Below, one piece after another: positions 1 to 32,000 of a stretch of 32,000 bases of DNA. The position numbers and the translations under genes were made by a program. The stretch comes from Akkermansia muciniphila ATCC BAA-835 (GTDB lineage Bacteria > Verrucomicrobiota > Verrucomicrobiia > Verrucomicrobiales > Akkermansiaceae), in assembly GCF_000020225.1 (NCBI RefSeq), contig NC_010655.1, positions 1,200,001 to 1,232,000 of the forward strand, read 5' to 3'. Within the stretch, counting starts at the first letter, position 1. The number at the start of each line of letters is the position of its first letter. Under the pieces are notes generated by a model that saw nothing but the letters and a program-made list of their open reading frames with translations, was not told the origin of the DNA and made no database searches.

Positions 1-227
1 AAGGCAACCTTTTATGAACAGGTATTTTATGAACGTGTGGAGCGATCGTGCGCCGTTACTGCCGTCTTTGGCCTTGTTACGGTTGCGGACAAAGGGTATG
101 GTGCGGCAAGATAACCTGCGCCATTAGACGGCATGATGAATGAAAGCGGTCTGCTGCCCTTCAGGAGACGACCGTTTGCATCCTTCCCGCAACGCCGTTC
201 CGCTGAATAATATAAAACACTACAATA

Positions 228-3200
228 ATGGGAAACTCAATAGACCATGGCATGTTCCGGAAGTCCGTCCTGCTGGCTTTCGGATTGTCCATTTCCTTCT
301 CGGGCTTCGCGCTTGCCGCATCGGAAGAACCGGTTTCGGAGCAACAGGCCCAGGCCGTTGAAGGCGCCAGAAAAATCAATCCTGCCGCCGTGGAAGTGTT
401 GCTTGACAACAACCGCCGGATGACGCTCGATTTTTACGGAGACAATGTTTTCCGGATTTTCCGGGATGACAGAGGCGGTATTATCCGAGATCCCAAGGCG
501 GAACCGGAAGCCCGCATTCTGGCGGACAGTCCCCGGAGGCCGGTTTCCCGGCTGGATGTGGACCAGCAGGGCGATGCGGTTGTCATCACTACGGGGAAGG
601 TCAGGATTGAGATAAATAAAAAGACCTCTCTTTTCAAGGTGATCAATCTGAAGGATCATTCCGTGGTGGTGGAGCAGGCGTCCCCCGTGCTTTTTGGAAA
701 GGGCAAAACCAGCTTTTCCCTGAAGGCGAAGCCGGACGAATATTTTTACGGCGGCGGCGTACAGAACGGCCGTTTTTCCCACAAGGGAAAGGTCATTTCC
801 ATAGAAAACCAGAACAGCTGGACGGATGGCGGCGTGGCTTCCCCCACTCCCTTTTACTGGTCCACCGGCGGGTACGGCGTCATGTGGCATACCTTCAAGA
901 AAGGGCAGTATGATTTCGGTTCCAGGGAAGAGAATCTGGTGAACCTCTCGCATGATGAAAATTATCTGGATGTCTTTTTCATGGTCAGCGACGGGCCGGT
1001 CAGCCTTTTGAGGGATTTCTACCAGCTTACTGGCGCTCCCGTTCTGCTGCCCAAGTTCGCCTTTTACCAGGGCCACCTGAACGCCTATAACCGGGATTAC
1101 TGGAAGGAAGATGAAAAAGGCATCCTGTTTGAGGACGGGAAACGGTACAAGGAAAGCCAGAAGGATAACGGAGGCATTAAGGAATCCCTGAACGGGGAAT
1201 TGAATAATTACCAGTTTTCCGGCCGCGCCGTCGTGGACCGTTACAAGGCCCATGACATGCCGCTGGGATGGCTTCTGCCGAACGACGGCTACGGAGCCGG
1301 GTACGGCCAGACGGATACCCTGGACGGCAATATTGCGAATTTGAAGAGCCTGGCGGACTACGCCAGGAAAAACGGCGTGGAAATCGGTTTGTGGACCCAG
1401 TCCGACCTGCATCCCAAGCCGGAAATCAGCGCTTTGCTCCAGCGCGATATCGTGAAGGAAGTGCGGGACGCCGGAGTGCGCGTGCTGAAGACGGACGTCG
1501 CCTGGGTAGGCGCGGGCTATTCCTTCGGTCTGAACGGTATTACGGACGTAGCCCAGATCATGACTTACTACGGGAATAACAGCCGCCCGTTCATTATTTC
1601 CCTGGACGGCTGGGCCGGAACCCAGCGGTATGCCGGCATTTGGTCGGGCGACCAGACGGGCGGCGTCTGGGAGTATATCCGTTTCCATATTCCCACCTAC
1701 ATCGGCTCCGGCCTTTCCGGGCAGCCCAATATCTGTTCGGACATGGACGGCATTTTCGGCGGAAAGAACCCGTTGGTGAACGTCCGCGATTTCCAGTGGA
1801 AAACGTTCACCCCCATGGAACTGAACATGGACGGCTGGGGAGCCAATGAGAAGTATCCCCATGCCTTCGGGGAACCTTACACCTCCATCAACCGATGGTA
1901 CCTCAAGCTCAAGTCGGAACTGCTTCCGTACGCTTACAGCATTGCGGAGGAATCAGTTTCCGGCCTGCCCATGATCCGGGCCATGTTCCTGGAATATCCC
2001 AATCCCTACACGCTGGGGAAAGCGACGCAGTACCAGTTCCTCTACGGCCCTTACTTCCTGGTGGCACCCGTTTACCAGGAAACCAGGGCGGATAAGGAGG
2101 GGAATGACGTCCGCCATGGCATTTACCTGCCGGAAGGGCAGTGGATTGATTATTTCACCGGGGATTTGTATGAGGGCGGCAAGATTTACAATGATGTTGA
2201 CGCTCCTTTGTGGAAGCTGCCCGTGTTCGTTAAAAACGGCGCGATCATCCCTATGGCGAACCCGAGCAACAATGTCTCGGAAATCAATCCCAATCTGCGC
2301 ATTTACGAACTTTATCCGCACGGCAGCACCTCCTTTGCCACGTATGACGACGATGGCGTGACGGAGGAATACAGAACCGGCAGGGGCGTCCGCACTCTGG
2401 TGGAGTCCAGGGTGGACGGCAAAAACAACGTGACCGTTACTGTTCATCCGGCGGTGGGGGATTTCGACGGCTTCCAGAAAAAGAAGGCCACGGAATTCCG
2501 CATCAATGTGACGCAGAAGCCGTCCGGGGTTTCCGCCAAAATCGGGGGAAACAGCATCAACCTGGCGGAAGCGAATTCCCTGGAGGATTTCAAATCCAGG
2601 GAGAATGTTTATTTTTATGACCGGGCTCCCAACCTGAACAGGTTCGCAACGAAAGGCAGCGATTTTGAAAAAAAGGTGATCGCCGGGAATCCGCAATTGC
2701 TGGTGAAGCTGGCCGCAGCAGATATCACGGCGGCCCCTACGGTGCTTTCCGTGAAAGGGTTCCGGTTTGAACCGGCTGAAAAGTACCGCCTTTCTTCCGG
2801 AGCCCTGACCGCTCCCGCCAATGCTGCGGTGACGGAGGAAAATGCGGCGGCCTATACCCTGAAGCCCACGTGGGACGCCGTCCCGAACGCCGATTTTTAT
2901 GAAATCGAGTTTGGAGGAATGCTGTACACCACCATCAAGGGAACGGAATTCCTGTTTGAGGATTTGGAGGCCGAGACTCCTTATTCCTTCAAGGTGCGGG
3001 CCGCCAACCGGGACGGCCATTCCGCGTGGACGGCCGTCAGCGCGAAGACGAAAGCCAATCCGCTTGAGTTCGCCATTCCGGGAATCGAAGGTGAAACGAG
3101 CGTGGAAAACCAGGGCAGCTCCCTGGCGAAGCTGTTTGATTTCAAGGAAAAGGATGTGTGGCACACGAAGCATGATGCGAAGGCTGTTCCGTTTGACCTG

Positions 3201-4163
3201 GTCATGGACCTGAAAACGATTAACAGGCTTGAGAAGTTTCATTACGTTCCCCGCGAGGACGGCGGCAACGGAACGCTGCTGAAAGGCGCTGTTTATTACG
3301 GCATGGACCGGGAGAACTGGACGAAGGCAGGAACGTTCCAGTGGGATAAAAATGGAGACGTGAAGATATTCGGCTTCAAGGATGCTCCCACGGCGCGCTA
3401 TATCAAGCTTCATGTCACGGAAAGCGCGGGTGATTACGGCTCCGGCAGGGAAATCTACGTTTTCAAGGTTCCGGGTACGGAAAGCTATTTGCCGGGCGAT
3501 ATCAACAACGACGGCAAGATTGACCGGAATGACCTGACTTCCTACATCAACTATACGGGCCTGCGGAAAGGCGATTCCGACTTTGAAGGCTACATCAGTA
3601 ACGGGGACATCAACAAGAATGGCCTTATTGACGCTTACGATATTTCCGTGGTAGCCACCCAGCTGGAAGACGAAGCCGACCAGCCGCAGGAAGAAGCCGA
3701 CAAGAAAGATGAGGAAGAGGATAAGGCGGGAGGGGACGACGAGAAGAAAAAATCCGCCGAGGAGGCAAAGAAGAAAGTCCGCGTGGACGGAACGCTTTTG
3801 CTTAGTGCGGATAAGAAAAGGTATTCCAGGGGAGATGCCGTCAAGGTGTCCGTGAAGGGCCGGAACCTCCGGCTGGTGAATGCCCTGAGCTTCGCTCTTC
3901 CGTATGACCCCAAGGATTTGGAATTCGTGGGCGTGGAGGTGAAGAACATGAAGAACATGGAGAACCTGACGAACGACAGGCTTCATACGAACGGGACCAA
4001 GGCCCTGTACCCCACCTTCGTCAACATCGGAGACAAAGAGCCTGTGGAAGGAACCTCCGAACTGTTTGTGCTGAAATTCAAGGCTCGTCGCGATATGAAG
4101 TTCCAGCCGAAGCTCACGGACGGCATGGTGGTGGATAAAAAGCTGAACACCAAAAAATTGTAA
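228..4163 (+). CDS. Secreted multidomain glycoside hydrolase family 31 (GH31) protein with FN3-like, F5/8 type C (discoidin/CBM32-like), dockerin-like and cohesin-like modules
   Basis: 1311-aa ORF with an ATG start. N-terminal signal-like segment FRKSVLLAFGLSISFSGFALAAS. GH31-type core motifs (VLKTDVAWVG, IWSGDQTGG). FN3-like segment (TWDAVPNADFYEIEF...YSFKVRAANRDG). Discoidin-like segment (RYIKLHVTESAG...EIYVF). Two dockerin-type repeats (DINNDGKIDRNDL, DINKNGLIDAYDI). The start could instead be Met9 at 252. Confidence 0.85.
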   Translation: MGNSIDHGMFRKSVLLAFGLSISFSGFALAASEEPVSEQQAQAVEGARKINPAAVEVLLDNNRRMTLDFYGDNVFRIFRDDRGGIIRDPKAEPEARILADSPRRPVSRLDVDQQGDAVVITTGKVRIEINKKTSLFKVINLKDHSVVVEQASPVLFGKGKTSFSLKAKPDEYFYGGGVQNGRFSHKGKVISIENQNSWTDGGVASPTPFYWSTGGYGVMWHTFKKGQYDFGSREENLVNLSHDENYLDVFFMVSDGPVSLLRDFYQLTGAPVLLPKFAFYQGHLNAYNRDYWKEDEKGILFEDGKRYKESQKDNGGIKESLNGELNNYQFSGRAVVDRYKAHDMPLGWLLPNDGYGAGYGQTDTLDGNIANLKSLADYARKNGVEIGLWTQSDLHPKPEISALLQRDIVKEVRDAGVRVLKTDVAWVGAGYSFGLNGITDVAQIMTYYGNNSRPFIISLDGWAGTQRYAGIWSGDQTGGVWEYIRFHIPTYIGSGLSGQPNICSDMDGIFGGKNPLVNVRDFQWKTFTPMELNMDGWGANEKYPHAFGEPYTSINRWYLKLKSELLPYAYSIAEESVSGLPMIRAMFLEYPNPYTLGKATQYQFLYGPYFLVAPVYQETRADKEGNDVRHGIYLPEGQWIDYFTGDLYEGGKIYNDVDAPLWKLPVFVKNGAIIPMANPSNNVSEINPNLRIYELYPHGSTSFATYDDDGVTEEYRTGRGVRTLVESRVDGKNNVTVTVHPAVGDFDGFQKKKATEFRINVTQKPSGVSAKIGGNSINLAEANSLEDFKSRENVYFYDRAPNLNRFATKGSDFEKKVIAGNPQLLVKLAAADITAAPTVLSVKGFRFEPAEKYRLSSGALTAPANAAVTEENAAAYTLKPTWDAVPNADFYEIEFGGMLYTTIKGTEFLFEDLEAETPYSFKVRAANRDGHSAWTAVSAKTKANPLEFAIPGIEGETSVENQGSSLAKLFDFKEKDVWHTKHDAKAVPFDLVMDLKTINRLEKFHYVPREDGGNGTLLKGAVYYGMDRENWTKAGTFQWDKNGDVKIFGFKDAPTARYIKLHVTESAGDYGSGREIYVFKVPGTESYLPGDINNDGKIDRNDLTSYINYTGLRKGDSDFEGYISNGDINKNGLIDAYDISVVATQLEDEADQPQEEADKKDEEEDKAGGDDEKKKSAEEAKKKVRVDGTLLLSADKKRYSRGDAVKVSVKGRNLRLVNALSFALPYDPKDLEFVGVEVKNMKNMENLTNDRLHTNGTKALYPTFVNIGDKEPVEGTSELFVLKFKARRDMKFQPKLTDGMVVDKKLNTKKL

Positions 4164-4347
4164 TTTAACATCCTGATACGGCTCCATGCCCGGCCAAACG
4201 GCGGCCGCGCATGGAGTCTGCCGTTCCGGCGGAGTGTTTCCGCAGTATTCATCGCTGTGGAGCGGTGTTCTTCCGCGTGTTTCGAAAAATCCGGACGGAG
4301 CGGCGACGCGGAAATATTTTCCTGCCTCGCGTTTCCGGCGGAGCGTG

Positions 4348-5757
4348 ATGCAATGGGGCTATCTTAACAGGCGGATGAACCGTTTTTTTCTGGCGCGACC
4401 GGTCTTTTCCCTTATGTTGGGGGCACCAGACAGGCCCCACGATGCCATGACCGGCCCCGGACTCATCTCCTTGTTCTGTTTTTTGATAACGGCCGCCTAT
4501 TTTTTGCGCGGCGGGATGTGTGCGGGCGTTGTTTTGTGCATGGGCTTGGCGTTTTTTTCATTTTCCCGTCGCGGCTGGCTTCGCAGGAGCGTCACGTTTC
4601 TGCTGCAGGTTTCCCTGCTTTTCTGGGGGGCGGAAGCCTGGCGTCTGGCCAGGCTGTGGATGATGGAAGGGGGGCCTTTCCTGTTCTGGACTTCCATTCC
4701 GGCTGCCGCGCTGTTGCTTCATGCGGCGGCCATTCTATGGCGGAGGCGCGGAGAAAAGAATTTGCCCGTCCCGGAGCTGGCCCGCAGCCGCGTATTTTCC
4801 GTTTCCGTATTGCTTCTGTTTTTGCTGGATGCGCTGGTTCCTTTCCGTTTGCTGATGGGGGAGCGCATCTTGCCGTGGCAGGGGGCTAATGGGCTGGCGA
4901 TTCTTCTCCTGGCCTGGTGGGGCGGCTATTGCGCGGAAGGTTTGTTGAATCCGCAGACGTCTCCGCGCAGGCGGCAGGTGATGTGGACCGTGTTTGCCTC
5001 CGCTTTTTTTCTCCAGTTTCTGCTGGGAGTGACGGTGGCTCCCTCCCTGTTGATGACGGGGAAGCTCCATATTCCCGTGCCGTTTATGATGATTTCCGGC
5101 CCGGTTTATCGGGAAGAAGGTTTTTTCATGCTGGCATTGTTCAGCGTATCCGTCCTTATGGCCGGGAGTTCCTGGTGCAGCCATTTGTGCTACTTCGGGG
5201 TGTGGGACTGCCTGGCCGCCGCTTCTTCCCGCAGGAAGGGGCATCCGGTGCCGGGTGGGAAAAAAGCCTGTGACTGGAGGTGGTTTTCCCTTGCCGCGGC
5301 AGTAGGGATTCCCCTCCTTTTGTCCGTGTGGGGCGTTCCGCTGGGGTATGCCCTGGCGGCGGCGTTCGCCGTAGCTCTCACGGCTCCATTTGCCTGGAAG
5401 AGAAGTTCCGAAAACGGTGTGCGGGAATATTGCAGCAGGTTCTGCCCCATGGGGCTGGCCGCCAGTTTGCTGGGCAGGCTGTCCCCGTGGCGCATGCGCG
5501 TCAGGGAGACATGCACCGGGTGCATGCGGTGCGCCTCCGCCTGCCGTGATCTCGCCATCTCGCGCGGGGGCGGGGCCTGCCGCATTTCCCGGCGCTGCAC
5601 CTTGTGCCGCGACTGTATTTCCCGGTGTCCGCATGGCGCTTTGAGCCTCGGCATGGCCGGCCCCTTTTCCTCTGTGCCGTCCGTGCGGGCGGATATGTAT
5701 TTTGTAACGCTGGTTTCCGTCATGCATGTGGTCTTCCTGGCCACGGCTCGAATCTGA
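4348..5757 (+). CDS. Integral-membrane polyferredoxin (NapH/MauN-like 4Fe-4S binding protein)
   Basis: Many hydrophobic helices. Two membrane-proximal CxxxC motifs (CSHLCYFG, CSRFCPMG). Two C-terminal ferredoxin-type clusters (CTGCMRCASAC, CTLCRDCISRCP). The ORF opens at 4186, but its first ~55-90 codons are basic and non-membrane-like. The true start (4348, 4375, 4414 or 4447) is uncertain. Confidence 0.6.
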   Translation: MQWGYLNRRMNRFFLARPVFSLMLGAPDRPHDAMTGPGLISLFCFLITAAYFLRGGMCAGVVLCMGLAFFSFSRRGWLRRSVTFLLQVSLLFWGAEAWRLARLWMMEGGPFLFWTSIPAAALLLHAAAILWRRRGEKNLPVPELARSRVFSVSVLLLFLLDALVPFRLLMGERILPWQGANGLAILLLAWWGGYCAEGLLNPQTSPRRRQVMWTVFASAFFLQFLLGVTVAPSLLMTGKLHIPVPFMMISGPVYREEGFFMLALFSVSVLMAGSSWCSHLCYFGVWDCLAAASSRRKGHPVPGGKKACDWRWFSLAAAVGIPLLLSVWGVPLGYALAAAFAVALTAPFAWKRSSENGVREYCSRFCPMGLAASLLGRLSPWRMRVRETCTGCMRCASACRDLAISRGGGACRISRRCTLCRDCISRCPHGALSLGMAGPFSSVPSVRADMYFVTLVSVMHVVFLATARI

Positions 5758-6018
5758 TTTTATGTTGCCATGAGAGATTCCTGCTCCCTGGAGTATCCGT
5801 TTTGCGGAGGATGGATGGCATCTGTCCATTAGGAGGCTTTTTCAGAGCTGCCGTCAGAGGGATTCAGGCAGCGGTGCAGGAGGGGGACGGCCCTGAATTC
5901 ATGGAACGGCATGGTTCCCTCTTCCCATCCGAAAGAGTGGATTTTGGTTTCAGAAGGTCATTTTTGTTATTCATTGAGAGATTTATTGATGATTTAAAGT
6001 TTTTGTTATGATTTTTGA

Positions 6019-6504
6019 ATGACCGTTCAATTTATTAAAGTCACTAAAAAAGATAGGGTCTGCTATGCTCCGGTGCCGGAGCCGTTGGAAGAGGGGGATA
6101 AGCTGGAAATCATGGAAATGAAGGATGAAGCCCTTTTCCCGCCGGCAGGGAAAAACGCAAGGATTTCCCTATCCAGGAATCCCATGGTATTCGTGAAAAT
6201 GAATGACGGATTCCAGCGCATCCTGATGAAGAATATCCTGTATGTGGAGGCGGGCGGAAGTTATTGCACGCTGCACGTGCACGGCATGCCGGCTATCCTG
6301 GTATCCGCTCCGCTGGCGCGGGTATCCGAGCATCTGGATGGGGAATATTTTATCCGCGTGCACCGTTCCTACCTGGTTAACAAGCTGCATATAGAATCCA
6401 TTGCGGGCAACTTCCTCCAGGTGGGCGTCGTTGCCATTCCCATCAGCAAATTCATGAAGAAAAAAGTGCTGGGCAGTTTGAACATGCTGTCGTTTTCCAA
6501 ATAA
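6019..6504 (+). CDS. Stand-alone LytTR-family DNA-binding protein (no receiver domain)
   Basis: 161 aa. The C-terminal ~95 aa match the LytTR pattern (ILYVEAGGSYCTLHV...FIRVHRSYLVNKLHIESI...IPISKFMKKKV). The N-terminal ~65 aa are not a CheY-like receiver. AT-rich upstream region. Confidence 0.8.
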   Translation: MTVQFIKVTKKDRVCYAPVPEPLEEGDKLEIMEMKDEALFPPAGKNARISLSRNPMVFVKMNDGFQRILMKNILYVEAGGSYCTLHVHGMPAILVSAPLARVSEHLDGEYFIRVHRSYLVNKLHIESIAGNFLQVGVVAIPISKFMKKKVLGSLNMLSFSK

Positions 6505-6663
6505 GTTCCGGCCTGCCGCACGGGCTCCTGCGGCGTTCCGGGAAAGCGAAATGGAACGGCCGGAAAGGCGGGATGGAAGCAGAAACGGAATGGCCGCATC
6601 ATTCACGACGTCGCCGGAAGGCGGCATATCAATGAATCTAAACCAGAAATAGAAATTAAATAT

Positions 6664-7503
6664 ATGGCAATTGACAGATCAGCAGCAGAAGCGGCGACTT
6701 CCTCCCTGCAGTCGCTGCCTTTCGGCAACATCATCGGCGGTCCCCTGGTCGCCTGTGTGGAAGCACAGGCCCAGGCGGCCCGGACTTCCTGGGAATTCAT
6801 CCAGAACGTGGGCCTGTACGCGGATGGGGAAGAGAAGAAGACGGTGAACGTTTCCTTCCAGTTCATCAAGGACGGCCGCATGGCTCAGATTACGGTTCCC
6901 CTTCTGACCATCGTCCCCATTCCCTATATCGCCATTAACTCCATCGACATCAATTTCAAGGCGAATATCAGCGCGTCCGCCGCCAGTACGGAGACGGAAA
7001 ATTCCTCCAGTTCCGTAGACACCAGCGTTTCCGCCTCTGCAAGGTGCTTTTGGGCGCGCGGCAGCATGAATGCCAGCTATTCCAGCAAAAAGGACTCCTC
7101 TGCGACCAGGGATTCCAAATACAGCGTGGAATACACCATGGACGTAGCCGTCCATGCCGGACAGGACAGTATGCCTGCCGGGATGGCCAAGGTGCTGGAG
7201 ATGCTGAACAATAGCATTTCCGTCGTTTCTCCGGAAGGGTTCCTGGACGTGCAGCATGCCATCCAGGACGACGGAACCGTGAAATTGATAACCTCCTACA
7301 AAAACAGGGAGGGGCTGTTTGACCCGGAAGCCATCACCCTGCGGATAGGCGAAGCGACGGAAATATTTGAAAACGGTGCGGGGAATGAAGCCAGGATTGT
7401 GAAAACGGATTCCGGCAAGGAATACACACTTTCCAGGGAAGACGCCAGAAACTGCACGGTGAGCGCTGGAGAACTCAAGAGGAAGGTGGCTGTAGGCGCC
7501 TGA
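6664..7503 (+). CDS. Hypothetical protein, paralog A of a three-member family (DUF2589-like from memory)
   Basis: 279 aa, ATG start. N-terminal helix motif IIGGPLVACVEAQAQAA, then a beta-hairpin motif ITVPLLTIVPIPYIAINSIDINFKANI. A Ser/Thr-rich loop follows, then MDVAVHAGQDSMPAGMAKVLEML. The antisense ORF 6679..7515 is R/G/H-rich, typical of a shadow frame. Confidence 0.75.
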   Translation: MAIDRSAAEAATSSLQSLPFGNIIGGPLVACVEAQAQAARTSWEFIQNVGLYADGEEKKTVNVSFQFIKDGRMAQITVPLLTIVPIPYIAINSIDINFKANISASAASTETENSSSSVDTSVSASARCFWARGSMNASYSSKKDSSATRDSKYSVEYTMDVAVHAGQDSMPAGMAKVLEMLNNSISVVSPEGFLDVQHAIQDDGTVKLITSYKNREGLFDPEAITLRIGEATEIFENGAGNEARIVKTDSGKEYTLSREDARNCTVSAGELKRKVAVGA

Positions 7504-7541
7504 TAACCGAACCATAGCGATTTCTCCTCCATTCCAGAGCC

Positions 7542-8348
7542 ATGTCCCGTCTTAATCTCATCGTGGAATCCCTGCTGAAGGACATTATTGAAGCGCAGCA
7601 TGCGGCAAACTGCCACGCGGCATCACTGGCGCGCCAGTATGGGAAGAGAGGCCGTGCGTGCGGTTTCCCGCTTCCCAGCGCCCAGATAGGCTCCCTGGAA
7701 TTCGATTTGAAATATGCGGTGACGGGAACTTCCGGGGTGGAGGAGAAACAGGTTGCGGACACGGAGCAGTGGAGCCTGTTCCGGCAGGAACTGGAAGAGC
7801 GCGTGCCGGCGTTTGCCATCCGTTCCATTGTGATGGCCGTGGTGCATTCCAGCCTTCCGGACGACGAAGCGAGAAGCGACTTCTCAAGCCTGCTGGCCAG
7901 GGAGGAACAGTGGAAAAAGAATTTCTGCTCCTACCTGGGGAAGAAAATTTCCGCAGCCGTTTCCGCTCATGAGGGCGCGCTCCTGAAGGCGGAACCCGGG
8001 CTGGACAGGGGATTGCTGCTGGAGCTTCTGGCAGGCGTCGCGGAAAGGGAGTTCATGGATAATCCGGAGCTGGAGGACCTGTTCCAGGGAACCCGGGGAG
8101 ACCCCCTCAGGCAGGAATGCCGCGCCAATCTCCGGGAAGGCCTTTCCTCTTTCTTGGCCGCTCTGGCGGAAAAGTACGTCCTCACCAGGCAGGAAAGCAG
8201 TGTGGTGGTGGATGTGGAAGTAGAGGCGGACAAGCTGAAAAAGATGCCGGAGGAAGCCGTGCAGACCCTGCGCCTGAATATATCCCCTGCTTCCATTCCC
8301 TCCGTTCTGGCGGAGCAGAATGATGTTTCCGGGTTGTCCGCGCAATAG
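7542..8348 (+). CDS. Hypothetical protein, paralog B (same N- and C-terminal signature, helical insert)
   Basis: 268 aa, 38 bp after the previous stop. N-terminus LLKDIIEAQHAAN...FPLPSAQIGSLEFDLKYAV. C-terminus VDVEVEADKLKKMPEEAVQTLRL. Both segments are collinear with the paralog A and C motifs. Confidence 0.7.
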   Translation: MSRLNLIVESLLKDIIEAQHAANCHAASLARQYGKRGRACGFPLPSAQIGSLEFDLKYAVTGTSGVEEKQVADTEQWSLFRQELEERVPAFAIRSIVMAVVHSSLPDDEARSDFSSLLAREEQWKKNFCSYLGKKISAAVSAHEGALLKAEPGLDRGLLLELLAGVAEREFMDNPELEDLFQGTRGDPLRQECRANLREGLSSFLAALAEKYVLTRQESSVVVDVEVEADKLKKMPEEAVQTLRLNISPASIPSVLAEQNDVSGLSAQ

Positions 8349-8354
8349 TGATAG

Positions 8355-8951
8355 ATGATGAGTGATTCTACAAATAATAACAAGGTGAACGGGCACATTA
8401 TGAGCCTGCAGCAGCTGATTTCAGCGCCGCTGGTCGCAACGATTGACGCGGATGCGATGTCCACGGAACGCTACATGAAGCATTTCATGTCCCTGGCCTT
8501 TGAGTCCTACAATCCTGTGGACGGTTCCACCGGGGCGTTGAGGTTGATCAGCTTCAATTTTACGGACAGCGACGCTTCCGGCGGCGCGGAAAAGAAGGTC
8601 AGCGTGCCGCTCGTCAGCCTGGTGACGCTGCCGCTGCTGCAAATCAAACAGGCGGATTTTGATTTTGACATCAATATCATTGACGCCGTAGCCGCCGCGC
8701 CGAATGAACATTTTTCCCTGAACAGGGGAGAGGTGGAGTCCCCCGGCGGAAAAGAGCGGGATGAAGGGCTGAATTTTCGGGCTTCCCTGGCTCCGCAGTC
8801 CGGGAGAGGGGCTTCTTCCTCCCTGCAGGCGAACATGAAAATCCATGTCTCCATGCAGCAGGCTGACATGCCTTCCGGCCTGTCCCAATTTCTCCAGCTG
8901 GCTTCCAGGCCGCATTATGAGGATGTCCCTTCCCGGGAAAAGAATGATTAA
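8355..8951 (+). CDS. Hypothetical protein, paralog C (DUF2589-like from memory)
   Basis: 198 aa, 6 bp after the previous stop. Motifs LISAPLVATIDADA, VSVPLVSLVTLPLLQIKQADFDFDINIIDA and MKIHVSMQQADMPSGLSQFLQLA. Confidence 0.75.
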   Translation: MMSDSTNNNKVNGHIMSLQQLISAPLVATIDADAMSTERYMKHFMSLAFESYNPVDGSTGALRLISFNFTDSDASGGAEKKVSVPLVSLVTLPLLQIKQADFDFDINIIDAVAAAPNEHFSLNRGEVESPGGKERDEGLNFRASLAPQSGRGASSSLQANMKIHVSMQQADMPSGLSQFLQLASRPHYEDVPSREKND

Positions 8952-8965
8952 TTGAAAAAAACGAT

Positions 8966-9196
8966 ATGGACCAGAAAACAACTTATTCCTACCAGCGCAC
9001 TCCGGGCCTTGACTGCCCCAAATGCGGGGTGTATTTCCCCACGACCATTCCGGACTTGCTGTCCGGCTCCATCAGGTGCCCTTATTGCGGCCTGACGCTT
9101 TACATTGACCGGAAAGAATCAGGCCATGCCATGCAGGCCCTGGAAAATTTCCAGAACGCATTAGACAAGCAGCTTCCCTCCGCCTCCCTGTCATGA
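8966..9196 (+). CDS. Zinc-ribbon miniprotein (CPxCG...CPxCG)
   Basis: 76 aa, 14 bp after the previous stop. Two Cys pairs, CPKCG and CPYCG, are spaced like a zinc ribbon. Its stop overlaps the next start (ATGA at 9193-9196). Confidence 0.6.
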   Translation: MDQKTTYSYQRTPGLDCPKCGVYFPTTIPDLLSGSIRCPYCGLTLYIDRKESGHAMQALENFQNALDKQLPSASLS

Positions 9197-9546
9197 AGAA
9201 ACCGTTGATTATCCTGTCCGCCGTGCTGTGCATGGTTCTGCCGTCCTTGTCTCCGGCGGAGATGCGGCAGCGGGAACCCCGCCAGCTTGCCGCCGCCTGG
9301 CAGGAAGTAAAGAAGCAGATAGCAGACGACGGGAAAACCATCCGTGTGAGGGACGGCATTCAAGCGCTTGAACTCCTGGCGGAACTGGGGATCTCTTCCG
9401 TTCCGGCGGACGGCGTCAGGCTGTCCCGCGGCAGTCTGACCATTGTGGTCACGCGTGGGAAGAAAGAGGACGGGATTTTTTACGTGCTGGCTGTTAAGGA
9501 AGAAGGGGGCGCAAGCCTGGAAGTGAAGATGGTTCCTCCTTCCTGA
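9193..9546 (+). CDS. Small secreted protein of unknown function
   Basis: 117 aa with a Sec-type signal-like N-terminus, MKKPLIILSAVLCMVLPSLSPA. Translationally coupled to the zinc-ribbon gene by a 4-nt overlap. Confidence 0.6.
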   Translation: MKKPLIILSAVLCMVLPSLSPAEMRQREPRQLAAAWQEVKKQIADDGKTIRVRDGIQALELLAELGISSVPADGVRLSRGSLTIVVTRGKKEDGIFYVLAVKEEGGASLEVKMVPPS

Positions 9547-9563
9547 TTTGCCGGAGAGGAAGG

Positions 9564-9884
9564 TCATTCATTTTCAAAATCCCACACGCGGCGGCGGGCG
9601 TTTTTCTTCGTCCGCCCGCCGTTGGCTTTCCGGAAGGGGTCAAAAAGAGAGTCCAGCCCGTTCCCTTTCAGCAGCAGGCACTGTTCCATCAGACGGCCCA
9701 GTTTCCCTTTCGGGAACCCTTTGGCCTGGAACCAGGCCAGATATTCCTGGGGGACGTCCATCAGCGGACATCCCTTGGGCGGGTATTTGGCAGGACCGTA
9801 CATGCCGAAAGGGATATGGGTCTGCGCGATTTCCTCCACCAGTTTTCTCAAATCTTCCGCATCTGGTATTTCAGGATCGTTCAT
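9564..9884 (-). CDS. DUF3820-like protein (family annotated as putative quorum-sensing-regulated virulence factor)
   Basis: The ORF track extends to 10040, but that N-terminal extension is R/P/G-rich and overlaps the upstream hydrolase gene. Met at 9884 gives MNDPEIPD...IPFGMYG...VPQEYLAWFQAKGFPKGKLGRLM, which is typical of DUF3820. Its ATG overlaps the upstream stop (ATGA at 9881-9884). Confidence 0.7.
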   Translation of the reverse strand: MNDPEIPDAEDLRKLVEEIAQTHIPFGMYGPAKYPPKGCPLMDVPQEYLAWFQAKGFPKGKLGRLMEQCLLLKGNGLDSLFDPFRKANGGRTKKNARRRVWDFENE

Positions 9885-10585
9885 AGGTTTTGCAGAATAA
9901 ATGGTTGCAGGCATTCCGCCAGCCTTTCCGGCGTTTCCAGGGGAAGCCGGTGGCCGGCATGAGGGATGATGACGGCTTGCCCTCCTGCCATGCGCCGCGC
10001 CAGGGCGCTGAATCTGGCATCGCGCTGTCCGGCAATCCACAGCTGGGGAACAGGGGATTGCTTCAAAAGCGGGGCCAGGTTTTCCTGTGCGCCCGCGGAC
10101 CAGTCAATAAAGGCGCGGGAGATGGATTTGCGCCACGGTTTCAGGGAAGAACGGTCCGGAGGCGGCGGACTGCCTTCAAATACGCCCTGGGCATCCCATT
10201 CCTTCAAAAAATTTTCCCAAGATGCGGAAAGGCATTGGACGGCCCATTCCGCATCCTTCGCCCGCCGCGCCGCCCGTTCCTCTTCATGTTCCAGGCCGGG
10301 ATTGGCGCTGACGAATATGGCTCCTTTCCAGAGAGGGGGATGGGCCAAAACGGCCTGCATGGCCAACCTGCCCCCCAGGGAATAGCCGCAGATGAGGGGA
10401 TGACGATCCTGGGAGGCTATTTCGGAACAAAGCACGCGCCCCATATCCTTCAGGCTTTTGGGGCAGCATTCCAGATACCTCCAGAGGTTCAGGGCGCGAG
10501 CCTCCACTCCTCCGGCACGAAGAAAATCCATGACGGGTTTCCAATCCGCCGGAGAACCCAGATTGCCGTGCAGAAGCCAAAGCAT
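9881..10585 (-). CDS. Alpha/beta-fold hydrolase (MenH-like serine hydrolase)
   Basis: 234 aa. N-terminal LLHGNLGS oxyanion-type motif, GYSLGG nucleophile elbow, and a C-terminal HAGH catalytic His region. Confidence 0.8.
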   Translation of the reverse strand: MLWLLHGNLGSPADWKPVMDFLRAGGVEARALNLWRYLECCPKSLKDMGRVLCSEIASQDRHPLICGYSLGGRLAMQAVLAHPPLWKGAIFVSANPGLEHEEERAARRAKDAEWAVQCLSASWENFLKEWDAQGVFEGSPPPPDRSSLKPWRKSISRAFIDWSAGAQENLAPLLKQSPVPQLWIAGQRDARFSALARRMAGGQAVIIPHAGHRLPLETPERLAECLQPFILQNL

Positions 10586-10601
10586 GGTCGGAACCGTCTT
10601 T

Positions 10602-11207
10602 CTATTTGACGCCGTAGCCGGCGAGGCCGTTCATAAACATCTGGACGGAAATCATGATGAGCACCATGCCCATCATCCGTTCCAAGGCGATTGTCCCTTT
10701 TTCTCCCAGCAGACGCAGGAACTTCTGGGCGATGAAAAGCACCATTCCGGAGAGGAACCAGGCGGTCACGATGGCCCCGGCATAGGTCATCTGGGAAATG
10801 CTGTCCGGAGTCTGGGAGGCGTGCAGCATAATGATGGACAGGGAAGAGGGGCCGGCCATCAGGGGCATGGCGATGGGAACAATGAAGGGTTCGTCTTTTC
10901 CGTCCGCTCGTCCGGAAGAAGAAAGCATATCCTTGGCGGGGAAGACCATGCCCAGCGCTACGAGAAACAGCAGGATGCCTCCGGAAATGCTCAGGGTGGA
11001 AGGTTCCAGCCCCAGCAGGTTCAGCAGGAATTTTCCGGAAAAGAAGAAAAGGAGCAGCAGGCTCAACGCAAATACAAGCTCCCGTGTCAGAATAGCCTTC
11101 TGCTGGGCGGGCGAGTATTTTTTCAGCATTCCCTGGATCATGGGCGCCAGACCCACCGGGTCGATGACGATGAACAGAAGAATAACAGTGGAAAGGAAGT
11201 CCTGCAT
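10602..11207 (-). CDS. MarC-family (UPF0056) integral membrane protein
   Basis: 201 aa, multi-pass hydrophobic. N-terminus FLSTVILLFIVIDPVGLAPMI is typical of MarC/NAAT-family proteins. Confidence 0.85.
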   Translation of the reverse strand: MQDFLSTVILLFIVIDPVGLAPMIQGMLKKYSPAQQKAILTRELVFALSLLLLFFFSGKFLLNLLGLEPSTLSISGGILLFLVALGMVFPAKDMLSSSGRADGKDEPFIVPIAMPLMAGPSSLSIIMLHASQTPDSISQMTYAGAIVTAWFLSGMVLFIAQKFLRLLGEKGTIALERMMGMVLIMISVQMFMNGLAGYGVK

Positions 11208-11373
11208 GGGATATGCCCCGTTGTAAACGATACGGGCGTGTACGTCAAAGGGAACCGCCAGCAGTGGAAATTTTCTCTGCCCGGATTGCTATTTTCTTCA
11301 CCAGCGCAGGAGCCGGGCCTTTATGCCTGGAAAGCGATTTGAGGAATTCTGGGGAAACTTTGCGTAGGAGACC

Positions 11374-11402
11374 ATAGCTTTTTAATAAAACAGAAAAGCT
11401 AT
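11374..11402 (-). terminator. Possible hairpin at the 3' end of the 11402..11977 gene
   Basis: ATAGCTTTT (11374-11382) pairs with AAAAGCTAT (11394-11402) as a 9-bp AT-rich stem. The stem reaches the stop codon. There is no clean U-tract, so this call is weak. Confidence 0.3.
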
Positions 11403-11977
11403 TAAGGCAAGGCTCCTTTGGGAGACCGGCTCACTGTTTCAAAATCTGCTTTCCCTACATACTCCCTTCGAACACCGGAGTTCGCAAATCCATCCTTGAA
11501 TCTGACTTCAAGCTCGTACCTCTTGTTATTGCGAAGGTGCTCTAAATACGTCAGCAACAAATAAGCTTCCTGGATGGGAACTTCATGCTTTTCTCCCGGC
11601 TGCAACGTAATGAAACGTATGGAAAACGGTAGACGTTCAACTGTATACAGGGGACTATACCAAGCTAAAGGCTTCTTTCCATCGCTTATTACGCTCCCTA
11701 TACACCCAATTCTTTTCCCGCCTTCCTTTCGCCATATTTCGATGTGGATATTAGGGCTATGATCCTTCAGGGGATAAAAGTCGTCGAACAGGCGCACGGT
11801 CTTTTCGCCCTTGTTCGTGAACACCAGCTTGAAGTCAGGGAACGTCTCTCTTGTGTCAAACCGGGTCTTTTCCATCACCACGGAACATTCCACTCCGTTG
11901 TCGGCCATGTCCCCCCACGCCGCAGCATGGAGGGACAGGTTTGCCAGAAGTATTAAATACCGGAAGATTTTTTTCAT
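11402..11977 (-). CDS. Secreted beta-sandwich-like protein, paralogous to the C-terminal domain of the upstream PA14/HExxH protein
   Basis: Met at 11977 gives the signal peptide MKKIFRYLILLANLSLHAAAWG. This ATG overlaps the upstream stop (ATGA at 11974-11977). Three motifs (KLVFTNKGEKTVRL, LQPGEKHEVPI, YELEVRF) are collinear with the C-terminus of the upstream protein. Confidence 0.65.
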   Translation of the reverse strand: MKKIFRYLILLANLSLHAAAWGDMADNGVECSVVMEKTRFDTRETFPDFKLVFTNKGEKTVRLFDDFYPLKDHSPNIHIEIWRKEGGKRIGCIGSVISDGKKPLAWYSPLYTVERLPFSIRFITLQPGEKHEVPIQEAYLLLTYLEHLRNNKRYELEVRFKDGFANSGVRREYVGKADFETVSRSPKGALP

Positions 11978-13614
11978 TGCAGCGCGAGCCTGGCCGTCGC
12001 CCGGAGCATCCCCCGGAAACAATCCTTACCCTGCTGATTATAGTAGCGCGTTTCCAGTTCACAAGAACATTGTTTCCAGCCTTCCAGATCGACTTCATCC
12101 AGACACACCGGAATCGTGACGCTGTATTCCTGGCCGGGGGCCAGTTCCCGGTAGTTCAAGGAACGATTGAAGGTTATTTTCCCGACTTTCCTGTTCAGGA
12201 CGCGGAAGTTCCCCCGTTCCGTCCTCAACACCGTCAGGAAGAAATAATCGGCTGTTTCGTCGTTGATTTCGTCCGGAATCCGGACAGGCTCGTTTCCTTC
12301 GTTGCGGAAGCGGACTGTGATTCTGCCCTCCCTGAACCGGGAGGTATCCGCAATGGAGAGGGTCAAGGGAGCCTGTTCCCCCGCAGCAGCCACGCTGCGG
12401 GCATACATGCCGTTGACGGGCGGAAGGAAACAGGGCGGTTCAATCGTTCCCGGTTCCGTGACTTCATCGGGTACCCTGCTCCATCCATTGGCCTTTGCCT
12501 GGGCAATAATCTTCCGGGTCGCCTCGTTCAGAACTTTTTGTCCGGCACAGTAGGGACGATCATTGGCATCATCCGGCAATACCAAGACATAGTTATAGAC
12601 AGCGTCAGAATACATATTCCTCAACTCGGTAACGAATGGCTGCATATTTTCCAGAAACTCTTCCATTTTCGGAACTTTTTCACAAGATTCATGCTTCATT
12701 TCAAGCGTATCCTGTATTCTCAAATTGTCCCAGTAGAATTGGAAGGCGTCATTAAATTCTCGGCGGTGGTGTTCCTCGTGGGCGAGGGATGCCTCCTGAG
12801 TATGCCATGCGCCGAGTCTATGAGACTGGTAACGGTTCATTTCATTGACAGCATCTATAGCTTCTTCTTCGGTGACAGGGGGATTTTTAAGGGCATCCCT
12901 GTATCCTCCCGTGCGCAAGAGAATCCTGGAACCGGCGGAAACTTGCTGCACGCGCAGTCTCCACTCGTCGAGCACTTCATCCTTGCAAGCCGTTACAAAA
13001 ATCTGGGGGGGAATGATATACGTTTCGCATATGCCTTCGCTTTCTTCAACGACAGGAGCAGGTTCTTCGAGCGTCACCTCCACTTTCCTGGACTCTTCAC
13101 AGGTGATGGTGGATTCCTTTTCAATCGTCCACAATTTGATTTTGGGGGACGGCGAGAATTCGCGTTTCATCGTCGAGTTGCCTTCATACTTCCCTGCCTG
13201 AATGGGTTCCCTGTCCATCGTGACGTTGAACGCGGCAGCGTTGTTGCTGACGGGGGGGTAGGCGTTGTTGGTCCACGACAGAGCCACCTTGTAATAGCCC
13301 GCTTTCAGGTATCTGGCACCAGTTGCCAGATTCAGCTTGCCGTTGGGCTTCGTTCCATCCTTCTCACAAAGTTTCTCGTTGGCAATGGAGATGCTGCCTG
13401 TGTCGTCGGCTTCCACGCCGAAATAATACAGGCCGTCTTCCTCGACCTTGATGAACATTTCCGGCGCTCCGGCGCAAGTGGCGTGCTCGCACGCCGAACC
13501 GTCAAAGTTGAACTCCATCGCGTCAACTCCGAGTTTCTGCGGGATGAGAGCCTGCTCCCCGTCGCAGATAAGCTTCGGGCCGACCGCCTTGTTCAGGGGT
13601 ATATAATTATTCAT
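11974..13614 (-). CDS. Large protein without a signal peptide: PA14-like N-terminal domain, central HExxH-motif region (candidate zinc hydrolase), C-terminal beta-sandwich-like domain
   Basis: The ORF runs to a TTG at 13659. The ATG at 13614 is preceded by AGGAA-type purine runs. PA14-like pattern GLYYFGVEADDTGSISIANE...YLKAGYYKVALSWTNNA. HEEHH is encoded at 12766-12780. Amino-acid composition is balanced, unlike the antisense ORF 11851..13644. Confidence 0.7.
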   Translation of the reverse strand: MNNYIPLNKAVGPKLICDGEQALIPQKLGVDAMEFNFDGSACEHATCAGAPEMFIKVEEDGLYYFGVEADDTGSISIANEKLCEKDGTKPNGKLNLATGARYLKAGYYKVALSWTNNAYPPVSNNAAAFNVTMDREPIQAGKYEGNSTMKREFSPSPKIKLWTIEKESTITCEESRKVEVTLEEPAPVVEESEGICETYIIPPQIFVTACKDEVLDEWRLRVQQVSAGSRILLRTGGYRDALKNPPVTEEEAIDAVNEMNRYQSHRLGAWHTQEASLAHEEHHRREFNDAFQFYWDNLRIQDTLEMKHESCEKVPKMEEFLENMQPFVTELRNMYSDAVYNYVLVLPDDANDRPYCAGQKVLNEATRKIIAQAKANGWSRVPDEVTEPGTIEPPCFLPPVNGMYARSVAAAGEQAPLTLSIADTSRFREGRITVRFRNEGNEPVRIPDEINDETADYFFLTVLRTERGNFRVLNRKVGKITFNRSLNYRELAPGQEYSVTIPVCLDEVDLEGWKQCSCELETRYYNQQGKDCFRGMLRATARLALQ

Positions 13615-14023
13615 GTTCCTGATCGTTTCCTGTTTGAGAACTAACCATTTAGCTCTCAAATGAACATAAGGAATTCCAAAAAGAACAACAACACGTCCCG
13701 GACGTGATGAAGGAAAAATCCCCGATTATCTCCAATAAAAATGGCGGATGCCATTCAGCACCAGCCATATATATGTTAATAGTTTGGAACGTATCGCTAC
13801 GCTTGTGTATGAATTAAGCTAGACCCTACAGGGGCTGGTAGCCCCGTTCCTCCTGCCGGATGAGTTGCCCCTCCGGGATACAGACTCTTTACATTTCCGT
13901 TTTCGGAAAAAGTGGGGTTTCTGAAATACGGATTCAAGGCAGTCGGGAAAAATAATACGGAAACGCCCGGCACGGAGGCTTGTGACGCCGGACGGGCATT
14001 GGATGGTATTTCCGTTCCCGGAG

Positions 14024-14431
14024 TTACAGAAGAAGGTCCTGGATGTTGTCCGAGGAGATGACGCCTGTTTCCGTGGAGGACAGTACGCAGAGGGCGTCTA
14101 CCAGGTTTTCCTGCCCCAGAGCCAGCCCGGCTTCTTCCACCAGCACATCGTCAATATTCAGGGTAGCGATGGAAAGGGGAGCCGTTTCCGGGGCAGAAGG
14201 TTCCATCAGGGCTGCAATGCCGATGACGGCAGCCACCAGGGCCGCCGCAGCAGCTCCCCAAATGCGGAAGGAATGCCGCTTGAAGTGATGAATGGATTCC
14301 ACCGGAACGGCGGGAGCGCATTCTTCCCTTTCAATACGCATCATGACCTTGCGGGCAAAATCGTCCCCCGGCGCAGGTTGGGAGGCATGTCCCAGAATCT
14401 GCCAGAGTTTTGTATCGTCCTGTTCGTTCAT
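14024..14431 (-). CDS. Single-pass membrane protein (anti-sigma-factor-like topology, no sigma factor nearby)
   Basis: 135 aa, ATG start. One central hydrophobic helix (IWGAAAAALVAAVIGIAALM). Last gene of a same-strand cluster. Confidence 0.55.
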   Translation of the reverse strand: MNEQDDTKLWQILGHASQPAPGDDFARKVMMRIEREECAPAVPVESIHHFKRHSFRIWGAAAAALVAAVIGIAALMEPSAPETAPLSIATLNIDDVLVEEAGLALGQENLVDALCVLSSTETGVISSDNIQDLLL

Positions 14432-14498
14432 GGTTGTGGTTCCGCTGAGGGTTCTATGAAGAAAAACACCGGAAGATGGGTCCGGTTTCTTGCCGGCG

Positions 14499-15464
14499 TC
14501 ATTTTTCCCGTTCTGCCGCCTGTCTGATGACGGGGGCCAGTACGGCGGCGATGCGTGCGTAACCGGCCGCAGAAGGGTGCAGTCCGTCGCTGGAAAGCTC
14601 TTCCGGGACGTATCCGTCGCTATTAGCCATGACGCGTCCCGGTTCCGTATAAATGAAATTTTCTTCCGCGGCCAGGCGATTCAGGAGGAGATTGATGCCG
14701 GCAATGCGTTCCGCCGTACCTTCCCGGGCGCTGTTGCGCGGGTAAAATCCCTGGAGGATGATGACGGCTTTTGCCAGTTTGCCGGTGATTTCCCGGCAGA
14801 CGGCACGAATGCCTTCCAGGATTTCCCCGTCCGTGTTTTCCGCAAGGTTGTTCGTGCCCAGGAGCACCACGCAAACGGCATTGTCTTCCGCACCGTCTAG
14901 TTCTCCGTGGCGGAGCCGCCACAGGGCGTTTTCCACCCGGTCGTAGCCAAACCCCAGATTGACCGCCCGCATTCCCGCCGTGCACAGGTTCCATGTTTCC
15001 GGGGATTTTTGCAAAATGTCCCGGTGCGGTTCATCCACGGGCGCACCTCCCCAGAAATGCGTGATGGAGTCTCCGATGAAGAGGAGGTCCGGGTGTGTTT
15101 CGCGCACGATGCGGCATGCGGCTTCATGCCGGGACGCCCAGTCGTAAATCATGAAGTCCCGGTCCTGGGTGCAGGGAATCAGCGTGGAGGGTACGGCCCG
15201 GGCGGGAGGAGGTCCGGGCATGATGAAGGTTTCCGGGGCTGTAATGCCGCGCTTTCCCCGGAACAGGCGGAAGCGGATGCGCGCGCCGGGCGGGGCCTGC
15301 ACCGGAGCCAGATAGCGGCCCTGCGTGCAGAGCATGCGGGGAGAGTCCGCATTCACGTCTATTCGGATGACGGCTTCCGGGGGAGCGTTCACCGCGGTAA
15401 GTACCAGTTCTCCCGCCTCATTCAGGGAGGCGCGGATTCCGGGGGGTGGGGATGATTCTGTCAT
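14499..15464 (-). CDS. SGNH/GDSL-family hydrolase (esterase, possibly a carbohydrate O-acetylesterase) with an N-terminal extra domain
   Basis: SGNH blocks are present: FIGDSITHFWGG (block I Ser), LLGTNNL (block III) and SDGLHPS (block V Asp/His). Its ATG overlaps the upstream stop (ATGA at 15461-15464). Confidence 0.8.
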   Translation of the reverse strand: MTESSPPPGIRASLNEAGELVLTAVNAPPEAVIRIDVNADSPRMLCTQGRYLAPVQAPPGARIRFRLFRGKRGITAPETFIMPGPPPARAVPSTLIPCTQDRDFMIYDWASRHEAACRIVRETHPDLLFIGDSITHFWGGAPVDEPHRDILQKSPETWNLCTAGMRAVNLGFGYDRVENALWRLRHGELDGAEDNAVCVVLLGTNNLAENTDGEILEGIRAVCREITGKLAKAVIILQGFYPRNSAREGTAERIAGINLLLNRLAAEENFIYTEPGRVMANSDGYVPEELSSDGLHPSAAGYARIAAVLAPVIRQAAEREK

Positions 15465-16519
15465 GAGACGTCGCGCATGTGCTGGCGCATTTGCCTGCGT
15501 CCGATGGAGTTCGGCCCGCGGCTGTCCTGCATGCAGTAGTTCACGGGGCGGCTCTGGGAGGCGCCGTGGGGAGCGCCCAGGCGCTTGTCCGGCTCTGACG
15601 GCAGCAGATGCACCACTCTCTTGTTTTTCCAGACCAGCCAGAGCACCACTATGGCCGCCAGTGCGGAGATGTGCAGGATGATGCCGGCTACATTGGCCAG
15701 GGAGAAGGTCATCCAGGCTTTCATCATGGCATGGAGGGAGGATTCTTGCGTTTCCTCCGGTTCCTGGATGGTGATGTTGGCTTCCGGGATGCTGGCAGGG
15801 TTGTCAGGCTCCAGTGCGGGAAGGGTGGGCCTGGGGGCGGATGCCATGTCCGCCTCCGTTCTTCTGGCCAGGGAAATCATGGCCTCAATGAGTTCGTCCT
15901 GCGGATTGGTGAATCGGGAGGCGTCCTGCTTCACCTGGTACAGGAGATCCCTCCGTCCCGCATCCCCAAGCTGGGAGCTCAGCTCCGGATCCAGTGCGAT
16001 CTGGGCGCTTTTAATATCCCCCATGTGGAAATGGAGCAGCAGGTTGCGCTCCTTGTTCCTGAATATCTGGCGGGCGATGGTGGGAGCATTGACGGAAGGG
16101 GGGACTTTCTGCCCGGCCGCGAAGATGCTGACGAACAGGTTGACGTTGTAGCGGGATTTGATGAGCTTGATAAGTTCGATGACGTCATTGCTTTCCACTT
16201 CCGCAAGAAGCTTCTGGGGGTCAATCAGGCCTGTGGAGGTGCGGATGTAGTCCGGCAGGAAATATTCATTGACGTCCGTAAAGTCCTCCGGAATGGGATC
16301 CACTGCGGGGGAGTTTGCATTGGCGGCGGGTTCCGGCATGGGGTCGGAGGGAGCCGCTGCCGCATCCACAGGGGGCAGCAAGGGAGGGTTGGCATTCCAC
16401 CACGCGCCTCTCATCAGGGATTGCTGGTCGCGGTTGGTCCATTTCAGGGCGGGTAATTCCTGGGCGGGAGCCGGAAAAATGGACGCCGCCAGCAGGCATG
16501 GGAACAAAAAGGGGTTCAT
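15461..16519 (-). CDS. Secreted/membrane-anchored protein with a TPM-like domain
   Basis: 352 aa. Signal peptide MNPFLFPCLLAASIFPAPAQE. C-proximal TM helix (ANVAGIILHISALAAIVVLWLVW). The central region loosely matches the TPM pattern (LIDPQKLLAEVE...NLFVSIF...). Strong GGAGGAGG Shine-Dalgarno just upstream of the ATG. ATGA overlap with the upstream gene. Confidence 0.6.
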   Translation of the reverse strand: MNPFLFPCLLAASIFPAPAQELPALKWTNRDQQSLMRGAWWNANPPLLPPVDAAAAPSDPMPEPAANANSPAVDPIPEDFTDVNEYFLPDYIRTSTGLIDPQKLLAEVESNDVIELIKLIKSRYNVNLFVSIFAAGQKVPPSVNAPTIARQIFRNKERNLLLHFHMGDIKSAQIALDPELSSQLGDAGRRDLLYQVKQDASRFTNPQDELIEAMISLARRTEADMASAPRPTLPALEPDNPASIPEANITIQEPEETQESSLHAMMKAWMTFSLANVAGIILHISALAAIVVLWLVWKNKRVVHLLPSEPDKRLGAPHGASQSRPVNYCMQDSRGPNSIGRRQMRQHMRDVS

Positions 16520-17136
16520 GCGCCTCCTCCTTTCCGGTCCTCGGGGGTGGGAAGCGTTAATCCGTAGCGCATGGGATGCCTGACTTTGGAGCGCGCTTTC
16601 CTGGCTACGAGCTGGACGGCGTTTTTCATGATGGACCCCGCAGCCTGGAGCAGCATGCTTTCCCGCAGGGGAATGCGGGCTTTCATGATGGATTTGTTGA
16701 TCAGGTCCGGCTCTACATAAGGGTCCAGTTCATAGCCCCACATGAAGCAGGCCGTGTCCGTGCGCACGTCCAGCACCAGAACCAGGAGCCACTGGGGATC
16801 CAGCGGTCCCTGATGGTTGGGGAAGCCGGCCTCATCCACCGTCAGGTGGTTCATCGTCCAGAAACTGTGCGGAATAAGGGAAAAGGGCTCCAGGATGTTG
16901 GGGAAATAGACGGACAGGAGAACGGGGGGGATGCGGCGTTCCAGTTTCTCCAGCAGGGCATTCAGCTTTATGCGGTCCTGTTGTCGGAGAGCGCCGGCGT
17001 TGTCGCATACGCGGCGGTAGGGTATGGCGTCTTTGCCGTATTTTTTGTCCAGGTTTTCCAGGGAAAAACCGCAGTGAGGGCACAATGATTCCGCCCCGCG
17101 GTGGAAATTATGTAAACACTTCGGACAAGTCGGCAC
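16516..17136 (-). CDS. Zinc-ribbon plus TPM-like domain protein
   Basis: 206 aa, GTG start. N-terminal CPKC...CPHCG zinc ribbon. Then DNAGALRQQDRIKLNALLEKLE...LLSVYF, which resembles the start of a TPM domain. Confidence 0.6.
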   Translation of the reverse strand: MPTCPKCLHNFHRGAESLCPHCGFSLENLDKKYGKDAIPYRRVCDNAGALRQQDRIKLNALLEKLERRIPPVLLSVYFPNILEPFSLIPHSFWTMNHLTVDEAGFPNHQGPLDPQWLLVLVLDVRTDTACFMWGYELDPYVEPDLINKSIMKARIPLRESMLLQAAGSIMKNAVQLVARKARSKVRHPMRYGLTLPTPEDRKGGGA

Positions 17137-17202
17137 AAGGAAAGTTTAAGCACGAAGTTCGTTGCCGAAAAGACTAATTGTCAGAAAGAAATCATGTATG
17201 TC

Positions 17203-18012
17203 TCAATCTTCCAGATTTTCTTTCGTGACACGGTAAATGGCGGCGCATCTGGGGCACGTGACTTCCAGCTCCTCTTCTCCCTGGAACAGGTCTTCCTTGT
17301 TTTCCTGAAGGGTCTTGAGCGTGGGCAGGATGCGGTCCAGCGTGCAGCCGCAGTAAAAGCGGAACCGGCGCGTTTCCAGCACTCGGGTATTTTCATCTTC
17401 TTCCAGATGGGCCATTTTCTCCCGGGTGAGGGAAGCAAGCCATTCTTCATCCGCGTCAGGCTGGGCCGTCACCATGGTGTAGCATTCATCCGGGAGCTCA
17501 ATGCAGCGGGCGTTTCTCTGTTCGCTTTGCCTGTAGAATTCCTCCACCCATCGGGCCGGAGACGTTCCCGGAATGGGTACGACGGAGTATTGCGGTTCAA
17601 ACCCCTTGCGGAGCAGGGTGGAATACAGCGTGTTTTCTTCAGGTTCCTTAATGTCCTGTGTGAAGACGCGCCCCACGACGGATTCCGTCAGGGAAGAACC
17701 GGTGACAAACAGGTTGGCGACGGCAGGCGTCCGGAGATTGACTGTCCAGGCATGTTGCTCCGCCCAGGGCCGTGCGACCATGTAAAGGGTGAAATAGGCC
17801 ATGAGTTCTTTCAGTAGGCTGTCGTAGAGTTCTTCGTTGCGCAGGCCGTACTGCATGAGGTGAAGGTAGTAATCCGTAAACAGTGGAGAAAATTTTGACC
17901 TGAGCGCCAGACAATTGCGTCCGCGGACAAAGATGGATTCAACTGTAATGAATTCTTCTACCAGTTCTTCGCTCATGCCATTCAAGTTCGGTCTTCCTTT
18001 GTGGAAAATCAA
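17203..18012 (-). CDS. hslO: Hsp33-family redox-regulated chaperone
   Basis: 269 aa. C-terminal Cys switch CGC...(30 aa)...CPRC, as in Hsp33. TTG start at 18012 is preceded by AGGAGG at about 5 nt. An alternative ATG lies at 17976. Confidence 0.8.
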   Translation of the reverse strand: MIFHKGRPNLNGMSEELVEEFITVESIFVRGRNCLALRSKFSPLFTDYYLHLMQYGLRNEELYDSLLKELMAYFTLYMVARPWAEQHAWTVNLRTPAVANLFVTGSSLTESVVGRVFTQDIKEPEENTLYSTLLRKGFEPQYSVVPIPGTSPARWVEEFYRQSEQRNARCIELPDECYTMVTAQPDADEEWLASLTREKMAHLEEDENTRVLETRRFRFYCGCTLDRILPTLKTLQENKEDLFQGEEELEVTCPRCAAIYRVTKENLED

Positions 18013-18178
18013 CCGTTCCTCCTGTCATTAGGGTCTATCATGACAGGTAGGCGCGGCGGCGGTCTTTTTCCCGGCATGGAAAGAGGCGGAAGAGTGGCTG
18101 GAGGGAAATGACGGAGGGGCCCGGGGACTGCACGCAATAAGCCTTTACCATGCCTTTCCGCGCGTTTAACATATACCT

Positions 18179-18682
18179 ATGGCAACTGACAAAAATATCA
18201 CCATCCATACTTCCAAGGGCGACATCAAGCTGACGGTGTTTGCTTCCAAGACGCCCGTGACGGCGGCTTCCTTTCTGAATCTGGCGTCCAGGGGATTTTA
18301 TGACGGGCTCAAATTTCACCGTGTGATCCCGGATTTCATGATTCAGGGCGGCGATCCCACCGGCACGGGCATGGGGGGGCCCGGCTACAGGTTTGAAGAC
18401 GAGTGCCGCCCGGACCTCAGGCATGACGGCCCCGGCGTGCTTTCCATGGCAAACGCGGGCCCCGGCACCAACGGTTCCCAATTCTTCATCACCCATGTGC
18501 CCACCGACTGGCTGAATGGCAAACACACCGTCTTCGGCAAGGTGACGGAAGGTCAGAGCGTGGTGGATTCCATTAAGCAGGGAGATACCATCTCCGGCAT
18601 TACGATTGAAGATAATGCGGACGATCTGTTTACGGAACAGGCCGACCGCATTGCCGCGTGGAACAAGGCACTTGGTAAGTAA
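18179..18682 (+). CDS. ppiB: Cyclophilin-type peptidyl-prolyl cis-trans isomerase (cytoplasmic)
   Basis: 167 aa. [25 protein letters not shown] and [10 protein letters not shown] are cyclophilin hallmarks. No signal peptide. Confidence 0.9.
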
Positions 18683-18703
18683 CCTCATTCCGGCATTCAC
18701 TCG

Positions 18704-18740
18704 GCGGAGCGCGGCGCGGGGACGCCCGTTCCGCTGTTTT
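18704..18740 (+). terminator. Possible intrinsic terminator after the PPIase gene
   Basis: GCGGAGC (18704-18710) pairs with GTTCCGC (18728-18734) with one G-U. An inner GGCG/CGCC stem is also present. It is followed by TGTTTTCCTCTCTCTGCTTTTT. Confidence 0.4.
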
Positions 18741-18762
18741 CCTCTCTCTGCTTTTTCAGTAC

Positions 18763-20757
18763 ATGGTTCTGTCTGTTCAAAACCTGCGTGTGCAGTATGG
18801 CGCGCGCGTCCTGTTCAATGACCTTTCCTTTACAGTGGAGGATGGGGAAAGAATTGCCCTCGCGGGCCATAACGGCGCGGGGAAATCCACGCTGATGAAG
18901 TGCATCGCCGGTTTGAATGAACCGGATTCCGGCTCCATTATCAAATCCAGGCATTCCCAGGTGGGTTATCTGCCCCAGGAAGGAATTCATATCCGAGGGC
19001 GCAGGCTGATTGATGAAGCCATGTCCGCCTTTGCGGACCTGATGGATCTTCAGGAGCGCATTGATGTCCTGACGCGGGAAATGGCGGGGCTGGATCCCCG
19101 TTCCGCCGCCTACTCTGAAGTTCTCAATGAAATCGGGGAATTGGAACTGGTGCTGCATGCCCATAATTCCGCCCGGCTGCGTCCCCGGACGGAATCCATC
19201 CTGCGCGGCCTGGGATTCAAAGACAGGGATTTTGACCGGGATTGCGGAGAATTTTCCGGCGGCTGGCAAATGCGCATCGCATTAGCCAAACTGCTGCTCC
19301 GGGAGCCTGAAGTGCTGCTTCTGGACGAACCTACCAACCATTTGGACATCCAGTCCCAACGGTGGATGGAACAATATCTGCGCTCCTACCGGGGCGCTAT
19401 CATCCTTATTTCCCATGATGTGGCGCTTCTGGATGCCCTGGTTTCCCGTACGATTGCTTTTTACCACGGCCGGGCGGAGGAGTACGCGGGCAATTTTTCC
19501 TATTTTCTGAAAGAAAGCGTGCTGCGGAAGGAAATTCTGCTGCGCCAGAAAAAGGCTCAGGACCGGGAGATTGCCAAAACGAAGGAATTTATCGACCGTT
19601 TCCGTTATAAAGCCACCAAGGCTTCTCTGGTTCAGTCCCGCATCAAGCAGTTGGAAAAAGTGGAACTGATTGAGGTGGAAGAGGATGATGCCGTCATGAA
19701 CTTTCACTTTCCTGCTCCTCCCGCTGGCGCCCATTCTGTGGTCAGGCTGGAAAAGGTTTCCAAACATTATGGTTCCGTTTCCGTTTTTGAGAATGTGGAT
19801 TTTGAAATCGTCAAGGGGGACCGCATTGCCATTGTAGGAGTAAACGGGGCGGGGAAATCCACATTTTCCCGCCTTATTTCCGGCGGAGAGGCCCCCAGTT
19901 CCGGCAGCGTGACCATGGGACGCCATACGCAGGTAGCTTTTTTCTCCCAGACGCATGCTGATGATCTGGATCCGGATAAAACGATTTTGGAATGCGTGGA
20001 AGCTGCCGCCACGCGGGAATCTGCGCCCATGGTCCGGAATCTGCTTGGCTGTTTCCTGTTCCGGGGGGATGACGTACACAAGCGCGTTGGCGTGCTTTCC
20101 GGAGGCGAGCGCTCCCGCGTGGCGCTGGTGTGCATGCTTTTGCATCCGGCCAATTTCCTGATTCTGGATGAACCGACCAATCATCTGGACATCCAGTCCC
20201 AGCAGGTGCTTCAAAAGGCTCTGTCCGAATATCCGGGTTCCTACTGCATCGTTTCCCACAACCGCAGTTTTTTGGATCCCATCGTGACGAAAGTGCTGGA
20301 ATTTGTACCGGGAGAGAAACCGCGCGTTTACCTGGGCAATGTTTCTGATTATTTGGAAAAGGTGGAGAGGGAGCAGGCCCTGGCTGCCGCAGCCGCCTCA
20401 CCCCCCTCCGGAGCGGCGGAACCGGGCGCCGGATTGGATCGCAGGGCACGCAGGCGCATGGAGGCGGAAATCCGTCAGAAGAAGACGCGCCTGCTGCGTC
20501 CGCTTCAGGAGAAACTGGAGCTGCTGGAAGAAGAAATAGCGCGGCTGGAAACGGAAAAGACGGAAATTACTTCTCAATTGGAGCGTCCGGAAGTGGCGGC
20601 TGATACGGAAGCCGTCATGGAGCTTACCTCCCGTTTTCAGCAGACGGACCGGCAGCTGGAAACCTGTTTTACACAATGGGCTGATCTTTCGGAAAAGATT
20701 GAAGAGACGGAAGCCCGCATTCAAGAAGAGGCGGAAAGAAACGTTTCCGGAAGCTGA
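18763..20757 (+). CDS. ABC-F family ATPase (Uup/YheS-like, no transmembrane domain)
   Basis: 664 aa with two ABC cassettes. First cassette: GHNGAGKST, LSGGWQMR, LLLDEPTNHLD. Second cassette: GVNGAGKST, LSGGERSR, LILDEPTNHLD. C-terminal charged coiled-coil tail. Confidence 0.9.
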   Translation: MVLSVQNLRVQYGARVLFNDLSFTVEDGERIALAGHNGAGKSTLMKCIAGLNEPDSGSIIKSRHSQVGYLPQEGIHIRGRRLIDEAMSAFADLMDLQERIDVLTREMAGLDPRSAAYSEVLNEIGELELVLHAHNSARLRPRTESILRGLGFKDRDFDRDCGEFSGGWQMRIALAKLLLREPEVLLLDEPTNHLDIQSQRWMEQYLRSYRGAIILISHDVALLDALVSRTIAFYHGRAEEYAGNFSYFLKESVLRKEILLRQKKAQDREIAKTKEFIDRFRYKATKASLVQSRIKQLEKVELIEVEEDDAVMNFHFPAPPAGAHSVVRLEKVSKHYGSVSVFENVDFEIVKGDRIAIVGVNGAGKSTFSRLISGGEAPSSGSVTMGRHTQVAFFSQTHADDLDPDKTILECVEAAATRESAPMVRNLLGCFLFRGDDVHKRVGVLSGGERSRVALVCMLLHPANFLILDEPTNHLDIQSQQVLQKALSEYPGSYCIVSHNRSFLDPIVTKVLEFVPGEKPRVYLGNVSDYLEKVEREQALAAAAASPPSGAAEPGAGLDRRARRRMEAEIRQKKTRLLRPLQEKLELLEEEIARLETEKTEITSQLERPEVAADTEAVMELTSRFQQTDRQLETCFTQWADLSEKIEETEARIQEEAERNVSGS

Positions 20758-20775
20758 GAGGATTTCTCAACAAAA

Positions 20776-20805
20776 AACAGGGCTGTTTCCGGGAACAGCC
20801 CTGTT
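20776..20805 (-). terminator. Bidirectional-looking rho-independent terminator between convergent genes
   Basis: Perfect 12-bp stem: AACAGGGCTGTT (20776-20787) pairs with AACAGCCCTGTT (20794-20805), with a 6-nt loop. An A-run on the plus strand just 5' of the stem gives a U-tract for the minus-strand (PEP-CTERM gene) transcript. Confidence 0.7.
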
Positions 20806-20844
20806 CGGACAGAGGAAAAAATCAGAACTTCAACGCTTTTCCGG

Positions 20845-21495
20845 TTATACCCGGCGGCGCAGAAGCAGGGCGGCCATGCCAAGCAGGCTGAGGGAGGCCG
20901 TCGCCGGCTCCGGTACCGTGTCCCCCTGAAGATTCAACTGGGAAAGCCCCAGGAAGGTTCCTCCGGTGTTGGGAGCCTTGGCATTCACGGTGAGGGTAAA
21001 GGTTTCCCCCGCACTAACTGTGACCGGGGTATTGAAGCTGGCTTCCTGGATATCGGCCGTCGGCGTGCCGTCTTTATCAGCCTGGACTCGCTCAAAGCTC
21101 AGGTCAGCCGTGGCGGAGGAATCTCCGGCAGTCAGCGTAACGGTAGCGGTTCCCGCTTTAGTATCCGTATTGCTATGACGCTCCCCGCTTGCATTGACGA
21201 ATTGAAAACCTAGGCTGAGGGAAGAAAGGACGATGTCCTGCGTAGCTGTGAAGGAAAAAGTGACAGTCCAACCGGTTTCATTTCCATTCATTTGGAGGTT
21301 GGGAACAAGAAGATCCGCTGCCAGATTGTTGGAGAGGGCGGTGGAAGGAGTGGTGAGAGTGACGGAAGCATCTTCCAGAAAATCGCTCCCAGTAGTAATG
21401 CTGGTTTGATGAAACTGGGTTTCATACAGAGTGGACGCCGCCTGTACTCCGGAAATACACAATAAAAATGTTGAAATGAAAAGAAGACTCTTCAT
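20845..21495 (-). CDS. PEP-CTERM sorting-domain surface protein
   Basis: 216 aa. Signal peptide MKSLLFISTFLLCISGVQA. T/S-rich beta-type body. C-terminal VPEPATASLSLLGMAALLLRRRV, which is a PEP motif plus a TM helix plus a basic tail. Confidence 0.8.
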   Translation of the reverse strand: MKSLLFISTFLLCISGVQAASTLYETQFHQTSITTGSDFLEDASVTLTTPSTALSNNLAADLLVPNLQMNGNETGWTVTFSFTATQDIVLSSLSLGFQFVNASGERHSNTDTKAGTATVTLTAGDSSATADLSFERVQADKDGTPTADIQEASFNTPVTVSAGETFTLTVNAKAPNTGGTFLGLSQLNLQGDTVPEPATASLSLLGMAALLLRRRV

Positions 21496-21508
21496 AGCTC
21501 CATGTTAG

Positions 21509-21529
21509 CGGATTAGATATCCGGTGACA
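21509..21529. repeat. Left arm of a perfect 21-bp inverted repeat (CGGATTAGATATCCGGTGACA)
   Basis: Its reverse complement is identical to 21668-21688. It lies 14 bp upstream of the PEP-CTERM gene ATG (21495). Confidence 0.9.
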
Positions 21530-21588
21530 GAGGATAGGAAAATGGGAATGGATAAATACACACATTACTAATGATTTATGAAAATAAA

Positions 21589-21616
21589 ATTTTATTGTGT
21601 ATTAAACACTTTCCAA
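21589..21616 (-). promoter_or_regulatory. Candidate sigma70-like promoter inside the IR-flanked segment, pointing toward the PEP-CTERM gene
   Basis: The minus strand reads TTGGAA (21616-21611), N16, TAAAAT (21594-21589). Motif match only; no TSS data. Confidence 0.3.
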
Positions 21617-21667
21617 ATTTTTCCTCTTTTCCCGTGGTGAAACTCGTTTTTCTTCAAAAAATTTTGT

Positions 21668-21688
21668 TGTCACCGGATATCTAATCCG
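21668..21688. repeat. Right arm of a perfect 21-bp inverted repeat (TGTCACCGGATATCTAATCCG)
   Basis: Exact reverse complement of 21509-21529. The arms are separated by 138 bp of AT-rich DNA. Confidence 0.9.
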
Positions 21689-21832
21689 GAGGCAATCTTT
21701 CCTGCGGAGTAATAAATGAATATTTGTCCGCTGCGGAAAATCATCAGCCTGACATGGCCTGGAAGGGTTTCCGCCCATTTCCATGCAAGGGGAAAAATAG
21801 AGGGAACCGGCCCGGGAGAAACCGGCTTTCTT

Positions 21833-22747
21833 TCAGGATAGCCTTTTCTTCCCGCTTTTCCGTGTTTTTTTTCTGTACTCTGAAATCGTGACGCCGCACA
21901 GGGTAAGCAGAATCCCCGCCAGGGATATCCAGGTCAGGCGTTCCCCCAGAATGATGGCTGAGGCCACCACGGTTACGACCGGTATCATGTAAATGTAAAC
22001 GCTGGATTTGACGGCTCCCAGAATTTCCACCACGCGGTTCCAGGTCAGAAAGCACAGTGCGGAGGCGAACAGACCCAGATACAGCAGATTGATGGCATTG
22101 ACGGGTTTTGCCATCAGGCGCCAGTCCATGTTTGCAGGAAGGACCCACAGGGCGGGAATCATCAGTGCAATGCCATAGAAGAAAATGCGGCGCGTGCAGA
22201 TGATCATGTTGGATGTGTTGACGCCGATTTTTTTCATCAGGATGGAATACGCCGCCCAGACGAAGGCCGCGCCCAGTGCCAGGATATCCCCCGCCGGATT
22301 CAGTTCCAGAACGAAGGCTCCGTTTGCCATGATAAGGAAGATACCTGTAAAGGCAGCGGAAAAACCCAGGAAGAAACGGCGTGAAAAGCCTTCCCCCTTC
22401 AGCAGGAAATGGGCCAGAAGGGCTGTGAAGAAAGGAACCACGGCTACGATAATGCCCACATTGGAGGCGAAGGTATAGGTCAGGGCGATGTTTTCCAGCA
22501 GGAAGTACAGGGTAACCCCGGTCAATCCCGCTCCGGCGAACAGAAGCTCCTTTTTCCAGCCGGAGAATGGAAGAACCCGCGGTTTCAGGCACCAGAGGAA
22601 GGCATATCCGATCACAAAGCGGGTAAAGAGAACCGTGACGGGGGTGAAATCCCGCAAGAGCACCTTGGTGGAGACGAAAGTGGTTCCCCAGATGATAATG
22701 GTCATGAGGGCGGCGGCATGGCCCAGGGTGCGCTGTCGGGAACTCAT
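21833..22747 (-). CDS. DMT-superfamily transporter (EamA/RhaT-like, 10-TM)
   Basis: 304 aa, very hydrophobic, with a two-fold EamA-like repeat architecture. N-terminus LGHAAALMTIIIWGTTFVSTKVLL. The start overlaps the upstream cupin stop by 1 nt (TAATG). Confidence 0.85.
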   Translation of the reverse strand: MSSRQRTLGHAAALMTIIIWGTTFVSTKVLLRDFTPVTVLFTRFVIGYAFLWCLKPRVLPFSGWKKELLFAGAGLTGVTLYFLLENIALTYTFASNVGIIVAVVPFFTALLAHFLLKGEGFSRRFFLGFSAAFTGIFLIMANGAFVLELNPAGDILALGAAFVWAAYSILMKKIGVNTSNMIICTRRIFFYGIALMIPALWVLPANMDWRLMAKPVNAINLLYLGLFASALCFLTWNRVVEILGAVKSSVYIYMIPVVTVVASAIILGERLTWISLAGILLTLCGVTISEYRKKTRKSGKKRLS

Positions 22748-23085
22748 TAAATTGACGATGTGGGGGAGGAAGGCGTTTCCAGCGTCAGTCCCAGGATTTC
22801 CGCCGGTTCCGTATTCCTGTTCCAGACGGCATGGAGAACGCCGCCGGGAACGAGCTGGGATTCGTACTCGTGAACCGTTCTTTCTTCTCCGTCAAGCATG
22901 ACAGAAATCGTTCCACGGGTGACAATGAATAAATGAGCGTGGGCATGGCGGTGCGGGGAAAGGGGGCCGCCGCCGCCGGGGGCTATTTTGGCGAAGGCTC
23001 CGCCTCTCAGGATTTCCTGCCTGTCCATGAACAGGTTCCTGGCCGTGAAGCCCGTATGATTGGGAATAGAGGAAAAGGCGTCCAT
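22747..23085 (-). CDS. Cupin-domain protein
   Basis: 112 aa. Cupin motif 1-like PHRHAHAHLFIVTRG and motif 2-like GGVLHAVWN. It starts 4 bp after the cysS stop, so it is probably co-transcribed. Confidence 0.75.
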   Translation of the reverse strand: MDAFSSIPNHTGFTARNLFMDRQEILRGGAFAKIAPGGGGPLSPHRHAHAHLFIVTRGTISVMLDGEERTVHEYESQLVPGGVLHAVWNRNTEPAEILGLTLETPSSPTSSI

Positions 23086-23089
23086 TTGT

Positions 23090-24505
23090 TTATTTGCGTG
23101 CCAGGTCGTATCCGTCCTTGCGGTCTTTAATGACCCAGCCCAGCGCTGCCACTTCCGCCCTCAGGCGGTCGGCTTCCGTCCAGTCCCGGTTCTGCTTGGC
23201 CTGCCAGCGCTGATCCGCCAGGGTGCGGATTTCTTCCGGGGCTTCCTCCTGTCCCTCCTCCGGCAGAATAATGCCGAAGGCGGCCAGAATAAAGTGGAAG
23301 GCATTCCGCAGGCGGGCCGCCTCCTCCGGTGAAAGGGAGGGGATATCCGCCTTCCTGATGGCGCTGAAAACATGGCCCAGGGCTTCCGGAGTGTTTAGGT
23401 CATCGTTCAGGCTGTCCCATGCCGGCTGGAAAATTCCCAATTCCGGGAATGCCGCGCAGAATTCCTCATAGGAGGGAACGGAATCCGTTCCGGAGGCGTT
23501 CCTGAGCTGCATATCGAATTTGGACAGGCGGTTCAGCGCGGCTTTAGCGTCTTCCAGAGAGGAAAGGGTGAAATTCAACGGACGGCGGTAATAGCCCCCC
23601 GCCAGCACGTACCGGACCGCGGACGGCCTGTGGCCCAGTTTGTCCAAATCCGCCAGCGTGTACATGTTGCCCAGGGATTTGGACATCTTGCCTCCGTCCA
23701 CCAGCAGGTGCGTGATGTGGAACCACAGGCGCGCGAAGCCGCCGCCGCAGGCGCAGCGGGACTGGGCCACTTCGTTTTCATGGTGGGGGAATACCAGATC
23801 CACGCCGCCGGAGTGGAGATCAAAGTCATTGCCGAAGTATTTATGGATCATGGCGGAGCATTCCAGGTGCCAGCCGGGGCGGCCTTCTCCCCAGGGAGAG
23901 GGCCAGAAGTTGTTTCCGTCTTCCGGCCTGCGGCTCTTCCACAGCACGAAGTCTGCCACGGAGTCTTTTTCATATTCGTCTGCGTTGGACCGGGTATTGG
24001 CGGTTTTTCCTAAATCCAGTTCACGTTCGTCCAGGTGGGAAAGCCTTCCGTATTCCGGGAAGGAAGAAATTCTGAAATACACGGAACCGTCTTCCGATAC
24101 ATAGGCATGGCCCTTTTCCACCAGTGTTTGAACCATCCGTATTTGTTCGGGAATATGGCCCACGGCGGAGGGTTCCGCATGGGGAGGCAGGCAATTAAGG
24201 GCGGCACAGTCCCGGTGGAACAGATCCGCCCAGCCTGCGGTGAATTCCGCCAGAGAAACGCCAGCCTTTTGAGAATCCCGGATAGTTTTGTCGTCCACAT
24301 CCGTCAGATTGCGGATATGCGTGGTGGGCACCCCCCCCAGTTCCAGGACGCGGCGGAAGACGTCCTGCATCACGAAAGTGCGGAAATTGCCGATGTGGGT
24401 AGGGCCGTACACCGTGGGGCCGCAACAGTAAAAGCGCAGTGTTTTTCCATCCATGGGAGAAATGTCCTGGGCCGTTCTGGTGCGGGTATCGTAAAGGTGT
24501 AACAT
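23090..24505 (-). CDS. cysS: Cysteine--tRNA ligase
   Basis: 471 aa. CGPTVYGPTHIGNFRTF (HIGH-type motif), KMSKSLGN (KMSKS motif), and class I CysRS length and layout. Confidence 0.95.
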   Translation of the reverse strand: MLHLYDTRTRTAQDISPMDGKTLRFYCCGPTVYGPTHIGNFRTFVMQDVFRRVLELGGVPTTHIRNLTDVDDKTIRDSQKAGVSLAEFTAGWADLFHRDCAALNCLPPHAEPSAVGHIPEQIRMVQTLVEKGHAYVSEDGSVYFRISSFPEYGRLSHLDERELDLGKTANTRSNADEYEKDSVADFVLWKSRRPEDGNNFWPSPWGEGRPGWHLECSAMIHKYFGNDFDLHSGGVDLVFPHHENEVAQSRCACGGGFARLWFHITHLLVDGGKMSKSLGNMYTLADLDKLGHRPSAVRYVLAGGYYRRPLNFTLSSLEDAKAALNRLSKFDMQLRNASGTDSVPSYEEFCAAFPELGIFQPAWDSLNDDLNTPEALGHVFSAIRKADIPSLSPEEAARLRNAFHFILAAFGIILPEEGQEEAPEEIRTLADQRWQAKQNRDWTEADRLRAEVAALGWVIKDRKDGYDLARK

Positions 24506-24555
24506 GGCGGAACGATTAGAAGGGAAGAGGGCTTCCCGGTCAAGCGGGAAAAGAA

Positions 24556-24589
24556 AGCCGGGGATCCGCGGTTGTCCGCGTCCCCGGCT
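24556..24589 (-). terminator. Rho-independent terminator downstream of the GH20 gene
   Basis: AGCCGGGGA (24556-24564) pairs with TCCCCGGCT (24581-24589). An inner CGCGG/CCGCG stem has loop TTGT. The minus-strand transcript continues TTCTTTTCCC. Confidence 0.6.
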
Positions 24590-24626
24590 TTGAAGAAATC
24601 AGAGGATGGCGGGAGAAAAGGAAACG

Positions 24627-26183
24627 CTATTTGTCCGCGTTTTGCTGGCCCTTTTTATAATTCTCGTTAATACGTTCGATTTCCTCTTGGGTGATGAATT
24701 TTTCCCGGTAGGGTTTGTTTTCCACAGTGCGTTCCAGAGTATAGCCGAAACGCTTCTGGAAATGTTTCTTGTGGGTTTCCATTTTCTTTTCAAACTCTTC
24801 CAGGCTTGGACGGTTCTTGTGGCTGCCCCACGCGGTTTCGGAAACAGCCATGGCGCGGGGGTAGGTCATGTACATCAGCAATTCGCCGGAGGGAATCCAT
24901 TCCGCCCACATGCAGAGGTTGATTCCCTTGATGTGCTTGACGTCATTCTTGTCCCGTCCGTTGCGGGGATCGAAGTTGTAGCAGTCTTTCAGCAGGATGG
25001 GAGCTCCACCGGGCCGGGCGCGCACGTCGTCCGCCGGGAATTTCATCTGGGTACGCGCCAGATAATACTTGAACTGGGGGGTGACGATGAGGTCGATGCC
25101 CTGTTCCTTCGTCTTATCAATGCAACGCGGGAATTCTCCCGGCAGCCAGGACATGACGGTTTCCCCCTTGTGGTAATAGCTCTTGTTGATGTCATACCAC
25201 AGGATGGGCTTTTTCCGGTGCTTGGCGAGCATGGCCGTCAGGCTTTTCGTGAAATCGCTCATCTGGGCTTCCACATTATCCCCCTGGCCCTTTTTGGCTC
25301 GGGCGGCCTGGCAGTCCGGGCACTTCTTCCAGTCCCCCATGGGGCATTCGTCACCTCCGATGTGGATGTACGGGAAAGGGAATATCTGCTGGACGGTATT
25401 GAAGGTATCCTTAAGAAACTTTTTAGTGGCCGGTTTCTGCGGGCAAATCAGCTTGGAGGAAACACCGCCGTGCGTCCATACCTGGGCCCGTTTGGTGTTG
25501 CAGCAGAATTCGGGATAGGACGCGGCCAGGGCCATGTTATGACCCGGCATTTCCACTTCCGGCAGTACCTGGATGCCGCGCGCTTTGCAGTAGGCTACCA
25601 GGTCCTGGAGCTCCTTCTTGGTATACATGCCTTCATTGGCCAGCAGGGAGTTGTTCTGGCTTTCCGGAGCGGAGGGGCGGACGGCGCCGATGGTGCGGAG
25701 CTTGTCGTAGCCCGGAACGGGGAGACGCCAGCCCTGGTCTTCCGTCAGATGGAGATGCAGGACGTTGTATTTGTAATAATGCATGGCGTCCACAAAATTG
25801 TAGATCTCCTTCATGGGATAGTGGTAGCGGCCTACGTCAACCATCATGCCGCGCCAGCCGAAGTCGGGGGAATCCTGGATGCTGCCGCAGGGAAGTCCCT
25901 CAGGAGTATCCGAAAGCTGGTCCTGGAGCTGGAACAGGGTCGCCATGGCCATGGCCTTCCCGTTGGGCGTGGTATAACGGAGTTCCACGCCGCCGGGCGT
26001 TAGTTTCATGGCATACCCTTCATTGCCCAGTCCGGCGACTTTTTGCTCATGGACGATTTTGAGGTTTTTGGTAGTTCCGGAAGTTGTCGTCACGTTGACG
26101 GGCTCCGGAATAATGTTGTAGGGATTGGTTCCGGCCCAGCAGAGGGAGCCCAGGAACGCTGCGGCTAGCAAAATTGATTTCAT
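24627..26183 (-). CDS. GH20 beta-N-acetylhexosaminidase (secreted)
   Basis: Motifs HLHLTEDQGWR and HIGGDECP. Met at 26183 gives the signal peptide MKSILLAAAFLGSLCWA. The ORF-track start at 26243 is a TTG that adds a His/Asn-rich extension, so I do not favour it. Confidence 0.9.
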   Translation of the reverse strand: MKSILLAAAFLGSLCWAGTNPYNIIPEPVNVTTTSGTTKNLKIVHEQKVAGLGNEGYAMKLTPGGVELRYTTPNGKAMAMATLFQLQDQLSDTPEGLPCGSIQDSPDFGWRGMMVDVGRYHYPMKEIYNFVDAMHYYKYNVLHLHLTEDQGWRLPVPGYDKLRTIGAVRPSAPESQNNSLLANEGMYTKKELQDLVAYCKARGIQVLPEVEMPGHNMALAASYPEFCCNTKRAQVWTHGGVSSKLICPQKPATKKFLKDTFNTVQQIFPFPYIHIGGDECPMGDWKKCPDCQAARAKKGQGDNVEAQMSDFTKSLTAMLAKHRKKPILWYDINKSYYHKGETVMSWLPGEFPRCIDKTKEQGIDLIVTPQFKYYLARTQMKFPADDVRARPGGAPILLKDCYNFDPRNGRDKNDVKHIKGINLCMWAEWIPSGELLMYMTYPRAMAVSETAWGSHKNRPSLEEFEKKMETHKKHFQKRFGYTLERTVENKPYREKFITQEEIERINENYKKGQQNADK

Positions 26184-26292
26184 GCGGTGCGTATGGTAAT
26201 GGTTGTTTGTGTGAGGATTTAAACCCTGTTCCTCCGTCGTCAATGGCGTGTTCCGGACAACCGTGTTTCGGGAGGAACGGTGAATGGCGGCG

Positions 26293-28050
26293 TCAATCTC
26301 TGGAGGGAGCGCAGTCCCACTGCGGCTTGACGGCCAGTTTGCCGGTGGCCCCGGGGAAGCCTTCCGGTACCTGGTAGTCTTTGCGGAGCTTGCCGTACAG
26401 GGCTTTGAGTTCTTTCACGGTTTCCGCATATTCCGGTTTGTTGATGACGTTGTGCATTTGGGCCGGGTCCTTCTGGTTGTCAAAGAGCATCCATTCGTCG
26501 CTGGTCCAGATATAGGACAGCGTGTAGCGGTCCGTGCGCAGGCCATCATGGCGCGGAGCGTTGTGTTCACCCGGATTTTCGTAAAAGGCGTAGTAAAGAG
26601 AACGGTTTTTGAAATCCTGATGTTCTCCGGTCTTGAACAGGGGAGTGAGGCTGCGGCCCTGGAAGGTATTCATATTTTCCTTGGTATTTACCCCGGCCAC
26701 GTCGCAGAAAGTGGGAGCATAATCCAGTTCCTGCACCATGGCGGAGGAGCGCACGCCCGGCCTGATGTGGCCCGGCCATCTCATGATGAGGGGCATGCGG
26801 AAGGATTCTTCGAAAATCCAGCGTTTGTCGTACAGGCCGTGTTCGCCCATGTAGAATCCCTGGTCTCCGCAGTAGAGCACCAGCGTATTCCTGTCCAGAC
26901 CGTTTTGTTTCAGATAGTCCATGATCTGGCCGATGCTTTCGTCCACGGAAAGAACGGTGCCCAGATAGTCTTCCATATAATGGCGCCAGCGGCGCAGCAA
27001 AATGTCGCGCTGCGTTTTGATTTTCCCGTTTTTAATATCTTTGACAAGCTGTACGGTACGGGCCTTGTGGTAGTTGTACCAGGCTTCCTTCTGCTGCGGG
27101 TCCATGCGCACCCATTCCGGCATTTCCCAGTCATACTGAGTATGCAGGGTCTTGGATTCCGGGCAGGAAAGCATTTTCTGGATGTCTTCGGGGACCACCT
27201 CCTTGATCAGGTGTTCGTCAGACCATACGTTGAAATGGTTGAGCAGGGTTTGTTCCGTCATTTTCAGGAATTCCGGGCGGTCTGCAAAATCGTCTTCCAG
27301 ATTGGCGGGCGGGTCAATGGCGTCCGCATACTGTTTGGCGCGGCCCAGATTCTGAATGGAGGGGCACCAGCAACGGTGGGGTGCCTTGTGGCCCACGACG
27401 AGCATGAAGGGTTTGTTCTTGTCCCTCTGGTCCAGCCATTTGAGGCTTTTTTGCGTAACCAGTTCCGTGGCATAGCCGGGCTCCGTTTTCACCACGCGTT
27501 TGCCGTCCTTGCCGGGAGTGATGAAATCCGGATTGAAATAGTTGCCCTGGCCGGGGAAAATTTCCCAGTAATCGAATCCGGTGGGGTCGGATTCATATTT
27601 GGACGTATCTCCCTTGGCGCCCGGCGGAATGGCTTCCAGGTGCCACTTGCCGACAATAGCCGTCTGGTAACCGGCCTTTTGGAGCATTTTCGGGAAAGTG
27701 GGCTGGGAACCGTCAAAGGGAGCCGCATGTTCGTTGAAGAGGTACCCGTTCATGTGGGAATGGCGGCCAGTGTAAATACAGGCCCGCGAAGGTCCGCACA
27801 GGGAGTTGGCGCAGTAGCTCCGGTCAAAGACCATGCCTTCGTCCGCCAGTTTGCGGAAGTTCGGATAAGGCATGGGAGAATCCTTTTCACAGGTGCCCAG
27901 GGTCTGGTAGGAATGGTCGTCGGTGACAATGACCACGATGTTGGGGCGCTGGTCCGGCGTCTGCTTTTGAGGCTGGTCCGCGGAAGCGGACAGGGAACAG
28001 GCCGCAAGCATCAGGGCGGTGGCGGCATGACGGTTCATTGTTGAAATCAT
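26293..28050 (-). CDS. Cys-type sulfatase (formylglycine-dependent; glycan/GlcNAc-6-sulfatase-like)
   Basis: 585 aa. Signal peptide (AATALMLAACSLSASA). IVVIVTDDHSY metal-binding motif. SLCGPSRACIYTGR matches the C-x-P-x-R formylglycine signature. Confidence 0.9.
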   Translation of the reverse strand: MISTMNRHAATALMLAACSLSASADQPQKQTPDQRPNIVVIVTDDHSYQTLGTCEKDSPMPYPNFRKLADEGMVFDRSYCANSLCGPSRACIYTGRHSHMNGYLFNEHAAPFDGSQPTFPKMLQKAGYQTAIVGKWHLEAIPPGAKGDTSKYESDPTGFDYWEIFPGQGNYFNPDFITPGKDGKRVVKTEPGYATELVTQKSLKWLDQRDKNKPFMLVVGHKAPHRCWCPSIQNLGRAKQYADAIDPPANLEDDFADRPEFLKMTEQTLLNHFNVWSDEHLIKEVVPEDIQKMLSCPESKTLHTQYDWEMPEWVRMDPQQKEAWYNYHKARTVQLVKDIKNGKIKTQRDILLRRWRHYMEDYLGTVLSVDESIGQIMDYLKQNGLDRNTLVLYCGDQGFYMGEHGLYDKRWIFEESFRMPLIMRWPGHIRPGVRSSAMVQELDYAPTFCDVAGVNTKENMNTFQGRSLTPLFKTGEHQDFKNRSLYYAFYENPGEHNAPRHDGLRTDRYTLSYIWTSDEWMLFDNQKDPAQMHNVINKPEYAETVKELKALYGKLRKDYQVPEGFPGATGKLAVKPQWDCAPSRD

Positions 28051-28268
28051 GAATTAAACAGGCGAATGGTTGGAGGGGGATGCGGCAGAATTTGTCCGCA
28101 AGGGCATTCCTGCCGGTCCGGAAAAGACCACATCCCCGAAAGAAAAAACGCTGGAAGAGAGTTTTAGGAAAAATAAAACATCAGTTTCATATTTCAATAC
28201 AAAAATGGGGATGGAGCGGAAGCCCATGAATAAGCCGTTCCGCAGCCGGACGGCAGGAGAAAAGCCGT

Positions 28269-29252
28269 TCAGGCGCCACGTGGGCCGGAGCGCTTGTTCC
28301 GGCCGTTGTTTTCATGGGATTCTTTCTGCTCCAGGAGCCATGTTCTGTCTTCAAGGCTGAGCCTTTTCAGGGATGTTCTGCTCTGGTGCCCGTCCAGCTC
28401 CTGAAGCCAGAGAGTCTGGGTCTTTTCCGAATAACGGGAAAGCTTGGCGAAGACGGTATTTCCGTTGACTCCTGTCCAGACCCGGTAGCCTTTGGGAATC
28501 AGCGTTTTTTTAAACTCTTCATATTGCTGCTTCGCCAGTTTGACGCTGTTCTTGATCTGGTCAAAATAAAGGGCGTTTTGTCCGGTATAATAACCGCGCA
28601 ACGTATCCACTTTGGAGCCGTCCGGAGACATGACCAGAAGCACGGGCGTTCCTCTCACGCCAAACAGGGAGGGAGCCTTTTTCACATACTCCAGCATCTT
28701 CTGGCGCTTCCTGTAAACAGGTTCGCTTTCAAATTTTTCCGCCTGGTCGTAACAGACGCGGACGACATTCCTTTTCGCCCAGTCTTCAAATTCCTTCGTA
28801 TGGAGAAGTTCTGCCCCCAGCTTTTTGCTGGGAGGGCTGCCCACGGAATGGTGGAACCAGATGAGAATGGGTTTCCCGGTACTCTGGGCTTCCCGGAGGG
28901 CGGTGGGATAGCTTTGGATCCAGCGTTCGTTTTCCTTACGCTGGGCGAAAGCTTCTTCCAGCCCGGGGATGGGGGCGTCCGGGTCATGAGCGTCCGTGTA
29001 ATAGACGGCCCCGCTGTCTGCCCTGGTCATTTCCTCCTGTGTGGTGGCGGTAAGATGGGTGGCCTGTTGCTGATTCGGAGTAGTGCTCAACAGCCCCGTC
29101 GGCACATTGGCGATGGAATTGGTCTTGTTATCCTGCATGTATTCCGAAAGGCTTTTTTTTACCTTTGGTTCTTCCTGTTCCGGAGAGGTTCCCACGCAGG
29201 AACAGAGAGCCGCGGACGCAAACAGGAGCATGGACAGCCTGGGCAGACTCAT
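28269..29252 (-). CDS. Lipoprotein with a thioredoxin-fold-like domain lacking CxxC, plus a C-terminal SHD1-like domain
   Basis: Met at 29252 gives MSLPRLSMLLFASAALCSC (lipobox-like). GKPILIWFHHSVGSPPSKKL sits where thioredoxin-like proteins carry WCxxC. C-terminal RVWTGVNGNTVFAKL...LQELDGHQSRTSLKRLSLEDRTWL resembles an SLA1-homology (SHD1) domain. The 447-aa ORF-track form adds a G/P/R-rich extension that I do not accept. Confidence 0.7.
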   Translation of the reverse strand: MSLPRLSMLLFASAALCSCVGTSPEQEEPKVKKSLSEYMQDNKTNSIANVPTGLLSTTPNQQQATHLTATTQEEMTRADSGAVYYTDAHDPDAPIPGLEEAFAQRKENERWIQSYPTALREAQSTGKPILIWFHHSVGSPPSKKLGAELLHTKEFEDWAKRNVVRVCYDQAEKFESEPVYRKRQKMLEYVKKAPSLFGVRGTPVLLVMSPDGSKVDTLRGYYTGQNALYFDQIKNSVKLAKQQYEEFKKTLIPKGYRVWTGVNGNTVFAKLSRYSEKTQTLWLQELDGHQSRTSLKRLSLEDRTWLLEQKESHENNGRNKRSGPRGA

Positions 29253-29317
29253 GACTGACCTGATAGCATAACAGGGAAAAATGCGCAACCGGGAATTGTT
29301 CAACGGCCGCGGCGGTT

Positions 29318-29599
29318 TCAGTATTTCCTGGCTTCCTGTTCCTTCTGCTTCCGGTCCCGTATGGCGATATCCAGGGGGTGCATGTAGCGATCGTTGATGT
29401 GGCTCACCCTGCTGGTGCGCAGCTTCTTTTCGTACCGTTTGCCCCGGTTTCCCCTGAACAGGAATTCGGACCCCGGAATGCGGCCCACAGTCCGGTAGAT
29501 CAGCTCGTCGATTTCCTCCTCTTCCCGGTAGCCGGCCAGCCTGATGTAGCATTCCTCCTCCCGGGGATGGTTGGGGAAGTAGTGCAGGAGGTGTTTCAT
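29318..29599 (-). CDS. Small basic hypothetical protein
   Basis: 93 aa, ATG start, balanced and charged composition (MKHLLHYFPNHPREEECYIRLAGY...). It fills the gap between lepA and the lipoprotein gene. It competes with the low-complexity extension of ORF 28269..29612, which is in another frame. Confidence 0.5.
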   Translation of the reverse strand: MKHLLHYFPNHPREEECYIRLAGYREEEEIDELIYRTVGRIPGSEFLFRGNRGKRYEKKLRTSRVSHINDRYMHPLDIAIRDRKQKEQEARKY

Positions 29600-29682
29600 G
29601 GCCCATATTCAAACGGAAAAATGTATAAATCCGGGAAGGAAACAGAAGACCCCGTTTGGATGCCTTGAGGGAAGAAAATGGG

Positions 29683-31482
29683 TTAATCCCCCGTTTTCAG
29701 CACCTTGATGAACGCTTCCTGCGGAATGTTGATTTTTCCGATGGCCTTCATGCGCTTTTTGCCCTCCTTCTGCTTTTCCAGAAGTTTGCGCTTGCGGGTG
29801 ACGTCCCCGCCGTAGCATTTGGCCGTCACGTCCTTGCGCATGGGGGAGATGCTTTCCCGGGCAATGATCTTTCCGCCAATGCAGGCCTGAATGGCGACGG
29901 TGAAGAGCTGGCGGGGAATGACGTTTTTCAGGCGTTCCGCCAGTTCCCTGCCGCGGGAGGCTGCCTTGTCCTGGTGAACGATCATGGAGAAAGCATCCAC
30001 CGGTTCCCCGGCGATGAGCATGTCCATTTTAATGAGCTTGGCGGCCTGGTAGCCGGCGTATTCATAATCCATGGAGCCGTAGCCGCGCGTCATGGATTTG
30101 AGCTTGTCGTTGAAATCCACCAGAATTTCCGCCAGAGGGACGGTGCAGGTGAGCATTACGCGCATGTCGTCAATGGTCTCCGTATTGTCCACGCTGCCGC
30201 GTTTTTCCAGGACAAGTTGCATGATATCCCCGATGTATTCCCCAGGAAGCATAATGAACACCTTGACGATAGGTTCCCGGATTTCCTGAATTTCCTGCGG
30301 TTCCGGGAGCAGGCTGGGATTATCCACATTGATTTCCTCTCCATTGGTCTTGGTGACCTCATAAATCACGGAGGGGTAGGTGGAGATGATATCCATGTTG
30401 AATTCCCGGCGCAGACGCTCTTGGATAATTTCCATATGGAGCAGGCCAAGGAAGCCGCAACGGAACCCGAAGCCCAGAGCTACGGAAGATTCCGCCTGGA
30501 AGGAGAAAGCGGCGTCATTAATCTGAAGCTTCGCCATGGCCGCTTTCAGGGCTTCAAAATCGGAGGAATCCACCGGATAAATGCCGGAAAAGACCATGGG
30601 GCGGATTTCCTTGAAACCGGGCAGGGGGGATGGGCAGGGGCGCATGTAATCCGTATACGTGTCCCCGATCTTGACATCAGCCGCGGATTTCATGTTGGCG
30701 ATGATGTAGCCTACGTCACCGGCTTCCAGGGAATCCGTTCGGGTCATTTTGGGAGTGAAGATACCCACTTCCTTCACTTCATACACTTCGTCCGTTGCGA
30801 AAAGTTTGACTTTCATGCCGCGGTGCACGCTGCCGGAAATGACGCGCACATAGGAGACTACACCGCGGTAGGCGTCGTAAACGGAATCGAACACCAGGGC
30901 GCGCAGAAGGCCGTCCTGTTCCGTTTCAGGCGGAGGGATGCGCTGAACAACGGCTTCCAGAATATCGTCAATGCCGATGCCCATCTTGGCGGAGGCATGG
31001 ATGGCTTCCTCATGGGGGATGCAGACGATGTCCTCCAGCTGGCGGTACACTTTGGGCAGGTTGGCGCTGGGAAGGTCAATCTTATTGATGACGGGGATAA
31101 TGGCCAGGTTCAGATCCATGGCCAGGTGCATGTTGGCAAGTGTCTGGGCTTCCACTCCCTGGGCTGCGTCCACAATAAGGAGGGCTCCTTCGCATGCCGC
31201 CAGGGAACGGGACACTTCATAGGAGAAATCCACATGGCCCGGCGTATCCAGCAGATTGAGCTTGTAAGTCTTTCCGTCCCCGGCCTTGTAGAAAATGGTA
31301 ACGGGGTGGGACTTGATGGTGATGCCCTTTTCCCGCTCCAGGTCCATGGCGTCCAGAAGCTGATCCTGCTTCTCCCGTTCGGAAATGGTATTCGTCTTTT
31401 CCAGCAGCCGGTCGGAAAGGGTGGTCTTTCCGTGGTCGATGTGAGCGATAATGGAGAAATTGCGAGTCAGTTCAATGGACAT
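29683..31482 (-). CDS. lepA: Translation elongation factor 4 (LepA)
   Basis: 599 aa. NFSIIAHIDHGKTTLSDRLL (G1), DTPGHVDF (G3), and the LepA-specific C-terminal region. Confidence 0.95.
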   Translation of the reverse strand: MSIELTRNFSIIAHIDHGKTTLSDRLLEKTNTISEREKQDQLLDAMDLEREKGITIKSHPVTIFYKAGDGKTYKLNLLDTPGHVDFSYEVSRSLAACEGALLIVDAAQGVEAQTLANMHLAMDLNLAIIPVINKIDLPSANLPKVYRQLEDIVCIPHEEAIHASAKMGIGIDDILEAVVQRIPPPETEQDGLLRALVFDSVYDAYRGVVSYVRVISGSVHRGMKVKLFATDEVYEVKEVGIFTPKMTRTDSLEAGDVGYIIANMKSAADVKIGDTYTDYMRPCPSPLPGFKEIRPMVFSGIYPVDSSDFEALKAAMAKLQINDAAFSFQAESSVALGFGFRCGFLGLLHMEIIQERLRREFNMDIISTYPSVIYEVTKTNGEEINVDNPSLLPEPQEIQEIREPIVKVFIMLPGEYIGDIMQLVLEKRGSVDNTETIDDMRVMLTCTVPLAEILVDFNDKLKSMTRGYGSMDYEYAGYQAAKLIKMDMLIAGEPVDAFSMIVHQDKAASRGRELAERLKNVIPRQLFTVAIQACIGGKIIARESISPMRKDVTAKCYGGDVTRKRKLLEKQKEGKKRMKAIGKINIPQEAFIKVLKTGD

Positions 31483-31729
31483 GGTGGTCTCTACCCTTCT
31501 AACATGAGTGCCCTGTGCGCGGGGAGGGTAACATAGCCCATGCGGCGGTCAAGACTTGAACATGACTGCCTCCCGTTCCCTGCCGCGTCGGCTTCATTCG
31601 CTCCGGGAAAACCGTCATTCATGACAGGGGCTGCGCTGGGAGATTGAACGTGAGGGAAGAAGGAAGGCTCTTAACCGGTACAGGCACGTGAACCTTTTCC
31701 CGTGCGGTCATTTCTTACCCAGCCAGCAT

Positions 31730-31933
31730 ATGAAATCTTTTTTAGCAGCCATTTTAAGCCTATTTATTCCCGGTCTCGGCCAGTTGTACAAGGGCCACTT
31801 TGTCCAGGCCATCATCTGGTTCCTGGTGGTGGGTGCGGCTTACGGCCTTCTGTATTGGTTCATCTTTGCACTCGTTCCTATTGTCCTGCATATCATTTGT
31901 ATTTTGCAGGCCTACTTCATGGACAATGAATGA
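31730..31933 (+). CDS. Small two-TM membrane protein (PGLGQxYxG motif, TM2-like)
   Basis: ATG at 31730 gives MKSFLAAILSLFIPGLGQLYKGHF followed by two hydrophobic helices. The ORF-track form starts at a GTG at 31688. Confidence 0.55.
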   Translation: MKSFLAAILSLFIPGLGQLYKGHFVQAIIWFLVVGAAYGLLYWFIFALVPIVLHIICILQAYFMDNE

Positions 31934-32000
31934 TGACTGCCGTTTCGGCTTCACAGCCAGGATGGCTGAAAGGGCAGCGCATCCTGCGGATTGGCAGCGG
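31933..32000 (+). CDS. Possible 5' end of a further gene, truncated by the window edge
   Basis: The ATG at 31933 overlaps the preceding TGA by 1 nt (TGATG). The frame stays open to the window end (MTAVSASQPGWLKGQRILRIGS...). Too short to judge. Confidence 0.2.
   Translation, partial: MTAVSASQPGWLKGQRILRIGS

Follow-up and report, generated by a model that had tools for sequence, protein, structure and literature searches.

The Amuc_1010-Amuc_1015 locus

The window analyzed here, a stretch of 32,000 nucleotides from Akkermansia muciniphila ATCC BAA-835, contains the genes Amuc_1010-1015, the products of which match proteins ACD04836-ACD04841 exactly. These genes, herein referred to as R and A-E, are listed in Table 1 together with the neighboring non-coding features. 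Re-calling of the open reading frames and direct reading of the junctions gave the same six same-strand genes, with the same coordinates and gaps, as the first-pass annotation of this DNA. The gaps are 159 bp (R-A), 38 bp (A-B), 6 bp (B-C), and 14 bp (C-D), and the D/E junction is an ATGA overlap at 9193-9196. The locus is flanked upstream by a gene for a Fer4 membrane protein and downstream by a convergent PF12843 (QSregVF_b) gene.

Table 1. Genes and non-coding features of the locus (positions within the window)
Feature	Position	Strand	Remarks
Inverted repeat	5849-5911		Arms of ~20 nt; repeat search; left edge of the conserved island
AT-rich region 5' of R	5940-6018	+	Two direct copies of TTTTTGTTAT, 5961-5970 and 6000-6009
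R, Amuc_1010, ACD04836.1	6019-6504	+	161 aa
R-A spacer	6505-6663	+	Two AAGGCGG[G/C]AT blocks, 6565-6574 and 6618-6627, 53 bp apart
A, Amuc_1011	6664-7503	+	279 aa
B, Amuc_1012	7542-8348	+	268 aa
C, Amuc_1013	8355-8951	+	198 aa
D, Amuc_1014	8966-9196	+	76 aa
E, Amuc_1015	9193-9546	+	117 aa; start overlaps the stop of D

Regulator and expression

R has a LytTR domain (Pfam; residues 67-131, 48.2 bits against a cut-off of 22.6, E = 1.3e-12), and no receiver domain was found in it by the Pfam search. This domain content identifies R as a stand-alone LytTR DNA-binding protein, the receiver-less regulator that had been proposed for it. The palindromic core of the inverted repeat, ATTCAGGC...GCCTGAAT, is retained in four other Akkermansia species, one of which has a different upstream neighbor gene; the repeat may serve as an operator or as a structural element 5' of R. 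The AT-rich region is nearly invariant among Akkermansia species and probably includes the promoter and an autoregulatory region of R. Both AAGGCGG[G/C]AT blocks are kept in six Akkermansia sequences while the rest of the spacer varies, and they are candidate sites for the regulator ahead of A. Chia et al. had already predicted cis elements 5' of Amuc_1010, with the data not shown (PMC5945754). An Rfam M23 match at 6509-6568 was sub-threshold (25.3 vs. 41.2 bits) and not reproduced in relatives.

In co-culture with Anaerostipes caccae, RNA-seq revealed a 5.28-fold increase for Amuc_1010 and joint induction of Amuc_1011-1014 with log2FC > 2, in agreement with the expected co-regulation; Amuc_1015 is not among the induced genes named in that study (PMC5945754). 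Its authors referred to Amuc_1010-1014 as an "interesting gene cluster" and assigned no function (Chia et al., 2018; PMC5945754). Thus, the term "undescribed system" remains appropriate for the function but not for the locus itself, which was flagged in 2018.

Proteins encoded by the locus

By sequence comparison, A and C are genuine DUF2589 paralogs, as had been proposed in the first-pass annotation. Pfam matches to DUF2589 (cut-off 23) were found for A (98.3 bits, E = 7e-28) and C (52.7 bits, E = 7.8e-14), and BLASTP aligns the two proteins with E = 5e-11 and 23% identity. B had been counted as a third paralog but lacks statistical support as such. No similarity of B to A or C was found by BLASTP, and profile-profile comparison with DUF2589 gave E = 0.004 and 8% probability (E = 0.25 with a more diverse DUF2589 alignment); on visual inspection, a motif-level likeness is seen at the N terminus and near a C-terminal "MP" motif.

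A is composed of DUF2589 (residues ~19-184) and a C-terminal Ig-like beta-sandwich (~190-279), the latter with weak Ig-like Foldseek matches. In the AF2 model, pLDDT is 80-89 for the C-terminal domain and below 50 for the DUF2589 part; the low value may reflect only a shallow alignment, the 32 sequences of which all share at least 55% identity. The sole recurrent hydrophobic stretch is found at residues 73-91 (VPLLTIVPIPYIAI), and all predicted strands alternate hydrophobic and polar residues. This alternation, together with the absence of a monomer fold in AF2, is consistent with folding that takes place only within an oligomer or at an interface. A is the most conserved component, with a median identity of 58% to non-Akkermansia orthologs; the corresponding value for C, a minimal DUF2589 protein, is 46%. 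A search of 1.84 billion proteins with C yielded 620 cluster representatives at E <= 1e-3. Elsewhere, A-type paralogs bear C-terminal Ig-like, Big_2, DUF6734, or coiled-coil domains, and a single operon can hold up to seven DUF2589 paralogs.

For B, no match was found in Pfam, PHROG, PADLOC, or NCBIfam. In its AF2 model (mean pLDDT 79), the N terminus forms a long helix and the C terminus consists of strands; the model further includes a beta-hairpin and an inserted bundle of helices spanning ~135 residues, and matches no fold in the PDB (best E = 0.2) or BFVD (best E = 0.07). Homologs of B are confined to the B slot of the cassette and diverge fast (median identity 28%). D carries a CPKCG...CPYCG zinc ribbon followed by a C-terminal helix, and its earlier designation as a CPxCG...CPxCG miniprotein is confirmed by the sequence; the zinc-ribbon matches are sub-threshold, and the one in PADLOC is marginal. 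D is located directly 3' of C in nearly all loci (median identity 44%).

E has a hydrophobic N-terminal segment (residues 1-19), in line with the signal peptide assigned to it, and neither a signal peptide nor a transmembrane helix was found in A-D; E is therefore the only exported member of the supposed mix of cytoplasmic and exported components. The Amuc_1015 type of E is conserved within Akkermansia only and was not linked to the Bacteroidales E family by hmmsearch (E = 1.4). The proposed five-gene operon is thus conserved as A-B-C-D with R, but E is a variable slot. Profile searches of Pfam, PADLOC, NCBIfam, and PHROG gave no catalytic, nucleotide-binding, phage, or defense model for A, B, C, or E. 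The core proteins matched no characterized family, solved structure, defense model, or phage family, and neither profile nor structure searches placed the paralogs in a well-characterized family.

Distribution of the cassette

The A-B-C-D order is kept in more than 150 loci from Bacteroidales, Akkermansia, and environmental bacteria, and was seen in genomes, metagenomes, and viral contigs alike. Of the related loci examined that were long enough, virtually all show it, in two phyla, which is far beyond chance. Among the 38 dereplicated complete loci, 31 have a LytTR gene next to the cassette. The absence of synteny in other genomes, considered in the first-pass annotation as grounds against a system, was not observed. 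R together with A-B-C-D is the conserved unit, a genuine syntenic and co-regulated cassette of undescribed function.

The cassette occupies variable chromosomal contexts and is patchily distributed across the two phyla; the flanks of ~50 dereplicated loci are not defense islands. Genes for Jacalin lectin and fimbrillin-like proteins recur nearby. Five expanded loci have the architecture A-A-A-B-C-D-A-A-A without muramidase and LytTR genes, both of which are likewise missing from the environmental loci. Wall hydrolysis is therefore dispensable for the core function.

Coupling with muramidases and phage copies

In 26 of the 38 dereplicated complete loci, the cassette is coupled with a peptidoglycan hydrolase of phage type that has no signal, with PG_binding_1 and Muramidase (PF11860) domains in 25 loci and GH108 in one more. 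The PF11860 muramidase gene is located on the same strand at most 2.5 kb downstream in 19 loci and divergently upstream in 4 loci. The association persists through rearrangement. R-A-B-C-D-Ec-Mur is the commonest architecture in gut metagenomes. None of 44 cassette muramidases has a signal or transmembrane segment. The PG_binding_1 + PF11860 architecture is reported to have been characterized in phage AP3 (PMC5674055). In the Akkermansia window, no muramidase was found throughout the 32 kb. The reported lack of phage hallmarks thus holds for the window but not for its relatives, which are usually coupled to a phage-type N-acetylmuramidase.

Neither a canonical holin nor a conserved small multi-TM ORF was found near the cassettes; the few candidates appear to be spurious. 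A small multi-TM ORF near a related muramidase was found in 35 of 63 cases in cassette-free viral contigs vs. 15 of 117 in cassette loci (Fisher 2e-9), a comparison of naive ORFs in non-independent loci from different taxa. A few phage contigs of 50-110 kb also carry the whole unit at their terminus, adjoining an endolysin gene. One of them, 102 kb long and encoding a phage DNA polymerase, and three related contigs have R-A-B-C-D(-E) immediately before the terminal endolysin gene (phrog_1224). The phage copies of A (198 aa) have no Ig-like domain. Accessory MACPF and Jacalin genes are found in the phage region, the MACPF toxin gene adjoining the cassette.

Possible function

The envelope link hinted at earlier is plausible. 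Since the relatives are usually found beside a phage-type wall-cutting enzyme, the cassette may represent a novel type of inducible module for breaching the envelope. We tentatively consider it possible that this is a LytTR-switched module for envelope breaching or release, with the membrane lesion made by the DUF2589 complex. R would turn on the A-D(-E) operon upon a competition or stress cue; the co-induction was observed, and the cue and direct binding are presumed. A, B, and C would be made as soluble proteins and assemble as a hetero-oligomer at the cytoplasmic membrane, compromising it, with D as a putative assembly or regulatory subunit. In the Bacteroidales and phage version, the lesion would play the holin part, allowing the signal-less N-acetylmuramidase to reach the wall and cause lysis or release, and the small E-family proteins may act on the cytoplasmic or periplasmic side. 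The Akkermansia copy, having no dedicated muramidase, would only permeabilize or kill the cell or would rely on housekeeping autolysins, and its exported E would work in the periplasm. The conservation of the module, its link to wall hydrolases for which no other route to the wall was found, the phage placement, the co-induction, and the strong constraint on A across phyla, as compared with B, speak for an envelope breach; the lack of transmembrane helices in A-D and of a muramidase in the window, as well as the muramidase-free expanded and environmental loci, speak against it. We know of no precedent for a four-protein holin substitute. The MACPF and Jacalin genes of the phage region also suggest that the cassette might not be the lysis device but a moron next to the endolysin.

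The Ig-like, Big_2, and DUF6734 domains at the C termini of A-type proteins are more in keeping with a displayed structural subunit than with a holin. A structural assembly or cargo is nevertheless somewhat unlikely: here, DUF2589 paralogs, B, and D would build a filament, shell, or particle with the variable Ig-like C termini outward, and the muramidase and E would serve only to free it by lysing part of the population, in the manner of tailocin clusters or type 10 secretion. The Akkermansia copy would have retained the structure and lost the dedicated release enzyme. The multiplicity of paralogs with differing C termini, the extreme conservation of A, typical of polymer subunits, the muramidase-free cores, and the nearby Jacalin and fimbrillin-like genes agree with such an assembly, as does the absence of signal peptides and transmembrane helices, which would make release by lysis necessary. 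However, no similarity to capsid, tube, sheath, pilin, shell, or S-layer proteins was found in Pfam, PHROGs, PDB, or BFVD, the cassette encodes no ATPase, chaperone, or scaffold, the phage copies of A wholly lack the Ig-like domain, and the holin-less exit of the muramidase from the cytoplasm is left unexplained.

An abortive-infection or interbacterial-conflict system, triggered by phage or competitor and killing the producer or a neighbor, is unlikely; DUF2589 proteins would be its effector, the muramidase an accessory effector, and phages would carry the cassette as a moron. Its compactness, variable contexts, and patchy distribution, the phage-borne copies beside a MACPF toxin gene, and induction by a co-cultured bacterium fit this role, as does the inactivation of R by a frameshift in some Akkermansia genomes with intact A-E, expected of a costly system. 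PF11860/DUF3380 domains are also reported for a T6SS effector (PMC10100999). Yet PADLOC models match D alone, as a marginal zinc ribbon, the flanks are not defense islands, the commonest architecture lacks any candidate for periplasmic immunity to the muramidase, and no recognizable sensor domain (NTPase, nuclease, TIR, and the like) was found. A non-lytic envelope or colonization factor, with A at the surface or outer membrane and the operon remodeling the surface in mixed communities, is very unlikely. A surface role of Amuc_1011 was suggested by Chia et al. (PMC5945754), and Ottman et al. predicted it in silico as an outer-membrane protein (PMC4960237); the amphipathic strands of A resemble barrel strands, E is exported, and induction occurred in co-culture on mucin. 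Nonetheless, A has no signal peptide and was detected in neither outer-membrane fraction, only at a low level in the whole proteome (PMC4960237), and the endolysin coupling and phage copies would have no explanation. Chance neighborhood of unrelated hypothetical genes, favored by nothing beyond the missing functional annotation, has practically no probability and is ruled out by intact ORFs in conserved order and orientation across phyla and by the RNA-seq co-induction.

Comparison with known systems

Most Bacteroidales and phage copies resemble phage lysis cassettes (holin-endolysin-spanin) and the domesticated form of these, the type 10 secretion system, in having a signal-less PG_binding_1 + PF11860 muramidase in one operon, small exported proteins flanking this enzyme, and a dedicated transcription factor. 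Unlike phage lysis cassettes, they lack a holin or pinholin, small TM proteins being absent, as well as a recognizable spanin; the holin position is held by four soluble proteins, and the Akkermansia copy has no endolysin.

LytTR regulators of the HdrRM and BrsRM (streptococci) and LytSR/AgrA types are linked to cell-death, bacteriocin, or lysis-type outputs. As in these systems, a receiver-less LytTR protein adjoins its presumed target genes, and the promoter-region repeats suggest autoregulation. In contrast to them, the cassette has no co-transcribed membrane inhibitor protein or histidine kinase, its targets are unrelated, and its sites are candidates. Tailocin and R- and F-pyocin clusters are regulator-controlled chromosomal operons with paralogous structural proteins, lysis genes, and phage relatives. 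The DUF2589 cassette shares regulator control, paralogous proteins, lysis-gene coupling, and phage relatives with them, but has no tail, sheath, tube, or baseplate homology and is far smaller (4 core genes).

The cluster described by Chia et al. (2018) consists of the same genes, and these authors pointed out that the LytTR protein has no receiver, that the intercistronic gaps are short, and that the genes are induced jointly in co-culture, giving no function, family assignment, or comparative genomics (PMC5945754). What this study adds is the assignment to DUF2589, the relatives in Bacteroidales and phages, and the coupling with muramidases.

Gene Content of the Cassette

The cassette comprises six genes on one strand, encoding a LytTR regulator (R), two DUF2589 proteins (A and C), a helical partner (B), a zinc ribbon protein (D), and the product of a variable fifth slot (E). 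The encoded proteins are identical to ACD04836.1-ACD04841.1 of A. muciniphila ATCC BAA-835 (locus tags Amuc_1010-1015), and each was found on at least 1000 contigs. All six open reading frames of the first-pass annotation, with their strand and coordinates, were read in the sequence, as were, at the junctions, the intergenic gaps of 159, 38, 6, and 14 bp and the single ATGA overlap.

Coordinates of the cassette genes and associated features (positions are those of the window unless a numbered relative locus is named, in which case they lie within that locus)
Feature	Location	Strand	Length	Median identity to non-Akkermansia orthologs
R, LytTR regulator	6019-6504	+	161 aa	33%
A, DUF2589 protein	6664-7503	+	279 aa	58%
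B, helical partner	7542-8348	+	268 aa	28%
C, DUF2589 protein	8355-8951	+	198 aa	46%
D, zinc ribbon protein	8966-9196	+	76 aa	44%
E, fifth-slot protein	9193-9546	+	117 aa	
Upstream ORF	228-4163	+	1311 aa	
Left junction, Fer4 gene abutting the cassette	4186-6018			
Inverted repeat upstream of R	5849-5911			
Sub-threshold Rfam M23 match	6509-6568	+		
Block between Fer4 and LytTR genes, sister species	L087:1-9360		~8 kb	
Frameshifted R, sister species	L087:9362-9851, L009:7362-7850			
Intact R	L089:9361-9850			
Box and palindrome spacers (examples)	L058:7922-8000, L040:7906-8000, L023:7867-8000			
Expanded operons L066-L069, L077, L084-L086	e.g., L069:6823-15335			
MACPF gene, two large phage contigs	L098:8221-9720, L099:8241-9725	-	494-499 aa	
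Tyrosine-integrase gene after truncated C	L093:3625-4956, L094:3709-5040, L095:2400-3731			
Jacalin-like lectin gene	L005:8645-9121, L013:5255-5764, L072:6625-7182, L096:8637-9179, L097:6956-7612, L076:11916-12437		158-218 aa	

R contains a LytTR domain (PF04397, residues 67-131, 48.2 bits against a cut-off of 22.6) and has no Response_reg match in Pfam, in agreement with its first-pass description as a receiver-less protein. Only about 60 residues lie ahead of the LytTR domain, the NCBIfam LytR equivalog scores 26.7 bits (cut-off 375), and no histidine kinase gene adjoins R. The DUF2589 (PF11655) resemblance noted at first pass for A and C was borne out by scores of 98.3 and 52.7 bits (Pfam gathering threshold, 23 bits), with both matches spanning nearly the whole 154-position model. 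A and C are paralogous (BLASTP E = 5e-11). B matches no Pfam family and is not significantly similar to A or C, and the three divergent paralogs of the first-pass annotation are therefore proven for two only. Membership of B in DUF2589 found no statistical support: hhalign of the B and A families gave E = 0.004 at 8% probability over the N-terminal 63 columns only, profile-profile comparison of B with a diverse DUF2589 alignment gave E = 0.25, and the motifs common to B and A/C are visible by eye only.

As had been annotated, D carries the CPKCG/CPYCG pair of a zinc ribbon (its Pfam and NCBIfam family matches are all sub-threshold) and E has a signal-peptide-like N terminus. No transmembrane (TM) helix or signal peptide was found in A-D, and searches of A, B, C, and E against NCBIfam, PHROGs, and PADLOC gave no match. 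The cassette is flanked by a gene for a Fer4 membrane protein and by a convergent PF12843 gene. Further upstream, a 1311-aa ORF encodes a protein with a signal peptide and a Lys/Glu-rich linker; a duplicated motif like that of dockerin-type calcium-binding sites (DINNDGKIDRND ... DINKNGLIDAYD) was seen by eye in its translation and is unusual for Akkermansia.

Structure of A, B, and C

A good AF2 model was obtained for B (pLDDT 79). It combines a long beta hairpin and a helical bundle of some 135 residues with a long helix at the N terminus and two strands at the C terminus. Foldseek searches of this model against PDB and BFVD gave best E-values of 0.2 and 0.07, respectively, at TM < 0.35, and consisted mostly of globin-like helical noise. 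In the model of A, only the C-terminal domain is confident; the DUF2589 part has pLDDT < 50, for which a shallow alignment may be responsible, and is too poorly modelled for use. Weak Ig-like Foldseek matches were found for the C-terminal domain only. The first-pass statement that these proteins have no recognisable function survived these searches, in which the models of A and B had no characterised match beyond the Ig-like ones. PDB sequence and profile searches with A, the A family, diverse DUF2589 proteins, the B family, and the E family also gave no match.

As read from the sequences of A and C, each predicted strand alternates hydrophobic and polar residues, and strong hydrophobicity is confined to a single stretch, the invariant, proline-rich VPLLTIVPIPYIAI. 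Analogies to type IV pilins, tail tubes, gas vesicles, and R-bodies, drawn from the secondary-structure pattern, found no tool result in their support and were set aside. Two very long matches from the representative search (P0236 and P0366) were discarded as repetitive Ig-repeat artefacts.

Distribution and Conservation of the Cassette

In total, 2568 relatives of A were found in a word-indexed search, the Bacteroidales proteins being 55-64% identical to A. A scan of one genome per species gave 179 relatives, mostly from Bacteroidales; the others belong to Akkermansia and one Verrucomicrobiales genome. The Bacteroidales genera with relatives are Bacteroides, Prevotella/Segatella, Alistipes, Parabacteroides, Dysgonomonas, Porphyromonas, and Odoribacter, and the cassette was found in hundreds of genomes of this order. 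DUF2589 has 620 cluster representatives in a library of 1.84 billion proteins.

R and A-B-C-D form a conserved module. The order A-B-C-D is kept in all sufficiently long loci and likewise in 80 metagenome loci (scan with a 7-sequence alignment as query), and a LytTR gene was found in 31 of the 38 dereplicated complete standard loci, lying upstream on the same strand in 26 of them. Judging by the median identities to orthologs outside Akkermansia, A is unusually constrained.

The fifth slot is variable. The E of Akkermansia is conserved within the genus only. Most Bacteroidales have a protein of an E family (about 140-175 aa), of which the Es form carries a signal peptide and the Ec form a basic amphipathic helix at the N terminus. 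Placement of the window E in this family was rejected, there being no detectable relation (E = 1.4). An expanded variant, A-A-A-B-C-D-A-A-A, has up to seven DUF2589 paralogs, some with Big_2 and DUF6734 C-terminal domains; these operons contain neither LytTR nor muramidase genes. In environmental loci of 51-62% GC, A-B-C(-D) alone is kept.

Regulation and Expression

In the transcriptomic study of Chia et al. (2018; PMC5945754), Amuc_1010 is described as a LytTR-only "response regulator" beside a putative operon, Amuc_1011-1014. Amuc_1010 was up 5.28-fold in mucin co-culture with Anaerostipes caccae, and the small set of genes that exceeded a log2FC of 2 in co-culture with this species includes Amuc_1011-1014. 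The authors of PMC5945754 called the cluster interesting and its function unknown. From this joint rise in RNA-seq it follows that R is co-regulated with A-D; the co-expression implied at first pass is supported for A-D, and E (Amuc_1015) is not among the genes mentioned. Amuc_1011 was predicted in silico to be an outer-membrane protein, was not detected in outer-membrane fractions, and was seen only at a low level in the whole proteome (Ottman et al., 2016; PMC4960237). In Bacteroides fragilis NCTC 9343, the DUF2589 gene BF9343_2744 appears in a single table entry as differentially expressed under sub-inhibitory carbapenem, a cell-wall stress (PMC11402942).

About 90 nt upstream of R, together with an inverted repeat, are conserved across Akkermansia species, even where the upstream gene is different, and repeats TTTTTGTTAT are found in this upstream region. 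Two AAGGCGG[G/C]AT blocks, spaced 53 bp apart, are retained in the Akkermansia R-A spacer. The Bacteroidales R-A spacer contains a TAnnTTTG box, which we take to be the Bacteroides-type -7 promoter box. Directly after this box, 45-60 nt before A, comes GTAAGCTTAC, a perfect palindrome with variants GTAAACCTAC, and a conserved TTAAC(A)ATTTAAAAA leader lies after the palindrome; these spacers are otherwise unalignable. From the box and palindrome, A is predicted to have its own regulated promoter in Bacteroidales. The palindrome is absent from Akkermansia. No terminator-like sites beyond chance were found between A and E. A structured RNA in the R-A spacer was rejected: the full-length Rfam M23 match right after the R stop codon is sub-threshold (25.3 bits against a gathering score of 41.2, E = 0.11), and three further loci from Akkermansia gave no such match.

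Several assemblies of a sister Akkermansia species have a 1-nt deletion in the LytTR domain of R (GGAATATTT to GGAA-ATTT). Another assembly has R intact. Since A-E are intact 3' of the frameshifted gene, there are strains in which the regulator is either dispensable or selected against.

Coupling to a Phage-Type Muramidase

The cassette is frequently coupled in genomes to a signal-less phage-type muramidase (Mur), and no holin accompanies the pair. In neighbour clustering, a PG_binding_1 plus Muramidase (PF11860) gene accompanies 44 of 88 loci. It was found in 25 of the 38 dereplicated complete loci, and a GH108 lysozyme in one more (hydrolase total, 26/38). In Bacteroidales, the canonical arrangement is [lipoprotein]-R-A-B-C-D-E-Mur-[Es], and R-A-B-C-D-Ec-Mur is by far the commonest form in gut metagenomes. 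The muramidase lies divergently upstream in four lineages; thus, its coupling to the cassette survives rearrangement. PG_binding_1 plus PF11860 is the architecture of characterised phage endolysins described in PMC5674055. The cassette-linked muramidase matches phrog_1224 and has at least 582 relatives in IMG/VR. The window differs in this respect, no muramidase homolog being found across all 32 kb.

None of the 44 cassette-linked muramidases has a signal or TM segment. A simple Kyte-Doolittle hydropathy scan (19-residue window) revealed no conserved small multi-TM ORF in the cassettes, which therefore contain no holin candidate. In the commonest architecture, A-D, Ec, and Mur lack any TM segment, even an N-terminal one. 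Small 2-TM ORFs located 3' of some muramidases were rejected as hidden holins: they start at codons other than ATG, are of odd composition, and show conservation among near-identical loci only. A multi-TM small ORF was found near related muramidases in 35 of 63 cassette-free viral contigs versus 15 of 117 cassette loci (Fisher 2e-9; the ORFs were called naively, the loci are not independent, and the two sets differ in taxa). Many cassettes are flanked by small signal-peptide or lipoprotein genes (Es, Lp114, and c12), for which no spanin similarity was found in PHROG or Pfam and no embedded or overlapping gene pair was seen.

Phage and Chromosomal Context

The cassette occasionally resides beside an endolysin in large phages. 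R-A-B-C-D(-E)-endolysin-Es was found at the contig end in five large phage contigs: a related contig of 50 kb and IMG/VR contigs that measure 69-112 kb, one of which encodes a phage DNA polymerase. Among cultured or deposited phages, the sole match is an unannotated 4-kb fragment, and the plasmid collection gave no DUF2589 match. In two of these five contigs, a gene for a MACPF protein, divergently oriented, occupies the usual LytTR position just upstream of the cassette; MACPF is the family to which Bacteroidales secreted antimicrobial proteins belong. Three further IMG/VR contigs (L093-L095) were rejected as phage-borne cassettes and assigned to host flank, as a prophage integrase gene abuts a truncated C (160 aa against the usual ~204) and there is no D. 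The cassette there appears to have been interrupted by the insertion of a prophage or integrative element.

The chromosomal copies lie among ordinary, variable genes, and only fimbrillin-like, Jacalin, and AraC genes recur in their flanks. Neither a phage hallmark, among 118 flanking proteins, nor defence-island enrichment was found in about 50 dereplicated loci. On these flanks, a defence-island or prophage setting of the chromosomal copies, which the first pass had listed for checking, was rejected. The window contains no tRNA gene; its flanks consist of housekeeping genes, and the right flank is common to other Akkermansia. A small, signal-less Jacalin-like lectin gene recurs beside both chromosomal and phage copies.

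Locus L087, from a sister Akkermansia species, has a block of about 8 kb between its genes for the Fer4 membrane protein and the LytTR regulator; the products of this block are a NIR_SIR protein, a HAD hydrolase, an aminotransferase, and an ABC transporter. Since the Fer4 gene and the cassette are directly adjacent in the window, the left junction is an indel hotspot.

Proposed Function and Alternatives

A signal-less endolysin needs a lesion in the cytoplasmic membrane, and we infer that the DUF2589 complex might act at this membrane and supply it; the muramidase-less cassette of Akkermansia would then permeabilise only. We consider this reading possible but doubtful. A broader proposal is rather unlikely: that DUF2589, B, and the zinc ribbon constitute a new soluble, non-TM membrane-opening machine that takes the place of holins for the signal-less endolysins of large Bacteroidales phages and was domesticated by gut Bacteroidales and Akkermansia, with a stand-alone LytTR protein as the switch, to permeabilise or lyse cells in a programmed manner within mixed communities. 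The expanded muramidase-free loci are better accommodated by the chief alternative, which we regard as unlikely: A-D would assemble into a structure or cargo that displays Ig-like domains, and the muramidase would serve only for its release. That the cassette is a defence or conflict module would be compatible with either mechanism; neither PADLOC nor the genomic context gives this direct support, and we hold it to be improbable.

If the DUF2589 complex does open the membrane for the endolysin, it would be a new solution to the holin problem and a radically new variant of the lysis cassette. It might explain host lysis by Bacteroidales phages without recognisable holins, would assign a role to a Pfam domain that has none so far and counts 620 cluster representatives, and would provide a regulated pathway of self-permeabilisation or lysis relevant to the release of vesicles, DNA, and protein in the gut. 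If the cassette builds a structure instead, this would be a new bacterial protein assembly. Under either reading, the type strain makes the system accessible to experiment. Bacteroidales dominate the human gut, and A. muciniphila is a flagship among next-generation probiotics.

Comparison with Known Systems

None of the four core proteins resembles anything characterised, although the cassette ranks with the loci most strongly induced when A. muciniphila is grown with another gut bacterium. They belong to no characterised family, in the sense of having no characterised relative and not of a demonstrated new function. The published record found consists of the transcriptomic note on Amuc_1010-1014 and two incidental mentions of DUF2589; the literature on DUF2589 (PF11655, IPR024510) and on LytTR with lysis in Bacteroides yielded no functional study.

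Unlike two-component response regulators of the LytR/AgrA type, R has no CheY-like receiver and no adjoining cognate kinase, as PMC5945754 agrees. The streptococcal HdrRM and BrsRM systems include a co-transcribed membrane inhibitor, whereas no TM protein is found beside R in the window or in relatives. Among the defence systems of PADLOC-DB v2, R, A, B, C, and E have no match, and D has only a marginal one, to PDC-M14A (18.6 bits, E = 4.5e-4), as zinc ribbons typically do. Prophage or mobile-element cargo differs from the window cassette, which has no integrase, terminase, capsid, or tRNA target. No Pfam, PDB sequence, or profile match links the proteins to aerolysin, leukocidin, or MACPF pore-forming toxins, a comparison made at the sequence level only, the DUF2589 fold being poorly modelled. 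The canonical phage lysis cassette contains a holin, which is found neither in the window cassette nor in its relatives, and an endolysin, which is absent from the window cassette but present in relatives, at 26 of the 38 dereplicated complete loci.

Follow-up and report, generated by a model that had tools for sequence, protein, structure and literature searches.

The middle gene of a DUF2589 operon in Akkermansia muciniphila probably encodes a cryptic, DUF2589-like relative of its neighbours

DUF2589 (PF11655) is a protein family catalogued without an assigned function or structure. AF_0414 (PF27375), a recent Pfam family, takes its name from a protein of Archaeoglobus fulgidus, an organism that lacks murein. 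Stand-alone LytTR regulatory systems of the HdrR/BrsR type are found in streptococci. Tandem DUF2589-related genes, AF0414 to AF0417, have been described in A. fulgidus (PMC3949148), and in Akkermansia muciniphila Amuc_1010 and Amuc_1011-1014 are co-induced in co-culture with Anaerostipes caccae, with Amuc_1010 5.28-fold up and autoregulation suggested for this LytTR regulator (PMC5945754). The operon is among the A. muciniphila gene groups most strongly induced by a second species, and it encodes four proteins without known function or recognisable fold. Both A. muciniphila and the Bacteroidales, which carry related gene clusters, are dominant, medically studied gut bacteria. What is new here is that the superfamily probably has a cryptic member in the middle protein, B, that the unit can be defined as A(n)-B-C-D together with a regulator of the LytTR type, that a cytoplasmic muramidase and small lipoproteins often accompany it, and that minimal versions of ~110 aa exist that would be handy for structural work. 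A pair of DUF annotations thereby becomes a defined, testable system; should it prove to be a lysis/release module, or else a novel assembly inside the cell, it would inform how gut commensals respond to their neighbours.

We analyzed a 32,000-nucleotide stretch of the A. muciniphila ATCC BAA-835 chromosome (the window). The proteins of the locus match ACD04836-ACD04840 exactly, and we equate these with Amuc_1010-1014, A, B and C being Amuc_1011-1013. Genes A to E form a close-packed operon (successive gaps of 38, 6, 14 and −4 bp) 3′ of a gene for a LytTR-only regulator (6019..6504, plus strand; 161 aa; exact match to ACD04836.1 / B2UQV1_AKKM8, equated with Amuc_1010). In this putative stand-alone DNA-binding protein, Pfam found PF04397 at residues 67-131 of 161 (E=1.3e-12), no other domain and no receiver domain, and the absence of a receiver domain had been concluded likewise in PMC5945754. 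As in the HdrR/BrsR-type systems, a LytTR domain without a receiver is encoded beside a co-induced operon; in contrast to those systems, no adjacent gene for a membrane-protein inhibitor was seen, and the target genes are not related to bacteriocins or competence. We saw no gene for a transmembrane inhibitor beside the regulator, A to D all being without a transmembrane segment and E alone having a hydrophobic, signal-like stretch at its N terminus. A membrane protein is encoded upstream (4186-5757), but in other taxa it does not accompany the cassette.

The 159 bp between the regulator gene and A (6505..6663, plus strand) are the presumed promoter/operator of the A-E operon. They contain several repeats rich in GGAA as well as AAGGCGGGAT and AAGGCGGCAT, which are separated by 53 bp, and a simple scan of the region detected no sigma-70-like promoter. 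Of the 87 loci scanned, 53 have the regulator gene 5′ of A and in the same orientation, and several others have it elsewhere nearby, and in Fulvitalea a histidine kinase and a response regulator take its place. Tens of thousands of assembly blocks list an identical A protein, so the operon appears to be widespread, not patchy, in A. muciniphila.

The earlier note on this DNA had proposed that A, B and C are three strongly diverged paralogs, each with two shared blocks around a variable insert. All three open reading frames and the nine motifs quoted for them were found where that note had placed them, and for A and C the claim is established at the level of sequence: they are genuine DUF2589 paralogs. 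Protein A (6664..7503, plus strand; 279 aa, pI 5.0; exact match to ACD04837.1, equated with Amuc_1011) and protein C (8355..8951, plus strand; 198 aa, pI 5.0; exact match to ACD04839.1 / B2UQV4_AKKM8, equated with Amuc_1013) both match the whole Pfam DUF2589 model, A with 98.3 bits (E=7e-28, positions 1-154 of 154) and C with 52.7 bits (E=7.8e-14, positions 2-149), each above the gathering score of 23 bits. RefSeq names both "DUF2589 domain-containing protein." Their resemblance greatly exceeds chance: BLASTP aligns the two with E=5e-11 and 23% identity across 166 residues that cover both blocks, and hhalign of their ortholog families gave a probability of 99% (E=1.8e-18). The motifs of C are residues 23-34, 84-108 and 161-183; its loop, which had been called short, is actually ~45 residues long. 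C has 44% identity with its Bacteroidales ortholog.

No other subunit of the cassette is as conserved as A, which has 55-64% identity to Bacteroidales orthologs. Its first block begins with the helix motif GGPLVACVEAQAQAA (block 1a, 6736..6780, plus strand; residues 25-39), in which nearly every position is invariant among 23 orthologs and which falls within residues 20-50, a helix in a low-confidence AlphaFold2 model. Block 1b (6895..6969, plus strand; residues 78-102), a hydrophobic, proline-rich segment followed by an amphipathic strand (VPLLTIVPIPYIAINSIDINFKANI), has the top period-2 hydrophobic moment within A. The Ser/Thr-rich loop that comes next (6973..7113, plus strand; residues ~104-150) had been suspected of disorder and has an AlphaFold2 pLDDT of 24-36; its length varies among orthologs, including a natural 18-residue deletion in P0068. 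Block 2 (7138..7206, plus strand; MDVAVHAGQDSMPAGMAKVLEML, residues 159-181) lies inside the strongly conserved stretch YSSKKDS..T.DSKYSVEYTMDV. The C-terminal extension also exists, at ~90 residues rather than the ~70 first estimated, and is a confidently predicted domain that the DUF2589 model does not include (7231..7500, plus strand; residues 190-279; AlphaFold2 all-beta, pLDDT 80-93, near 90). In other taxa this domain is variable or is replaced by charged, coiled-coil-like tails, and Bacteroidales orthologs of A have an extra Glu/Lys/Arg-rich tail of 60-70 aa. The DUF2589 core of A, which is highly conserved, has a pLDDT below 55 in the AlphaFold2 monomer.

Protein B (7542..8348, plus strand; 268 aa, pI 5.0; exact match to ACD04838.1, equated with Amuc_1012) had no match in Pfam, NCBIfam, PADLOC or PHROGs. 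Its quoted motifs are residues 11-23, 42-60 and 223-245. In the AlphaFold2 model, block 1 (7551..7757, plus strand; pLDDT 81-96) consists of a helix at residues 4-34, which includes LLKDIIEAQHAAN, an FPLPSAQ segment and a long beta-hairpin at 52-72, and block 2 (8184..8282, plus strand) of a strand at 215-226, a short helix at 229-233 and a strand at 240-247, a region that includes VDVEVEADKLKKMPEEAVQTLRL. Between them lies the helical insert (7761..8174, plus strand; residues 74-211), with predicted helices at 74-101, 108-119, 122-142, 144-149, 156-172, 175-181 and 186-211. An insert of ~150 aa had been anticipated; the model, at pLDDT 89, puts it at ~138 aa, and natural B homologues of 108-143 aa lack it, their block 1 running straight into block 2. 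The model as a whole is that of a soluble alpha/beta protein with amphipathic strands packed against helices, so that membrane insertion is not needed to explain the strand pattern.

The B family, a separate sister family confined to DUF2589 clusters, has 219 representatives among 1.84 billion, and B is 26% identical to its Bacteroidales ortholog (E=3e-32). A profile of B orthologs retrieves P0391 (108 aa, E=1.3e-6), which is annotated as PF27375 and has a DUF2589 gene and a zinc ribbon resembling D as neighbours; these minimal members of AF_0414 differ from B in lacking the insert of ~140 aa. Minimal B homologues are located among DUF2589 genes.

Pairwise comparison did not connect B to its neighbours: BLASTP was not significant against A (E=42) or C (E=0.055), and the DUF2589 model matched neither B nor the other 62 members of its family (63 in all) at E<=1. 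Comparison of whole families was more informative. The full B family aligned with the A family (P=0.0077), with block 1 in the register that the earlier note had proposed and block 1b of A paired by hhalign with B residues 42-62, and with a diverse profile of 59 DUF2589 sequences (P=0.002). The unedited minimal-B family matched the latter profile with P=4.5e-5 and a score of 35.5; when columns were shuffled, the scores were 12.3 ± 2.2 with a maximum of 19.1, and 0 of 80 shuffles reached the real score. Eighteen negative controls, made up of unrelated neighbour families, gave P>=0.056. With the inserts excised, at points guided by the hypothesis, B and A aligned over 85 columns that extended into block 2 (P=1.9e-4, 0 of 150 shuffles). 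Four independent profile pairings returned one and the same register for B block 1.

The profile alignments thus upheld the proposed relationship for A with C and for block 1 of B, and did not extend it to block 2 of B taken alone or to B with C. Block 2 of B alone against DUF2589 was not significant (P=0.041, 6 of 80 shuffles), leaving a resemblance to the DUF2589 block 2 that is suggestive, and the comparison of the B and C cores was likewise not significant (25 of 150 shuffles reached the score). The B model, which is confident, and the A model, which is of low confidence, show the same order of elements (helix, proline segment, one or more strands, variable insert, strand), and the insert of B occupies the topological position of the variable loops of A and C. 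On this remote block 1 similarity, shared order of elements and matching insert site, we infer that A, B and C plausibly, with moderate support for B, go back to one helix / Pro-hairpin / strand module, and that the middle gene probably belongs, as a cryptic member, to their superfamily. Since the DUF2589 model does not match B and the similarity is visible only between remote profiles, we term B DUF2589-like and not a member of DUF2589.

It is unlikely, in our view, that B is instead an unrelated partner protein whose helix, proline turn and strands resemble those of A and C by convergence or chance. Such a protein would fit the lack of BLASTP and Pfam matches, the HH-suite probabilities of only 5-69% for B against DUF2589 families, the results for block 2 alone and for B with C, and a difference past the MP motif, where the low-confidence A model has a helix and the B model a strand. 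It would fit poorly with a register that recurs in independent pairings, with scores far above those of shuffles and negative controls, and with topologically equivalent variable inserts in B, A and C. It also sits badly with the confinement of B-family genes to DUF2589 clusters and with the counting of AF0414 among "DUF2589 related genes" in 2014 (PMC3949148).

The last of the conserved genes encodes protein D (8966..9196, plus strand; 76 aa; exact match to ACD04840.1, equated with Amuc_1014), a CxxC...CxxC zinc ribbon with a C-terminal helix that has 34% identity to its Bacteroidales ortholog (E=8e-13) and otherwise only weak, generic zinc-ribbon matches. It is present in a single copy in 84 of 92 loci, each time 3′ of C. 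The order A(n)-B-C-D holds in ~85 of the 92 loci, which come from Bacteroidota (mostly Bacteroidales), Verrucomicrobiota and metagenomes, and the operon occurs in at least ~180 species genomes. B and D never exceed one copy per locus, and A-type genes number from one to six, expanded clusters reading A-A-A-B-C-D-A-A. Two loci (L067 and L069) are without B, and loci of a Deltaproteobacterium and a Vibrio have no detectable B or D. The subunits evolve at very unequal rates, with cross-phylum identities of 55-64% for A versus 26% for B. Among the pairwise-distance matrices, those of B and C correlate most tightly (r=0.91; partial r of 0.79-0.85 when controlled for LytTR or the muramidase). Identical A proteins were found in differing genomic contexts. 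We found no description of this fixed architecture and its partners in the literature that we searched.

Known relatives were sought widely, and family, defence, phage, PDB-sequence and Foldseek searches returned none that is characterised. PADLOC-DB 2.0 had no match for A, B, C, the LytTR protein or E, and for D a weak match to the candidate PDC-M14A (E=4.5e-4) that is of the generic zinc-ribbon kind. Profile searches of the PDB with the A plus C and B families gave nothing meaningful, and with the confident B model the best Foldseek hit had E=0.085 and a TM score below 0.3, the best in BFVD being E=0.15.

The surroundings of the cassette offer more. A signal-less muramidase with PG_binding_1 and PF11860 domains (Pfam E=7.6e-70) flanks it in 44 of the 92 loci, usually on the same strand and 3′ of both D and an F159/F152-family gene, and small lipoprotein genes also flank it. 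The Bacteroidales cassettes recall the holin-endolysin cassettes of phages and tailocins in that about half of them have a co-oriented cytoplasmic PG_binding_1 plus N-acetylmuramidase (PF11860) gene directly 3′. The DUF2589 clusters differ from those cassettes in that no transmembrane protein, holin or other, is conserved in them, in near-absence from phages and viral contigs (1/50,697 and 7/2.9 million), in the Akkermansia locus having no muramidase (no PF11860-like ORF occurs in the 32-kb window or in Akkermansia loci), and in their occurrence in an archaeon that has no murein. Because the cluster occurs in A. fulgidus, its core function cannot be wall hydrolysis.

It is likely, on evidence that is strong though indirect, that A, B, C and D form a putative hetero-oligomer, the kind of assembly that the earlier note had proposed for A, B and C. 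They would do so as one cytoplasmic complex, in which B, C and D may be the invariant core and A-type subunits a conserved, repeated building block whose variable C-terminal domains would decorate the outside; the LytTR regulator would switch the module on in response to other bacteria or stress. Observations that speak for an assembly are that A, B and C, all of pI 5.0, have no signal peptide or transmembrane segment (the A N terminus, MAIDRSAAEAATSS, is not signal-like), that the gene order is fixed, that B and D are single copy whereas A-type genes multiply, that the subunits differ greatly in conservation, that B and C co-vary, and that the well-conserved core of A is not modelled confidently as a monomer. 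As to what such a complex might do, an inducible envelope or lysis module is our best guess and a speculative one. Since a signal-less muramidase would need help to reach the wall and no transmembrane holin is present, the DUF2589 complex may fill the gate/release role. The muramidase in the flank of nearly half of the loci, the flanking small lipoproteins and the LytTR-type regulator speak for an envelope or lysis link. About half of the loci have no such muramidase, and the Akkermansia window has none either, which speaks against it, and the acidic, soluble character of A, B and C speaks against a membrane role. Taken jointly, the explanation that fits best, and that we hold tentatively, is an A-D hetero-oligomer with a DUF2589-derived B that serves as an inducible membrane/envelope module, the role being speculative. 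More doubtful is a bolder formulation, in which DUF2589 proteins, a B-type adaptor and a zinc ribbon make up an unrecognised inducible cytoplasmic machine that would be widespread in gut Bacteroidales and Akkermansia and occur in archaea too. It would be either a holin-independent means of breaching or gating the cytoplasmic membrane, by which a signal-less muramidase or other contents would leave the cell when bacteria meet, or a self-assembling intracellular structure of new fold.

Among the alternatives to an envelope module, the one that survives best is that A-D, as small paralogous subunits, self-assemble into a shell, filament, lattice or inclusion that is purely cytoplasmic, and which the muramidase, where there is one, only releases by lysis or to which it is unrelated. 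Small, tandem, diverged paralogs with unequal conservation and variable copy number are also features of gas-vesicle Gvp, microcompartment shell and R-body Reb proteins, a likeness by analogy only, and the beta domain, the Glu/Lys/Arg-rich tails and the long polar loops could be outward decorations. The extreme conservation of A, the solubility and acidity of every subunit, the occurrence of the cluster in an archaeon and the failure to predict the A core as a monomer all favour such a structure. Against it, no sequence or fold similarity is detectable between A-D and Gvp, microcompartment shell, Reb or other known shell or filament proteins, the cassette has no conserved cargo or enzyme genes, and the whole proteome of cells in standard growth contains little Amuc_1011 (PMC4960237). 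We regard this structure as possible, though on balance rather doubtful, and the inducible envelope module as the preferred reading.

That the cassette is an anti-phage abortive-infection or conflict system, for instance one that releases a pesticin-like muramidase bacteriocin with the lipoprotein as immunity factor, strikes us as improbable. Induction by a second species, the side-by-side pairing of muramidase and small lipoprotein genes, the PDC-M14A match of D, and identical A proteins in different contexts together with high cross-phylum identity, which suggest horizontal transfer, are in its favour. They are outweighed by the lack of PADLOC matches for A, B and C, the generic nature of the match to D, the widespread rather than patchy occurrence of identical A, the near-absence from phages and the lack of a cassette muramidase in Akkermansia. 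The computational prediction that A (Amuc_1011) is an outer-membrane beta-barrel (Ottman et al. 2016), to which its strongly amphipathic beta strands and Ser/Thr-rich loop would be suited, is largely refuted and very hard to credit, given that none of A, B and C has a signal peptide, that Amuc_1011 was not found in sarkosyl outer-membrane fractions (PMC4960237), that its relative B is confidently predicted to be a soluble alpha/beta protein, and that homologues exist in an archaeon.

The operon ends with protein E (9193..9546, plus strand; 117 aa, pI 9.2), which has an N-terminal signal-peptide-like segment. Because its gene overlaps D by 4 bp, E presumably belongs to the system. It is restricted to Akkermansia loci and is weakly similar to the F152 lipoprotein family of the Bacteroidales cassettes (P=0.0055).

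The locus is a conserved, regulator-linked operon encoding a pair of paralogous DUF2589 proteins, a zinc-ribbon protein and a further protein that is DUF2589-like and bears an insert. Its six ORFs in the window are co-directional on the + strand: a 161-aa LytTR regulator (6019-6504); A (279 aa, 6664-7503; DUF2589), B (268 aa, 7542-8348; DUF2589-like with a helical insert) and C (198 aa, 8355-8951; DUF2589), the three adjacent proteins of the earlier note; D, the 76-aa zinc-ribbon protein (8966-9196); and E (117 aa, 9193-9546), a small exported protein with a pI of 9.2 and a signal-like N-terminus. The successive spacings from the regulator to E are 159, 38, 6, 14 and -4 bp, such that E overlaps the stop codon of D by 4 bp. 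From the regulator through D, the five products match exactly ACD04836.1 to ACD04840.1 of ATCC BAA-835. ACD04836.1 is annotated as a "response regulator receiver protein," and LytTR is its sole domain (Pfam E=1.3e-12). Because the accessions are consecutive and agree with what has been published on Amuc_1010 and the unidirectional putative operon that comes after it, Amuc_1011-1014 (PMC5945754), accession order and description together make it safe to equate them with Amuc_1010-1014.

Upstream, at 228-4163 (+), lies a secreted GH31 glycoside hydrolase of 1311 aa with F5/8 type C and dockerin-like domains, as called from the precomputed Pfam annotation of an identical locus (L007). It is followed at 4186-5757 (+) by a polytopic membrane protein, publicly annotated as 436-447 aa, in which C-terminal 4Fe-4S-like motifs rich in Cys give faint Fer4 matches. 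This long ORF is not conserved beside the cassette outside Akkermansia. Downstream, on the - strand at 9564-11207, precomputed Pfam calls for L005-L007 show a QSregVF_b-domain protein, an alpha/beta hydrolase and a MarC-family membrane protein, whose genes are likewise not conserved with the cassette.

The earlier note had proposed that A, B and C are divergent paralogs that share a helix and Pro-hairpin (block 1) and a second motif (block 2) on either side of a variable insert, and every motif that it quoted is present at the place given. For A and C, sequence comparison leaves the paralogy certain: both score above the DUF2589 gathering threshold of 23 (98.3 and 52.7 bits, respectively), they align by BLASTP over 166 residues spanning both blocks (E=5e-11), and their ortholog-family profiles match with a probability of 99% (E=1.8e-18). 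For B, scans of Pfam, NCBIfam, PADLOC and PHROGs returned no match, and BLASTP against A and against C was not significant. A word-indexed search found B homologues in Akkermansia relatives only (>=59% identity), and an exhaustive profile search defined a B family of 219 representative clusters. Full-length members are ~260 aa long, among them a Bacteroidales ortholog with 26% identity (E=3e-32). In minimal homologues of 108 to 143 aa, the N-terminal block runs almost straight into the C-terminal block, and precomputed annotation assigns one of them to the recent Pfam family AF_0414 (PF27375). When 63 B-family members were scanned with Pfam, no link to DUF2589 appeared at E<=1.

Profile-profile comparison brought the families closer. 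The full B family aligned with the A family at P=0.0077 and with a diverse DUF2589 profile, built from 59 sequences of the fetched loci, at P=0.002. The unedited alignment of minimal B homologues reached P=4.5e-5 against the latter (probability 69%, score 35.5). Column shuffling gave a null of 12.3 +/- 2.2 with a maximum of 19.1, so that 0 of 80 shuffles reached 35.5, and 18 control comparisons of B or DUF2589 profiles with unrelated neighboring families scored 10 to 17.6 (P>=0.056). The block 1 register proposed earlier was recovered, the helix ...IIEAQHAAN pairing with ...CVEAQAQAA and FPLPSAQIGSLEFDLKYAV with VPIPYIAINSIDINFKANI. With the variable middles excised, at points picked with the homology hypothesis in mind, the B-A alignment continued into block 2 and paired SSVVVDVEVEADK with YSVEYTMDVAVHAGQ (85 columns, P=1.9e-4, 0 of 150 shuffles reaching the score). 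Block 2 of B alone was not significant against DUF2589 (P=0.041, 6 of 80 shuffles). The profile comparison of B with the C family was not significant either. We regard homology of B to DUF2589 as moderately well supported for block 1 and only suggestive for block 2.

The AlphaFold2 model of B was confident (mean pLDDT 88.9, pTM 0.75) and comprised a helix (4-34), an extended FPLPSAQ segment, a long beta-hairpin (52-72), a helical bundle (74-211), a strand (215-226), a short helix (229-233) and a final strand (240-247). Because the modelled bundle is precisely the part absent from the minimal homologues, it is a true insert, as had been claimed. The DUF2589 core of A was poorly modelled (pLDDT mostly <55, falling to 24-36 in the Ser/Thr loop), and its C-terminal residues 190-279 formed a confident all-beta domain. 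The A model, though of low confidence, runs through its elements in the order seen in B (long helix, Pro-rich segment, amphipathic strand, variable loop, strand), with an extra hairpin after the helix and a terminal helix where B has a strand. Foldseek with the B model found nothing significant in PDB (best E=0.085, TM <0.3) or in BFVD, and sequence-profile searches of PDB sequences were empty. MHC-platform-like Foldseek matches of A (E>=0.0087) came from its low-confidence model and are meaningless. Across the family, PDB and Foldseek searches, no relative of known function or structure emerged for A to D.

A, B and C, all with a pI of 5.0, are acidic and have neither a signal peptide nor a transmembrane segment, and their strands alternate strongly between hydrophobic and polar residues. 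This alternation is probably why Amuc_1011 was called an "outer membrane protein" computationally, a call that outer-membrane fractions did not bear out (PMC4960237). We rejected an outer-membrane beta-barrel reading of A on the basis of those fractions and the missing signal peptide.

Records of an identical A protein span tens of thousands of assembly blocks. A pattern scan with one genome per species gave 179 relatives, and the loci of the best 80 of these were mostly from Bacteroidales, with Akkermansia and other Verrucomicrobiales. We scored the order A-B-C-D with HMMs built in this analysis and met it nearly everywhere. The exact pattern LytTR-A-B-C-D(-E) occurred in 53 of the 87 loci scanned first; in most of the remainder A-B-C-D was present and the regulator lay elsewhere or beyond the contig, and ~8 loci were expanded (e.g., A-A-A-B-C-D-A-A). 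Of all 92 loci compared, 85 had B and 84 had D, neither ever in more than one copy, and A-type genes numbered one to six. Two Paludibacteraceae loci (L067 and L069) had expanded A-A-A-C-D-A-C clusters in which no B-type gene was detected, so B is not strictly universal. A metagenomic contig read muramidase-A-A-A-Bmin-C-D, Bmin being a minimal B homologue, followed by three more DUF2589 genes, and a minimal locus consisted of Bmin-C-D. On a Fulvitalea plasmid, A-B-C-D followed genes for a histidine kinase, a response regulator and one hypothetical protein. In Archaeoglobus fulgidus, AF0414-AF0417 have been described as "short, DUF2589 related genes" and are lactate induced (PMC3949148).

Between Akkermansia and Bacteroidales, identity falls from ~63% for A through 44% for C, 34% for D and 32% for LytTR to 26% for B, and mean pairwise distances over 66 loci were 0.37 for A, 0.48 for C, 0.56 for D and 0.66 for B. 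The distance matrices of B and C were the most tightly correlated pair (r=0.91; partial r 0.79-0.85 when the muramidase or LytTR was controlled for), a correlated divergence that is suggestive rather than proof. Some A-type paralogs have long Glu/Lys/Arg-rich tails that resemble a single alpha-helix or coiled-coil spacer (L088:5678-7096; Bacteroidales orthologs such as P0097 and P0110, residues ~290-350), and others have long acidic or polar N-terminal extensions (L088:2967-4328).

Clustering of the flanking ORFs of the 92 loci identified three recurrent partners. A signal-less PG_binding_1 plus N-acetylmuramidase protein (PF11860, E=7.6e-70) was present in the flank of 44, usually on the same strand just downstream of D. 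Loci with the muramidase fall within L012-L083 (e.g., L036:8949-9752 and L014:9845-10660), together with L088:205-1008 and L092:10778-11380, the last on a Deltaproteobacterium plasmid with two DUF2589 genes and no detectable B or D. The muramidase is found neither in the window nor in the Akkermansia loci, and no holin-like transmembrane gene was conserved beside it among the flanking ORFs. A ~150-aa protein family without a Pfam match usually lies between D and the muramidase: F159 (e.g., L054:8532-9011) has a basic amphipathic N-terminus, F152 (e.g., L014:10614-11072) is lipoprotein-like with a lipoprotein signal, and the two are homologous (hhalign P=2.8e-6). E, whose homologues occur in Akkermansia loci only, showed weak similarity to F152 (P=0.0055). 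A DUF3876 lipoprotein was encoded upstream in nine loci. The P-hairpin regions of B and of DUF2589 both aligned weakly with the same F159 segment (P 0.06-0.09).

Published expression data place the operon among induced genes. In A. muciniphila grown with Anaerostipes caccae on mucin, Amuc_1010 was up 5.28-fold (q <0.05), and together with Amuc_1011-1014 it was among the most strongly up-regulated contiguous gene groups (Chia et al. 2018, PMC5945754), the supplementary tables of which hold no per-gene fold changes for Amuc_1011-1014. The same authors mentioned cis elements predicted ahead of Amuc_1010; they suggested autoregulation and asked for additional work. Nothing informative came of a simple scan for promoters and terminators in the operon. 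The direct repeat TTTTTGTTAT occurs twice, 39 bp apart (5961-5970 and 6000-6009), shortly before the start codon of LytTR, and in the LytTR-A intergenic region AAGGCGGGAT and AAGGCGGCAT (6565-6574 and 6618-6627) form a direct repeat 53 bp apart, with several GGAA-rich repeats between them. Both pairs are candidate sites for the regulator. In a carbapenem paper, a Bacteroides fragilis DUF2589 gene appears only as an entry among differentially expressed genes, and the searched literature gave no functional account of DUF2589.

We infer that A, B, C and D form one hetero-oligomer, because their gene order is fixed with B and D at most single copy, because the highly conserved A-type subunit varies in number and carries variable outward domains, and because divergence is correlated and A does not fold as a monomer in silico. 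More speculatively, such a complex might be an inducible module at the membrane or envelope that serves as a gate or in release or lysis. In favor of this role are the control by LytTR or a two-component system, the response to a second bacterial species, the lipoproteins in the flanks and the frequent presence of a signal-less muramidase that no holin accompanies. However, the muramidase is missing from Akkermansia and from half of the loci, a DUF2589 cluster is present in an archaeon, A. fulgidus, which has no murein, and the B model, an ordinary two-layer alpha/beta fold of a soluble protein, accounts for the amphipathic strands. The main rival is a purely cytoplasmic self-assembling structure. 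A role in defence or bacteriocin release is possible and is unsupported by PADLOC. A phage origin of the cassette was rejected, since matches came from 1 of 50,697 phages (an unannotated 4-kb record) and from 7 of 2.9 million viral contigs, every one within ~10 kb of a contig end.

The A-C paralogy is not new, because DUF2589 and AF_0414 are catalogued and attention was drawn to the Akkermansia cluster in 2018. The searched literature did not contain the evidence for B as a cryptic relative with an insert, the definition and distribution of the A(n)-B-C-D unit, its minimal versions or the linkage to the muramidase and F152/F159. Among important gut bacteria, A to D constitute a well-defined "known unknown," of a catalogued but uncharacterized kind.

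In three loci of one Bacteroidales species (L001:1987-6201, - strand, and L002 and L003), the cassette abuts genes that look phage-tail-like by eye only, encoding a 159-aa tube-like and a 661-aa tape-measure-like protein. The 100% identical A protein of L004 has a wholly different left flank (aspartyl-tRNA synthetase and NIF3), suggesting that the cassette moves between contexts.

Follow-up and report, generated by a model that had tools for sequence, protein, structure and literature searches.

An invertible DNA segment upstream of a PEP-CTERM protein gene in Akkermansia muciniphila, and its possible action as a split-promoter switch

Introduction

The surface of Akkermansia muciniphila, a gut bacterium and candidate next-generation probiotic, is the part of the cell that the host and phages encounter. 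In strain ATCC BAA-835 a gene coding for a PEP-CTERM protein is preceded by a short AT-rich segment flanked by inverted repeats, and an earlier note, made from the sequence without database searches, proposed that this is an invertible, phase-variable promoter present in its ON orientation. The locus raises two questions: does the segment invert, and if it does, which of the two orientations would express the gene? We have addressed these using a 32,000-nucleotide stretch of the genome that includes the locus (the window, in whose coordinates all positions are given unless otherwise stated), related loci in public assemblies and metagenomes, and published inventories of invertons.

Organization of the locus

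The gene (20845–21495, transcribed leftwards on the minus strand) codes for a 216-residue protein with a signal-peptide-like N-terminus and the C-terminus VPEPATASLSLLGMAALLLRRRV, and it has the C-terminal PEP motif, hydrophobic helix and basic tail of PEP-CTERM proteins. The C-terminal end scores above the curated cut-offs of both PF07589 (21.4 bits, cut-off 20.7) and TIGR02595 (18.9 bits, cut-off 16). Upstream of the gene are two arms of 21 nt each, one gene-proximal (21509–21529, CGGATTAGATATCCGGTGACA) and one gene-distal (21668–21688, TGTCACCGGATATCTAATCCG), which are 100% complementary as an inverted repeat and separated by 138 nt, giving an element of 180 bp in total. The geometry described in the earlier note, a perfect 21-bp repeat bracketing 138 bp of very AT-rich DNA close to the start codon of the PEP-CTERM gene, is borne out by the sequence throughout; the interior has 29–31% G+C (29% over 21530–21667) compared with 55% for the window, and the proximal arm is separated from the start codon by 13 bases (their coordinates differ by 14). 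The arm 21-mer is present at only these two sites in the window even when 3 mismatches are allowed (0.00 expected from shuffled sequences), and no other perfect inverted repeat in the 32 kb reaches 15 nt with a spacing of up to 1 kb. Each arm includes a dyad-symmetric 15-nt core of the form CGGAT-N5-ATCCG, located at 21509–21523 in the proximal arm (CGGAT-TAGAT-ATCCG) and at 21674–21688 in the distal arm.

Smaller repeats are also present. The 14-bp AT palindrome (AATAAAATTTTATT, 21583–21596) and the flanking 8-bp arms (AATACACA, 21555–21562, and TGTGTATT, 21596–21603) that the earlier note singled out are where it placed them, but they are not kept in the orthologous elements described below and no role for them is supported. 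A further perfect 14-bp inverted repeat connects codons of the signal peptide (21454–21467, AATACACAATAAAA) with the interior (21590–21603, TTTTATTGTGTATT). Nested inversion through this repeat was considered and rejected, as none of 22 loci shows such recombination and the repeat is absent from the orthologs; it is probably a chance feature of AT-rich DNA.

A DMT/EamA gene with an EamA domain (21833–22747, minus strand) lies upstream of the switch, and a terminator-like hairpin beyond its 3′ end (21805–21827, minus strand, found by a consensus scan only) would shield the switch from DMT/EamA read-through. Further away in the window, and unrelated to the switch, is a gene for a LytTR DNA-binding protein, after which come two DUF2589 genes separated by an unassigned ORF (6019–8951). 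Variants of the PEP-CTERM protein itself are also recorded (P0003, which represents 34 member sequences, and P0004; ~255 residues), in which, owing to a frameshift just past VPEPA, an unrelated tail of ~60 residues stands in place of the membrane anchor. Either a sequencing error that recurs or a true anchor-less form could account for them; these C-terminal frameshift variants bear no relation to the switch, and were set aside as candidates for a switch-related change.

The segment inverts between its arms

The PEP-CTERM protein is recorded in 8444 blocks of the assembly collection. Among seven loci fetched around it, six have the orientation of the window and one (L006, GCA_025543035.1) is flipped, differing from a window flipped in silico by 1 mismatch in 401 positions, with the interior exactly reverse-complemented between the arms. 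A scan of metagenome contigs with an orientation-neutral pattern, composed of the gene flank and the arm, returned 15 contigs, of which 10 are complete and window-like, 1 is window-like and ends inside the segment, and 4 are flipped. Over these 22 independent public loci there are therefore 17 window-like and 5 flipped copies, with the breakpoints in the arms every time, and the exact reverse complement of the interior is present in L006, L012, L017, L021 and L022, as well as in the hCom2 reference. As had been proposed, the 180-bp segment is a true inverton, a switch that works by site-specific DNA inversion. Both orientations are present beside the PEP-CTERM gene in these 22 assemblies, which include isolates and metagenomes, as well as in the published sequence reads described below.

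A few sequences depart from this picture. Some metagenome contigs (L010 and L015) end 70 nt inside the inverton or 70 nt past it, and L154 (555-upstream) ceases to match its ortholog L153 midway through the interior; these anomalies look like assembly breaks at a site of mixed orientation. A homolog with a foreign N-terminus (P0002) was considered as a second rearrangement and rejected, as it derives from a chimeric metagenome scaffold (L023, 1–480) in which unrelated low-G+C DNA is joined to PEP-CTERM codon 15 at TCCGGAGTACAGG.

A catalogued inverton with skewed orientation in mice

Both this exact element and the class to which it belongs are already known. Akkermansia invertons with arms of the form CGGATT..AATCCG were described by Jiang et al. 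2019, as quoted in passages of PMC13343947, and the class was found again in A. muciniphila ATCC BAA-835 as 'inverton group 138', members of which are enriched beside PEP-CTERM genes, with related invertons situated upstream of PEP-CTERM and autotransporter-like genes (PMC11892184, Microbiome 2025). The element itself is listed in the supplement of the preprint of that study (10.1101/2024.06.01.596983) as A-mu-ATCC-BAA-835__0:1219554-1219575-1219713-1219734, with the inverted repeat CGGATTAGATATCCGGTGACA, a group assignment of 115 rather than 138, and the PEP-CTERM gene marked as 'regulatable'; adding 1198045 to window coordinates gives the gene and inverton coordinates of the catalogue, and the window is therefore from this strain or from an isogenic genome. 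The same catalogue lists a CDS-intersecting 'inverton' within an ABC-F gene (window 20007–20124; group 78) with 12-bp arms (CGCCACGCGGGA and TCCCGCGTGGCG), which the window carries in the catalogue orientation.

The ends of the arms fit the class pattern CGGATT..AATCCG, with the pair spaced within the ~150–200 bp of the class, and the element belongs to this described Akkermansia class. It shares with the other members the organism, the arm ends, an A/T tract with a TTGAC motif, a size in the 165–195 bp class, and the kind of neighboring gene (PEP-CTERM or autotransporter). It differs in its group number, in having longer arms (21 nt) that contain most of a −35 sequence, and in the arm core (CGGATTAGATATCCG), which departs from the published motif 138-1 (CGGATTSYHAATCCG) at 2–3 positions, a match loose enough to be common by chance.

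The 180-nt catalogue sequence is the exact reverse complement of window positions 21509–21688, and the catalogue reference therefore holds the other state, such that F denotes the orientation flipped relative to the window and R denotes the window state. The earlier note had suggested mapping population reads to both orientations, and the published paired-end counts supply this: there are 858 F and 839 R reads from isolate culture, a ratio of ~50:50, and 147 F and 12923 R reads from pooled mouse stool (10.1101/2024.06.01.596983). F is thus 1.1% of the mouse-stool reads and the window state ~99%, corresponding to an odds ratio of 90 between culture and mouse, and F remains steady at 0.6–2% across mouse generations (10.1101/2024.06.01.596983).

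The recombinase

Screening of the window and of 27 related loci by local phmmer with XerD and Hin queries brought up neither an integrase nor a resolvase domain. Both queries were validated against Pfam (Phage_integrase, 9e-60; Resolvase, 6e-48), and the window was additionally covered by Pfam searches of the ORFs at 4–10 kb and, for the remainder, by precomputed Pfam assignments of the genes in the syntenic loci L024 and L027. All three approaches agree with the view of the earlier note that the window contains no recombinase gene. In strain MucT, an annotation-based inventory contains XerC, a second Xer-like enzyme, four 'invertase group 107' paralogs and one ungrouped tyrosine recombinase, which amounts to seven recombinases of the tyrosine type and, by annotation, no serine recombinase (10.1101/2024.06.01.596983); the five non-Xer genes have the catalogue coordinates 707730, 1640417, 2004245, 2027896 and 2434900. 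None of the seven genes is within 5 kb of the inverton, and with no recombinase nearby the invertase therefore acts in trans, as the earlier note had supposed. Going by the annotation, it is most likely a tyrosine recombinase; no invertase for A. muciniphila invertons is named in the literature that we searched.

Related invertons

An inverton is present at the same place beside the orthologous gene in four other Akkermansia lineages (L024, L153, L152 and L027), whose proteins are 81, 78, 75 and 72% identical, respectively, to that of the window, and the switch is kept even in L027, which lacks the upstream DMT and cupin genes. The half-sites of the arm core are kept across these lineages, while the core center varies between them (ATCTA, TAACA, TAGCA, TGTGA), with both arms changing together. 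A family-level scan covering one genome per species identified 24 loci in Akkermansia, Akkermansiaceae or Verrucomicrobiales, all of them AT-rich in the interior and bounded by true inverted repeats (≥15 nt), with at least 14 different core centers among them. We envisage that a trans-acting tyrosine recombinase would bind as a dimer to the dyad core CGGAT-N5-ATCCG of each arm, with strand exchange occurring in the central core bases. Centers that differ between invertons and co-vary within any one of them would keep the many invertons of a single genome from recombining with each other.

Most of the loci matched by the scan were from outside Akkermansia (Bacteroidota, Chloroflexota and others), but these are direct repeats of CGGATT-N3-AATCCG hairpins that share only a 6-nt inverted repeat, and match because the pattern is self-complementary; they were left out of the inverton family. 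In these genomes tandem or dispersed direct repeats occur around a hairpin such as GGCGCGGATTTGCAATCCGTGCC (L050 6096–7140, L057, L032, L121, L141, L085, L125, and most of the non-Akkermansia loci of L032–L151), with periods of 45 to ~190 nt, including an 89-nt unit in ~12 copies in L050. Although the hairpin core CGGATT-N3-AATCCG resembles the anticodon arm of tRNA-Cys, such an origin was rejected, with ARAGORN reporting no tRNA and Rfam no family; CRISPR arrays also look unlikely, as it is the whole unit that repeats.

A possible split promoter

The published Akkermansia promoter motif 138-2 (TTTTTTYTYAAAAWWWHWTNTTGAC) consists of an A/T tract and TTGAC, ending in the −35 and including no −10 (preprint Table S7, 10.1101/2024.06.01.596983). 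There is a single match to it in the window (21647–21671, plus strand; 2 mismatches, 0.02 expected), which reads away from the PEP-CTERM gene. The −35-like hexamer TTGTCA at this end (21667–21672, plus strand) finishes 1 nt before the 15-nt arm core, with five of its six bases in the arm and the first T contributed by the interior. At the other end of the element a −10-like hexamer, TAACAT (21502–21507, minus strand), is located in the fixed DNA outside the element, 1 nt from the proximal arm core and 6 nt upstream of the ATG.

This arrangement recurs among the relatives. The sequence TTG[AT]C[ACT] is 1–2 nt from the core at exactly one interior end in 23 of 28 family invertons, with an A/T tract before it, and at both ends in none; five of the 28 are without a strict TTGAC. 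The gene-side flank has C-TAnnnT straight after the core, giving a 17-nt spacer (1 + 15 + 1), and the gene-side hexamers in the five ortholog lineages are TAACAT, TAGTAT, TAGCAT, TAGAGT and TAGCAT. Across the family as a whole, hexamers with A as the second base and T as the sixth are present at 10 of 15 gene-side ends compared with 12 of 41 other ends (p=0.015, or 0.12 with paralogs collapsed), and the evidence for a −10 there is moderate. The closeness of the −35 to the arm (1–2 nt), and of a TAnnnT to the outer side of the gene-side arm, suggests that the arm itself serves as the 17-bp spacer of a promoter that is split between invertible and fixed DNA.

With the segment flipped, the gene strand would read AAAAAATTTTGT-TGTCA-C-CGGATATCTAATCCG-C-TAACAT-GGAGCT-ATG, with AAAATTTTGT joined to TGTCACCGG at one junction and, at the end of the arm, AATCCG joined to CTAACAT. 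Because the arms extend to include GTCA, a flip changes no more than the first base of the −35 (T or C) and the A/T tract upstream of it, which counts against a split promoter at this locus. In four of the five lineages with orthologs, 6–7 nt separate the −10-like hexamer from the ATG, and these bases (GGAGCT, GGCGCGC, GACTCCC, ACTTTTC) are not conserved, suggesting that the transcript is leaderless. A −10 located 6 nt before the ATG would bypass the Shine-Dalgarno-like GGAG of A. muciniphila ATCC BAA-835, which also counts against a split promoter. Transcription start sites mapped in A. muciniphila have −35 and −10 signals, and ~10% of them are leaderless (PMC4782308).

A homolog from another genome with 55% identity to the PEP-CTERM protein (L031 70–233, GCA_965297475.1) is associated with an inverton-like element that has a 126-nt interior and an unrelated arm, a 17–19-nt dyad of the form TA-CAGCATTG-S-CAATGCTG (17 nt without the TA). 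TTGACA abuts one arm on the inside, and TAACAT and TATCGT (both TAnnnT) abut the two arms on the outside, with TAACAT on the gene side. The TTGACA-arm-TAACAT order around an unrelated arm argues that the geometry is conserved independently of the arm sequence, and this element may represent a second specificity of arm and invertase with the same split-promoter design, and is perhaps bidirectional.

From these comparisons we lean, with some reservation, towards interpreting Akkermansiaceae invertons generally as split-promoter switches. The invertible DNA would hold only the upstream half of a sigma-70-type promoter, comprising a UP-like A/T tract and, 1 nt from one arm, a −35 that reads TTGTCA at this locus and TTGAC in the family; the 17-bp spacer would be formed by the arm core, and the −10, TAACAT in this case, would be fixed outside the gene-side arm. 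With a mobile −35 and a fixed −10, inversion would assemble or dismantle the promoter of the PEP-CTERM gene, and the ON transcript may be leaderless here, its ATG being 6 nt past the −10-like hexamer. The same interpretation would include conservation of the design in L031, and core centers variable enough to keep the ~30–40 invertons of one genome apart. We found no description of a split −35/−10 inverton arrangement in the literature searched, from which Jiang et al. 2019 was outside the scope; this geometry and the possible leaderless transcript may be the only new part of this analysis, and represent a modest mechanistic point.

Which orientation is ON?

The −35 end is directed away from the PEP-CTERM gene in the window, which would make this the OFF orientation. 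A calibration comes from the cps1 inverton, whose ON state goes along with encapsulation of the cells and is the prevailing one in mouse faeces, as determined by Percoll fractionation and restriction or qPCR assays (mBio 2026, PMC13343947). The MucT orientation primer used in that study (TAAGGGATTACTATTGACACCG) maps to the TTGACA end of catalogue entry 2523944-2523957-2524115-2524128; the right end of the reference sequence of this inverton is ...TTGACA-C-CGAATTTGAAATCCG, and the cps1 genes are to the right on the plus strand. Its F state accounts for 70% of culture reads and 95–100% of mouse reads (10.1101/2024.06.01.596983). Since the cps1 genes are on the side that TTGACA faces in F, and F is dominant in mice, ON corresponds to the TTGAC end being next to the genes, a calibration that combines data from two studies and takes the orientation listed in Table S5 to be that of the reference (F). 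The motif-based reading leads to the same assignment. The window orientation is most likely OFF, and the switch would then be ~50% ON in culture and ~1% ON in mice.

The two invertons are of the same class and have the same TTGACA-N1-core end, and the cps1 inverton flips in culture, in mice and in humans (PMC13343947). They differ in that the cps1 inverton controls a capsule operon ~420 bp away and is mostly ON in mice, whereas the element described here is 13 nt from a single small surface-protein gene and, by the same criterion, would be ~99% OFF.

The assignment of the window as OFF runs opposite to the earlier note, which took a complete promoter inside the segment, TTGGAA-N16-TAAAAT (21616 to 21589, minus strand), to drive the PEP-CTERM gene with the window ON. 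The site exists and points toward the gene, and the prevalence of the window state (17 of 22 assemblies and ~99% of mouse-stool reads) would fit selection for expression in the gut. However, it matches at 9 of 12 positions, a frequency expected by chance in AT-rich DNA (1 found, 1.4 expected from shuffles), and is probably incidental; it is not conserved in the sister-species invertons of L024 or L027, which do retain the A/T tract with its TTG end and the gene-side TAnnnT. The published class motif is moreover at the opposite end and reads in the other direction, and in the phenotyped cps1 inverton it is the TTGACA end that is next to the genes in the ON state. We consider an internal promoter of this kind to be unlikely.

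Less probable still is that the segment inverts with no effect on the PEP-CTERM gene, either as a neutral site or by acting elsewhere, for example by antisense transcription into the 3′ end of the DMT/EamA gene, which the −35 end does face in the window state. No −10-like hexamer is present in the DMT-side flank (GAGGCAAT), and the switch has been kept beside the orthologous PEP-CTERM gene in five lineages, including L027 with neither the DMT nor the cupin gene; furthermore, the strong shift in orientation between culture and the gut of mice (odds ratio 90) implies that a phenotype is either selected or regulated. The notion that the repeat never recombines and is only an RNA stem or an operator, with the flipped copies being assembly artefacts, is effectively excluded by exact arm-to-arm inversion in five independent assemblies from different projects with breakpoints in the arms, and by thousands of paired-end and spanning reads for both orientations in the published data set; the RNA fold of the region does far surpass that of shuffled sequences (z = −6.7), but a perfect repeat of 21 bp trivially accounts for this, and the switch matches no Rfam family at E≤1.

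Taken as a whole, the locus is probably best explained as an inverton that is flipped by a trans-acting tyrosine recombinase, that carries a split promoter, and that is OFF in the window. Motif geometry and the cps1 calibration suggest a functional invertible promoter, with transcription of the PEP-CTERM gene predicted to depend on orientation.

Comparison with other switches

The fimS switch of Escherichia coli is a short invertible segment with short inverted repeats that controls a surface structure and is inverted by the tyrosine recombinases FimB and FimE. The A. muciniphila element is similar in its short segment and repeats, in its predicted control of a surface structure and in the type of recombinase proposed here. 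In contrast, fimS carries a whole promoter and has adjacent recombinase genes, whereas here the recombinase is unlinked and the promoter is apparently split across an arm. In Bacteroides fragilis, the global serine invertase Mpi acts on many promoters, and the Akkermansia invertons are likewise numerous in a genome, with a common arm motif, served in trans and associated with surface molecules. They differ in arm motif, and the Bacteroides promoters are wholly within the invertible DNA; moreover, Mpi is a serine recombinase, whereas the MucT annotation includes none and no Resolvase-like ORF was found in 28 loci. A parallel for promoter assembly is found in insertion sequences, where an outward −35 at the end of the element and a resident −10 form a hybrid promoter. 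A mobile −35 and a fixed −10 would assemble a promoter in the same manner here, although by a reversible programmed inversion rather than by transposition.

Implications

The change from ~50:50 in culture to ~99% in one orientation in the mouse gut indicates that, in vivo, strong selection or regulation acts on the PEP-CTERM protein in an orientation-dependent manner. Whether the gut favors the protein or selects against it follows from which orientation is ON; if the split-promoter reading is true, it is counter-selected. If the arm is a promoter spacer, ON/OFF calls that seek a whole internal promoter can err for this phylum, and the feature to search for would instead be a pair of short (~15 nt) arms with a flanking −10.
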